A DNA stretch of 64,000 nucleotides from Oopsacas minuta (taxonomy: Eukaryota; Animalia; Porifera): positions 248,001 through 312,000 of the forward strand of contig JAKMXF010000011.1 of assembly GCA_024704765.1 (NCBI GenBank), read 5' to 3'. Under the pieces are notes generated by a model. The model had not been told where the DNA came from and did no database searches. It was given only the letters and a program-made list of their open reading frames with translations. Of the stretch, positions 1 through 64,000 are shown in pieces. The position numbers were made by a program, and so were the translations under genes. Positions within the stretch are counted from its first letter, which is position 1. The number at the start of each line of letters is the position of its first letter.

Positions 1-451
1 AATCGTTTCAATACAATTAGCCTTATATAAGCATGAACATTACAGCTATCAACAAATACTTGAACCTAGCTACTATTATAATAGTAAAATAATTGGGTAT
101 TACCAGTAGTGCTATTGCACAGTGGGCTACTAGGATGCATTAGGCCAAATTATTACCTTCATTTATACTATTTTGAATTATGAATTAGTTCTAGATATAT
201 TCAGTGAAAAATTTGTAAAGTATCAGATCAAATAGTTAAGTATTTCCATTTATGTGGTCAATCAAATGTCGGACTTAATTGCTGTATTCTAAGTTTATAC
301 ATCAATTATATAAATGACAGAAGCAATTTCAGTAATCTGTTTAATTTATGATGCATACAATTGTTCATTTACATGCTTTCCAAGCAAAGTGAGTGCGCTA
401 AATTTGAATATATCATTTATTTTCTTCAAAAACGAAAAGATTAATCAGATA

Positions 452-773
452 CAGTAGAGTTCGTCTATTAGCAATTTCCCTATTAACAAGATTTTGAAGT
501 GCAAGGTATAGGGATTTATGTATAAACAAGTTCGCATATTAGCAAGATTCACATATTAGCAAGTTATTTAGGCTCACAATGCCCCAAATTGCATAAAACA
601 TGTTCCCTTAGAAGCAAGTTCGCTTATAAGCAGGTTTTCTTATAGAAACAGGACTTTTAATAAGTAACCTTTAGTTCGTTGATAAGCAAGAAGAAGTTGC
701 TACGAAGAACTTGCTAATACCCGTACTTTTAGTTCATCTATTAGCAAGAACTTGCCATAATGAGATCATTCTG
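452..773. mobile_element. pogo/Tigger-like MITE (degenerate)
   Basis: TA|CAGTAGAGTTCG...CATTCTG|TA, with internal repeated TATTAGCAAG motifs. TIR match is loose. Confidence 0.4.
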
Positions 774-1086
774 TAGTATAGTAGTAAAGCTCATTAACAT
801 TCTTCGATTTAGAGGAAATTGTGGTTGCTTTTGAATTAAGTAGGAAGCTTTCTCGTAAGTATTACATTCACTGTATGTATAAATTTATATGGTTTCTGTA
901 TACAAGTAGGCTTTCAAAAAGTTATCTTATGTTTGTCTATAAGTGTACTACAATATCATTATACGTATTATATTATCTCATACACGTATGTACGTGTACA
1001 TACAGCAATAGTATTTACCAAATTGCTCTCCTCTTGTATATTGTAGCTGTAAAACAATTTGGTTTTAAAGGCATCGCAAATATCGC

Positions 1087-2558
1087 TTGGAAATCTATAA
1101 CGGAGAATCGATACTAACCCTCAGTAACATAGTTTCACCAGAAAAATCAACATTCTTTGCATATCAACTTAAGCTGGGGAAAGGAAAAAGGAGAGATCTT
1201 AAATATTATCTCCAATCAGAAGGCCTCGTTTTGGAAACTTGGGAAAAACTTGGAAAAAAATTAGTGAAATTAGAAAGTCAATTCTTCCAACATGTAAGTG
1301 GTATCAAAAATGTACTATAGGGGTCTATATATCTTACTAATCAAATGTCATTTCCCTCTTTGACCGGTTGTTAAAATAATGTGCCCTAAATTTTCCTACA
1401 CCACACTTCTATCCATTAACACTCAAAATCAAGCATTCGCTGGATAGTTCTGGATCTGATTCCTCTCTTGGGTTATGGTCAGACTTGAATATATACCGAT
1501 CAAATTATATTGTCTTCACGATTTCACCTATTCAGGTAATAGATAGATTCAGGAATGTTCTGTGGAAAAATAGGCAACCTAACTCGTGATTTTCAAACCA
1601 ACCAGTGGCACATATTTGCCAAAAGGATACTATTGACACTGTTCTAGATTTGAGCAAGATACAAAACCCTGAAATTGTTTCATTTAATGAGAATGGTTTT
1701 GATCACCTAAATGGCAATGTCAAAGTAGAAGTCCAAGCTTCAATGTTTGATGGCAAAACCTTAGAAACGATGACAGGTAAAGGAGGAGCGCCATGTACTG
1801 CCTGCAAAGCAACCCGAAGTGATATAAATAGTATTATGAAAGTTGTTTGAGGTTTTCCTTTGGATCGTTCGATAGAGGATAGCAAAGAGACAATCCGTCA
1901 GTTAACATCTGATGGAAAAGAGCTAATGAGCTACAATACAAAGCAACGGTGTGGGATTACACACGAACCTGCAAGTAGCACTGATGTATTTCCTGCAGCG
2001 GCCTTACATTCTTAATAAAGGATATTAGATTGGTTCTTGAACCTCATCCACAAAGTTGCAGCAGAAAAGCCCAAGTGGACTGAGGATCAAATGGTACGAG
2101 CTTATCGATGTTTAGTATGCAAGCGTATCCATAAGCTCATGAACTTATTATTCGACCAACCAGGAGGAATTGGGAACACAAGCACTGCTAACATATCAAA
2201 AACCGTATTTTTGGGATCGCTTTATCGTTTGTACCAAATGTTTATAGAGATGCTCTAATAAAGTTTCATAGGAAATTATCTGCATTACTCAAAGTTGTTA
2301 ATAGTAGTGAAGTTGTCGATGTAGACAGATTTCGTGTGTTAAGTCAAGAAACCTAAGTACTAATCTTACAAACCTTTCCTTGGGTATCTATTAGCAATAC
2401 ACTCCGCCAATCTTTGGCTCATGTCTATCAGTTTACTGAGAGAAATGACAGGGTAGGACTGTGTAGCTTTCTGAAGAAGGGTTAGAACAAGGACACAAGT
2501 TGATCCGAGACTTCTCAAGACATTTGAGCAGGAATCAGATTTTCTAAGTGGGTTAAGT
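1087..2558 (+). pseudogene. RAG1-like/Transib transposase remnant (many stops and frameshifts); a few codons continue after 4565
   Basis: Motifs in order: SMFDGK...GGAPCTACKAT (second catalytic D plus CxxC), ALHS..ILDWFLNLIH, GGIGNTSTANIS, and LSEEGLEQGHKLIRDF (catalytic E, ~2470-2515). All are colinear with the intact ORF at 42228-44357. Confidence 0.85.
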
Positions 2559-4557
2559 CAGAGGTTCTCAAACTATTTTGTCGCGACCCCAATTTCTAAC
2601 ATTTAATATTGCGACCCAATAAGCTAAAAATTATTTGTATTCATGAAAATACAATTTATTAATTTCGAAAACTATGTTACCACAATTCACACAAATGTTG
2701 AATACTTTGTCACTAAAAAAGAACTGTAGCAATAAGGCTATATTCACTAAATCATTAATCAGTTTCAATGTGAGGGGTGTGTTTGTTTGTTAGTTGTGAG
2801 ATCTATGAATCGTAGTTTAACTTTTCTGTACATACGCGAGTCGCAAATTGTGCTCCACCTGCAGGCGATTTCAAGCTTTTGTTTTCAGAGTAGTAAGTGT
2901 AGTGAACCAGTTTCGCATGCCCATATTGTGGGAAAAAGTATCAACACTTTGAGTGCATGCTTGGCCAGAATGGGATAGGTCGAATGAATGCATGTCCAGA
3001 AATTACATGTTTTTGACCTTTCTTGAAAAAGGATTCGATTAGTTGGTTCATTTGTTGCATCTATTAACTGCTCTACCACTCCTAACGGTAGGAAAGAAAG
3101 GTAACTTTTTCAATTAAGAAAGGCAAATCAGCTAATCATATTCATCAGTAGAAATCAGTTAATTTCCAAAATAATGATCAAATTTAGTTGGACAACCAAG
3201 TGCCACCAGATAATTTACTTGCAGTATGTAGAACTAATGCTATATGCTTTGCCCCCATTTCTTCACAAAGGGCAGTAAACAGTCTCTGTTTAAGAGGTCG
3301 AGCTTTGACAAAGTTAACTATGGATACAACATTCTTTATTGTTTCATTCAATTGGAGACAGGTCCATAGCCATTAATGCTTCACGATGGATGAAGCAGTG
3401 TGTCCACTTAGCAGATTTAGCAACATCTTGGATTCGTTTCACAACACCATTTCTGATACCTGTGCAGGCAGCAGCTCCATCTATACATATTCCAACACAT
3501 TTGCCCCATCCAATGTTTTTGGACACAAAGAGGGTGTTCAAGCATTTTAATATATCGAAGCCAGTAGTAGTAGTAGTAGGCAGTACTCTGCAGAACGCGT
3601 AATTCTCAATTATCTCGCAGTCACTGACGTATCTAATGAACACAGAAAGTTGAGACATACTCGCTATATCAAGTGACTCATCTGGTTGAGTAGCATAGTA
3701 CGCTGAGTCATTGACCTGTTGCAATATTTGTTCAAGGACATCTTCAGACATACCAACTATGCGTTTCCGTAAAGTATCATTTGACAAAGATAGCACCATT
3801 AATTTCTTGCTCTCAGTTTGTCCAAGCATGGTCACAACTACTTGTTTCATGAGAGGAAGTATCAAATTCTCATCAATGCTGTGTGGCTTTAAATTTTGGC
3901 AATGTGATAGGAAGATACATTTGATGCATGTACTGCTGCCTTATTACTGGTGAATGAAGCCATTACCGAATTTTTTCTATGTAAAGCATGAACCTTTCAT
4001 TCAAAAAGGTTGATTGGTTCATCCACGAAATTAGGATGTTTTGTATCCAGATGACTATGTAACTTGTTCGCCGTAATAGATTCAGCTGATAGGATCACTC
4101 CACATAAGACACATTTCGGTTTGCAATGAAATTCTACAAACCAAATTTCAAAAAGGTTTCATAATAGTACCGCTTTCGTGATTTTGATTTAGTTGTTGAA
4201 ACAGACATCAATGAACAAAACACACCGAAGCAGGTAGAAAGTAACAAGTATATCTAGTACTGCCAGTCAACTATAATCCGTACTAAGAGTACTCTAATTT
4301 GTCAAGAAAAAAAGTAAATGTATAAATCGTGTTTTAGTGGGAGGAGGTTGCTACCTCCTATAATTTTTAACAAAGGCTAAATAAGTAAAACACCACTGCA
4401 ATACAAAATTATGAATGTATATTATTACTAATACATATACGTGTTTTTAGGTTATACTATAGATAAATATTTCCTACCCCATTAATTATGTGTCAATAAT
4501 ATATCTTTATGCGACCGCACAAGAATTACGTGGCGACCCACGCTTTGAGAACCGCTG
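2559..4557 (-). mobile_element. hAT (Buster/Charlie, ZBED5/FAM200-like) element, internally deleted, inserted into the Transib ORF
   Basis: TIRs CAGAGGTTCTCAAAC / CAGCGGTTCTCAAAG. Perfect 8-bp TSD GGTTAAGT (2551-2558, 4558-4565) with central TA. ORF pieces 3344-3865 (DES.DI..QLSVFIRYV, CIDGAAAC.G, CFIHREAL) and 2885-3079 (YPILAKHALKVLILFPT..CETG). Confidence 0.93.
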
Positions 4558-7430
4558 GGTTAAGTGATGTTGCAATGAGATGGTCACCCAACTTAGTTTT
4601 TATGAGAAAAAAAATTGAATATATGAATATACTATGGTAAATGAAGAATAACTAACATAGAAGTATCTTATTAACGAATTACTGTTAAATCTAGATTTCT
4701 TTATTAGTCTATATGGTAATTAAGGTTACGTCATATATTGAAACCTGAGGTGATACTAGAAAAGTGAAATTAACAAACGAACCGCAATAGTCACCTTACT
4801 ATATAGTAATAATGTATTGTATAAGCCTATATCTAAAATTGAACGCATAAATCCCCAATACTAGTAATTCGCAATAATAGACAACTGTGCTATTGATATC
4901 ATCGAGAAAATAGAATTATTGAAAGAGTAATAGCATCTACGATAACACTTAAGGTAGTCTCACAGTCAACTAATGTAGAAATCATCAATAACATGGAGAT
5001 AATTGAAAGTTTAAACTTGATTCACGAATTCATACCCTTAAACCACTTTCACGCCCTGGTCAGATAGATGTTCTTATATTCTGAATATAATGTTGTAGTA
5101 TATCCAGGGAATGCCCAGATGAACAAGAATGTAAACAGACCACTGAATGATTTTGTATCCTCCGAGACTTATCAAGTCCCAATATATACGTCACCAGCGG
5201 ACACCAATAGGTCAATATACATGGGAGATAACAAATAAGCAGAAAGTACCAAGTCCACCAATCCTAGTTATTATAAATATTTAGTTAGCGCATTCACCTT
5301 TCTTAACTAACATATTAGTCTCAAATACAAGAATTTATCAAAGATTCATCTTATCTTTGTATAATTACAAAGTCCAACGCTGATTTTTCGTCTGTGGTGA
5401 ATATACTTTATGGTATTTCATCAAGTATGCTGATTCCGAAATGTAGTCCGTTTTACTACACTACGTCACAATTTGATATTATGTACATCAAAAATGAAAA
5501 ACTGCCAGAATATCAGAAATATTTCCCCGATACTAACCAATTATATGCACTGTGTGGGTTTTGAATAAACAGCTAGGAAAAGTTCGGAATCTAAGAAGAA
5601 GAAAATCCAAATTCAAAAATCTGCCATTCTTATCATTGCAACTGATTTCTCGGAATTCCACAAATAAAATTGGTAGAGTAAAAGGTCAATGATATAATTC
5701 CATTTGCATATATAAATACACCAGTGATTCATTAGTTCCTCGGAAAGCAATGTGATTTTGTGAACATAAATGAAAGCATCAAAAATAGACCCAAAAATGA
5801 CGCTATTTTTCTTTCATTTAATATATCTGCTACAACAAATAGTTAGTTGTGTTTCTTTATGAAAAATATTTTATATGTCTTTCATTTCACGTAACATTAC
5901 TTCTGATTCAAAGAATTCTAATGGTCAATTATTCGATCCAAATGTTTCCAATCCTTGAATCCTTTTAAGCAAGTTATCTGTTTGCTGGAGGTGCACGAAA
6001 CTCAAAAGTGTCTTGTGGACTTTCCACAAATCATTCTTCCTGAAAACGTCACTTTCGAAATTGAGAGATAGAAGGTTTTTGAGGAATTTTACCCTAGATC
6101 TCTGGTATTATCAAGAGCCTGGATTAGAAATATAATTATTGTTGAATTTATTAAAGTACCTGTGCCTGTGCAAAACCTGTGTAAAATACTGAGAATAGTG
6201 GTGTAAGGTTCCCAAATTTATAAATAACGCATACACACTGCTTCTAAAATACAATCAATATCATTAATGGACAAAATTTTTATTTTACCAACAGTGTTGA
6301 TTCACAATTGGTCAGGAAATATGTAGTTAATTAATACTTGGATGGACCAAAAATGACAAATCATACCTCAGGAGCAATGACAATTTACTCTTTTCGGTTT
6401 AGCGAGGACCCGAATCTTCGTTAACTCGAACAAGGTATAAAGGACATGGAACTTCTGAAAATATTCTAAAATTTTCAAAACCTAATAATATACTCAGCAC
6501 TACGTGTCTCCTCGGGTATATAACAGGGAACATATATTTTATAATACCCATAGCCCATCCAAATTACATTTAATGGGCTTAGTTGATACACTGTAGCTTA
6601 TACGTGACTTTTGGTCAGTAAGCAGTCATGATCAAGTCAGAATTTCATGATGAATTCACAATTGTTAGAAGTGATGAAGTCATTGGGCCTATTGTGGGGT
6701 AGCTATGATTCAAATTTCAACAATGAATAATCTATATTGGCTGAGCATTGGCTAATAATGTGAATTTTGAAAATCCAAAATTTGACAATATCGTCAAAAT
6801 TGTCTAATCCAGGCACAAAAGACCCTATATGCCAAAAGTAGGGAAAGGATGTGCCAGTTTATACAATCAATTAGCAGAAATACAAAACAAATGTGGAATA
6901 TATTTTAGCATATCATTGCAAACTTAAATGGACTATAAATGACAATGTTCAGTTTGGGGAGGGGGCACCCCCAAATAGAGCAATCTAACCAAAATATTTG
7001 CTAGGTTATCAATTTGGGGAGAGGGCACCCCCAAATAAAGAGGATGCCTCCAAAATATAATATACAAACATTCATTTGAGGAGGCACTCTGAAATTTAGG
7101 GTGCCCCAAATGAACCAATAGAAGGATTACTACCAAATAACTTCAGTTCAGAGTTAACAAATCTATGTAAACGAAAAGTCCTTTATAGCATTCGTCGAGC
7201 TCAAATAATTTGACTATTCAAAAATAAAAAGGTGAGAGCAGATCATACGAATATATATATATATATGGCATACACGAGAATAGCAAATGATTGCGTTTTA
7301 TAAAAGGGCGTCTCTAACCAGCAACATAGGTTGCTAGGACCTTTGCACATAGCAACCTAGAAGGGACATAATAATATAATTATTCCAATATTTTATATCT
7401 CAAGTAATGTATGTTATTATTAGTTATATA

Positions 7431-8764
7431 CAGTGCAGGTCAAAAAGAATTGCCCAAATGAATGTATACAGTATAGTAAATGTCAAATTGTAAACACTGA
7501 CCAGATAATTGAATTCTTGCGAAACAATACTCAGCCATATGTATTTTGACAAGTAACACACCAACACAGCTAATCCACTCATTATATTTGCACAACTTAC
7601 AGTTTTTATTTTGTATTATTTTTTTCCAATTTATCTGTTTTTATCGAATTTTCTATCCCTTCTAAACCCGAATTTTCATTGAAAATCGAGCCAACCTGAT
7701 ACTACTTGCAGAAAGTGGCCATACTCAGAGGGAGATAACTAAAATGGTTGGGTGTAGCCGAGATCCTTAAGAAACGCAGGCTGAGTGGCACGGTAAGAGA
7801 CCTCGCTATTCAGGGTAGGCCTCGTGTCACAACCAAAAGGCAAGACAATTTATTGGTCAGAAAATGCAAAAAGGATCGATTTAAGACTGCTAACCAGATC
7901 AAAGCTGAAGTGTTATCAGAATATTCGATAAAACTTCCTACTTCAACAGTTCAGAGAAGGTTACGAGGGGCTGGACTGTTCGGACGAAAGCCACGAAGGA
8001 AGCCCGCCTTACTACCAAGCACAAAAGAGACAGACTTTCCTTCGCAAGATCGCACAAGAATTGGAATACTGAAGAATGGGCAAGAGTTGTGTTCAGTGAC
8101 GAATCTAGGTTCCTTCTGTATACAAATGACGGGAGAGCCTACGTCAGGAGGATGAAAGGGAATGAGTTCCCAGAGAGGTGTCTTCAAAAAACTTACAAGT
8201 TTGGTGGAGGTGGCATCATGGTTTGGAGATGCTTTGCTGGAGTGGTGTAGGACTCTTGTGGAAAGTTTCTGGGAACCTCAAGACAAATTCCTACATTGAT
8301 ATATTGGAAAATGCACTAATCCCAAGCGTTGATTTGCATTCTCTACATTCTGGATGGACCTTTCAGCAAGACAACGCCCCAAGCCATAGGTCAAAGGGTG
8401 CTAAACAATGGTTTGGTGAGCAAAGAATAGAGGTTATGAATTGGCCTGCTCAGTCACCTGATCTAAATCCGATTGAGAATCTTTGGGATCACATTTCCCT
8501 CAGAATTCAAAAGAGCAGCCCATCCAACCACAGAGTAATGGAATGCCATATTAAGCAATTGGGAAAGCATCGACATTAACAGGCTCCATACTCTAAATGA
8601 GAGTATGCCGCAAAGATGTAAAGCCGTAATTCAAGCAAGAGGAAGTTCTATTAAATACTAACAACAATTTACTTGATTATGATAAAGTATTATTGTTAAA
8701 ATCAGTCATAGATATAAGAAATTGGGGTAAATTTATTCTGAGCAATTCTTTTTGACCGGCACTG
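7431..8764 (+). mobile_element. Tc1-family element (DD34E), full length, transposase frameshifted
   Basis: TA|CAGTGCAGGTCAAAAAGAATTGC ... GCAATTCTTTTTGACCGGCACTG|TA. ORFs 7748-8155 and 8178-8579 carry GRPR, QQDNAPSH and WPAQSPDLNPIENLW, with 34 residues between D and E. Confidence 0.93.
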
Positions 8765-8899
8765 TATTAACCTGAAGAAACTAATGGGTTTCTTCTCATC
8801 TTCTGAAAGAAGGAAATATAAAAAATTTTAAGAGAGGATGTTTTTGCGTGTAATGGACATTCATGTTGTATTTCTACACCTCTTGGTTACAATTCCCAG

Positions 8900-9300
8900 C
8901 CTCACATTACGCCAGATAATTACAACACTTATCTATTTTGGAATAGGTTAGAATTAACCTATGTTCAAAAAATCATATGTAAAGTCTTGAGTCAACACAG
9001 TAATATTTTTTTGTCATGTTTGTATCGGTTATCTTCTTTTATTGTTACAATGCCCTCACCACAAATTCCACATATATCATCCAAATTTATTCACTTTATA
9101 TATGAAATCCAATATGACCTTAATTTTTTCCAGGAAATCTATCTTCCTAAAGACTTAACATGTTAATTTATCACAAGATCGTTGTGAAGATGTTTTTTGT
9201 AGATTCCAATAGCTGCAATTGCACTCCAATATCTAAGTGAAACTGTTTGTAAAATATATATAATGGCATTCCAACTGAAACATTTGATACAGTATGTGGT
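8900..9300 (-). pseudogene. Possible non-LTR retrotransposon 3' remnant
   Basis: The minus strand reads DDICGICGEG (CxxC, ~9053-9082) within stop-riddled coding-like sequence. No RT core was seen. Confidence 0.3.
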
Positions 9301-9446
9301 TTTATGACTACACATTTTGCCAATCAATTTCAGTTCATCGTAAGTTAATAAACAATTCCGGTAGAGTATTCTATATCAACCTAATTGTACTTGTTGAACT
9401 CAGATGTCAAACTCTTTCCATTTCATTAAGATATATATACCTTGCA

Positions 9447-10822
9447 CAGAGTGATTCAAAAAAATGCAACCCAAATTGTTTTACGGGTACCCTATCTTTA
9501 TTTCTTAACTAATCCTATTTATCTTTTTGATTATAATTGGTTTGAGTCTAAACGATCAGAAAATGCCAAATTGGATACTGCAGCACCGAATTTTCTGCGT
9601 GGAACATTATTTTAATACCTCTTCATACGAGACTGTAAAGACGCAATTTCGTACATCATTCCAGACCCAAGTTGCTCCCGATAAATCGATTATCTATCGC
9701 TGGGTGGAGAAGTTGAGGAAGTATGGGACAGTTCAAACCTCAATAGTAAGTGTGATGACAGTCTAACGCGTTCTGGTCGGAGAAAGAAACGAACAGCAAA
9801 AGTTATTGAGATGGTCCGAAATTCTGTTGAATTCAGTCCAAAACGGTCAATCAGGTGGAGGAGTCAATCATTGTCATTGGATAGAAAAATATCTGCAAGC
9901 ACTATCAGGAGGATCCTAATTGATGATCTTAAGAGGTTTCCATATCGTATACAAACAAAACAGATGTTAACAACTGGTGATAAGTCCAAAAGGCTTAAAA
10001 TGTCCAAGAATTTGCTAGAAAAAATTGAATGTCAGGGCCGATTTCTTTCACTACTTTGGATGTCCGATGAAGCCCACTTTCATCTAAATGGAAAAATCAA
10101 CTCCAAGACAAACGTGTTCTGGGGAACCCAGAGACCAATGGAAGTTGCAATGAAACCACTACACTCAGAAAAATGCACAGTATGGGCAGCCATTTCGGCG
10201 AAAGGGATCATAGGACCATTCTTTTTTGAAGAAAATGACAGGGCTGTTACAGTTACGAAAGAACGTTATGTCCAGGTCCTTGAGCTCTTCTGGGAGCAGC
10301 TCAGAGTTCTCTACCCATCACTTCTGAATCACTTTTGCTTCCAACAAGATGGAGCGAGCTCACACACCTCAAATTTCTCCAGGGACTGACTCAAAGAACA
10401 CTTTGGAGCAAGAGTCATCAGTCTCAAGACGAATTTTGAGTGAGCCCCCTATAGCCCCGACTTAAACCCTCCTGACTTCTACTTGTGGGGCTATCTTAAA
10501 GACCGAGTTTATTCTACTAAGCCTAGAACCATCAGCGAGTTGAAGGAAAACATCAGAGAAGAAATTAGAAAGATTCCGACCACTGTATGCAAAAATGTCA
10601 TGAACAACTTGGTGGTACGACTCAAGAAATGTACAGAACTCAAAGGAGGTCATTTGGAACATTTGCTCTAATTCATAAAATATTGACTGTAGTACGCTGA
10701 ATTTTTAATATGTACTAAAAATATAGATATTCTACGTATGTTCTGAGTTTGATTGAGTTTGATTAAGAATTGTCTTCACTGCAAACATTTACTTTTGGGT
10801 TGCATTTTTTTGAATCACCTGG
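9447..10822 (+). mobile_element. IS630-Tc1-mariner element of the DD41D (rosa/Visitor-like) group, defective
   Basis: TIRs of about 28 bp (GTGATTCAAAAAAATGCAACCCAAA); TA on the right flank only. Motifs WMSDEAHFHL, QQDGASSH and SPDLNPPDFYLWGYLK, with 41 residues between the last two D when two TGA stops at Trp positions (10387, 10441) are read through. Confidence 0.88.
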
Positions 10823-11556
10823 TATAAGGATTTCCAATATTGGAGTTTGCAGTTGCTGGCAATTGCTGTATTGTTTCAAAAGCTAACAATAAGAGAATCA
10901 TTGAAGAAAACCAGATTATCATCATTATGAGTAGTATCAGAATTCACAGAAGCTGGATTACCACTTAATTCCAGAACTATTCCTAATCGAATACATTCGG
11001 GAAATTGTGTGATTTTATGACATCTAGAAACTGCTAAGATATCGTTTTTGGTGCAGGAATTGGTTAAAAGGAGGTGATAAAATTTCCTTTTCATCAAGAA
11101 CGTGAACGTGGCAGTTTCACTGGTGTTAATCAGGAAGCGAATAAAGGAATTTGGATGGACCATGGATAATAAATATCCATAAAACTTCAGATATTTTAGG
11201 AATCCGAGCTAAGTAGCGTCGAGGTTATGCGTCGCCAAAAGATCAAAGGCATTAAGAAATTCATCTTTTTCAAACATAAATTAAATTCAAAAAGCTATCA
11301 CGTTATGACTTAGAAAGTGTACCGCGCTAGTTGATTTTACAATGTCAAAATTCGAATAAGGTTGCTTGATCACCTAAATTAGCCATTGGAACGAAAATCA
11401 ATGATGATTTAGAACAAGGCTGTTCTTATAGAGGCGCGGACATCCATTTTGGGCTGTAAGCAATACGATTGCTAGAACTAAATAAATATAATTTTTAGAT
11501 TTAAATTATAATATTTTTCATTGACTAATATATTTTCATTGACTAGCAAGGCAGAG

Positions 11557-12478
11557 TACAGTGTGGCAAAATGGTGATCATGCGGTAATGGGTACTTACA
11601 CTGAAGATATATGTTAAAATGTTGTCATATATACTAAATTGACTCTGTAGATTTCAAAAATGGCACCAGACTTTTGATTGCATTTCTAGGAATGGAACTA
11701 TGACGTAACCTGTGGTATTTTGATTCAATTATGGTTCAAGAGTACATGAGTCCTAATTTTTTGAGTGTTTTTATCTATCAACACTATTTATTGACAAACC
11801 TGAATAACAATGCGTATGATGAATTCAATTCTGCATTGAATACTTCAAAAATGATATCAATGAATTATATATATAGTAAATATAAAATATTATAGCGATT
11901 AATAAAATTTTCTAAAAGATATTTCATCCGACTCCGTGTGCCCCATGCACTCAATGTCAAAAAATATAAGTGGGCACCTGAAGATGGGGTCTAGAAATTA
12001 TTGAAAATGAAATTAGGAAAGATATACTAGGTGAAATTGTCGACTATCCAACTCGCAAATACTTACAATGTAAGATCGGGGAACTAGATTGTAGGTCAAG
12101 GAGCTGAAATATGGATAAAAATAGATGGCTAAAAATGCTTGGGAATGAAAAAAATTAAGTTTTAATGTGCTTTGCAAAGGAGTTAAAGTTAATAATATAA
12201 TGTATACGAATACTGATAAATGCCATTGAATTACCGAAAATCCAGGAATGGTGAAGTATCACAAGGGTATTTGAAGAATAAATATTTGTGAATTCGAGGT
12301 TTTCAAATTTCAAATTTTAGCCTAAGCTTGAAACTTTGGTTAAACACATTATAAGTTCATTAAGTAACAATAATAGCATATTTCTATGTTTGAAATAGTG
12401 CAAAAGCGAATGCACACATTAATTTTGGTAAATATCGAAGTCAAATTCTCATCTATTACCGCATAATTCCATATTAAG
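11557..12478. mobile_element. Non-autonomous RAG1-like/Transib element (922 bp) related to 41909-45021
   Basis: Left end TACAGTGTGGCAAAATGG...ATGCGGTAATGG. The subterminal sequence resembles that of 41909 (e.g. ATATACTAAAT.GAC.CTGTAGATTTCAAAAAT). The right end has CTATTACCGCAT, a 7-bp spacer and a decayed heptamer. The 5-bp TSD CAGAG is present at both sides (11552-11556, 12479-12483). Confidence 0.75.
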
Positions 12479-13386
12479 CAGAGCATGATTTACTTCTTTT
12501 GTGCTCCATGTATTCCATCAAATAGTAATTGAGTATAATATTTCTAAGAAATTTACAAATATGAAGTTTAATCAAATGATAATCAAAAGCTCCAAAATAT
12601 TGCAAACAGTCTACGTTTGCATTGTTCAAATTAAATACAGAGGTGAGTATATTGATAATCATATAGATTTCAAATTCAAAAATTTGAATTACTACCAAAT
12701 ACTAAGATGCGACCAGCGATTTCAATAAAATGTTGGAATTTGACCCCTAAGTTGATAACATTTAGACAAAACTGATTTAGACCTTTGCACAAGGTGTGAA
12801 AATATATTACTATTATATTGAACATGTAAATACAATGTTAAAGGTCAGATTTCGAATCAACATGCTCCATTATTCCTGAATAGCGATTGAAACAAAATTT
12901 CTAGAATATTCAAAGTTTGAATAATGGTGGAAAAAATGATAAACCACATGATAAATTTGTGAATTTGTAAGTTTCACTATCTGAAAATCCCAAAATCGAA
13001 CTCGACGTACACATTTCCCTGCGTGTTGATAACTAATCTTTAGTATGTTTCTGAATATAGAACGGAAGAACTCATACAAATGGTGCAAATCTTCACCTAA
13101 AAGTATCCAGGTTCCAATTTTTACGTCAATCGAATAGCTAGAATTCTCAGAATATCTGAGACGATTGTAAGGACGTTTGTACTTAGGAATGTCGCATATC
13201 GTCAATTCCATCAGGGCATCTTCCTATATCTACATGAGTTGCACAAAATAATTGATCTAATATTATCGTGAACTTCTTAATGCAGCCAAATTTAGTATAA
13301 CACCCAGAAATCTATATGTTCTTGCGATGCTACCAGAGATTAACTGGTGTCAATAGGAGTAAATATAAAATTACAATACAACTAAC

Positions 13387-13600
13387 TTGAACAACTGGAC
13401 CGACAGACTCTAAATGGGAAGGATTAGCTACGACGGCAATATGATAATTTCGGTGTAAATCTTGAATACGTTGGTTCATGCCCAAATGGTACTTAACATC
13501 ACCAGATCCTTCATCTTCAGGAGATAATGTCGGATTGAACTGACAAAAGATTTGCTCCAAAGGCTTTTGACAAACATTGGCCAAAACATTTAATCTTCCT
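13387..13600 (-). CDS. OGDH: 2-oxoglutarate dehydrogenase E1 subunit, internal exon (214 bp)
   Basis: Encodes [41 protein letters not shown]...[14 protein letters not shown], hallmark OGDH/SucA motifs. Acceptor TTTTAG at 13601-13606, donor GTTAGT at 13381-13386. The phase-2 start matches the upstream exon. Confidence 0.95.
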
Positions 13601-16600
13601 CTAAAACAAATAATAGTAATGACCAAAAATAATAAATGAGATAGAAAACACACACAAAATAACAATCTATGAAAGAAACATAAAAAGGGTACCACACTTA
13701 ATCTGTATATTTGGCTATATACTATAATCGTATGTTTAGAATTAATTGATGAAATAGATTACCCCAAGGACTGATCATAAGCAAATATGACTATATATGG
13801 GATTGAATAGACAGGTTCGAGTAGTTGGAGAGGTTCACAGCAATGACGATATAATAACTGAATTGTCAATTCGTGTATATGAAAATCACTCAGTATTTAC
13901 TGCTCACGCTATTGTTATATATCAATATAATAACATTCAAAGACATTATTGTTCTGATTTGATTGAGGAACTTGCAACAGATATTAACTGGAAATTTAAC
14001 ATATGTTTAGAACAGGCAGAAACTCAAAAACTTGGTTTTCGGTCTATAGCTTATTGCTGTGCCGAATATACTGTAGTAAAAGGGGGTGAAATGGCTGACT
14101 ATATTATTACCATTAATACTCTGTATTACTGTGCGACAATACCATTTCAGTGTCAAGTCCACAGCTAAAACTAACGAGAGCAACGGTGTTATATGATCAA
14201 ATAAATGTCTTCCTTCAGGTGTGAATTAGTTAGACGCCAGTGCCAATATTTCACTGAAGTTAAACATTGGTTTGTTGCCCAGGAAAAAATATGAAATGAA
14301 AATACCAAAGTTTTACATCATTTGAAGAGAAAAGTATTTGCAAAGAACAAACTCCAAAAAAGTATACATAAAAACTATTGTGGCAGCAAAGAATTTGAAC
14401 AAAAAGTAAAGAAATATTACTATATTGTTCAGGCTAGTCTAAAATTTATAGACTGAATCGTAAATATTAGGCTTCAATAAGTAAGGTATATAATATGGAT
14501 TCATCGAATTCCCAAATAACCTTGGAATAATCTATCAATAATAAATATCATAACAAAAGTTTCGAGATTCCTAGACATGTAATACGTTCAAATGGATCAC
14601 ATACAACGAGTTATACACATTCTTATGGTGCGCTTCTACACATTGATAATCGATCGGAGGCCAAGTGCCACAATTTGGTATCAACAAAATTCTCTCTGGC
14701 GTTCAGCAAAAGATTGTGAAAGGAAAGGTACCGATTTTCAAACCTCCCTAAAGAAAAATAATTCTACACGTTTGTACACTTCTAGAATGTATATATTGGT
14801 TAAAGTTGATTTGCAAAATAAATAAATATATTCATTTTATAGCACCATGGGACTGCCAATAATCTTATAGTTCTTGTTTAGAAGATGGGTCCTTGAATTG
14901 CTGGATAATATGGACGAATTGAAATTCAAAGTTAGCAATTGGAATAATTGTTGTATAGAATCCTACCAAAATCTATATTATCAAATCTCAAATGTTGTCG
15001 GTTTGTTTGTCCGTTGTCAAGGAAAGGATTTATGGTATACAATTCTTAAATTGTCACATAACTAATTGTTTATCGTGTTTATTATGGAACTAAAGAGACT
15101 TGAAAGAAAATTCACTAAATTTATCGAACATGCTGAATCCGATTTTCACACTTATGGATTAATCATGTAAATTTATTGTTGTTTTTATGAATAAAAGGTA
15201 AACACATTTGAAAATCGTTGTAAAACATGCTTTCAATGGTTATACTGAAGGAATAGAGTATGCTGAGTTCAAATATGATACTGTAAAATCATTTTGTGAA
15301 TATTTGTCTACATTTATGTACATAAAGTAAAAAATTCTAATATTGAGGTAGAATCATACTCTCAACGACTATGCTGGGATAATCGAGTATGCTGGGTCCG
15401 AATATGGGATTAATAGTTTGTTTGTCCCTTGATATGTAAATTTATTGTAGTTTTTATGAATATATAGTAAACAAATTACCAAAAACTTAAAATTTACGTA
15501 GTTCCTGCTCACAACGACTACAAAGGGGGATGGTCTTACAAGAGATTTCAATAACATATTTGCCATATACGTATATTTGTGAGTTACATTGTTCTAAATA
15601 TATCTACATTATGATACTCAAATGGACCGTTTAATTTGGAGGATAATGGATACCTCGACGCGCAATGTGCCGAGTTCATCGCGAAGCGACGAGTCAAGGG
15701 CTCGTCAGAATGAAACTATAATAACATTATTTTCTACTAAATATTTACCATATATTAGTCGTAGAAGATCAGTATAAAGATAAATAGGGAAATTCATAAT
15801 TTTGGAATTGTCATGCTAAAATATCTTCCTGTATTCGCTTGTTTTAATAACATTACTTCAACCGATCTGTGTACAGCAAAACTATTTATGAACTAGATAA
15901 GTACATTAAATCGTATATGGATTATATAATGGAAGAAAGTCTCTATTAATTGAGTGTTTATGGAATTTTACAAACTTTGTCAAGAGTCAATAAATACGTT
16001 TACGATTGCATAATATCAAAATTGGTTTTGATACTTTTTGCACGCTCCAGAATTACTTAGAATTGTTAACAACAATGTAAGTATTCACTCTACAGATTTA
16101 TTCGCAACGTATTAGAAAAACAAATTGTTAATTAAACTAGAGTTAATATTTATCACATATTGTTTTATCAAAATTATCCTTGTGTATAACTTAGTATAAG
16201 TAAGAATAACTATATTTACGTATATACAAGAAAATATACATACACTGTTTTGATTTATCACTCAACAATTCTTAATTACTATGCACTATTCTCATGTATA
16301 ACATGGGTAAAAGAGCCAAGCTGAAATAAAGAATGATTTCGCAACCTCTGTATCTCACAGCAATATCCTTACTTCTCAAGATTAAACCCTGCAGCAAACA
16401 AATGATTAATAGGAAATACAAATTGTCATTTTTCTACAGTATGTGTGTCTAGTCAGGAAGGTACACCTAAACCTAAGAGATACTGTGACAACGACACGAT
16501 CAAATTGCATAAGGATCAAACCCCACTTCCAGCAATCTTGCCTTGTTGTTAAAATCTATCCTTACATCAATTAAATAGATTGCGCTTAAATGTGATGATG

Positions 16601-17271
16601 GGATACGCATTTATGCGTTTTGCGTTTGGGCAACAAAATATTGTCGTCTGCCTCTACAGATTTAACATATTTGAGAAGGGGGAGGATGGGACGATTATTG
16701 AAAAGGTAAACATCATTAAATAAACACCAAAAATCAGTGCTCATATTAATACTCAATTTACACTTAAAGTAAGTTGATATTTCGCTATGCAATGAAATAC
16801 ATTTAATTTCATTGAGTATTAAGCAAAAGAAACTCCTTTATACAGCTAGAATTAGATCGGTCGAAAATATCATATTGGTTGACAACAACTTGAGATTGTA
16901 GTGACACAAGAATCGCGTAGCAGAGTGAGCAAAATTTGATTCCATACGATTTCCGGACAGTCAAGTATTGGTTTGAGATGAAACTGTAAAGAGAAAGATT
17001 TTGGTAATCTATGAAGCATAAGACGTCTAATTGGAAGGCAGATAAATATAACTATAGATAGATATAAATAATTATATATCCTATCAAATTTTTAAATATA
17101 CGTAGTTTGTAGCTAAACCAAATACTATCGTGAAAATGTGTCGCTTTATGAAGTCAAAAGGGGCTGAAATCTTGATTTGGGCAGAGAAATTGGTTAAAAC
17201 GAAGTGGTAAACACATCGTGCTCATTTTCGTTACACGAACGTAACACTTCGGCTGAAATCGGTTAAATGCT

Positions 17272-17950
17272 GCGCCGTATTCACTAAGATTTAAGTTCGT
17301 ACTTAAGTTCGTGGTAGTGGTTTAGAATAATATATACAACGCTATGATACCAAAAAGAAACTTAGTTTCCATTTTTTGAAGTATATTATATATTCTCTTA
17401 AATAATTAGAAAATTATCGAACGATGCCTATAATTGGCATATTATTATTTTGATTCCTGCAATGCTAAGATTTAAATGGAATATACAAATGAATACATCA
17501 TTATTATAAATATTTTAATGAAATTAATATTCTTTTAGTGATTATTTTCAAAATACGTGGTATCAATTCTTCATTTAAATTCAGCAACAAGGATTCTATA
17601 AATATTAGTAAATATGTATAGAATTCTTACAACCAAATGCAGTTACATACATCCAAATCAGAAATCAATATTTTATGATTATATAATGCAAAATATTGGG
17701 AATTATTTCAATCCTGGGTCACAATATTATCTAAGGTTCGCGGAATAAAAGGATTAATAACTAAATAAATAAAAAAACTAAGATGGGTTGCTTATGCGAT
17801 AGTGATAATAATCAATGATACCTGAATATACTCAAACAATTCGTGTCTATAAAATGCTCTATCAATCATAATAGTAAAAGTTAGTACCTAAGTTCGAAAT
17901 TAGTAATTCTGTTCGAATCTAGTGATTAACTTCTTAATGAATACGGAGGC
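17272..17950. mobile_element. Possible Harbinger-like MITE
   Basis: Imperfect inverted ends CCGTATTCACTAAGA / CCGTATTCATTAAGA. No clean TSD identified. Confidence 0.35.
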
Positions 17951-20900
17951 TAGTGTCTATGTATATATTTCTGATAATCGAGTGGTAAATTCATGTTCCA
18001 TAAATAAAAAACGAGATAATACGCATCCTTGGGCAATGTATATTTCAGAGTTTGTTAAATGATGAATTCTGAATCCAGTGGGGAAACGATGATAGGAAGT
18101 ATACATTCATCATTATGGAACTAACAAGTGAAATAACGAGATGTGAGCAAATAAAATTAAAAATATGATCTGATATACTATATATTAACTCGAATTACAT
18201 TAAAATAATCTCCAAATAGGTAAGCATCTATTCAGATTACTGCTCCAACGATTTTGAGGCAAAGAGATATTTCGAAAGTAAGAAATGATGAATGTAAAAC
18301 TACTACATTTGAAGTGGCGCGTCATGCAAAGAAAATGTTGTGTAATGTATCATGATCTAAGTTGACCAGTACCGATAATATTTCGCCGATTATTAGTGGT
18401 AGAAGTCGTGGTAGCATTAAGTCCCGCGAAAAATAGTGAAGAACTGAAGGAACAGTATTATATGAATATACGTATATATTGATACTGTTAAGGCCGCTGG
18501 AGAAACTCACACTGAAAGAAAGTCTCCTCACAATTAGAATGTTGAAATTCTATTGCATCCAGTTCTTTTAGAAATAGAAATGAATGACACAGAGTTAAAA
18601 GAGCTTGGCACATTTAACGGAGGAGATAGTAGGATTGTAGACATCGTAGGTGAAAAAAGGTTATGGTTTGCAAGATGTGCAAGAGAAGGAATAGGTCCAA
18701 CAATTGATGAGCTGAGAAAACAATTGAAGGAATAGCACATAATGAATTACGAAATCGCCCAACAGCTTTAGTAACTGAAGGGGTCTGTCACACAAAGATC
18801 ATGGATTATTAATAGCCTATCAAACCGTTATTAATATTTCTTCGATAAATTTGACATAATTAAGTGCTTACGGAAGTAATACTAACATTGTTGTAAAGAT
18901 TTCCTCTTGGTAATGTAAATTAATAACGAACCTTCATTTCCCAATAAATTATCAAACACATTATCTAGTAAATTGATCAATACTCTTATAACTACGTAAA
19001 AGTAAATAGTATGCGATGATTAGAAATAGGCATGCAAGTTAGTTTGGAAAGAGGGTTGTCTCTTGACTTTTGAGAATCGCAACGGTTTGACTATATTCAA
19101 ATAATATGTTTTACCCAGAAGTAAGTTTCTTTACAGTACTTTAAAATGTCAAAACACGTATTACAAGAATTCATGAAAATTTGATATTTTCATTTATTGA
19201 CGTGGCTCGGAGGCAAAATGAACCATTAACTTAATTCGGGAACTAATCAGCGTCCGCTATATAGAGTTTGCTTCTCTATTAGATAGATGCTAAATCCAAT
19301 CCGTGCAGCGAGGGTTGTTCGCTAAAGGGAAGAGCCGTTATGGGAGGCTCCACGTCCATAATAATGCTAATTAGGGAATTGGTGGCTGATTAGAAAATGT
19401 TTAAGAACTTTCTATGTTATAGAATCAGCTGCACATTTTTGCCTGAATAAATTTAACCTATAATTCGAGAATAAATGATTATACAGTGGCTCAAAATGGC
19501 AAAATTGGCGGATAAGGTATTTCGGGGTGTGCTAGCTTTGCATAATGTATTATTTATATATGGGTTATCGACCCAAACTGGTTGATTAAACCTATCAGAT
19601 TTTATATATGGCTTCGAATGTTTCTGAAATGACGTCATGCCACCTTCATACTATATATGGTCAATGTTATTTTTCGTAATTTTTAAGTAATAAATATAGA
19701 ATTATGTAAATTATGTTACCATATTTATTTAATATGTTTACATATACTAAATAACAAATTGATATACTATACTAAGAGCATGAGCTAAGTATTAACGTCT
19801 CCACCATTATTTCTTGTTCAGATAGTTAATTAGTTTCATTTCGACCTCTGATATTTCCCGATATTGAGCAAGGATAGGATCACTCTGATTCAAGAGTCTA
19901 ACGAAGATGTCACTTACATTGTCTTCAAAGGAACATTTACGAGTAAGCTTCTCCCTTTATCTTCTTATATGTTTATTTACGGAATCCAGGCATTCTTCAT
20001 ATGAAGTCTTCAATCCGAAACCGTCATTTAAATCAGAGATTAATTCTGAAGAATGTGCAAGTAATTTATGGAGAGATGGTATTATGTTTGCCCAAGGAAA
20101 TTTACAAAGTATTTCCTCATAAGTATCTTTGCAAATGCACTAGAGTTTACAAGTGTCTATCCCTTTATGAGAATTGTAGACCCCGAAATATTACTGAGAG
20201 GTTTGTGTGATTAGTGCTAAGAGCAAGTCGGTCTTCTTCAATCATCATGGATGTAGTACAAGCAATAAAATATTTTTCATTGAGAAAACATTCTCTTCAA
20301 ATATTTCCTGTGGTAGTGGAACTGTCATCATTGGATGGATAATCTATTCAAAACCCAGTCTCCTCAAGCAAGAGATTACGCATTCGATGCATTGAAGTTG
20401 TAACTTGATGATGTGAAGGCAGCCATTTTTTTATTCTGCCATCCAGATGATTATCAATAGCATAAGTCAGCTAAAGACACAGAAATACTATGAAGAGGGC
20501 ATGGGAGATGAAAAATTTCATCAGATATTAAAAAGGGAGGCAGGATATTTGGTCTTTTTCCATAAATATTTCATAATGTATCATGGAGATGCGCTGATTT
20601 TCAGGATAAAAGTTGTTTCCAGATAAATTATTTGGTATTTCGATTGCATTAGTGAATTTCAATCTTTAGATTAGCTAAATAACAAATATAATATCAGTAT
20701 AAAGTTCCTCTAGAATGGGACTTGGGTCCGAAAATAAACCTAGCATTTTTCCGGTGGTCTCATGGTCACGCTCGCTACGTTTCGCTGAGTAAAATCTTGA
20801 GGCAAAATCTTCTCTAACTGTTTCAGTCATAAAACAATGCGGCCGCGAGTGGCCTGGAAAAAAGTTTGGACCAAATTTCTCATTCTTTCATTCTAATATA

Positions 20901-21229
20901 TTCTATATTTAGTACTTAGATTATAATGGTCTTTGTAAAATATTTTGTAACAGAAGGTACCCAAACCATTTCTATGATTATAGAAAAGCAATATTGATTA
21001 CAAAATATACAAACGTGTATGTCAAACTTCCAACTAACTCTTGGAAAATGACTTTGAAAGTAGCTATAATTAGAATGAATAACATTATTCAATATCATGA
21101 GAATATTCACTTCACTATCTGCTCATAGCAGTCATGAGCAAGCTAAAATTCTGTAACTAAATACACAATTATAAGTTTTCAACTATAATGAATTCAGAAA
21201 TACGACTTTCTTAGAGCTTTGAACATGAA

Positions 21230-21265
21230 AATTTTTACCCTAATCAGCCATGTTTTCCCACTGTG
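21230..21265 (-). repeat. Orphan Transib-type terminus
   Basis: The minus strand reads CACAGTG-GGAAAACATGGCTG(14)-ATTAGGGTAAAA, the same layout as the end at 118 (CACAGTG-14 bp-ATTAGGCCAAA). The partner end was not found. Confidence 0.5.
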
Positions 21266-21384
21266 CAAACCCCGCTATTCTACTCCTGATTTTTGCACAA
21301 CTTCCCGATTTCATTTTTTCAAATTTACCCGTTTTCAGCGAATTTTAAATGTTTTAGAAATCCGATAGTCCATTGTAACTAGGG

Positions 21385-21738
21385 CCAACCTGATACTGCT
21401 ATCAGAAAGTGGCCATACTAAGAGGGAGATAGCTAAAATGGTTGGTTACAACCAAAAAATTCAGCCAAGATCCTGAAGAAACACAGGCTGATTGGATCTG
21501 TAAGAGACTTCACATTTCGTGTAGGCTTCATCTCACAACCAAAAGGAAAGACAACTTATTAGCCAGAAAATGGGAAAAGGATCGATTATAGACTGCTACT
21601 CAGATCAAAGCTGAAGTATTATCAGAATGCTCGATAAAAACTTCCACTTCAACAGTCCAGAGAAGAATACGATTGGCTGGAATGCTCGGACGGAAACCCA
21701 AAGGAACCCCGCCTTACTACAAAGCACAAGAGAGACTG
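21385..21738 (+). pseudogene. 5' fragment of a Tc1 transposase of the same family as 7431-8764
   Basis: Colinear nucleotide similarity to ~7690-8035 (CCAACCTGATACT...AGAAAGTGGCCATACT...CAGATCAAAGCTGAAGT). Confidence 0.85.
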
Positions 21739-21740
21739 TA

Positions 21741-23046
21741 CAGGGTGGCCCTGAAATCCTGCCCCATCGATAAAGTGGAATAACTTGCCTAAATTGGATG
21801 CTATAGGCTGGCAATTTTTACTCGTCTTACAGAATGCTACCAGAAATAAAAATATTTTTACTACTCAATATAACCTCCTCGTTTTTAACTACGGCTCTCA
21901 ATTGTCCAGAAAACGCACCAACCGCGGCACGAATGCTTTCCTGAGGTATTTTGTTCCACTCCCTTGTCAAAGACCGCTTCAAACACTCGGCAGAGGTATG
22001 AGACTTGGCGCAAGCATTGGCCTCCAGGATGGACCAGATTGCAAAGTCCATCGGGTTCAGGTCTGGACTATAGGGAGGCCATTCTGTCTTCTGAAAAATC
22101 CTGAAAAATTGAGTTGGAGCCCGATTTGAGTACTATTGGCAGTATGAGCTGGTGCTCCATCCTGCTGGAATATAAACGGTTCTCCATTTAACATTGTTTG
22201 ACCTAGATTCTGTAATACGGGCTCCAAGGTAAACTTCCGATAGGTGGTAGCATCTATTTTTACTCCAGGGGGGACAAATATCAATGGTATCCGACCAGTT
22301 GTCAAGACACCAGCCCATACCATTACAGTTTGAGGTTTCTGTATGCGACGCACATATCGATACTTTTCTGGGATACTAGAATGTGTTGCCGATATAATCC
22401 TGTCATTTTGAGCGTTCGTAACTTCCTGAATAGTTAATATCTTCTCATCGGAAAACCGAATCGTTTCGAGACCGTGATTCGCGTGCCGCTCAAACAACCC
22501 TTCACATCTAGACTATCGTTTTGCTTAACTTGATCTGTTAGATGATGGACCTTTTCTTTTGAAGGAATACATTCCCAGCTTAGTATTCACGACGTTTTGT
22601 ATGGAATGACGTGACATCTGAAGATCTACAGCCATCTTCCTCATGGATCGCCGCGGGTTAACTCGGATTCGCTCCCGTACCCTCTTGACAAGCCTGGGAG
22701 TCGTGACTGAGGAAGGACGACCGGATCTAGCCTTGTCATTTACTCCCCATGTTTGCTTGTACCTCTGAATCTTCCAATATACAAACTTCCGTCGACTCCT
22801 GGGTATATTGAGCAACTTTAAAATTTCTCCTGGAGCCTTACCATATTCAAATAGACAATAATTCCTGCTCTCTCGACTTCCATTAGCTTAACTAAGTGCT
22901 AGAGGAAGTGAACCAGGAATATACTTAGTAACATTTGTAATATTGACTCAATTGCTTCGATTACGACATTAAACCGTGTATAGTGATTCTAGTATCTTCA
23001 TTTCCTTGTACATTAAAAGATGGGACAGAACTTTGGGGCCACCCTG
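21741..23046 (-). mobile_element. maT/DD37D-like IS630-Tc1-mariner element, full length, frameshifted
   Basis: TA|CAGGGTGGCCCTGAAATCCTGCCCCATC ... GATGGGACAGAACTTTGGGGCCACCCTG|TA. ORF pieces carry RSGRP, FSDEK, QQDGAPAH and WPPYSPDLNPMDF; spacing is 37 if one base lost near 22085 is restored. Confidence 0.9.
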
Positions 23047-23558
23047 TATAACAATTTGAAGGAGTCGATTCATTAATTGTATTGATAAAGAAATTATGAA
23101 TAAAATTACCTTTATTTCTTCAATCTGATGCTCAGTTGTGGGTATACTTGCGAAATCCTATGGGTTTTCCAATGCTAGTAATATATCTGGATAGTTGCAA
23201 TTCACTGATGCATGTTATATCGATGAGTGTTTTCATTTCATTAATATCATCACAGGTGCTTATAGCAATAGCTTTGTTAAGTGTAGTCCACTAATAATTT
23301 TGTGATTAGTTCTAAACAACCTGGTCAGAGTTTAGTTTATGAAATGTTTGGTGAAATATGTCTGGTTAAGTGGAAATATCTTGAGCCTTTTTATTAGTTG
23401 GGTATTTGAACAAAGAAAGGAATTCGATAATAATGGTATTATCAGCTTACTAAATGTTTCATGGTATCAATAATATGTATGTTTTCAAGTTTGATTATTA
23501 TCGGGTGAAAAAGTCTGATAGTCGTAAAGATAAACAGCCATTTCTTTAGAGCTAGAAC

Positions 23559-23829
23559 CAGGGTCGTAACTACTCTCCTTGCGACACCGCCATTTCGGGG
23601 GAGGGGCCAGGACTGAGGAGGCCCATTACGGGCATTACCCCTTGGATGATAATTCGAAATATCCATTCGAAATCATTCTGATTGTACATTTTAAATACAA
23701 TTCTTCTATTTTCAGCTATTTTGATTCTCATTTATTTTGAGATAATTCATTATTTAGAAATATATTTGTTTAAGAGGGGCCTCCAACCTGATTAGGCGGG
23801 GGAGGCCAGAAAAAGTAGTTACGTCCCTG
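23559..23829. mobile_element. hAT-type MITE (271 bp)
   Basis: 16-bp TIR CAGGG(T/A)CGTAACTACT; flanks GCTAGAAC / GCTAGATT (6 of 8 match). Confidence 0.8.
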
Positions 23830-25349
23830 GCTAGATTAGAGTGTATTTTCCCTAATTGTAGAGCATATGTAATTTATATTGAGGACGAGAGTTAGGTAAA
23901 TAATCATGTAGTGGTCAGGTCTTATTCCTAAGGATCACCTCAACTCATCATATAGATGGTACAAGTGCTTATAGTCGTATTTTATCTTGTAGCGAGCGCA
24001 GAAACATGGGAAAATTGTTAGATAATTATTCTGTGAGCAAAATATTTAATAATCTTTAGTGATAAATGGTAGAATAGTTCTGAATAGTATCTCTAAATTT
24101 GACGATTTGACTTCCTATAAGTACTAATGATCTAAGCAAGTGTTGTATAGCCTTATGAGTATAGTCTAAAAAATAATTACCATACTAAAACGCAATAATT
24201 ATGCTGAAGCAACTGAGTAAAATTGAGAAGACAAATTAAATATTATAAATCAAATAAACGTACTAGCAACCCCCTGTAGTTTTTAAGGAAATTGAATTAA
24301 AAGAAACGAAAGAATGTATATATAAAAATTGAATGGGTTCTGAAGAAAAATAACATCAAGAATTGACCCCAAAGTTGGAATTCGTAATATAGAAAACCTG
24401 AGACTTTATCGATTTTTACATGCCGTTATTGGTGATAATTTTTAGTGTTTCACGAAAATATCGATGTTGTTATTAACGTCTGTATCTCAACAATGAATAA
24501 GCATTAAAATGATTGAAATTCAGTCAGATTTGGGGTAAGAAGCATGAATTTGAACTGACCCTATATTATGTAGAATATGATTAATACTCTAACACTCTCA
24601 CTCCCCGACATAAAAATTGAATTCCTCTAGCTCAATGAGTTGTTATTATTGTTTAATGAAATATAATTTCGTAAACGTCCATATAACCGAAGTATGCATA
24701 TAGAATTCAGAAACGAATCCTGACTTTTAGGTAGGTAAATTCAAGGGGACGTGACTCTAAAATTGTGCATAAAAGGTAACAAAAAGGAAATTTTTTAAAA
24801 TAAAAACATATTATGTAAAATTTTCAATTCTTATATTTGCAATGATACCAATTTCGTTTAGATCTGATGAGTATAAGTGAGTCAAATTAGTGACTGGAGT
24901 GACCCTAGTCGAATAGCGTGCTAACTTCTTTGTTGAATTTTTCAAAATAAAATATTTCCAAAACAAATACATATTCTTAAAAGAAATTTAAAGACATAAT
25001 CCACCAACCATCAATAGTATGTAGAAGAAAACATATATCAAAACTACTGAGAAGCCACTCAAATAGCACATTATAGTTGACTTCAAACCTAATGCTAAGC
25101 CACCACACATATTTTACAATTCTGGTGACATTTCGTAATCCACCAACGCTATACTTTCAAGCAATAACAGGTATTTTTCTATAGATATACGAGAAAGTCG
25201 GTTAAATTAACGATTGACTGAACACGTTTTTACAATTTGAATTGGCTGCAACATGAGTTGCTACAACCCTGGTTCGTATGAATACATCAAGTCACGAAGC
25301 CTTTAGTAAGCGTAAGTTTGGAGCATAGTCTACTCTATGTATCATTTCA

Positions 25350-25610
25350 TAAGCTCACTTTGAAATGAAAGATGCAGTATTTACAAATCTACAAGGCAAC
25401 AAAGAATTGCATATTAAACAAATGTATAATTACTAGACACATATTTTCACACATTCATGAATTTTTAGCATAGGTATAATGGTTGATAGTATATTGTTCT
25501 ACAAATATCCAATACATTTATTTGGGAAAAATGCACCATTTCTGAAAATTAGAATTTCCACCTAATGCCTTCATCTCCGACCGCATCCCTGGTCCAAAAT
25601 TCACTAGATT
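25350..25610 (+). repeat. Diverged direct repeat, copy 1 (copy 2 at ~27010-27255)
   Basis: Shared blocks TGAAAGATGCA.TATTTA, CACACATTC, TTCTACAAATAT.CAAT.CATTTATT and CCGACCGCATCC.TGGTCCAAAATTCAC occur in the same order. Confidence 0.75.
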
Positions 25611-25949
25611 GTGTTCAATAGATACTTTCTTGCAAAATGTCAAAAATTTCTCATGATAAATATGCCTCGTTCTTGAGTTACTGGAAATACAATGGATGAT
25701 ACATTTATATCAATATCCAATCAGAATTCGATAATATTGAAAGTAATGGTCAATTCCGTATAGCATATTTGGAGTAAATAACCACTCCCCATACCCTTGT
25801 AATATTCTCTGATGTTACATCTCTGAATATTATAGCTTAATGTTAAAAATGACCAAATACGGGTATATTCACGATTAAGTCAAATAGGTTATAGTTATCA
25901 CATTAAAATGTATTACAAGAATATGGGAAGCCTAGTACATACTATATAC

Positions 25950-26168
25950 TGTGACCACCCACCTTGCCGAATGTCATCATGCCGAATGCCAGATTTCTCG
26001 AAAAAAGTGACAATGAGAAAAATGTTCAACTCAATTCAAGAATCTTGTAATTAGTAGATCAATATAATATTACATTAATTTACCTAAGTCGCAATAAAGT
26101 CAAGTAATCGTTGTTAATTCGGCAGATGGCATTCAGAATGATGGAATTCGGCAAGATGTCCTAGTACC
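25950..26168. mobile_element. Small foldback/MITE with TTGCCGAA subterminal motifs
   Basis: 25963-25991 (CTTGCCGAATGTCATCATGCCGAATGCCA) is an imperfect inverted repeat of 26127-26155. Confidence 0.55.
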
Positions 26169-27009
26169 CTATACATTGGCTATATTTAACGATTATGGAA
26201 ATCTAATAGGATATTAAGGAGTCTTCAGATGAAATTATGACATTTTATCATTGAAACTACAAGTTCCGAGTTATGATGCAATAATAATGTGCAGATATCT
26301 TGTGGCCCTGGATAGTTTTGGAAATTTCATTTCCAGACAAAAATAAGGGCCATTGTTATGTTCTACGAGATAATACATTGAGTATTCAAAGTTTGACCCT
26401 TATTTTCTCAAAATATGAAAGGTCGATGAAGCCTGAAGTTAAGTTTCCAGAAATATTTTAGCTTAATGTTTAAAATTTTTATAGGATAATATAGATAGTT
26501 AAATCTAACCTATCGACTAGCACTAGAGCAATATATCAAATATTCATAAAATTACTAGCGTGTAAGGTCTTAGGGACCGCAGGTTTAGAGTATTGTGAGG
26601 TTTGTCCAATTGAAAACTTTATTTCTTTGAACTGTTGAGTACTCATGCCTGATTCAAGTCATAAGGTTAATACTAGCTTAGTTGATTATACAGGAAAAGT
26701 AATATATCTACTATATTAATCAAGAAAACTCTTCCCAATATACGATTCTCTATGTTATGCCTATGGGAAGCCGTAGGCTGGTTTTATAAATGCAGTTGCA
26801 AATATCACTTACAATATACTTGAAATACGATTTAAGTATGCTCAATCCGGCCCACTTAGGAGACATAAACGTGTACATATGTTAAAACCTTTTGAATAGG
26901 GCCATACCTTAGTACATTATTCATCCGAAGACTCCCTAATAAAAATATGGCATCCATGGCATCTCCAGTAACTCAGGACAAGCTAACTTTATAATGGCAA
27001 TGCTTTTAT

Positions 27010-27255
27010 ATTTGAATTGAAAGATGCAATATTTATCATACTACCAGGCATCAAAAAATGGCGTAATTTAATAAATAAATGCGTAATAGACACATACATT
27101 CACACATTCCTAAATTTTAAGCATATAATGATTGATATAGTCTTCTACAAATATTCAATGCATTTATTAGGGTAAAAATACAGCGTTCTGCAATATTGAA
27201 TATAACGTCAAATAACTTGTTGTCCGACCGCATCCATGGTCCAAAATTCACAAGA
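27010..27255 (+). repeat. Diverged direct repeat, copy 2
   Basis: Shares the same ordered sequence blocks with 25350-25610. Confidence 0.75.
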
Positions 27256-28741
27256 GTTTGGCAGGCCTTATATTAAAGTAGGCTATGGTTGAAGCTAGAA
27301 TTACAAGTGTAAGTCTAAAAAACACTAATGAGCAAGAGTAAATATCTAAAAGTTAGCATTTGGTAATTACGTATTGTTTCTGTCTTTCCGTATCCCGCGA
27401 ATTCTTTTCTTGGATAAGATTGAGTTAATTAATCCTTTCCTCCAATAGATGTGCAAAGTTTTTCGCGGTTCTCGGATTTAGATAATTCTTTTGCGAAGTT
27501 TCGTTTTTCAGTGAGCTTTTGTCCTTTAGCAAAATATCGTCCGTTTATATTCATACATTGAAAATTGACTGCTAATATTTGAATGATACCCTGAACTAGT
27601 TAGTGGTTCCTTTACTGTACTTTGCCTCAGTAATGCTTGAAATATAGAACACATCAACAAGTACTTTTCATCAGATTAAATATTGGGACACCACAATTTT
27701 AACGGTTGAGCCGGAATTATCTCCAATAATTTCTGGCGGAATTTCAATAAAACTCGAAATTGTACATGGAAAATAGGCGATGTGATAGCTGAGAAAATGG
27801 GTACATCTTAATTCTAAGAGGATGAAACCAATATCCAAGGGATATTTATTATCTGCAAAACTAGAGCCAATAAACCAAACCTTTTGTGATGTCTGGATTC
27901 GGTACCCCCAAAATAACCCAAAACACTCTGAGCAACTTTCCAAAAATAAGCATTGGTCGAGCAGTGGTATATATCAAGGCCCACTTTTCAAAACAAATTT
28001 AAACAGGGCCACACCCACTATAATTTATATACATACAAATATATAATTAATTTCCTCAAGCGAATTCAATACAAAAATACACATACATCAAGTATACACT
28101 ATTGGCTAATCAAATTCAAAAAATAGAGCACTAATATTATGTATTTAAAATATCCATCCAGATTTGTTTGCACTTAAAGGCATAATATTTTTAAGTAGAA
28201 TGTTCTTATTAGATAATTAATACCACTGCTCAACAATTTTTTTTCTTTTTTGTTGCATGAGATTTTTAACTGATTCTATATAATTTTGAGATGCTGATTT
28301 CAAATCTGCAATCAGTTTCTTTCTGCATGCTCTAGTTTTCATGCAATCGACAATTAAAATTTGTTCGTTTGTGGTACTTATTTAGTACATAAATCTGGGG
28401 CCTTATTAACTAAAATTCTAAGAATAATTCTAAGAATTCATGAAATATTCTTAGTTTTCGTTAAGAATTCTTAACTTGGCTATACTTAACGGATTCTTAG
28501 AATAATTCTTAGAATTGTGTAATTCTAAGAATAATTCTTAGAATTAAGCAATTCTAAGAATAATTCTTAGAATTGGGTAATTCTACTTGATTGATTCTTG
28601 CTATTGATTAATAAAATTTATGCCAATTCATTCGACTTCAATCGCTTTTTGAGAAGATATGCGCATAGTATACAATAAATTGCCCCACCCAATAGAAAAG
28701 GATATTCATTGCATTTCTCATGTGTACTATTGTATAAACTC

Positions 28742-29783
28742 ATGGTCTCGCTTTTTGTTCTTTTGGAGCTGGAAATAGGCAGTTTACGACGCCAGAGAAT
28801 ATTTCGTGACAGGTTAAACCCTCTTGATGCATACACTGATGTAGAGTTTATTTCTCGTTATAGAATCAGAAGAGAAATGTTCTTAGAATTGCATGATAAA
28901 ATTGAGACTTTCATGTCTCGATCTACAAGCCGATCTCATTCACTTTCGGTGACAACTCAATCAGCGGTCACTCTTCAGTTTCTAGCTACGGGTAGTTTCC
29001 AAACTGTGGTTGCATCAGCTCATGGAATTTCCCAGCCCTCTGTGTCCAACTGTGTTAGAGGTGTAACAGATGCATTGTGCTCAATTGCGAAAGAGTGTAT
29101 ACAGTTTCCAACTGCTGCTAGACAGATGAGCATGCAGCATGGATTTATGGAAAAGTTCGGGTTTCCTAAAGTATTAGGTTGCATAGACGCACACATATCC
29201 CAATTGTTGCACCTAGCACCAACGAAGCAATTTATGTTAATCGTAAAAGTTTCATTCAATTAACGTCCAAGCGATATGTGACGATGTATTCAAGTTTATT
29301 GATGTAGTTGTGAAGTGGCCAGGCAGCACACATGACGCGTTCATATGAAGGCAATCAGGAATCAATCTTAAGATCGCCAGTAAAGAAATTCAAATTCTTG
29401 ATGGATGGTTTCTCGGCGATAGTGGTTATCCGTTGCGCCCAAATTTAATGACTCCGTTACTATCTCCTGTTACACCTCGCGAAAGAAGGTATAATCGTGC
29501 TTTCCTGAAGACTCGAAAGACAATTGAATGTACCTTTGGAATATGGAAGAGCAGATGGAGATCAATGGACAAGACTGGTGGCAGTTTGTGCTATAGTCCA
29601 GAGAGGGTTTGCAAACTAATCTTATCCTCCATGGTACTTCATAATTTTTGTGTTGATTGCGGTCTCCAAATTGATATTGAAGACTTGGAAAGTGATATGC
29701 CCTACATCGAAACAAAAGACACTGAACATTCAGATAATGGGATTTTAGTTCGAGAAAATATAATTATAAATTATTTCACATGA
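28742..29783 (+). pseudogene. Harbinger DDE nuclease (HARBI1-like), with frameshifts near 29190-29250 and a TGA at a Trp codon (~29347)
   Basis: Motifs LQFLATGSFQ, GISQPSVS, GCID(G)[18 protein letters not shown] and IECTFGIWKSRW. Confidence 0.93.
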
Positions 29784-29867
29784 TATAGGAAGTTTAATTA
29801 ATTAACTAAGCACATGAATGAATTAGGCTCTGATTTACTTATAACATAATTATCTTAATTAAGGATC

Positions 29868-30650
29868 CTAATCTTGACTTTGAAAGTAATGAGGCAATGA
29901 AGACAAATTAGAAGTAGGAAATGAAGGGGGCAATGTCTGAAAATGCGGCAGAGGAGGCATAGTTTGAGCCATCAGAAGAGAAAGTGTCTTTGATTGATCC
30001 GCTGCTGTATGTTGCAAAATCTGGATCACTCGATCGAATTTACTCTCAAGCCGATCTAGCTTAGAATCAATGTTAGTCAAAATCTCCAATTTCTTATCTT
30101 CTTTCTCTAAAATTGCACGTTTGGTCGATTCCAATTCGTCATTTTCCAAACGATGACGTTTTCTTGGGGCTTGTTGGAAAAACTTTATTTGTTCAATATC
30201 TTCAGAGGGAACTGGGCTTATCAGCATCCTTTCAGTTTCATCATTTGCACACTGGGATTCAAGAGAGAGATCGATACCCGATTCAATGCCTTCAAAAGCT
30301 TCCTTCCCTTTGATGCTACTGATTTTAGCTTCTATTTCATCCAAATCAGCATCTGCCGGACCTCCTCCAGTTTATCTTGCTGATGCTAACTTATCTGCAA
30401 TACGAGGCTTATGTTTTGCTAGTATATTATACCATTTTTTCATGACATAATCTCTTGTTCTTACATTCCAATGTAATTCAGACAGTCTCCCTGAAATTTC
30501 CTCCCAGATTTTGTTCTTATCATCGAAAGTTAGAGTTGATGTTAGAGCGCCGAACAATTTCGATTTTTGTTCATGAATGAGATCCACGAGTGACATAATC
30601 TCCTCCTGAGTAAAATTCTTTGAACGAGTTTTCGATTTTTCAGTGGTCAT
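29868..30650 (-). pseudogene. Harbinger Myb/SANT-like DNA-binding protein with one in-frame stop (30372-30374)
   Basis: RSKNFTQEEIMSLVDLI...KIWEEIS...KKWYNI...ASAR*TGGG, continuing in frame into ORF 29868-30344 with a coiled-coil-like tail. Confidence 0.9.
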
Positions 30651-31821
30651 TATGAGAGCGAGTGTTAAGATATTATCATAATTAACTAACATTTTATTAT
30701 TATTTATACTTATCACTAAAGATGATAATGTACCTAAATGGATAAAATTGCATAGATTGCGTATATTTTTGCAGGACGTCACTCAAATGACATTGGCTTT
30801 ATTTACCTTAGTTTAGATACAAAACTATTATGTTTCAAAATATATGAGATATAATTTAATTACATAAATACATTTATTGATGTCATAATACAATTCAGAG
30901 TGACGTCAAGAAATAGTATCTAAATATAGTTGGTATGTAATTCGACTATGGTTCTATGCTGCGGATATTACAACATGTAGATATGATAATCAAACATATT
31001 GTCTTAAGCGATAAACAATCTTCTTTATTATTAAATGCGTATTGATTATCATTTCATAGAAAAGTAGAATAAATTATAGGTTAAGTGTCCTCTTTACCTC
31101 ACTAAATATTTTTCTTAGAATTGTTCGAATTCTTAGAATTATTCTAAGAATTGAGTCGTATTCTAAGAATTTGACTTAAAGTTAAGCAAAATTCTAAGAA
31201 TTTGACTTAAGAATTTTAGTTAATACCACTTTTATAAATTCTAAGAATAAGACTTAAGTGTTGGGAAATTCTTAGAATTATTCTAAGAATTAGTCTAATT
31301 CTAAGAATTTGACTTAAGAATTTTAGTTAATAAGGCCCCTGATTACCCAACAGGTTTTCAAAGTTAAGGCTATTTGTTTGTGCTCTGTCTATAACATGGT
31401 ACTAGTGTCTCAGATAGAAGCTTTCAAGTTGTAGCCGATTGCAGTTTAAGCGCATTAGAAGAAGTTCGCAATGAGTTGTGCTTATCAGCCGGAAGCTTCC
31501 TGTTGAAACCCCCACGTTATCAAGTTTTATCACCATACTGCATTCCTGTTATATTGTCCACCTGCGTTAACGCCTATTGACCATTTCGTTATACATTCGC
31601 AGTTAGTCACTTCACGAGATACAAGAAACATTACAAAGTTAGAAAACTTGATTGTAGTGAAATATTGTGGATAGATGCAGAATAGGCATTTAAGCTTTAT
31701 TTTTCCGCTCTTCTGCTGGTAGCCTTAATTAGAACCAAGGTTTTGTTATTCAGTTTGTTTGTGCTAAGTTACATAGACATCAACAGACTTTCTTTCGATT
31801 CTTAACTCTTCAGATTTGATC

Positions 31822-32221
31822 ATGGCTTCTTCTAGTAGACATAAATGCAAAAATAACCCTGATTCAGTTTGTTACATCTGTGATGTGTACACGCTTTCGT
31901 GACAAAAACTTCATTCAGAAAATGAATGTCAAGGAGAAAGCTGCATGGCTATCTTTTGTGGATGTTATACAGAACCTTCTTGGTAACAGAAAGGCTCCAA
32001 ACTATGAAATGCTTGTATCTAAGATACTCTCAGGGTTTCGTAATTTAAGATGCAATATGAGCATAAAAGTACATTTTATGTACAGTCACCTGGACAAATT
32101 CCCTGAAAACCTTGGGACTGTCAGTGACGAACAGGGAGAGCGTTTCCACCAGGATCTCATGACAGTGGAAGAACGTTACCAAGGTCGATGGGACCGACAT
32201 ATGATGGCAGACTATTGTTAG
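31822..32221 (+). pseudogene. Chapaev3 transposase: N-terminus fused to C-terminus by an internal deletion
   Basis: MASSSRHKCKNNPDSVCYICD is followed directly (different frame) by LLGNRKAPNY...NMSIKVHFMYSHLDKFPENLGTVSDEQGERFHQD...MMADYC*. Confidence 0.88.
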
Positions 32222-34898
32222 GGCATTAAACGTGACTGTCCTCACAAAGCGTACAAACGCAGAAGTTATAAGAGGAAATTTGTCCAGAGTTGTAGAGTAT
32301 TTGAATGTTTCGCATCAGGTCATTGATCGCTTTAAGTTACTATTGTAGATTGCCATCATTCTTTTCTATGTCATTTTGTAAAAGAAATCAATTTTTGCAT
32401 GCATGCTACCAGCAAAACTGTTGTTTTCTATATTTTTTAAAACATTTGTTGCCTATCTGTCTACAAATACAATTTCTATTGGCAACATAAAAGCTTTTTG
32501 GCACCTATTTTGTTTTGAGGCTAGTTATTCAACTGTAAGCAGAACATCATTTGACAAATCATGTCACTTTTTCAAAAAATTTGAATTTTTTGTGCAAAAA
32601 AATTAAAAATCTTGGTTTGCAAAGATTTAGAGCTTGCGAAAAACTAAGGTCGGATTCGGGTTCAGCGCCCCAAAATTAGGTAAAAACAATTGTTGGTAGA
32701 AACGCAACAAAATTTTTGTTCAGCAGTGTAATTGATTGATCTAATGCTAGAAAATGATTGCATTAAAGACTACAAATTGCCCTTGAATGATCAAGAATTT
32801 ACCCAAATGTTCTGACTCTGTGTTATGGCCAACCTAATGCTTTTGAATATTAGATTTCGAAAATGGGAACTTGGTTTCAATGGAATGGTAATAAAATACT
32901 AATAGGCAATGAAAAAACCTTTGAATATTTGAAATGAACTTTATGCATTCAGTAACATCCCAAACCGTATTGTACGAAACTATACGACCTAATGATGTGC
33001 TAGGAGCAACTCGCTATCTTTCTACCACTGACATCTATAAACCACACATAGTTGTGTTTTCAGAGGAACGAAGTAATAGTGTAGGTATGGCAGACAATGT
33101 AGATTTTATCGTCAATCCTAACCATATCCTCCAGGACTGATAATTCTAAGAAGAATCAGAGGATAGATGGCTATCCTGATGCAAAGGTGATAAATATGGT
33201 GTTTCTAAGGAATATAACTATGTCTTTAAGGAATTAGACTATAGGCTGAGACAAAGAAAGAACTCCAGTAAAGACGGGTCATTAGGCACTATTTGATGTC
33301 TAAGGATAACTAATATTGTTAAAACTAGCTCTAGCAGAAGGTAAACGCCCATGATTATTATAAAGGATGAGTATATTGAAGAACTCGCAAATCCTGGTGT
33401 AGCTGGTGTCAAATGTGACGTACTTGAGGATTTAGCGGTCTTCATTAAATAGAAATCTGATATATTGAGGTTAGTTACTCTACATACAATTAACAATCTA
33501 TTTACTTGAATTGCAAATTCGTTTAGATTCGATAGAATTTCTAGTACAATCATGCCAGTATCCTTTCCAAAAGAGAAGAGTATAGTCTGAGACAGTGGCG
33601 GATACAAGGGTGAGCAAGGGTGGGCCAATGCTTATCGTGGTAAGACGGAAACCCACAATGATGTATAAACCTGAAAGGATTTGGTCGGGCTAAAACTGGC
33701 TCTAAAAAAATCTGTTAGCATCAGTCAGTTTAGACATAGAGCAATTTCATTAAATATATTTCTTAACAAATTCCAAATAGTCTAAGAAAACTGGGAATAT
33801 ATGTAAAGGGGCCAGACTTGAATGTAATTCGCCATAAATCTATAGAAACAAATCAAGGCAGCTAATAATTATCGCCAGAAGAATAATTATAATTGGTACT
33901 AACAAAGCTAACTCAGCTAAAAACTGGTCCAAAAACTCAAGTACGCGAAAAAACATAGACAATGGCATCACAATTGAGGATATGAAAGTTTGTTTCTAGA
34001 TCAGGGCATCTAAAATCACATGGATCTAGTCTAGTCTATTGAAATATATGCAATTTTTAATGATACTTCTAATTTTCCAACACCTAGAAGATTCATGATG
34101 AATTCCTTGCAAGACTTTCCAAAATGACAAATATAGGGTGGCAGGGAGTTGCTAAGCCTTAGTGCTGCAGCACCATAGGCGAATGTTTCAAACTATATAA
34201 TATAGTAATGAAATCAATACTATTTCGAGACCTTACTCAAGATCACATATAAAAATATGTTTTCTCGTCCATGAAGTGTAGTGCAAAGTATATGAGCATA
34301 TAGCACTGTATTGCAACCGAATTTCGCCCCTTGGCCCCCAAAATCGAACTGAAGAGAGATCAGCCATCTAGCGACAGAGAAACAAATTCAACTGGCAACA
34401 TTGCACGAAAACGTTTCAATAATAAACACAAATTTGGTCAACGGGTAGCAAGTTCTTCTAATTTCGCGATCCTCTGATCAAACTACTGAACAATTTTGTG
34501 ATATAGCGAACATTTAGCTATAACAAGGAGATATATAAAGACTTACATAATTTCTTGTAGGCGAGACAACGAATTTATAATAATAAGCTTCCCATGGGGG
34601 AGTATTACGCGCTAATCAAATAGGTTGTTGTCACATTGTACTGAAATGACCATAACTGTAATGAGGGTAGCGGGTTGATAACCTAAACCAAATAGTACAT
34701 CGTTTATGTCTAGAACGTTCAGAAATACATAATTCCCGAAATGGCCCATTTTTGAACATAATGAATTGGAATATATTTGAAATGATCAAAGTTAACTAAA
34801 ATTCCACATAAGAGTTGAAAGTTTTGTCAAAAGACGTATTCTTAAAATGATAAAATGGAAATGTTAAGAAATTGTAATATAGTATATACGAAACAAAC

Positions 34899-35045
34899 CT
34901 ATGGGGCAACCCCAAAATAAACGATTCAACACCGAAGTCTGCAGAAGATTCGATAATTCGATTTAATGCAGGAATAAGCACGTCAGAACCCTCAATCCCA
35001 AAACGTTTTTCAGAGGACCATTTCTTCGCAAGATATTCTTCAAAT
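34899..35045 (-). CDS. OGDH: 2-oxoglutarate dehydrogenase E1 subunit, internal exon (147 bp)
   Basis: Encodes [48 protein letters not shown](R). Acceptor CATATAG at 35046-35052, donor GT at 34897-34898; phase 2 at both ends. Confidence 0.95.
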
Positions 35046-35884
35046 CTATATGCAAATGATATAATAATGAAGAGATAACGCAGGATAAGATCTAGGAATA
35101 CGAGGTAATGGTGCATAAAAATAAGGTGGTATGCCTAAACATAAATTTATTCAAATGCTAACCAGTAGGGCAGATAATATGATTAATATTAGAGCAGGGG
35201 TTTTCGAAAAGTGGTTACCGAGCCACGCTAGCGCTAGTATAAACTGTTATATCACAAATTTGGAGTTTATGAAAATTTCATACAGATTAAGGCAGCAGTT
35301 CCAAACATGGGTACATAGCATAGGATCTATTCCAGTCTATCCAGGGAGGGGGTCCACAGAATGTGTTAAAACTAGTAAAGGGGTCTATAGGTGAAAATGG
35401 CTGGGAAAGGCTGCATTAAGGCAATGTGGATTCTTGGGGACGAGATTATGGATCCACGTTAGCATCTACATCTTAGTTGGGTCTGGTTTGGAGATAATGT
35501 TCCCTGGCATTGCAGGAATATGTGGAAAAGGGACAAGATTTCATTCTTAAAATTGTCCTTAGACCATCGACTGACCCTTCGTTCGACTCAACTATGATAA
35601 CTAAGACTAAAAATACACATATCGCAATCGGAATCTAAACACGATTTTATAAGATAGACCGCTGATTATAACTCTCAGTTTTTCCTCAGATTAAGGAACA
35701 GCTTTAAGTTACAAGGGCCTAAGTCAAGAGAATACACCAGATGTGATAGGGTGGACAACTCACTGCTTAAAAAGCACTCAATTGTCAGTGCGACATTGTA
35801 ATTAAGTGCATTTCATACCTTTGTGCTCGCCTTTGGGATGCCTCAGGTTTATCTCTTCCAATAGCATTCAAATAAGTTAATTTT

Positions 35885-36080
35885 ACCACTTAACAGTTAC
35901 TGTAAGACCTTATTCAGTCGAATCAACAGTAATATTAAATATGGACTAAACTACATGGAATAGAGCCTTTTAATTATAAGGGGATTCTTCATTTATACCG
36001 TTAGCTGGAAGTATACAAATGCCTAAACCTTGGATTATTCTTCAGGAGGTGAATTACGATAGTGTATCCAAGTGTAACCC
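35885..36080 (+). repeat. Dispersed repeat, diverged copy at ~38310-38520
   Basis: Shared ACTTAA.AGTTACTGTA.GACC...TTCAGTCGAAT...GGACTAAA.TACATGG.ATA...TCTTCA.TTA. Confidence 0.65.
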
Positions 36081-36539
36081 ACAGTAACTGTCTCATAACT
36101 TCGACTCTACAATATTTGCTTGAATTATTAAAATGACTAATGTTGTGTAGCGAACAAATCTAACACTTCAGATTTTCACCAAATTATCTTTGCCCTATGG
36201 ATAATATTCAATGTAAATGTTCGTGTAAATGATCAACACTTCAGTTTTAACGACGATCGCTTTTCCTTCTTATATAGTATAGTTAATGGGTTAGATCAGC
36301 GTTTCTTAATCTGGGGTGCTGGATAAGGATTCTACTATGTGTTGTACAATGTTTTTGTTTAGATCCTAGATAACATTTCAGGCTGGCAGATGCTTCAGGA
36401 TAAATATAGAAACATTCAGCTGTCTTTACTAAATATAGCAATGTCTGGCTATAAATTAGCCGTATTTAATCTATATTCCTTTCTGTGTTACTTGAGTTCT
36501 TTTCTGAGACAGATTTGTGATAGGGAATAATTATACTGG

Positions 36540-36665
36540 TATGGAATCCAGTTCCATGGAACTGAATTTCTATATAAGGAAATCAGTATTTAAAACGGAC
36601 CCATAAACTAAAAATAAACTAACCGTAAAGTAAACCGGTTCAGTTCCATGGAACTGGATTCTATA
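36540..36665. mobile_element. 126-bp MITE whose TIRs each contain a perfect 16-bp palindrome
   Basis: TATGGAATCCAGTTCCATGGAACTGAA (36540-36566) and TTCAGTTCCATGGAACTGGATTCTATA (36639-36665); the palindrome is CAGTTCCATGGAACTG. Confidence 0.7.
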
Positions 36666-36672
36666 TAAGTAC

Positions 36673-37499
36673 TACGACGTTCAATAAATTCTGATCACTG
36701 TGTTACTGTGAGGATTTATAGCACAACAATAATATATTAATATTTGAATATGAATACTTAATCCTCTGTCTACAAGCTAGTATTGATTTTTTCATTATCG
36801 CTTAAAAACTCAACAAGTTATATCAAATTTTACAACAGGTGGTTTTTATACTATACCTTTGTGACATCACTTGGCAAGAATTCTAAAATAGAGCAAAGAG
36901 CTTATGTCAAGATTCGTACTCTCCTCGGGAAATCTGCATACGAGATAGATCTTGATTTGGTTCAAGTCTATACTATGAAAGGTGCTCTGTCTTATGCAGG
37001 AGTCAGAAGATGGGCTCAGCGTTTCAGGCTGGGAAGAAAGTTTATCGAAGATGACCCTCGGCCTGGAGCACCAATTACGGCTGCATCCCCCATTAAATCG
37101 TGCGCTATTAAGAAACCGATAGACCTAGACCCACATATAACTATCAGGGAACTTTCTAATAGTGTTGGCATCTCGATGGGAAGTGTAGACCACATTTTAA
37201 GATCACAGCTCAAGTTGACGAAAGTTTGTGCCAAATGGGTCCCACATTTACTCACAAAGGCCCAGAAAGAGACAAGGGTGAGATGTTGTCGGAATCTCCT
37301 CAAATCCTACAATGAATGCGACCCGGGAAGATTATTTGTGACAGTGACTGGTGATGAGACATGGGTTCAGTATAACACACCTTTTTCCAAACAGGCAAAT
37401 AAGATGTGGATAGGAAAGCACTCGGACCCTCCGATGATACCGCGTCCAGATTTCAGATCATCGAGGATCATGTATTGCATATTCTTTGATGTGAAGTAA
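36673..37499 (+). mobile_element. mariner transposase remnant (SETMAR/Hsmar-like), 3'-truncated
   Basis: ORF 36783-37499 has EQRAYVK, DDPRPGAP, WVPHLLT and VTGDETWV. The second and third catalytic D regions are missing. Confidence 0.9.
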
Positions 37500-39484
37500 T
37501 TGTCATTTTTTTGATTTTCGAAATAATTTTTTGTAATTGATGAGCAAAATGAATATGATAAAGGTTTGTAGATTGAATAATAAGTACCCATCACTGTGTC
37601 AAATGTTATGAGATGATTTTAACCAACTTATGTATATATGACATGTTTTGCCGATAAATGAACGAAGTATTGAAGCATTTAATACATAATTCATCTATTT
37701 CCATACATATACTCGTGTTGAAAACAACGATTTCATCCATACCAGACGGGGGTTGGTTAACCGAATCAAACGGGTGGTTAAAACCTTTCCAATATTACCC
37801 GGTTAACTGATTAACCGCTGCAATTATTCTCTATTACAATCAGTGATGTTTGTCTGTAAAATGGAAAATTTCAATACATCTATATAAATAAAATTATATT
37901 TTAGTGTGTATTTTCCGTCGTGAAGGAGAGGATTTATGCAATGTAGTATTAATTCGAAATTCTCAATTAGGAGATGTCATAAAACTATATGTATTATCAT
38001 GTTTATCAAAAATGTAAACAGAATTCTATAAACCTTGAATAAATATCTCAAATATGCTGAATTTGATGTTCACACTTTTTAATTAATCCTAAGCAAATTT
38101 ATTATTGTCTTTATCAATAGAAAGTAAACAAATGGTTGAAATCTCGAAATATACTTAGAGAATTGCTCTCAACAGACATATAGGGGTAATCAAGCACACT
38201 AAATTAGAATTGCGCATTTTCAATCATAGTGTAATTTAATACGTTTAAGCTAGGTTTTGGGATGCTCAGTTTTATCTATTCGACTAGAGTCTTCAAACAA
38301 ACTTGTGTATGTAACTTAATAGTTACTGTAGGACCATTTTTCAGTCGAATTACCTGAATTAATCCATTGGGACTAAAGTACATGGGATACATCCTTCTAC
38401 TAATTGTACGGGGCCTCTTCACTTAAACTGGTAGTTGGTCATCCTGAAATACACAAAATGTGGCTTATTTATCAAGTAATGGAACATGATGGTTTCTCCA
38501 TGTTTAACACCAAGTAACCCTGTCATAAATTTGGCTACTAAGATACTTGTGTGAATTGTACTTATCAAGCATAAAATGACAATATTACAGATGTTTCATT
38601 TGTGGCTAGAGCTAATTTTTGTAGTATCCACCGACAACATAGCAAATTTATCGATATGCGTTCTTGAATTAAGGTAATCATCATTGGCATCCTTAGGTTC
38701 GAGATTCTGCAGTGGTGCTTTGTAATCGGAGAACCAGGCCGAAGGTCCTCTCGGAGATGATCACAAATTTGTTGTGCAATTTATTTCATCAAGTCAAATT
38801 CAATAATGAAATTTGAGATTGCGAATAAAAACACAAAATAATATTTATGGCGTGTAAAATGAAAAATTTTGCAAATAAAGAGCTGATTCTGGTAATAATG
38901 CACAATTACTTTGTAGTTATAAATCAACTGAAACTATTGATGATTCTATCATACTTTGGAAATAATTTCTAAAGTATTATAGAATCAAATTTAGTAAATT
39001 TATTATTTGAAATCTGAAAATTATAGAATTGTGAGGTGATGGCGAAAAATAGACTTCAAATTTGGAGTCAGCATGTCTGAAGCATATAAAATGTTTGATA
39101 TAATACAAACAACAACGAAAAATTAAAAAAAATTGCAGGCTTGCGTAACTATTGCTCTAATTAGTTGAGATCAATCATCAATGACGAAATGCATTTAAAA
39201 ATAAAATCCAAGACAAGTAATAAAATCACTAGGAACGCGTTCACAATGGTGTGAACGGGTTCACACCAAAAGGCCAGAAAAATAAATAGGACTAAAAATC
39301 AAGGCGAAGAAAAGAAAGGTAGGAAAAAAATGAGTGAAATTAAGGCAAGTAAAATGCAAATGGCTAAAATTTAGTATTCTCATCAAAAGCAATCGTGCCT
39401 CTTAAAGACCTCACTTGAACGTACCAAAAAAGCTTGAAGTTCTGTGTAGGACAACAATAACTCGTGGTTTCTCTGAAAGACCTC

Positions 39485-39690
39485 AATAGAATACAACTAC
39501 AGCTAGTTGGGTAGATGGAGGACCCAAAAATAATACAACTATTGCAAGTGAGGTATGTGCATGACCACAATTGAACACAACTACAGCTATCGGGTATTTG
39601 AAGGAACTTAATTGAGAACAAGTAGAGCTCGTAGCGTGGGATCTTTGGAGGACCAAAAATAAAATACAACTACAGCTCGTGGGGTTCATA
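39485..39690 (+). repeat. Imperfect tandem repeat (AATACAACTACAGCT core, four copies)
   Basis: Cores near 39490, 39532, 39575 and 39664; GGAGGACC(C)AAAAATAA precedes two of them. Confidence 0.55.
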
Positions 39691-41908
39691 AAGAGAAAAA
39701 CAACGGAGACTTACCCCTATGTTAAGTTTCAGGGGTTATTTGTTAAGGCGACAAAATTATGATGTTTATTAAAAGAAAAGAATTAAGGTATGAGGCAAGT
39801 AAATGTTTTAAGGTATGTAAAGGCTAATATCATAAGGTATTAATTCAGGAATGGCAGAAATGAGTTAACAGGATCAAATTAAAGTTAACAGCACATCTTT
39901 CCTTCCTCCAAAACCTATTAACCTTCTAAAATTATTGTTCTTCTACGCTGTTAACAGCAAATTAGTAGCTGTTATGGGTTGGAAACTACATTTAATTAAC
40001 TGAAGGATAGTTGGAGCTAAAAGAAAAAATTTTAAGAAATTAACCTTAAATATATAAATATTTGTGAGATAAGGAATACTTAATTCCGTAAGAGGATTAT
40101 TATTTGATAAATTGCTGCAAAGGTTTGTAGATATTTCAGGAGTTGCAGGTAAACTACAAGTTGAGAATAGAAGTACCCGTAGATACCACGCAATGGAGAA
40201 TAGATTGGTCGAGGCTCACAATAAGATCTTCAAATGTTATTGTTCCTATTAAAACAATGATTCCTTTAATAATGTTGATGAAATATGGCTTCCATTAATT
40301 TTAGAACACTTGGATCTATCTCAGTTAAGTTAGTAGTGAGGTTCGTTGGAGGACTATGACGAGGCAATATCAGTTTAGAAATTAATATGCAAGTAAAATT
40401 AAACGACACCACCGAAAGATAACAGCAGAAATCGAATATCATCACAAACATTCACATCGAATTATGGGTGCGAATATTTGACAAACAGTTCAAATCACAG
40501 TAAAACGTAATTCTGCCTTCGGGAATCCGAAAACGGCCAGTTTAACTTTAACCATTAAGTAGAAAAGTACTACTTCAATTACATAATATCATACTAACAG
40601 AGTTCACAGGCTGTATTTTTCATAATAAACAGGAAATTGATAAGACAGATGCACACTGGTTAAAATTGGTCACAACTACTTAAATCGCTTGTACAAATCC
40701 GAGTTATCTTGCAGCGGCTGATAACTCATTTATATTACGTAAAGCTAACCGTACTTCAGTACGATTAGCTTTAAGTAACATTGCGAAAAAAGTGCTCAAG
40801 AATCCTGCTAAAGTTGGTCAATGATTTCCATCATACTGAAGCAATAATTATCCTAAAGTACTAAGATTTAGTATCAAGTAAGACATTGAAACAAATTCTC
40901 TGGTTTTCTAAAAAAAAGTAACACAAATTTCAGGATATCTTGACAGATGCAGGTAGGGTGGCGCTATATGGGTCTTGGGGGATAGCTATATTTCTATACA
41001 CCCTAAATAATGCTCTTGGACCCCTCAGCGAGATTGTATCAATAGACATCGGCCATTTCGTGATATATACATATATAATACTAATAGGGATACCTCAGAG
41101 ATACGACATCATATGGAAATAATTTTGTGCCGCATCTAACCTCTGAGTCCTTATACACGCTTAATATACAATTTTGGGCCGAAAATATCAGGATGCTAAC
41201 AATAATAAGTATTATCATAGTGATTAACACCGATTCACCCAGGAGCAAGTTTTGGCCAAGAAATTGTTTGTGTCTATCTATAAGCTATAATTCTATATGG
41301 ACCTAAGGATTAAATTGATAAAATTAAAGATATTGTGGCCAGAGATGTATTCCTAAGCATAAAAGTAAGGGAATGCTCCATAACAGCCCCTTCACTACAT
41401 TTGCGCCTCTTATGTGGTAAAATAGACGCCTTTTGAAGTAGTTTTCGATTGGTCAGGTTGACTTATACAAATAATATGGAGCTACTGTAGTTGGCGGGGC
41501 TGACTAAGACAATTTGAATTAGCAAACCAATGTTGGTCCGGTTGAAACTTGACCAATCGGACACTCTCCAACGGCCATGTCCTAGATTCCCAGACTTTCT
41601 ATATTAACATCTTATGAAATACAGGCTATTTACACTAAATGTGGAAAATTCAAAGTAAAACGTGGGTGCCACCATATTTAGTACTTATTAGCTGAAAATC
41701 GAAGGAACATAAGCATTCCACATGTAAATTATACTTACACAACAATTGGATAATACGAAATATATTACTTGGTAATAAAATATTGACTACATTGTCTAAC
41801 TAATTTCTAAACTGAAAATATAGTTAGCCAAAACGGCAAAGTGAATGGGTGTTACGAGAATATTTGAGTAATAAATCTTGATTTACTAATTTTACGAAAT
41901 CAAGATTT

Positions 41909-41944
41909 CACAGTGTGGCAAAATGGCCATAATGGGGAAATAGG
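41909..41944 (+). repeat. 3' TIR (long-spacer end): CACAGTG + 16 bp + ATGGGGAAATAGG
   Basis: Read directly: heptamer 41909-41915, spacer TGGCAAAATGGCCATA, distal box 41932-41944. Confidence 0.93.
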
Positions 41945-42227
41945 TAAATGAATCTGTATTATCGCCACAATTATACTTACATATACTAAATCGACACTGT
42001 AGATTTCAAAAATACCAATGATTATTTAGTAGCACGACTATAAACCTAGTTATGACGTAATTACTGACATTTTCTAATTTTTAGCACTTGTAGTTTCATT
42101 AGTGAGGATATTATGAAAGTTGATAATACATGCATGTCATGGTCTCTATTCTGCTATTTGATAACGTACAATTTAAAGACCCTTAATTATGTATGACTAT
42201 TGGATACACTTATTATCATAAATCATC

Positions 42228-44357
42228 TCATAGTATACTATTATATAATATTTCTTGGAGGCTATTTGCAACGTCTCTTTTCTTCTTTGCGTGCATCAAA
42301 CGATTCTGTACTAAGATGGGGTCACTACAACATAACAACCTGACTAAAATATCTCTAACATTATCAGTGAAAGAAGTTTTTCTTGCAAGATTCTCCCGAT
42401 ACCGCCTTACAAATTTATTGCAGGATTCTAAACATTCCTTAGAGAGATTCTGTAATCCCTTACCATTATTATAAGCACCTATTAACTGAAACGAATGGGC
42501 AAGTAACTTGTGCAAAGATGGAGTGATGCTTGCCCATGGGTACTCAATTAGAATAAATTCGTACGTTTCTTTGCACAATTCTTGCATTTTGTCACAGTTA
42601 ATCAAGTCACCACTGTTGAGGAGTCTTAACAAAACAGATAGATTTGTCTGGATCTTCTCTAATGATATTTTATCTGAAGGATTAATGGAAGAAGTGGCCC
42701 ACGTCAAAAAGTCTCTCTTATTTAAAAAGCAGTCTCGCGCAATGTTACCAGTGGTTGAAGTGCCGCCCTGGCTTGAAGGGATATCGACACTGAAATTACA
42801 TCTTTCCTGGAGTATAGCTCGAACCCGTTTCATGGAAAAATTTACTTTCGAGTTTGATGGCGCCCATACCTTGTGTCCTGCATCAAGATGGTATATCAAC
42901 AGCATGAACCACCTGAATACACAAAGGTAAGCATGCAAAGGAGATGCAGCTATAATATCGATGTTAGAAGTTGGTTGATGCGTAATACCAACACGTTGAT
43001 TTGATGGGAGTTTCAAGTAATCTTCTTCATCAACCTCTTCAAAAAGTTGCCGAGCGTCGCTAATTAGTCTGTTAATAGGGAAACCAGAATGGGCCCATTC
43101 TAAACTTTTAATTTGGCTATCCGTTGCAGTACACAGATGACAAGAAGCCCCACCAGCTCCATCCAGCAATCCTGCCATCTTGGTATCAAAAAGGGAACGG
43201 ACTATCTCGACCTGTGCATGGCCTCCAATAAGAGATAACCCATCCTGTATGATATGGTCTGTTTGAGGATTGACTATTGTATTCATGATAAGCTTTACAC
43301 TAGAATAATCTTCTTTCAGAGCTATCAGTGCTACTGGCCTAAAGCAGAACGGAGAGTTGGGTGAGCTGTTATAGAACACGTCATTTCCAAGTGTGTCTGT
43401 AATTGATATTACTTTGAATCCGAACAAAATGAAAGTTTTTGTGCTTAATGCAGAATTGTTGCTTTGTTGGTTATAGGTTTGATGACAACCGGAGCCATCC
43501 AATCCATCAGATATCTTAATTTTGAGTGGGTAGTGTGAATCAGGAACTAGGTCTAATGTTGAAAGCAAGCGTTGAATGGTCAGACTAAGGATGGAATGAT
43601 AAGAGACGCAAGTCCCAATTGACAATGCTTCGGGGTCTCTGACTATTTCCATTTCATTTATTAGGCTTATTTCCCTACGATATTGCGAGACAAGTTTATA
43701 GGAAGGAAGCTTAACATCACCTTTGAGAATTCTTTTCAGATTCGTGTATTTACTCGCCCCAATTTCTAATCTGTCCAATATATAAGCACATTTAGAGATT
43801 TGTACTTTGTTCAATACACCGCTAAAAGATCCCTTATCAATTATTTCTCTGCACATGTCTGAAGTATCACGGTCATAGGATTTATTTGAGACTAATTCTA
43901 AAGCTAGAGCGAGTAGTTGTTTAGGCTCAATCTTTTCTCTCTCTGCTAAAAAGTCCACATGCTCTAAAAGAACACCAAGTCTCGATCTGGAAGTCTTCAT
44001 GTGACATTCGAGAATATGCTTCCGGGATTCAGTTACAATCTGTTCTGAAAAGTTTCGATTTTCAGAATCAGTGACTAAAGAAAATTCAGGATCAAGCGAT
44101 ATTCTCTTTCTTGGATTGGATATTGTTAGATGAGTAGGGTGGAAAATCATATTATCCCATGTTTCAAGATCCTTCCTGCGGTAAGCCTCTCTGGATGTTA
44201 GAAGTGATTTAAATTTTAAATGAAGAGTAGCAGTTTCTTCTTCGGATAAATGGTTGTTCTCAATAAGTTTCCTAACAGAGACTGTAACACTTCTTCCATT
44301 CGAAATATACAAACTATATGCCTCATTGTTGGTGATTAGTACAGACATGATCCGCAA
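42228..44357 (-). CDS. RAG1-core-like/Transib DDE transposase, 709 aa, uninterrupted
   Basis: Motifs with RAG1 counterparts: GLDGS D287 (D600 motif), PNSPFCFRPVAL (PNSELCCKPLCL), SLFDTK D391 (D708), CHLC 406-409, PLH, TTGNIAR (NGNFAR), LHKLLAH 615-621 (FHKTLAH), ECLESCNKFVRRYRENLARK with E644 ([20 protein letters not shown]). Confidence 0.95.
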   Translation of the reverse strand: MRIMSVLITNNEAYSLYISNGRSVTVSVRKLIENNHLSEEETATLHLKFKSLLTSREAYRRKDLETWDNMIFHPTHLTISNPRKRISLDPEFSLVTDSENRNFSEQIVTESRKHILECHMKTSRSRLGVLLEHVDFLAEREKIEPKQLLALALELVSNKSYDRDTSDMCREIIDKGSFSGVLNKVQISKCAYILDRLEIGASKYTNLKRILKGDVKLPSYKLVSQYRREISLINEMEIVRDPEALSIGTCVSYHSILSLTIQRLLSTLDLVPDSHYPLKIKISDGLDGSGCHQTYNQQSNNSALSTKTFILFGFKVISITDTLGNDVFYNSSPNSPFCFRPVALIALKEDYSSVKLIMNTIVNPQTDHIIQDGLSLIGGHAQVEIVRSLFDTKMAGLLDGAGGASCHLCTATDSQIKSLEWAHSGFPINRLISDARQLFEEVDEEDYLKLPSNQRVGITHQPTSNIDIIAASPLHAYLCVFRWFMLLIYHLDAGHKVWAPSNSKVNFSMKRVRAILQERCNFSVDIPSSQGGTSTTGNIARDCFLNKRDFLTWATSSINPSDKISLEKIQTNLSVLLRLLNSGDLINCDKMQELCKETYEFILIEYPWASITPSLHKLLAHSFQLIGAYNNGKGLQNLSKECLESCNKFVRRYRENLARKTSFTDNVRDILVRLLCCSDPILVQNRLMHAKKKRDVANSLQEILYNSIL

Positions 44358-44994
44358 AAGGGCTACTTTAACATAGAAACATTATGATATATGATTGTAG
44401 AGTATTGGAATAACTAATAACCAGCAAAATATAGAATTTTACTGAAAAAATTTAAAACGTATGAAAAATATATTTTTCGGATTTTTGTCCGGTCCGGACA
44501 ATGAATGACGTGATAAATTTTTGGGCAGCTTTTGGCAAGCCTGGAAAGTGATTAAATAGTTGACTAAATATAGTAACATTACTTATATATTAATAACGTT
44601 TTGTCAAATTTTGTCAAACAAGAGATGCTACACTTCAATCAATGAGAAAAAATTCCAAATTATAAGTTTGGGAGGGCCAAACTAGACACCCGGAAAAAAG
44701 TACAAATGAATATCTAGACTAACCTATCAATGATTAAATTGTTGTTACAATATAGATTTATTATCAGAAGATGTTTTTCACTCTTATATTTAATATTTAC
44801 ATCAAATATGATTACATACATTAGGGCATAGGAATTTGAGGTTTGAAAATATATATTTCTATTATTAGAAACACATAACAAAGTTGTGCGTAGTTAGGAT
44901 TCCTAACTGCTTCTAATGCTGCCAATGATATTTTCGTACTAATTGAACTATGGAGAATTCGAAAAATGCATTGAAATATGTTTTTTAAAATATG

Positions 44995-45021
44995 CCTATT
45001 TCCCCATATTGCCACACTGTG
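44995..45021 (-). repeat. 5' TIR (short-spacer end): CACAGTG + 7 bp + ATGGGGAAATAGG
   Basis: Read directly: heptamer 45015-45021, spacer TGGCAAT, distal box 44995-45007. Confidence 0.93.
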
Positions 45022-46309
45022 GATTTCTTCCTCGAATACTCTCACAACACCAATGCATATTCCAGTTCAACATATAAAGATTTCTTTCTCGTTTAATATC
45101 ACAACACCCAGCGTTAGCAGATGAGTTCATAAAATACATAACTCATCCTGAAAGTGTACAGCAATATAATCACTTATTGACTCGGTATATTCTAAACAGA
45201 TTGCATTTATATGTTTTAAATTGACAGACTAGAATTGTTATGAAATAATTGACTGGATTTGTTCTAAACTGATTGACTCGAATTAATCTAAATTTAGATG
45301 ATCTTCGTCTAGTAACTAGAGGAAGAAAAATGTATCTTCTTTGCAGTCTATTATCAGCTAGTTATACACTCTCTAGATAATTACTGTAAGTAAATTGTGA
45401 AACAATGACAATAATGACAAAATTCGTGCGGTAGACAAATCAGATGCGGGCGGTAGAGCTGAAATATGTTTCAAATTAACAGTGGCCTAATCTATTGGAA
45501 ACATCTTGCCTTGTGTAGACAAAAGATTCAAGTACCAGATACGCGATACTCATATACAGACCTACTCAATTTGAATTTCCGTGATTCACCATCAAAATTT
45601 TATCTGCAAAACATTCAGAATAATGATAGTTCAAATGTGATGGTAGTAGTGGCCATGGTCATCAAGGTTCCTACGCCACTGTGCTTACATCCGCCGAATA
45701 ATTTTCTATTTGCTTGCATTGAGTTACATAAAAGAAAATTACACTTCCAGTATTTGTGAATAGAACCTACTCAAGGTAAAGAAATCCAGGGAATAACTTT
45801 AGACTACTAAAATTAAAATTTGATATGGTTAATTCCATGCTAATAATCACGTTTCGAGGAATATTTGGTACTGCATTTAATTGACCAGTAACAAATTGAT
45901 ACTGTACTAATTTGAGTATCACGGTCGGGGCTTTGTGTCCTTCATGGCTGCTGAACTGGCACATTAGGTACCAAGCAAATACCCAGACCAGTGGTTCCTA
46001 ACCTTGTCCACCCGCGGACTCCCTCACATATTAAATTAGTTTCCTGTTGAACATACCTGCATTTGGACAGCATGAATACATGCCACCACAAATGATTCGT
46101 TACAGGACAGAGTTAAACGCAGAGTTGCATGCGGGCCGGAATTTCGCAACCGCGGCCCGCTATTTGAATAAATCCAGCCCCCAGCCCGCAAGAGGACCGC
46201 GAATATCTAGAACATTTGTTTCGCCATACAAATCTTAGTGGACCATAGAGAAAACGTATTAAGAAAGACTATGGGTATTTTAATAAACTAATGAAAGAAT
46301 TTTAACAGA

Positions 46310-48830
46310 ATCCAGCACGATGGGTTGAATCAATAAATTCTAATGCAGACATATATGTCGGCGAAAGCAGAGCTCCCCTGGCGGTTATTATAAGTCCGGT
46401 ATGCGAAAAGTCTCGTTCTGATTGACCAGAACTGGCCGGACAACAGATGACTTGGCGAACTAGTTTCCCCAAGATGGAGAGACGCGATCATCTATCAATT
46501 ATCCGAGACAGAGATAGACGAACCACTAAAGAAGAAAACCAAATCTTTGTTTGCATCCATGCGAGACAACTACCAACCGCCTAAGCATACCCAGGATGCA
46601 ACACTTACCTTAAAGGAGGAGTGTAAAATCTATCTAGCTGGTGAGGCTACAGTTGACTACGATGATGATGATCCTCTAACATATTGGGGGAAATTATTCC
46701 TGTACCGCTTCGTTGTTGGTCTGTTGCAGACCGTACAGTGTAGCCAACCATTCTGGGATGTCTTTTAGCAGATCTCTTTTGAACTTCTTGTCCGCTGAAG
46801 TGGAGTTAGGTAAGAAACTGAATTACATAAACCCAGGGTCAAGAAAGGTGGCGATCTAATGATATTGGGTTATCGAAGTGTAAAACTTCTTTTGCATAAG
46901 TAGAATAAAGTGGTCTTTAAGAGCTGCTATTTCAATAATGTCCTGCTCGTCGATGGCTCTCATGGCATACAGCTTATAATATGAAGGGATGATAATATTA
47001 ATTGTCGAATGTCTGCTGTACTGCAGGTTCTCAAAAACATCACTGAACAACTCTGCCAAATCCCTTACTTCGTCATTCAGGCACTTGTCGACAGCAGCTA
47101 GAATTGACAGTCGCCCTCACTCTGTCAGCTTATCTGAAAGTTAATGTAGTTTTTGTCAATGCTGTGTGAACGGCGGAAGATGGATGTCCACGGACGTGTA
47201 TTTCCCTCATGTTTGATTGATACAGGCAAAGTTTCTGAATACCTGTAGCCTGTTCATGTATTTACAGAGAATACATGCAACTTCTTCATATTGTTTAAAC
47301 TTTGGGCACTGATTCTGGGTTCCTATATATGCATCCAGGGGCATAGATCCGTGATTTTTCTGGGGGATGGAGAATTTAAAACTAGCACTTTTCTACATAT
47401 GACAAATATGAATATGCCATAATTGTAGTCATTAAACTTCCTAACTCGACAAAAAGATAGACAATAATAAAAACAGCTAAGAACATAGATCATAGTATAC
47501 ATAATATACTTTATACTTGGTAGTGTGAAAAGAACCAATTGATTTAATATATCTAGATTACAGTATAAATTATTCGAAGGGACTCTACGAGTGCGAATTA
47601 TTAATAAGCACGATAGAGATTTTTACAAGTATACATTTAACCGGATTATAACAAGAGTGTTTGATTTCAATCAAAATCCGAGTTTTATCAAAATATCTTA
47701 TTAAAATTTAATATTTTGACGTTTGTATTATTTTCTCAAGCTGATTATGTCCATTCTGATATCATTATGTATACCTATCGAAAATCTATTCATTTGTACA
47801 GTCAGGATCGCTTAGTGTGAACCCCTTCATAATGACTTGGCTTATTACAAATCTTATGTAAGCCGAAGAATTGGAACCTGAGGAGGTTGTTCATAATGAA
47901 CAAATGTTCATATTAAGCCGGATGGTTCAGTGAGCTGTCATACAAAATCCGATTAAAATAAAAAAAAAAAAAGATTAAATTCAAAAAATCCGATTTCTTT
48001 GATATTATTAAAAAATCATGGTTTTTATTAACCCTGATTTTACAACATATATTTCAATGAGTAGATAGGGAATGACATCTCAGATTAATATCTTTGAAAA
48101 CATACTCGAGAACAGTGAAATTTGAATATAACAAGAGGATAATCTGCTGAAACTCAAAAGATTTGAGAGCAAAAATAATGTATACATATCTCAAAAGTTA
48201 AAATGTAGGGGGGATGATTACATAGAGCGTCCCCCTAAGCTCATAAGTGGGGGGATATATCCCCCCATCCCTCCGGGATCTACGTCCCTGTTTGCATCAT
48301 TGAAGACAGTGTGCAGACGATGACAAGCGCATTCAATTCTGGGGGCATCACGTAGACCAGCGACCATGTTAGACCCTTTCTCCGCTACAACAGGCGCGGA
48401 AACGCTGATCAGGCTATATTCTTCAACAATGCGGCTGTAGTGTTCCAAGATATTGTCACCAGTGTGGGAGCCAGTTCCGAAGTGGTCAAGTGCCAATAGA
48501 CTGTGCTCAATTTGAAATCATCCGTGATCCAGAATGTGTGTACGTCCAAGTAGCTCAATTTTCGGTAGTTATCTGTCCAGTTAGTGGTAAACGCAGCTGC
48601 GAGGCAGATATCGGCTCAACCAGCGCATCTTTCAGCTTGTTCTGTAGTGTAGTGGCTTTCGACAAGCAATGGTGCTGTACAACATTTCGTCCAAAAGGTG
48701 TACCTTCGGTGATAGATACCTCAAAACAGCCTCTCTTCGCTCCCAAATCAACAAATGTTTGTGTAAATTTGCGAAAATCCTCAGACTCTAGAAGTGAAAG
48801 CTTTGGTAACCCAATGTACATATCGCCAAC
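46310..48830 (-). pseudogene. hAT (Ac/hobo-like) transposase remnant, interrupted by a MITE (47336-48290) and an internal inversion (~46490-46692)
   Basis: Motifs HTGDNI, EKGSNMV, IECACHRLH, EGNTRPW, ATFLDPGF and the dimerisation motif LGKLVRQVICCPASSGQSERDFS. A hAT-like terminus CAGTGGTTCCTAACC lies at 45989, but no matching TSD was found. Confidence 0.85.
47336..48290. mobile_element. Non-autonomous hAT-type element (955 bp) nested in the hAT transposase
   Basis: TIRs CAGGGGCATAGATCC / CAGGGACGTAGATCC; TSD TATGCATC / TTTGCATC (7 of 8). The host reading frame resumes across it. Confidence 0.85.
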
Positions 48831-49779
48831 TGGGATTCCTTGATTGAACCTGCCTCTTCTTTAGTTTGCTTGAGCTGACAATAGGTTGAAACAAATTACA
48901 CTTGTGGCTTTATAATACCACCACTGTGATACTGGTAAATCCAAATTTAGATAGTCTTCAGAGCAAGTTCACTTTTTAATGTTGATTTTCCAGCAATCTT
49001 AACAGTGGTTTTTGAAAGCTGGAATTAGTAAAAATTAAGAAGTTAAAAATGAAAAATATTAAGGTATATATGTAAACATAATTTGTCAATTTGGAGTATT
49101 TATAGACTTAACATGTGGAATATCCATGGAGAGTCAGTATGGAAATGATTCCTAATGTTTCTTATTGTTTACATTAAATCTAGCCACCTCAATTTCTGAT
49201 GGTATAATGCCAGTATTGTCATCAAATACAATATAAAGGCCATGGATACGTATTTACAACCATTGTGCATGCGAAAAGCACTTTGCACATAGCATTGTAC
49301 ACAGCTATGCACATGCAATATACGCACAATGTATTCTAAAATCAGCAAAAATTCATAATTTAAACAATTTTTGGCATTAATCAGCAAATTTTAATAATGT
49401 TGTATAAATTAGCTGAACCTTCGCGACCCCCAGGTGGAAAATGCTTGTTGTAGGGTCTCACGGTACACATTCAGTTTGAGTGTGTAAATCACATCAAAAT
49501 GTAAAGCTCATGGTTGCAGCCTTACCCTTGGAGGATAGTTTAACTCATCATGATCTAATAGCCCAACCAGTTTGTTATACGGATTCAAAATGGGTATGGT
49601 TCACCAATGTGCTAGGTGTCCAGGGACCTTTGGTTTACAAACATACTTGAGAGTAAGCTCAGAGTTACAATCCTTGATAATGGTGAAAATATAGCCTTTC
49701 AAACAGTAAATTTCTACCGATCGTACGACTTTGGAAGAATCTATCAAATATCTATCATAATGTTTGGAAGTTTGACTCA

Positions 49780-50200
49780 GGAATCAGATAGGTTAACAAC
49801 ACATTAATTTATCTCTAAGAATCAATCTGCATACATAAAAATCTTAAAGATATTCTAAAACCTAATGAAGCGATTATTATAGTGGATTTTGTAGAAAATT
49901 GTAGTTTAATAATTCTAGAGCTGTGCAAGGATTGCATTGGAATAACTCTGAGGCAACAATACATCATTTTGCAATTTATTAGCAAGGAGACGATTGTCAA
50001 CTATGTAATACAAGTTTCTGCGTCATTAGTGATTGCTAAAACATGTGCAAATCTAGTACATCATCAAGATGATTTCGGTTTAGCAGCAGGATGGCATTTC
50101 TTGCAACCTCTCATTGGAAAACGCGAGCGATGGCATGGTAGCACTGTAAAGAGAGGAGCTGCAAATGCAAGCTAAGAGCTAACGTCTGGCCATATTAACT
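49780..50200 (+). pseudogene. Highly decayed DDE-type transposase fragment (family not assigned)
   Basis: Frameshifted motifs EAIIIVDFVENCS, AVQGLHWNNSEATIH, NLVHHQDDFGLAAGWHF.ATSH and G.TVKR match an invertebrate transposase type I recognise but cannot name reliably. Confidence 0.5.
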
Positions 50201-53200
50201 CCTCAACAACATTGCGAATGGTGTTCATTCCATTTAACTAGGGAAACAAATATTTTTAAATTGCTAAAGGTGGAATTCAATTCAATTCATCAGGAAGAGA
50301 GATTCAAAAAGGCTTATAAAATTCAAGGAAGCCGTGGTTTCCATTGTTTGGACCTTGCAAGAACTTGTATTAGCCGAGGAGGTAAGATTTTTGCAGGACT
50401 TCAGTAAACAAAATATTGCTCAAATAAACACAACTTAGATAAGCAAGAGTGGAAGGGCATATCAGCTTTCCCCGACTGATGAAAGTTTATTAATATGAAT
50501 ACAATTTCACAGATATTATTCGTATTGATGAGTAATAAACTTTAGGATTGTTTGTACAACGTACACCTTGAATAATGCAAAGATATTGAAATATGTATTT
50601 TTATGCATGTTATTAGGGAAGAGGCTTCTATAGGAGAAAGTGAATAATCTTTACAAAGGTATCAACTTCCATACCCAGGAATGTAAAAATACTAATTGAT
50701 TGAGTTCACTATAGTATTTGGAAATTTCTAAACCGGGATTTGAATTCGAACGAACTTCTTTTACATACTTACCTTATGTGCTTATAGGGATTCAATTAAT
50801 TAAAAATGCTATTGAAAATTTAGAATCAGCGTTAACTCTGTCCTGTAACCAATCATTTGTGGTGGCGTGCATTCATGCTTTCCAAATCAGGTATGTTCAA
50901 CAGGAAACAAATATATTATGTGAAATATAGGAAAAAAAGCTCTAGAAATTCGTATGCAGATTGTACAAATGCAGAGTGGATTATCAAATGAATAATTATA
51001 TTCTAAACACAGATATAGACTTTTAAGGATTCATATCTTACTCTATAAAATTACAATTGTTCAAGTTTAGAACAGCCAATTTCAAAACTATGGTACAGAA
51101 ACTCCTAATTTCGCTAGAAATACATATACTTTAATGATTAATTTATAGAAAAGTTTAGGGGATGACAGAATTATGTCCAACTCTATTAAGGGATTCTAAA
51201 ACAGAAATGTCCGAAATCGAAAAAACAATATTCATTCTCTATAATAGAGAACCAAATCGAATTATAGATTTTCTAATCGAATAAGGTTCAATTCGCTAAC
51301 ATTGAAGGATTATTTTTCCTTAGAGAGATACATAAAGCTGGACTCCTATTTTTACTACAATTCGGCAGCATGTATAGCCATATTTTAGTAGGATGATAAG
51401 TGGAATTTCGTTGTAAGCGGAGTAAATCAAATACTTTCAAGCAATAGGGGTAAAGAATCACTTAGTAATAACTGAGTTTAGTTATAAAGAGAGTTTACAG
51501 TAATGAATAATCAGTGTATCGAAAAAGAGAATAAAATTTAGGTCAAGGAGGTTATATCTCAGGATTTGGGAAAATATTGACAAATTTTGTAGATTGCAAC
51601 ATACGATAGCAAAGTAAACCTATAAATAACATTTGATGAACCTTTTCCTTTTGAAAACTATTTGTGCCAAATATCGATATGTATTTAAGGATCGCCGGTT
51701 TTGCAAATGTTTAACTGTTCTAGTAAATAAATTTCGAATCATAATACATAAACAAAATAATCTTGCGATTAATTTCCTTAATCTACAGCAGCATTGTTTT
51801 GAATTACTGATTGTAGGATTCAAAATTCAAATTCAAAATATATGCAATATCAGTAGGATGTTAAGTTATGTACTTAAGTACGCATTTCACTATTAGTGAA
51901 TACCAATCTTAGTGTATACGACTTAAGTGCATACATATTACTTAAGTACTAAGTATATTTGAATTACGACTAGTGAATATGACTGCTGATGATAAATATT
52001 CGCATTAAACAAAGATAAAACTTACTGGGTAGATGCAATAAGGTCAAGGACAAGTTTCTGACGTTCATCGTCATTCAATTCTGAAATTCCAGGTGTTTCA
52101 AATTGTTTTCTTAGCCAGTTTCCTATATACAAATGAATAGGAGCAATTAAATATAATCTAGTGAAGAACATATTAATTCAATAAAGGGCATAGCTCGTTT
52201 GGGAGGCGTGGCCTATGAATCCTTACCTGAAGCCCCTAAGAGGCACCTACTGTGATAAAATGCAATTGTGCTCGGCACTTCGTACGCCGAATTAAGCAAA
52301 GACAATAATAGAATTCAAATCCGACTAAGATATCCTGGATATAATGCACCTATCAATCGTTAGCCCTAGAGCCTCTGTCTGGGGGCAATAGGTAGAATGT
52401 AGAGAGGAAATGATAAGAATTCTCACCTGGAGTGGGGGAATTTGACACCTAGAATTATAACATTACATAATTTAAGATCATTTTGCCCTTAGTTAGCTAC
52501 AAGGATACTCTATAAAAAGACTTAACCAAACAAGTAAATTTGGATATTAGAATTAAGAGTAAGCATAAAAGTTCGATACTATAAGACTAAACAGGGTGAA
52601 TATATATATATATAAGGACGAGTTGAGGTAGAAAAAGGTCTTCTGCTCCTACCTATGTTCAGAATTTGGACAAAAAAGATTAGTAAGAATATCATTACGA
52701 TGTTGGCATTAGTCAGAACGAGTAGACCCATTTAGATCGAAATTAAGTCTGAATGTGAGAAAAGTTTTTTATGAAGAAATTGCTGGAAAATCTTCACTAT
52801 TCCGAGTACGTCTCAAAAAGGTTTGAAAACTTGGGGAAGCGGTTCCCGCGTTAATCGCTCTCATTTCAACTGCGCTCCAATCCTAGCTAAGCTCGTTCGC
52901 TGGTTTAACTGTTAACGAAGATAAGGGGGATTAAAGGATTGACAAAACACATCATCGTTGATCAAATTCCAACATAGATGGGTGATCAAAACATACAGTT
53001 CAGTAGTAGAAGTGATGGTAGTATCGGTGGTGGTACAACAAAAATAACTCTCACAGCAAACCTTCCTTCATGCTCGTCAATCTTGCAACAACCACATATA
53101 TGCATTCCAAAAATATTATCCCTTCCAAATAATCAATTCTAACATAGGTGTAAGTATGCCGAATAAATTTTTACTAGACATACACTCATGAAGTCTCCCG

Positions 53201-54031
53201 CTTCAAATTATGCTTCACCTATTCTGTAACTGAGTATTAAAACAATAATTATTTATCAAAGAACATACCAAGGTGGATACGACTCCTATTTCAAAACAAT
53301 TCAGTCGAATTCTGGATTTTTCGCTCCTAAATGCAAGGGCAAAGAAGAAAAACGATATGCTAGGTGGCTGCACGACGGACGGAAGTATCCTTTAGCTGTG
53401 CCTCTTGTTTTAGCTGAAGTATGATACAGCTACATTTGTAAGTGCTTTTGGGTTGCTACGCGACATTAAAAAGTCAGCAATACGTGCTTCGAGGTATATC
53501 ATTGCTAAAATTGTAATTATTTATTATCTATGGTCCGTCCAAATTGAATTTAATAGCCTTCTGTGGAGATACTGGAGCTCTTACATGGATTTGGGTTAGA
53601 ATCTCGGTAATTCGTACCTCATGTTTCAAGAAATTCTAAAACTTTAAGAAATCCGGGAAAAATAATTTGTACAGTCATGATAACGTAATAATTTCACGAT
53701 GAGTTTGCAATTGTTCAAAATGATGATGTCCGGACATTCGGCATATTGTGGAGTACCTATTACCCAAAATTTGAACCACTGGTACCCACAATATGGAAAA
53801 TGCTTTGGAATTTGAATTTCAAATTTCAACAATCTACCTTGTATATTGCTGAGCAGTAGCGAATAAAGTTATTATTCGAAAATCCAAAAGGTGATAATGA
53901 CGTCACCGTCTTAGGTTTGAATTTTCTTCCAAGACTAAAGATTGTCCGCCAGGCCTTAAATGCCTATGTATGACAAAATCAGCGGTTTCAAATTTCTTGA
54001 ATCTATTCCAAACATGCAACCCATACGTATA

Positions 54032-56959
54032 CACGGGTAACTGAAAAAACATTATGACAAAAAAAATGAGGTCGTTGAGATTTTTTCACTTTCTTATACA
54101 GAATTTTATGAGGAATCCGAATATACGCTCCAAAAAATTTTCCTACCATTAAAATTTTTTTTACAGATTATACAAAAATTTATGAAATCAAAAAAATTCT
54201 GGCTACAATAATTTTAACATATCCCCATTTTTAGTATATTATCGTGATTCTTCGCTGAAATACTTCTTTCTAGAATTCAATTTAATTACTAGTTACCTAA
54301 TAGAATTGATGTTTTTAACGAATTCCTATCCAAAATGTCATTACCATGGCAACAAAATGAAACGTAGGAATTTACGCAATAGTTTTCAATCTAGCTAAGT
54401 AGTACTTGTATGATATTACATTTAGGATATATACGTGTAATTATTGATGCTTAACCTTAACTTAACCAATTATTTTTATTCCAAATATAGTGTAATGTAG
54501 AACATGACCTAGCTTATCATACTATGATTTATTTATGAAATTGACGAAGTTAACATCTGATACTGTGTTTAATAAGCACTCTGGAAATTTTTCATTTTCC
54601 TCTTGACATTTATATCTTGTCTCCCAAACTCTGCCAAATCTAGAATGGGCGGATTCAAATGCTTGTTCTGAAACTGATCCTAAACCCATTCCATCTGGAA
54701 GATAATTCGTGATAAACGGAATTAGGTGCCTACATAGAACATGAACTTTTGTAGAGCAAGAAAGTCCTGATTGTTTAAATGATTGTTCAAAATGATATAC
54801 TGCCATTTTGAAATCTCCCTTTATGTGTTTCCCGAAGCAAGAATCAACAACATCCCTGAATTTTACAAGCGTGATATAAGACGAATTACTCTTTGGAAAC
54901 CCGAGTTTCAATACCTCCTTTGTGATTTTCCTCATTGCATTACCTTCAAATGCTCCTCCATGGTAAGCACTTCTATGAATATTCAGTTTTTTTAGTATTG
55001 CTTCATGGTGTTCTTTTTCGTCCTCAGACATTGTGATGAGGATGGCATCGTATAACTTCTGTCCTATCCCAAGTAACAGATGTAACTCGGGAAGATTAAA
55101 CATTTGCATGAAATCTACCAGCCATACATTTAGTGCTTGGCGATCCTCAATACCATCGCAGTCAATTGCATGATTCTTAGAATCTCCCTGATACATATCT
55201 TGAAGCTTTTGAAACATCTCTAGATGGTGAGCAGATGATCGTTCTTCCCACTGAACACTGTCTAAACCCCTTCTATTGTCCCAAGTACACCATATACAAG
55301 GGTGACGTCCGTTCATTATTCCCAAGCAATAACTAGCAGCCTTCAAATCTACCGTAAATGAAACGTTGTATTCTTCCATCAGCCGTTTTATCTGGTCATC
55401 TTGAAGCATAACGGAGAAGTTATAATTACACTCAGGGGCACTCGTAACCCATAGATAAACCAGGTTATCGACAGAATTATCATTCTGTAGACACATAAGT
55501 AGTTTAGTGAAACCACGACCAAAGTCTAATCCAAGCTTGAAATGAAGATCATGTACCGATATTTCTCCGCTGATATTAAAGATCTTTTCTATCAGGGCAT
55601 CGATATTGCAACATCTCACTATCCAGGAGTTCCTATATTCTGAATTGTATTTCTCTTTACTATAGTCCAGCTCAATCTGGATGCATTCGAATATTTCGTC
55701 GCACAACAAATGTCGTTCTCTATAGTAGCTATCCATTGATGGACATGGTACTCCAACATCTCTAATAATTCGAGTTACTACCTTTAACTGCTTATTAGAC
55801 AATGACATTCCTGAACACTTCAAATTCGCGATGTGAGAGAAATCCATTTTTGGTACTTTAGCTGGACGTTCGTCAGTACTGGAAGAGGAGATAGAAAGAT
55901 GAAACGGATTCCCACCTGAAGTTTTAGGCAAATGAATTGAAGATTTGTTGTGGCTACATTCATGTAATCTTTGGTATACATTATCACCAACGAATGTATC
56001 AATAGCGTTATGGTGTTCCAACATATTATGTGCGTTGGTAATCAATGTCTTTTTCAAACAGATATGACTAACTCCAGGACTAACACGACTCGCACATTTG
56101 TTACATATCTTGATCGTCTTTTGAGGTGAATTGATTGTTGGTCTTCCTGGCTTTATATGAATTATCGAAGATGAAGCTTGATTCTTGCGACCGAACCTTG
56201 AACTCTCGGTACACATTGAACATAAGTTCCCAATGCGGCAGGTGTTTAAGCGCGTGTTACGAATTAAGGGCCAATCATATCGTGCAGGTGTTTTCCTCGT
56301 CGTATCCCCTGAGGACAGAGTAAACAAGTAGAGCTTACAAGTATTACACACGATATAAGGGCGATTATCTTCTAAAATATTGATTGGTTCCAAATATTGG
56401 TTGTATAATTCACCTAACTTAGTGTCCTTTAGGTGATTATTCCTCAAAACTATTTTGCCAACTTTCGAACAACACCAGCGACAAATTCTAGTTTTTGCAT
56501 GTTCATGTTTCGTTTCTTCACTCATTTGCTTTAACTGAATTAATCAATAATTACACGTATATATCCTAAATGTAATATCATACAAGTACTACTTAACTAG
56601 ATTGAAAACTATTGCGTAAATTCCTACGTTTCATTTTGTTGCCATGGTAATGACATTTTGGATAGGAATTCGTTAAAAACATCAATTCTATTAGGTAACT
56701 AGTAATTAAATTGAATTCTAGAAAGAAGTATTTCAGCGAAGAATCACGATAATATACTAAAAATGGGGATATGTTAAAATTATTGTAGCCAGAATTTTTT
56801 TGATTTCATAAATTTTTGTATAATCTGTAAAAAAAATTTTAATGGTAGGAAAAATTTTTGGAGCGTATATTCGGATTCCTCATAAAATTCTGTATAAGAA
56901 AGTGAAAAAATCTCAACGACCTCATTTTTTTTGTCATAATGTTTTTTCAGTTACCCGTG
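54032..56959 (-). mobile_element. Complete Chapaev (CMC) transposon, 2928 bp, with 417-bp near-identical TIRs
   Basis: Ends CACGGGTAACTG / CAGTTACCCGTG; 3-bp TSD ATA (54029-54031, 56960-56962). TIRs at 54032-54448 and 56543-56959, with only about one mismatch seen by eye. Confidence 0.95.
54522..56525 (-). CDS. Chapaev transposase, 667 aa, uninterrupted
   Basis: N-terminal H-x7-C-x2-C...P-x3-C-x2-C (Chapa) finger, then CNKC..HIC, GLDFGRGFTK, VDLK..HPCIWC, PELHLLLG, YHGGAFEGN, KVHVLCRH and SEQAFESAH. Confidence 0.92.
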   Translation of the reverse strand: MSEETKHEHAKTRICRWCCSKVGKIVLRNNHLKDTKLGELYNQYLEPINILEDNRPYIVCNTCKLYLFTLSSGDTTRKTPARYDWPLIRNTRLNTCRIGNLCSMCTESSRFGRKNQASSSIIHIKPGRPTINSPQKTIKICNKCASRVSPGVSHICLKKTLITNAHNMLEHHNAIDTFVGDNVYQRLHECSHNKSSIHLPKTSGGNPFHLSISSSSTDERPAKVPKMDFSHIANLKCSGMSLSNKQLKVVTRIIRDVGVPCPSMDSYYRERHLLCDEIFECIQIELDYSKEKYNSEYRNSWIVRCCNIDALIEKIFNISGEISVHDLHFKLGLDFGRGFTKLLMCLQNDNSVDNLVYLWVTSAPECNYNFSVMLQDDQIKRLMEEYNVSFTVDLKAASYCLGIMNGRHPCIWCTWDNRRGLDSVQWEERSSAHHLEMFQKLQDMYQGDSKNHAIDCDGIEDRQALNVWLVDFMQMFNLPELHLLLGIGQKLYDAILITMSEDEKEHHEAILKKLNIHRSAYHGGAFEGNAMRKITKEVLKLGFPKSNSSYITLVKFRDVVDSCFGKHIKGDFKMAVYHFEQSFKQSGLSCSTKVHVLCRHLIPFITNYLPDGMGLGSVSEQAFESAHSRFGRVWETRYKCQEENEKFPECLLNTVSDVNFVNFINKS

Positions 56960-57249
56960 ATACACATATATGTTACAGTAAGAAAGTGAAATCAATGATT
57001 TCACGAAATCCTGGATGTTTTAAGAAATTCATGTAATTATTAATTCACCCAGAGAGTTCACGAATTTGCTGAAATAATTAGGAAATTCACGAATTCCTAA
57101 TTTATAGACCTAGTTATTTCATTAATTTACTAAACACTAATGAAGTAAGAGATGCAGTACTGTATTTTCCTAGTGAACACAACAGAATGAAGAGATGTTA
57201 GGAAATTATTTGTTAACACAAATGAGACTTCCGTGGTATCGAGAATTAC

Positions 57250-58680
57250 ACTTAAGATTTGGTTTGTAGACTTACATATGTTCGATTTAAACTTGCTCCG
57301 ACCATTACAATTGCATTTAGCAAAACTTTGTGCACCAGAAGCTGACTGAGCGATGACGGCTGTTCACAGTGACATTGTGATCTCAGTATTGATGCTTGTT
57401 GCTGATAACAAGCGTTGAGGACAAAGGTCAAACTGTATTCCTGAGTATTGCCCTTTAATATCCCAGATTTTACATCAATTGTATACTGGTCTGTTTCCAA
57501 GCCTCTATGTATGATCACACCAAGGATATTTGGGCAACCCCACGGTCCACTGTTGGAATTGGAAGAACCACATTATATTCAACTATCCCAGCTTGAAGCT
57601 CAAGACGAACTTGTGCTGTGTGTGCATTTTCCCTGTTTAGCATGATCTGCGCTGTATTCTTTTCAGTAATTTGTGAAGGAGTTTGATTAGAAATGACTTC
57701 TTCAAATTCAATTCGAGGATCCGAGTGTTTTTCTTCAGTGGTAGTATCTCTGAGTTGCATTGAAATGATATTAGTATCACAGGATTGCACTAATGTGATA
57801 CTAACTGGAGTGATTAAATTATCAGTCGAAGCTGTAGGTGAGTCGCCAACAATAGCTGCCAGATCATCTTCACTCTCTAGGGTGTTTATCACCTCTGATG
57901 GAAGAGACAGTGATGTTAGGCCAACACGTGCCTCACATCCAAACATGGCCGAATAAGGGGAGCAATTTATTCCAGAATGAAAAGCGGAATTCTTTTGGAA
58001 CTGTACAAATTTAATCCCAACAATCCAATTTTGCGTTCTGTTGTCTGGAAGTCAGGCAACAAGCATATCCTTTATGTCTCCATTTGCGTGTTCCACAGAA
58101 ACTTGAATTTGTGGATGAAGCGGCTTTTCATGAACCAGAGCTAGTTTAGCCACACTTGTTTCAGATCTGTGATCACAATGGCTGTAAATTCTGAGCCATT
58201 ATCACTCTGAAGATTGGCAAGTGCACCCAGAAGCAAAAGATGTCTACAAGTTGAAATGCCACTTCAGCTGCACGCTTTGTAGTGAGAGGTTTGAGAACAC
58301 AAAACTGGTAAGATGGTCCTGGTAAACCAAGATCCATTTATTATGGGAATGAGACATAGCTTGCATATCTATTAGATCAACTTGACCCATAGATGAGTAC
58401 ACCTTGGTAAGTATGGGACGTACAACAACAACTTTTGTCATAGGTCTTTTCCTTTTCTTTTAGCACTCCTCGCATAGGGATTTAGTGGTGATGTTGACAT
58501 ACTTTAGTTGTAGCCCTTTGATCATTCGGTCCCGACTACCATGTCCAGTTGCAACATGCCGACGTTTGATGAGATCAAAGGTATCCTCGAGAGGAACATA
58601 ATAAAGGGGCGAATCATCCGAATAAGTATGTTTCTTGATAAGCTTTTCTAGATCACCACATTGGAGTATCTCATATCTAA
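57250..58680 (-). pseudogene. KRBA2/SCAND3-type rve integrase remnant (Ginger2-like DNA element), frameshifted
   Basis: Motifs HVATGHGSRDRM, QVDLIDMQ, YQDHLT, LQSDNGSEF, HPQ.Q.SVEHAN, FQKNSAFHSGI..SPYSAMFG. No gag, RT or LTRs seen; termini not resolved. Confidence 0.8.
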
Positions 58681-59507
58681 ATGAAGTAGTTTGTTGAATA
58701 TAGTAAATAAATAATCATAATAGAGTACTTTTTGGAAATTTCTTCTCTATGCTCTCAGAAAAAGTTAAGCACTTTTACAAATGAAGACATTGCCAAATTA
58801 TTCTTTTAGGATTGATCCCCATTTCAGCAGTTTGCGGTAAACTCAAAATTCTAACTAAAATAATTTACTTAGTAAGAAGATTGTAGTCAGTTCTACTTTT
58901 CCTATGGCTGAGACCAGAGTCTGATTTCAGACTGTCAATGATTTTATAGTATTCACACTTTGGTATAAGATACTTCTTACATTCATCGTATCGTTTGAAC
59001 AATTCTCGCTTGAATATTTCCTCCAGTTTGAGGCTTTCTAAAGATGTTCACAAATTGCGAAATAGTAATTTGAGTTTATAGTTATAAAATTGTGAATTTA
59101 AACTTTTTGTATTTGTATCAACTTCATAACCACAAGTTCTATATGTATAAATTTTGTAGCTGTAAGGCAATAGTGATTTCTCTATAGTGCTCTCAAATTG
59201 GAACACTTTGTTAACAAAATCACTTCTAACCATTGAGATGACGTGATTTCGATTAGGAAATAGTCTGTAGGTACAGATTTTGGGTATTGTTAACCATCAA
59301 AATACATTTATTCAGGGAAAAAAGCACAATTTCACTATTAGTCAAGAATATCAATCATTGTGCTACGAGCTAGCTGGCATTTCAATTCGTCTACATAAAC
59401 ACCAGTATTCCCTCATCACGTTTGACGAGCAATTATACGTATTTAACACCTTGCGTCCAAGCAACCTTAAGTTGTATCTAAACGTTACATTTTGGGCAAC
59501 AGGAATA

Positions 59508-59689
59508 CAGTAGAAACCGGATATTTTCGACCATGATATTTTTAACATCCGGATATAATTAACAGAAGTTTTCGTGCAAAAAATGTGTAAATATTGGCTT
59601 TAGTGAATTAACGATCGGACATATTCAATAATCGGATACTTTTAACAGATGTTTCGCGTAAAAAGTGATATAATATCCGGATTCTATTG
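59508..59689. mobile_element. pogo/Tigger-like MITE (182 bp)
   Basis: TA|CAGTAGAAACCGGATAT ... ATATCCGGATTCTATTG|TA, with internal CCGGATA repeats. Confidence 0.8.
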
Positions 59690-60109
59690 TACTCTTTTCT
59701 ACACACTGCACTAAACATGAATTCTGAAATTTTGCAAGTCCTCAAAGGCAAGGTACATCTATCCTTGTGGGGACCTCTGATGGAGGATATTCAGGCAACG
59801 CAATCCCAATCATGGTGAGCCCTGATAATGGAAAGGTGATCTGCAAGTACATCACTAGTGGCCAAAAGTAAACAAAACAATAGTCATTCAAATCAAATGT
59901 AAATGTATAAGATAGTAACTAAGTAAGTTACCAGCGAACCATGTGAGTTTCGAGTTAGTTAAATTCCACAACTTTGGTATTGGTTAAATCATAGAAACAT
60001 TAAGTTTGACGGTGGCTGTCGATCTATACAAGATCATATATATATACTCAGTATATGCTAACCGATTTTCATATATGGGTCATGTTCACAAAAATGATAA
60101 ATATACTAT

Positions 60110-60392
60110 AAGAATTTTTGTTAGAATTTGCCTGAAATTCCAAGAAAATTTCTTAGTAAATCTATATAAAATAATGCAATTCTTAGAATACTAAATTCGT
60201 ATTCACGTCAATTCTTAGCCAAATTCTTAGAATTTGAGTCAATTCAAATAAATATTCTAAGAATAATTCTAAATTCAGAAAAATTCTTAACCAAATTGGT
60301 AGAATTTTTCCAAGAATTGCCTGAAATTCCAAGAAATTTCTCAATTTTAAGAAATTTCTAAGAATTCGAGACCTTTCTTAGACTGTACTTAA
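60110..60392. repeat. Cluster of TTCTTAGAA/TTCTAAGAA/TTCCAAGAA motifs resembling the Harbinger subterminal arrays
   Basis: The motif is repeated many times in about 280 bp; no TIR or ORF attached. Confidence 0.55.
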
Positions 60393-61648
60393 GTACTGTA
60401 GAGGGTTCACTTTAAACACATTTTTTAACAATTTCCAATATTCTTTCATTCTCGATGGTATCTCTATACAGTAATAAATATCCAAGACAAAAATTTCACA
60501 TGATGATTACATGATGACAAAATAACTGATTAATACGTAAGATGATCTCGCAAGTTCCAAATATTTATCTCAATTGTATGATTCTAAGTTTACTCATTCC
60601 ATATTCACAGAACAACTTGATAGTTTAGGAACGATCCATAAGTAAATAACACTCTATACAAGCGAGCAATCAGTTAGTGGTTACTTTACAAATTCTAGCT
60701 GCGGACGCCTTTCATAAAATGTCATTGATCCATCGTATTCGTATATATATATTTAGGGACCGTTCAAACATAAAGTAACTCTGCAAGAGGTCAGGGGTGG
60801 TAGGCGAAGTGTAATAGCCACATTCCTTTGTATTACAAAACGGTGAAAAAGCTTGACACAGGGAGGGGTGCCAAAATTTTGGGGAATTACTACTTACCAC
60901 GTGTGAAGTTAGCAGACGATTCGACTAGGGTCACATCAGTCAATAATTTGGCTCACTCATACCCATCATATTTAAACGAAATTAATATTATTGGAAAGAA
61001 GAGAGCTGGAATTAGTTACGATTTGGTTAGAATTTCTAGGGTCACGACTTCATTGAATTTACCACATAAAAGTAAGAATTCGATTCTGAAATTGTCTATG
61101 CATAATATGATATGGACGTTTATGAAAATAAAATTTCGTTAAAAAGTATTAACAACTCACAGAACTAGAGGAATTCAAATTTTAAATCGGGAATGAGAGT
61201 GGTAGGGAAGAATCAAATTATACATAACGTAGGGTCAGTTCAAACTCATATTTCTTACCCTAAATAGGACTGAATTTCAATTATCTTATCAATTGTTGAT
61301 ATTTATGACAACATCGATATTTTCGTGAAACACTAAAAATTATAACCTGTAACGGATTGCAAAATAAATTCTCAGTATTGTGTGAATTACGGATTCTAAC
61401 TTTGAGATCATTTCTTGAAGGTATTCATAATCAGAACCCTTAAAATTTATAGATACCTTCTTTCATATCTCATAATTCTTTTGGTAAAAAACAGGGGATA
61501 GCTAGTATTTTTAACTGATTTTCACTTATTGTTTCTTCTCAAATTTCCTCAGTTCCCGAAAATGCTGGTGAATATCTTTAATTAAAGCGGAAACTTAAAT
61601 TTTTAGTTTTGGATATTTTCCTGCATCGAATGATATTAGATATTTATA

Positions 61649-63190
61649 ATGAATAACAAGGAGGCATTTGATTTCCTAAACTCTCACTAGTCTGTTAGAG
61701 AACAACACATGTTTTCTTGGAACAATTGTAAATCCCTGAAGCAGAGGTCCACTCTATTCGTAGTCTATTCTTCTAACTATAGTCTGACCGCAATGTCTAC
61801 AGCAAACGAATTGATCTACTCACTTGGAAGGGCTTCTTTTTCAATCTCTTCGCATGCCAGTCCTCTGAAAATGCCTCAGTGAAACAGGCATAGTGTTTCA
61901 GTGTGAACTAATCCAAGAAGGTAGAAAACCATTGTGTGAATTAACAAACAATGGACTCAGACAAAATCAAGAACAATTTAGGAATTTAATTTCATCTGTA
62001 GCTCAGAACGAGAATGTTGAACGGATTGAAATAGCAACCTATGTCCTAAAGTTATATGGTGGCAAAGCTAGAAACCATGAAATGATTAACTCTCACCAGC
62101 AATTTAACAAACATGGGATATTCGAAGTGCCGTTAAGCGGTTACCTTTGGACAAGTCATTGTTTTTGTCAGATTTCTTGGAAATTGAGAAACGTAAGTAC
62201 ACAAGGATGAGAAAATTGTGTAAGCCAGAAAGCATAGTCTTCCCACCATATAATATAATTCCTGACCATCGTGCTAGAAATATACTCTAATCTGATATTC
62301 TTGAAATTCAAAATTCAGATGACGTCAATATTGCTATCGGAATTTCGTATAGATTCATCTTGAAACAAATTGTGTTAAGGTTATTGGAAATTGTTCCTGA
62401 ACTACATGAAAGTCAATATCCCTTAAGTTTAAAGATCTCTGATGGCTTAGATGGCTCAGGATGTCATAAAATCTACAATCAATTTGATGGAATACTGAAG
62501 TTCAACACCAAAGTTTCATTCTTTTTGGATTCAAGGTTATTTCACTAATTGGCTCATCTGGCACTACTGTTTGGCCAAATGATATCCAAAATTCACCATT
62601 TTGTGTACGACCTATTACATTTTTGGCTCAAACGAAACCAAAAGAACATCAAATTTCTAATGGACAGCATTATTAGCTCCGAAGTTGATTCAATTGCACA
62701 AGAGGGTATTCTACTTCCCAAAGGACTTGTAAATGTAACATTCACCGAACCATGATAGATGGTAAGATGTCAGGGATTTTAAGTGGAGCAGTTAGCGCCC
62801 ATTGCTAACTATGTACTGCCAATAAGTCTGAATTTTCAAACTTAGAAATTGTATTGTCAGGATTTCCAATCAACAGGAGCATTACTACTGCTAAAGAAAT
62901 CTTTTCTATAGTTGATGAAGAAGAATATCTCTTGCTCACTTCTATACAACGTCATGGCTTGACCCATCTACCACTATCAAGCATAGATATAATTCCTGCT
63001 TGGATGTGTATCATGATTCCACCAGATCTGAGTGAACCAATACGTACTTCACCACCAAAACTTACTGTTTTGTACGTGTCGTTAACTCTAATCAAGCAAT
63101 TGACACAGTCAAATTGGCGTCGCTTTGCAAGGAGACCTATGAATCAATACTCATCGATTATCCATGGGGGATACGGACAAATGACTACAT
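61649..63190 (+). pseudogene. Third RAG1-like/Transib transposase copy, decayed
   Basis: Motifs MNNKEAF, GRKPLCELTNNGLRQ (NBD-like), YPLSLKISDGLDGSGCHKIYNQ, SGFPINRSI and QRHGLTHLP, all colinear with 42228-44357. Termini not found. Confidence 0.88.
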
Positions 63191-63357
63191 GATAAATATT
63201 ACAATTCCGGTACTTTGTAATATAGATACATGTTTTCTACTGATTTAAAGTGATGTGTATATATATTATACTAAATTTAATAAAAAGTCAAAATAACAAA
63301 AGACGAAGTAATGATGCATAAATAAAGATAGAATATCATAGTAGTATATCCTATAAC

Positions 63358-64000
63358 TCATCCGAATTTGTTCCAAAAGTTAATCTGTGTGTAATTCCTT
63401 GGAGGAAATCGGTGAAAGTAACTAAGAACAAGATTGGTCAATCCCTCCTCATTAGCGGAATTCTTTGTTCTTTTAGATGGCTTATCTCCCGCTAAAAATG
63501 TAGCCTGCTTTACTTCAACCAATCCTTGTTCTCGTCTGATTGCGATAATCCATTTCCATATATTCGGATGGTGACAACCAATAGTAACATTATAGGCTCT
63601 GTGCCATGCTTCGACAGCATTGTTTGTACGAGGTATCCCCTGAGATACAGAGTGATGATGATTCCACATCTCAATGGGAAATAATGGTGCTGACTGTGTT
63701 CCGCCGGGCACTGTTCGACCTATGTAGGTATTCTCAAAATACAATGCAAGTTCCAGAGAAGCTGGTATATCCAGTTGTTCTATTACTTGAGGGAAGAGTT
63801 CTCGAACTTCAAGTGTAGGCGCAAAAGCAAGTGTAGGAAGCATTCTTAGACGAAGAGCTAATTGTTCATCGTTCAAATAGTCTGTTTGGAGTCCTAATTC
63901 CTGAATTTCTCGCCTAACATTTTGCGAGAAATGAAAAAACAGCCTTTTACTGTAGTTGTTGGTCATTCCAGCTGAAAGGCATTGATTGCAGCCTTTGCAA
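63358..64000 (-). pseudogene. MULE (Mutator-like) transposase C-terminal part; extends beyond the window
   Basis: Motifs LAFAP, YFENTYIG, LFPIEMWN and PRTNNAVEAWH...HPNIWKWI..IRREQ. Confidence 0.85.

Follow-up and report, generated by a model that had tools for sequence, protein, structure and literature searches.

Unequal, 12/23-like ends are already known from Transib elements (Kapitonov and Jurka (2005), Tao et al. (2022)). Kapitonov and Jurka derived the 12/23 rule of V(D)J recombination from Transibs that combine an RSS12-like 5′ end with an RSS23-like 3′ end, and families with such termini are Transib5, Transib2_AG and TransibN1-3_AG (PMC1131882). In Tao et al. (2022), TIR asymmetry is reported to be general among Transib and RAGL elements and probably ancestral (PMC9435367); sponges are mentioned neither in that paper nor in its supplement. 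The TIRs of HzTransib are described as symmetric, with little similarity to a nonamer (PMC8289069, PMC4840297). ProtoRAG shows a preference, not a requirement, for a 5′/3′ pair (Tao 2019, PMC8289069), and RAG1 does not enforce 12/23 pairing without RAG2 (Carmona 2016, PMC4840297). It is still debated whether RAG2 created the 12/23 restriction (Carmona 2016) or reinforced an ancestral property (Kapitonov and Jurka 2005, Yakovenko 2021, Tao 2022). Here we describe a RAG2-less Transib family of the glass sponge (hexactinellid) Oopsacas minuta (assembly GCA_024704765.1), found in a 64,000-nucleotide stretch of DNA that we refer to as the window.

A recently mobile Transib in a glass sponge

Direct reading of the sequence identifies positions 41909–45021 of the window as a 3,113-bp autonomous Transib (RAG1-like) transposon that was mobile very recently. 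It has the marks of the group: a CAC-type terminal heptamer (CACAATG/CACAGTG-like), here CACAGTG at both ends; a target-site duplication (TSD) of 5 bp, GATTT on both sides; and a single transposase gene with no RAG2-like gene (Table 1). Nine more copies in the same genome are 99.5–99.9% identical and have the same ends; eight of the nine are flanked by a perfect 5-bp TSD, all TSDs are different, and the flanks differ among the ten copies. Perfect 5-bp TSDs also occur in four more distant relatives (L011–L014). The TSDs seen in the sponge elements are mostly AT-rich, whereas those of insect Transibs are GC-rich (PMC1131882).

Contigs of many other copies part from the window exactly at 41909 and just beyond 45021 (referred to here as loose ends), and summed word depth within the element is roughly 100–400 times that of the flank, a depth that does not equal copy number. 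One internally deleted derivative retains both ends (joint 41956>44584). No contig skips the whole element, and thus no empty site was seen; the runs are stored as contigs, so they are mute on excision.

Table 1. Features of the window Transib and of its non-autonomous relative (positions in the window)
Feature	Positions	Strand	Basis or remark
Non-autonomous relative, 922 bp, TSD CAGAG	11557–12478	+	Long end at 11557, short end at 12478
TSD GATTT, left copy	41904–41908	.	Identical 5 bp flanks the element on both sides
Heptamer CACAGTG, gene-downstream (3′, long) end	41909–41915	+	Direct reading; loose ends at 41909
16-bp heptamer-to-box segment, long end	41916–41931	+	Direct reading; alignment A2
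Distal box ATGGGGAAATAGG, long end	41932–41944	+	Direct reading; inverted-repeat arm I4
3′-end-specific subterminal region	41950–42013	+	Aligns across lineages (A2)
Transposase ORF, 709 aa	42228–44357	-	RAG1-core/Transib homologue
Nonamer-binding-domain (NBD) homologue, about aa 113–175	43833–44021	-	Profile alignment; four helices in model
5′-end-specific subterminal block, AATTC.GCATA-like	44948–44960	-	Alignment A3
Distal box ATGGGGAAATAGG, short end	44995–45007	-	Direct reading; repeat search
7-bp spacer, TGGCAAT on minus strand	45008–45014	-	Direct reading
Heptamer CACAGTG, gene-upstream (5′, short) end	45015–45021	-	Direct reading; loose ends behind 45021
TSD GATTT, right copy	45022–45026	.	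Identical 5 bp flanks the element on both sides

A transposase with an NBD homologue and no RAG2

The transposase ORF opens with TTG, and the likely ATG lies three codons further in. All other ORFs of the element are at most 140 aa long and either overlap the transposase ORF or lie in the ends; the absence of RAG2 supposed by an earlier sequence-only reading holds for the window element, which has one long ORF and no second gene. No RAG2-like gene was found within the 3,113 bp, and the neighbouring genes called in L001–L009 are unrelated. The convergent RAG1L and RAG2L genes that define RAGL/ProtoRAG elements are therefore missing.

The protein is homologous to the Transib/RAG1 core and has the invariant residues of the DDE region (D287, D391 and E641/E644; protein alignment A1). 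Compared with PDB sequences, it matched HzTransib (6pqn, E = 6.6e-26), and the family profile matched 6pqn (7.8e-46), BbeRAG1L (2.4e-19) and RAG1 (about 5e-16). Homology rests on these sequence and profile searches because no Pfam family matched the window protein at E ≤ 1; relatives of the protein have a precomputed match to PF26100 (RAG1_RNase_H). The AF2 model (pLDDT 82) resembles RAG1 and HzTransib structures, and HzTransib is the closest solved structure (6pqx, TM-score 0.84, normalised to target).

Profile and structural comparisons indicate that the transposase has a homologue of the RAG1-type NBD, which HzTransib lacks. In the RAG1 NBD, the family profile aligns to the segment starting GRPRQHLL; it also aligns to 3gna, a structure of the NBD alone (E = 0.005), and the model has helices at residues 120–175, N-terminal to the core. 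Structure alignments span about 650 columns with NBD-containing RAG1 chains versus about 577 with chains without the NBD. For the HzTransib chain, the alignment begins no earlier than profile position 169, and HzTransib (6pqn), unlike the window transposase, is missing both the N-terminal domain and the NBD. The GRPR/K minor-groove motif does not occur in the sponge NBD homologue, where the window protein reads ESRKHIL and the family consensus is RKxLSxLT. At the C terminus, the CTT1 zinc knuckle (CCGHC) is present in P0002–5, P0007, P0010 and P0016–19 and absent from the window protein, P0006, P0009, P0011, P0012 and P0015 (alignment A1). A C-terminal CxxCGxxGHxxxxC knuckle is a mark of RAG1L and Subgroup I (PMC9435367); it is found in several of the relatives and has been lost in the window family.

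Two ends with different architectures

The sequence-only reading had described a heptamer and an identical 13-bp distal box at both ends, spaced by 7 bp at the 5′ end and 16 bp at the 3′ end. The heptamers, the boxes and the two distances are as described, as are the spacings of 12 and 21 bp when counted to GAAATAGG; the naming of the ends is correct in the minus-strand orientation of the transposase gene and is reversed on the plus strand, where the long end comes first. A repeat search recovered two inverted arm pairs, I3 and I4, that are 9 bp out of register. In all DNA examined, the distance from heptamer to box was 7 bp (11 matches) or 16 bp (13 matches), and two outlying distances, 15 and 30, arise where the count runs through from a neighbouring heptamer or from one on the opposite strand. 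The 7/16 pattern is not a product of chance. A heptamer-block match at 28996–29008 (two mismatches) has no box and was set aside as a chance occurrence.

The first 6 bp of the long-end segment agree with the short end. The additional 9 bp contain an AAATGG(C/T)-like motif that is conserved across lineages (alignment A2) and, because of this motif, are not a neutral spacer. Two other ideas about this segment were dropped: that the start of the box was duplicated in tandem to give it (6/9 positions in the window family but 2/9 in L013), and that its GGCC palindrome is a general feature (3/7 lineages only).

Conservation extends over roughly another 60 bp at the 3′ end, with no counterpart at the 5′ end (A2, A3). 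Alignment A2 of the 3′ end has a mean column identity of 68% over 110 bp in 7 lineages, and within it the region around 41981–42013 is common to the window family and the non-autonomous family at high identity, with loose ends at 41981 and 42013 that match the 11557-type element. The 5′-specific block lies about 62–74 bp from its terminus. The conserved long-end motif and the end-specific blocks at both ends therefore point to differentiated left and right ends and not to a pure spacer-length rule.

The offset is kept across lineages

Six autonomous lineages, the window family included, have transposases with pairwise identities of 41–57%, and in all six the short end lies upstream of the gene and the long end downstream. 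The distances are 7/16 in five (the window family, L010, L011, L013 and L014) and 7/17 in L012. The offsets of L012 and L014 are less certain because the boxes of their own two ends are only weakly alike (8/13).

The same layout had been claimed for the diverged element at 11557–12478, and we recovered it there: the long end consists of TACAGTG, 16 bp and ATGCGGTAATGGG, and the short end of 7 bp and ATGCGGTAATAGA, with a heptamer that has decayed to CTTAATA. A second non-autonomous copy (L008, 620–1327) has an intact CACAGTG at its short end and keeps the long/short layout. Symmetric ends or variable spacers in most copies would have spoken against the claim; all complete elements that were seen, whether autonomous or non-autonomous, combine a short with a long end, and 7/17 is the sole length variant. 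Two further loci, L015 (P0009) and L016 (P0003), have no convincing termini; their flanks are broken by other repeats on contigs of 2–3x coverage, and we counted them as uninformative and not as exceptions. A metagenome scan, which yielded short contigs only, returned a short-type 5′ end (L017) and a long-type 3′ end with the motif AAATTGCCA (L020); these were left out of the evidence because they are on different contigs.

Because it is retained in five other autonomous lineages and two non-autonomous copies despite sequence divergence, the offset of roughly 9 bp is under selection and not a one-off indel, which the sequence-only reading had also thought improbable.

Comparison with known systems

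The sponge elements resemble the insect Transibs (PMC1131882) in their Transib transposase, 5-bp TSD, CAC-heptamer, lack of RAG2 and bipartite ends that are short at 5′ and long at 3′, an arrangement that we found in six autonomous lineages and one non-autonomous family. They differ in host (a hexactinellid versus insects), in spacers (7/16, a difference of 9, versus about 12/23, a difference of 11) and in the distal element, which is ATGGGGAAATAGG-like, G-rich with an AAAT core, in the sponge and an A-rich nonamer in insects. The insect pattern of 12 ± 1 and 23 ± 1 bp spacers with an A-rich nonamer is thus absent from the sponge elements, whether the spacers are counted as 7/16 or as 12/21.

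Two conserved elements with unequal spacers are shared with Transib subgroups and with AanRAGL, the ends of which (4/13) also differ by 9 bp (PMC9435367). MleTransib_2823 likewise combines a CACAGTG heptamer with unequal ends (PMC9435367); in the ctenophore element of Tao 2022 the longer end is labelled 5′, whereas in the sponge element it is the 3′ end (PMC9435367). ProtoRAG likewise has a heptamer with more conserved elements, end-specific blocks and a 5-bp TSD, and its preference for the asymmetric pair has been demonstrated; unlike the sponge element, it encodes a RAG2L, its CTT* domain binds the TIR, and its spacer asymmetry is 27/31 (PMC8289069).

The RSSs of V(D)J recombination have an identical CACAGTG heptamer, a second element at two fixed distances and a cognate NBD that is homologous to that of the sponge transposase. 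The V(D)J rule, however, needs RAG2, and its spacers differ by 11 bp, whereas the sponge element has a difference of 9 bp, no nonamer and no GRPR motif. The ends of piggyBac (LE35/RE63) also carry shared repeats at different distances, and in cells activity is confined to the asymmetric pair, with no accessory protein; piggyBac differs from the sponge element in its unrelated transposase superfamily, TTAA targets and chemistry (PMC7351741).

Possible roles of the unequal ends

A pairing rule for short and long ends is plausible. If the element works like its homologues HzTransib and RAG1, a dimer of the transposase would nick at the heptamers, the flanks would then be hairpinned, and integration would proceed with a 5-bp stagger, of which the 5-bp duplication is the observed part. 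The NBD homologue may bind the distal boxes; with the GRPR motif missing and a box unlike an A-rich nonamer, we only infer this contact. With the fixed 9-bp offset, synapsis could then favour the 5′ and 3′ (short and long) pair, in the manner of ProtoRAG or piggyBac; such a preference would operate without RAG2 and would not have to be absolute.

We judge it somewhat more probable than an even chance that the left and right ends differ in function in this way, with a short and long pair preferred. The offset kept across six autonomous lineages and a non-autonomous family, the conserved end-specific blocks (A2 and A3), a candidate reader of the distal box in the NBD homologue, and the precedents of ProtoRAG (PMC8289069), piggyBac (PMC7351741) and insect Transibs (PMC1131882) all argue for such a preference. 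Against it stand the behaviour of RAG1 alone, which does not enforce 12/23 (PMC4840297), the divergence of the NBD homologue and box from their RAG1 and RSS counterparts, and the fact that the 9-bp offset falls short of a full helical turn, at about 0.86. The conserved ‘spacer’ sequence of the long end would suit an extra binding site equally well.

That last point leads to a possible but rather unlikely alternative, in which the ends are differentiated with no pairing preference: the transposase would take any two ends with a heptamer and box, and the extra 9 bp and 3′-specific blocks would form an added binding or regulatory site required only at the long end, which might serve a bending protein of the host, another domain of the transposase or the formation of transcript 3′ ends. 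The conserved AAATGG-like motif and the roughly 60 bp conserved at the 3′ end alone fit this account, as does the constant position of the long end downstream of the gene, as would be predicted for an end with additional gene-related roles, and RAG1 without RAG2 has no 12/23 preference (PMC4840297). However, non-autonomous copies keep the layout even though they have no use for gene functions, and one end of each kind was present in every complete element seen, although the sample is small.

A strict rule of the 12/23 type, in which synapsis and coupled cleavage would need one 7-bp and one 16-bp end through the geometry of an NBD dimer, without RAG2, is the strong form of what the sequence-only reading suggested and strikes us as improbable. 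Conservation of the offset among lineages with 41–57% protein identity, the presence of the NBD homologue and the 9-bp difference of AanRAGL (4/13, PMC9435367) are in its favour, but relatives show a preference only (ProtoRAG) or none (RAG1 alone), and one lineage is 7/17, so that the spacing is not fixed to the exact base pair. The broader proposition, that the whole sponge Transib clade enforces obligatory 7/16 pairing via a RAG1-type NBD dimer without any RAG2, we likewise consider unlikely, if a little less so. Finally, a neutral indel in one founder copy, spread by a recent burst, would account for the ten window-family copies, which at 99.5–99.9% identity amount to a single observation, but is very improbable and for practical purposes refuted, because the same offset and polarity are conserved in five other autonomous lineages and the non-autonomous family, in which spacers and boxes have diverged.

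Significance

The current picture is unchanged, since Transibs with asymmetric ends were already known in 2005. To it, the sponge clade adds comparative evidence that, across deeply diverged Transibs without RAG2, selection maintains a fixed end offset of about 9 bp. An NBD is accompanied by bipartite, unequal ends in these Transibs, and the NBD-less HzTransib has symmetric ends. The window family is very young and apparently intact, with 10 or more copies that are 99.5–99.9% identical, and may offer an experimental system. If obligatory 7/16 pairing were true, the 12/23 rule would follow a structural logic older than the capture of RAG2, and a young, apparently intact element would be available to test that logic.

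Structure and identity of the element

The element at 41909–45021 in the window, which comes from the genome of the glass sponge Oopsacas minuta (assembly GCA_024704765.1), is an autonomous Transib transposon, because it has a single transposase ORF with homology to HzTransib and RAG1 and no RAG2-like gene. The best protein match of the transposase is an O. minuta protein (99% identical) in a cluster of 33 members, every listed one of which is from the same assembly. The transposase has sequence matches to amphioxus RAG1L and to the Transib transposase of Helicoverpa zea, whose structure is solved (6pqn; E = 6.6e-26), and a profile from 16 relatives matches HzTransib (7.8e-46), BbeRAG1L (2.4e-19) and vertebrate RAG1 (~5e-16). 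Its AlphaFold model (pLDDT 82) superposes on the structures of RAG1 and HzTransib, and the protein is intact and keeps the invariant acidic residues. The sequence-only reading suggested that the family may enforce end pairing without RAG2, and indeed its 3,113 bp hold neither a sign of nor space for a RAG2-like gene.

Features of the window element, and heptamer–box distances (short end/long end, bp) in the further autonomous lineages
Feature	Coordinates	Strand	Size or distances	Remarks
Transib element	41909–45021		3,113 bp	CACAGTG / CACTGTG at borders
Target-site duplication (TSD) GATTT	both flanks of 41909–45021		5 bp	perfect
Transposase ORF	42228–44357	minus	709 aa	sole long ORF of the element
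Lineage L010			7/16	identical 13-bp box at both ends
Lineage L011			7/16	
Lineage L012			7/17	by best box alignment
Lineage L013			7/16	
Lineage L014			7/16	box merely 8/13 identical between its ends

Read directly and in the direction of the transposase gene, the upstream (short) end consists of the heptamer, 7 bp and the box ATGGGGAAATAGG, and the downstream (long) end of the heptamer, 16 bp and the identical 13-bp box; on the plus strand of the window, the low-coordinate end is the long one. A repeat search recovered two arm pairs offset from each other by 9 bp, in agreement with this reading and with the bipartite asymmetric ends originally described. As TGGCAA, the first 6 bp behind the heptamer, is common to both ends, the difference amounts to a 9-bp block placed between TGGCAA and the box. 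The same distances had been claimed for the diverged 922-bp non-autonomous element at 11557–12478 (TSD CAGAG) despite its different box, and this holds: the heptamer is followed by 16 bp and ATGCGGTAATGGG at the long end, and by 7 bp and ATGCGGTAATAGA at the short end, where the heptamer is decayed. A second copy of this family (locus L008, 620–1327), in which the short-end heptamer is intact, also pairs a long with a short end.

Several other features lie nearby. A 17-bp inverted repeat (41873–41908; 88% complementary, 2-nt loop) directly outside the left end includes the TSD copy, and the insertion target may have been a small palindrome. Subterminal ACACTGTAGATTTC at the long end (41990–42003) matches the right terminus and flank ACACTGTGGATTTC (45014–45027) at 13 of 14 positions, probably by coincidence, because its ATCGAC part is kept in the long ends of other lineages. 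On the minus strand at 53740–53800 is a solo short-type Transib-like end, with a heptamer-like ACCAGTG, GTTCAAA and then GGGTAATAGG, placed 1 bp deeper than in L013 and flanked by the inverted 9-mers ATATTGTGG and CCACAATAT.

Recent mobility

Nine other full copies fetched from the same genome have both ends as in the window, bar one 1-bp loss within a G run, and perfect 5-bp TSDs in eight cases. The copies are 99.5–99.9% identical to one another and to the window copy and each is at a different site, so an element with this pair of ends has moved very recently; together they count as one evolutionary observation only. In public runs from the same organism, contigs leave the window sequence precisely at 41909 and at 45021 and continue into many different flanks. 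Summed word depth, which does not measure copy number, lies two orders of magnitude higher within the element than in its flanks.

One contig (run X3) joins 41956 to 44584; it represents a derivative of ~490 bp in which the interior is deleted and both ends remain. The TSD is imperfect at L007 (AATCA versus AATTG) and absent at L010 (AGTAC versus CCAAG) although the ends there are intact; flank mutation or recombination between copies is possible. At L008 (620–1340), a full-length copy of the window family has inserted 1 bp beyond the terminus at the short end of the non-autonomous element, its TSD TGTGG overlapping the last 4 bp of that heptamer: one Transib landed on the end of another. Run X5, from a different organism, has contigs 90–99% like the transposase gene (overlap region 42155–44380) and, among them, nothing resembling the 5' leader (44513–44905), which suggests a related family in the other species or cross-sample carry-over.

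Conservation of the unequal ends

Termini could be identified in five further autonomous elements, one from O. minuta (L010) and four from eukaryotic contigs in ENA assemblies (L011–L014); their transposases are 41–57% identical mutually and to that of the window. In all five, the gene is preceded by the short end and followed by the long one, and four have perfect 5-bp TSDs; two other loci (L015 and L016), in which no recognisable termini were found, were left out of the comparison as uninformative. Spacer and box sequences vary between lineages; spacing and polarity do not. Because the sequences diverged while spacing and polarity were kept, we infer that the architecture is under selection and that, in evolutionary terms, the asymmetry is functional. 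A neutral founder indel is excluded, since spacing and polarity persist across lineages whose spacers and boxes differ; the earlier argument against a one-off indel is borne out by recurrence of the offset and polarity in five diverged autonomous lineages and the non-autonomous family.

In the transposase alignment, 10 of the 16 relatives end in a CxxCGExGHxxxxC zinc knuckle (CTT* type, known from RAG1L); it is lost in the window family and five others, which keep 7/16 ends regardless.

End-specific content and a candidate box reader

Alignment of the long ends of seven lineages places a conserved AAATGG(C/T)-like motif in the extra block and several conserved blocks beyond the box, to ~100 bp (mean column identity 68%). 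Besides heptamer and box, the short ends share a block of their own ~62–85 bp in. This motif and the end-specific blocks indicate that the two ends differ in sequence content, not in spacer length alone, as do those of ProtoRAG. It is here that the analogy with RSS is weakest, because the spacers of RSS show only weak conservation.

The family profile aligns to RAG1 from its nonamer-binding domain (NBD; family consensus RKxLSxLTxKxxRxRLSxLL) and to the isolated NBD–DNA structure 3gna (E = 0.005); in a structure search, RAG1 chains with the NBD align over ~650 columns, versus ~577 for chains without it. The GRPR motif of the RAG1 NBD is absent from the homologue. HzTransib lacks the NBD part, because its alignment begins only at profile position 169, and published accounts describe its ends as symmetric, with low similarity to the nonamer (PMC8289069, PMC4840297). 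NBD-bearing Transibs therefore have bipartite unequal ends where NBD-less HzTransib has symmetric ones, a correlation rather than proof of contact, and the NBD homologue is a candidate reader of the box.

Discussion

By homology to HzTransib and RAG, the transposase would nick at the heptamer, leave a hairpin on the flank and integrate with a 5-bp stagger. Less securely, an NBD dimer may engage both boxes and the 9-bp offset may favour a 5'+3' synapse. The observed parts of this scheme are the terminal sequences and the length of the TSD, an offset and polarity kept across lineages, the blocks specific to each end and the intact transposase with its acidic residues. A pairing interpretation of the unequal ends is plausible, and we lean slightly towards an offset that confers a preference for the 5'+3' pair. 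That the ends instead carry end-specific sites unrelated to pairing seems rather unlikely. A strict pairing rule is more doubtful still: RAG1 alone has no 12/23 preference (PMC4840297), ProtoRAG shows no more than a preference for the asymmetric pair (PMC8289069), the distances are 7/17 in one lineage and 9 bp falls short of a full helical turn.

The pairing interpretation is not new as an idea. Kapitonov and Jurka (2005) described Transib families with RSS12-like 5' and RSS23-like 3' termini, the same polarity as in the sponge element, and considered the 12/23 rule derivable from Transib structure (PMC1131882); Yakovenko et al. (2021) built a hypothesis on such termini (PMC8355894). Tao et al. 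(2022) reported asymmetric TIRs in every Subgroup I Transib and in some of Subgroup II; in AanRAGL they described two conserved elements whose spacers measure 4/13 bp (the same 9-bp difference as the sponge 7/16), and their supplement shows unequal ends in a ctenophore Transib that carries CACAGTG (PMC9435367); their data do not mention sponges, and our literature search found no paper on Transib in O. minuta. Martin et al. (2023) take asymmetric TIRs as ancestral (PMC10629977), and piggyBac provides a RAG-independent precedent in which an asymmetric pair is required (PMC7351741). The value of the sponge element is as a clean, young, NBD-bearing candidate for experiments.
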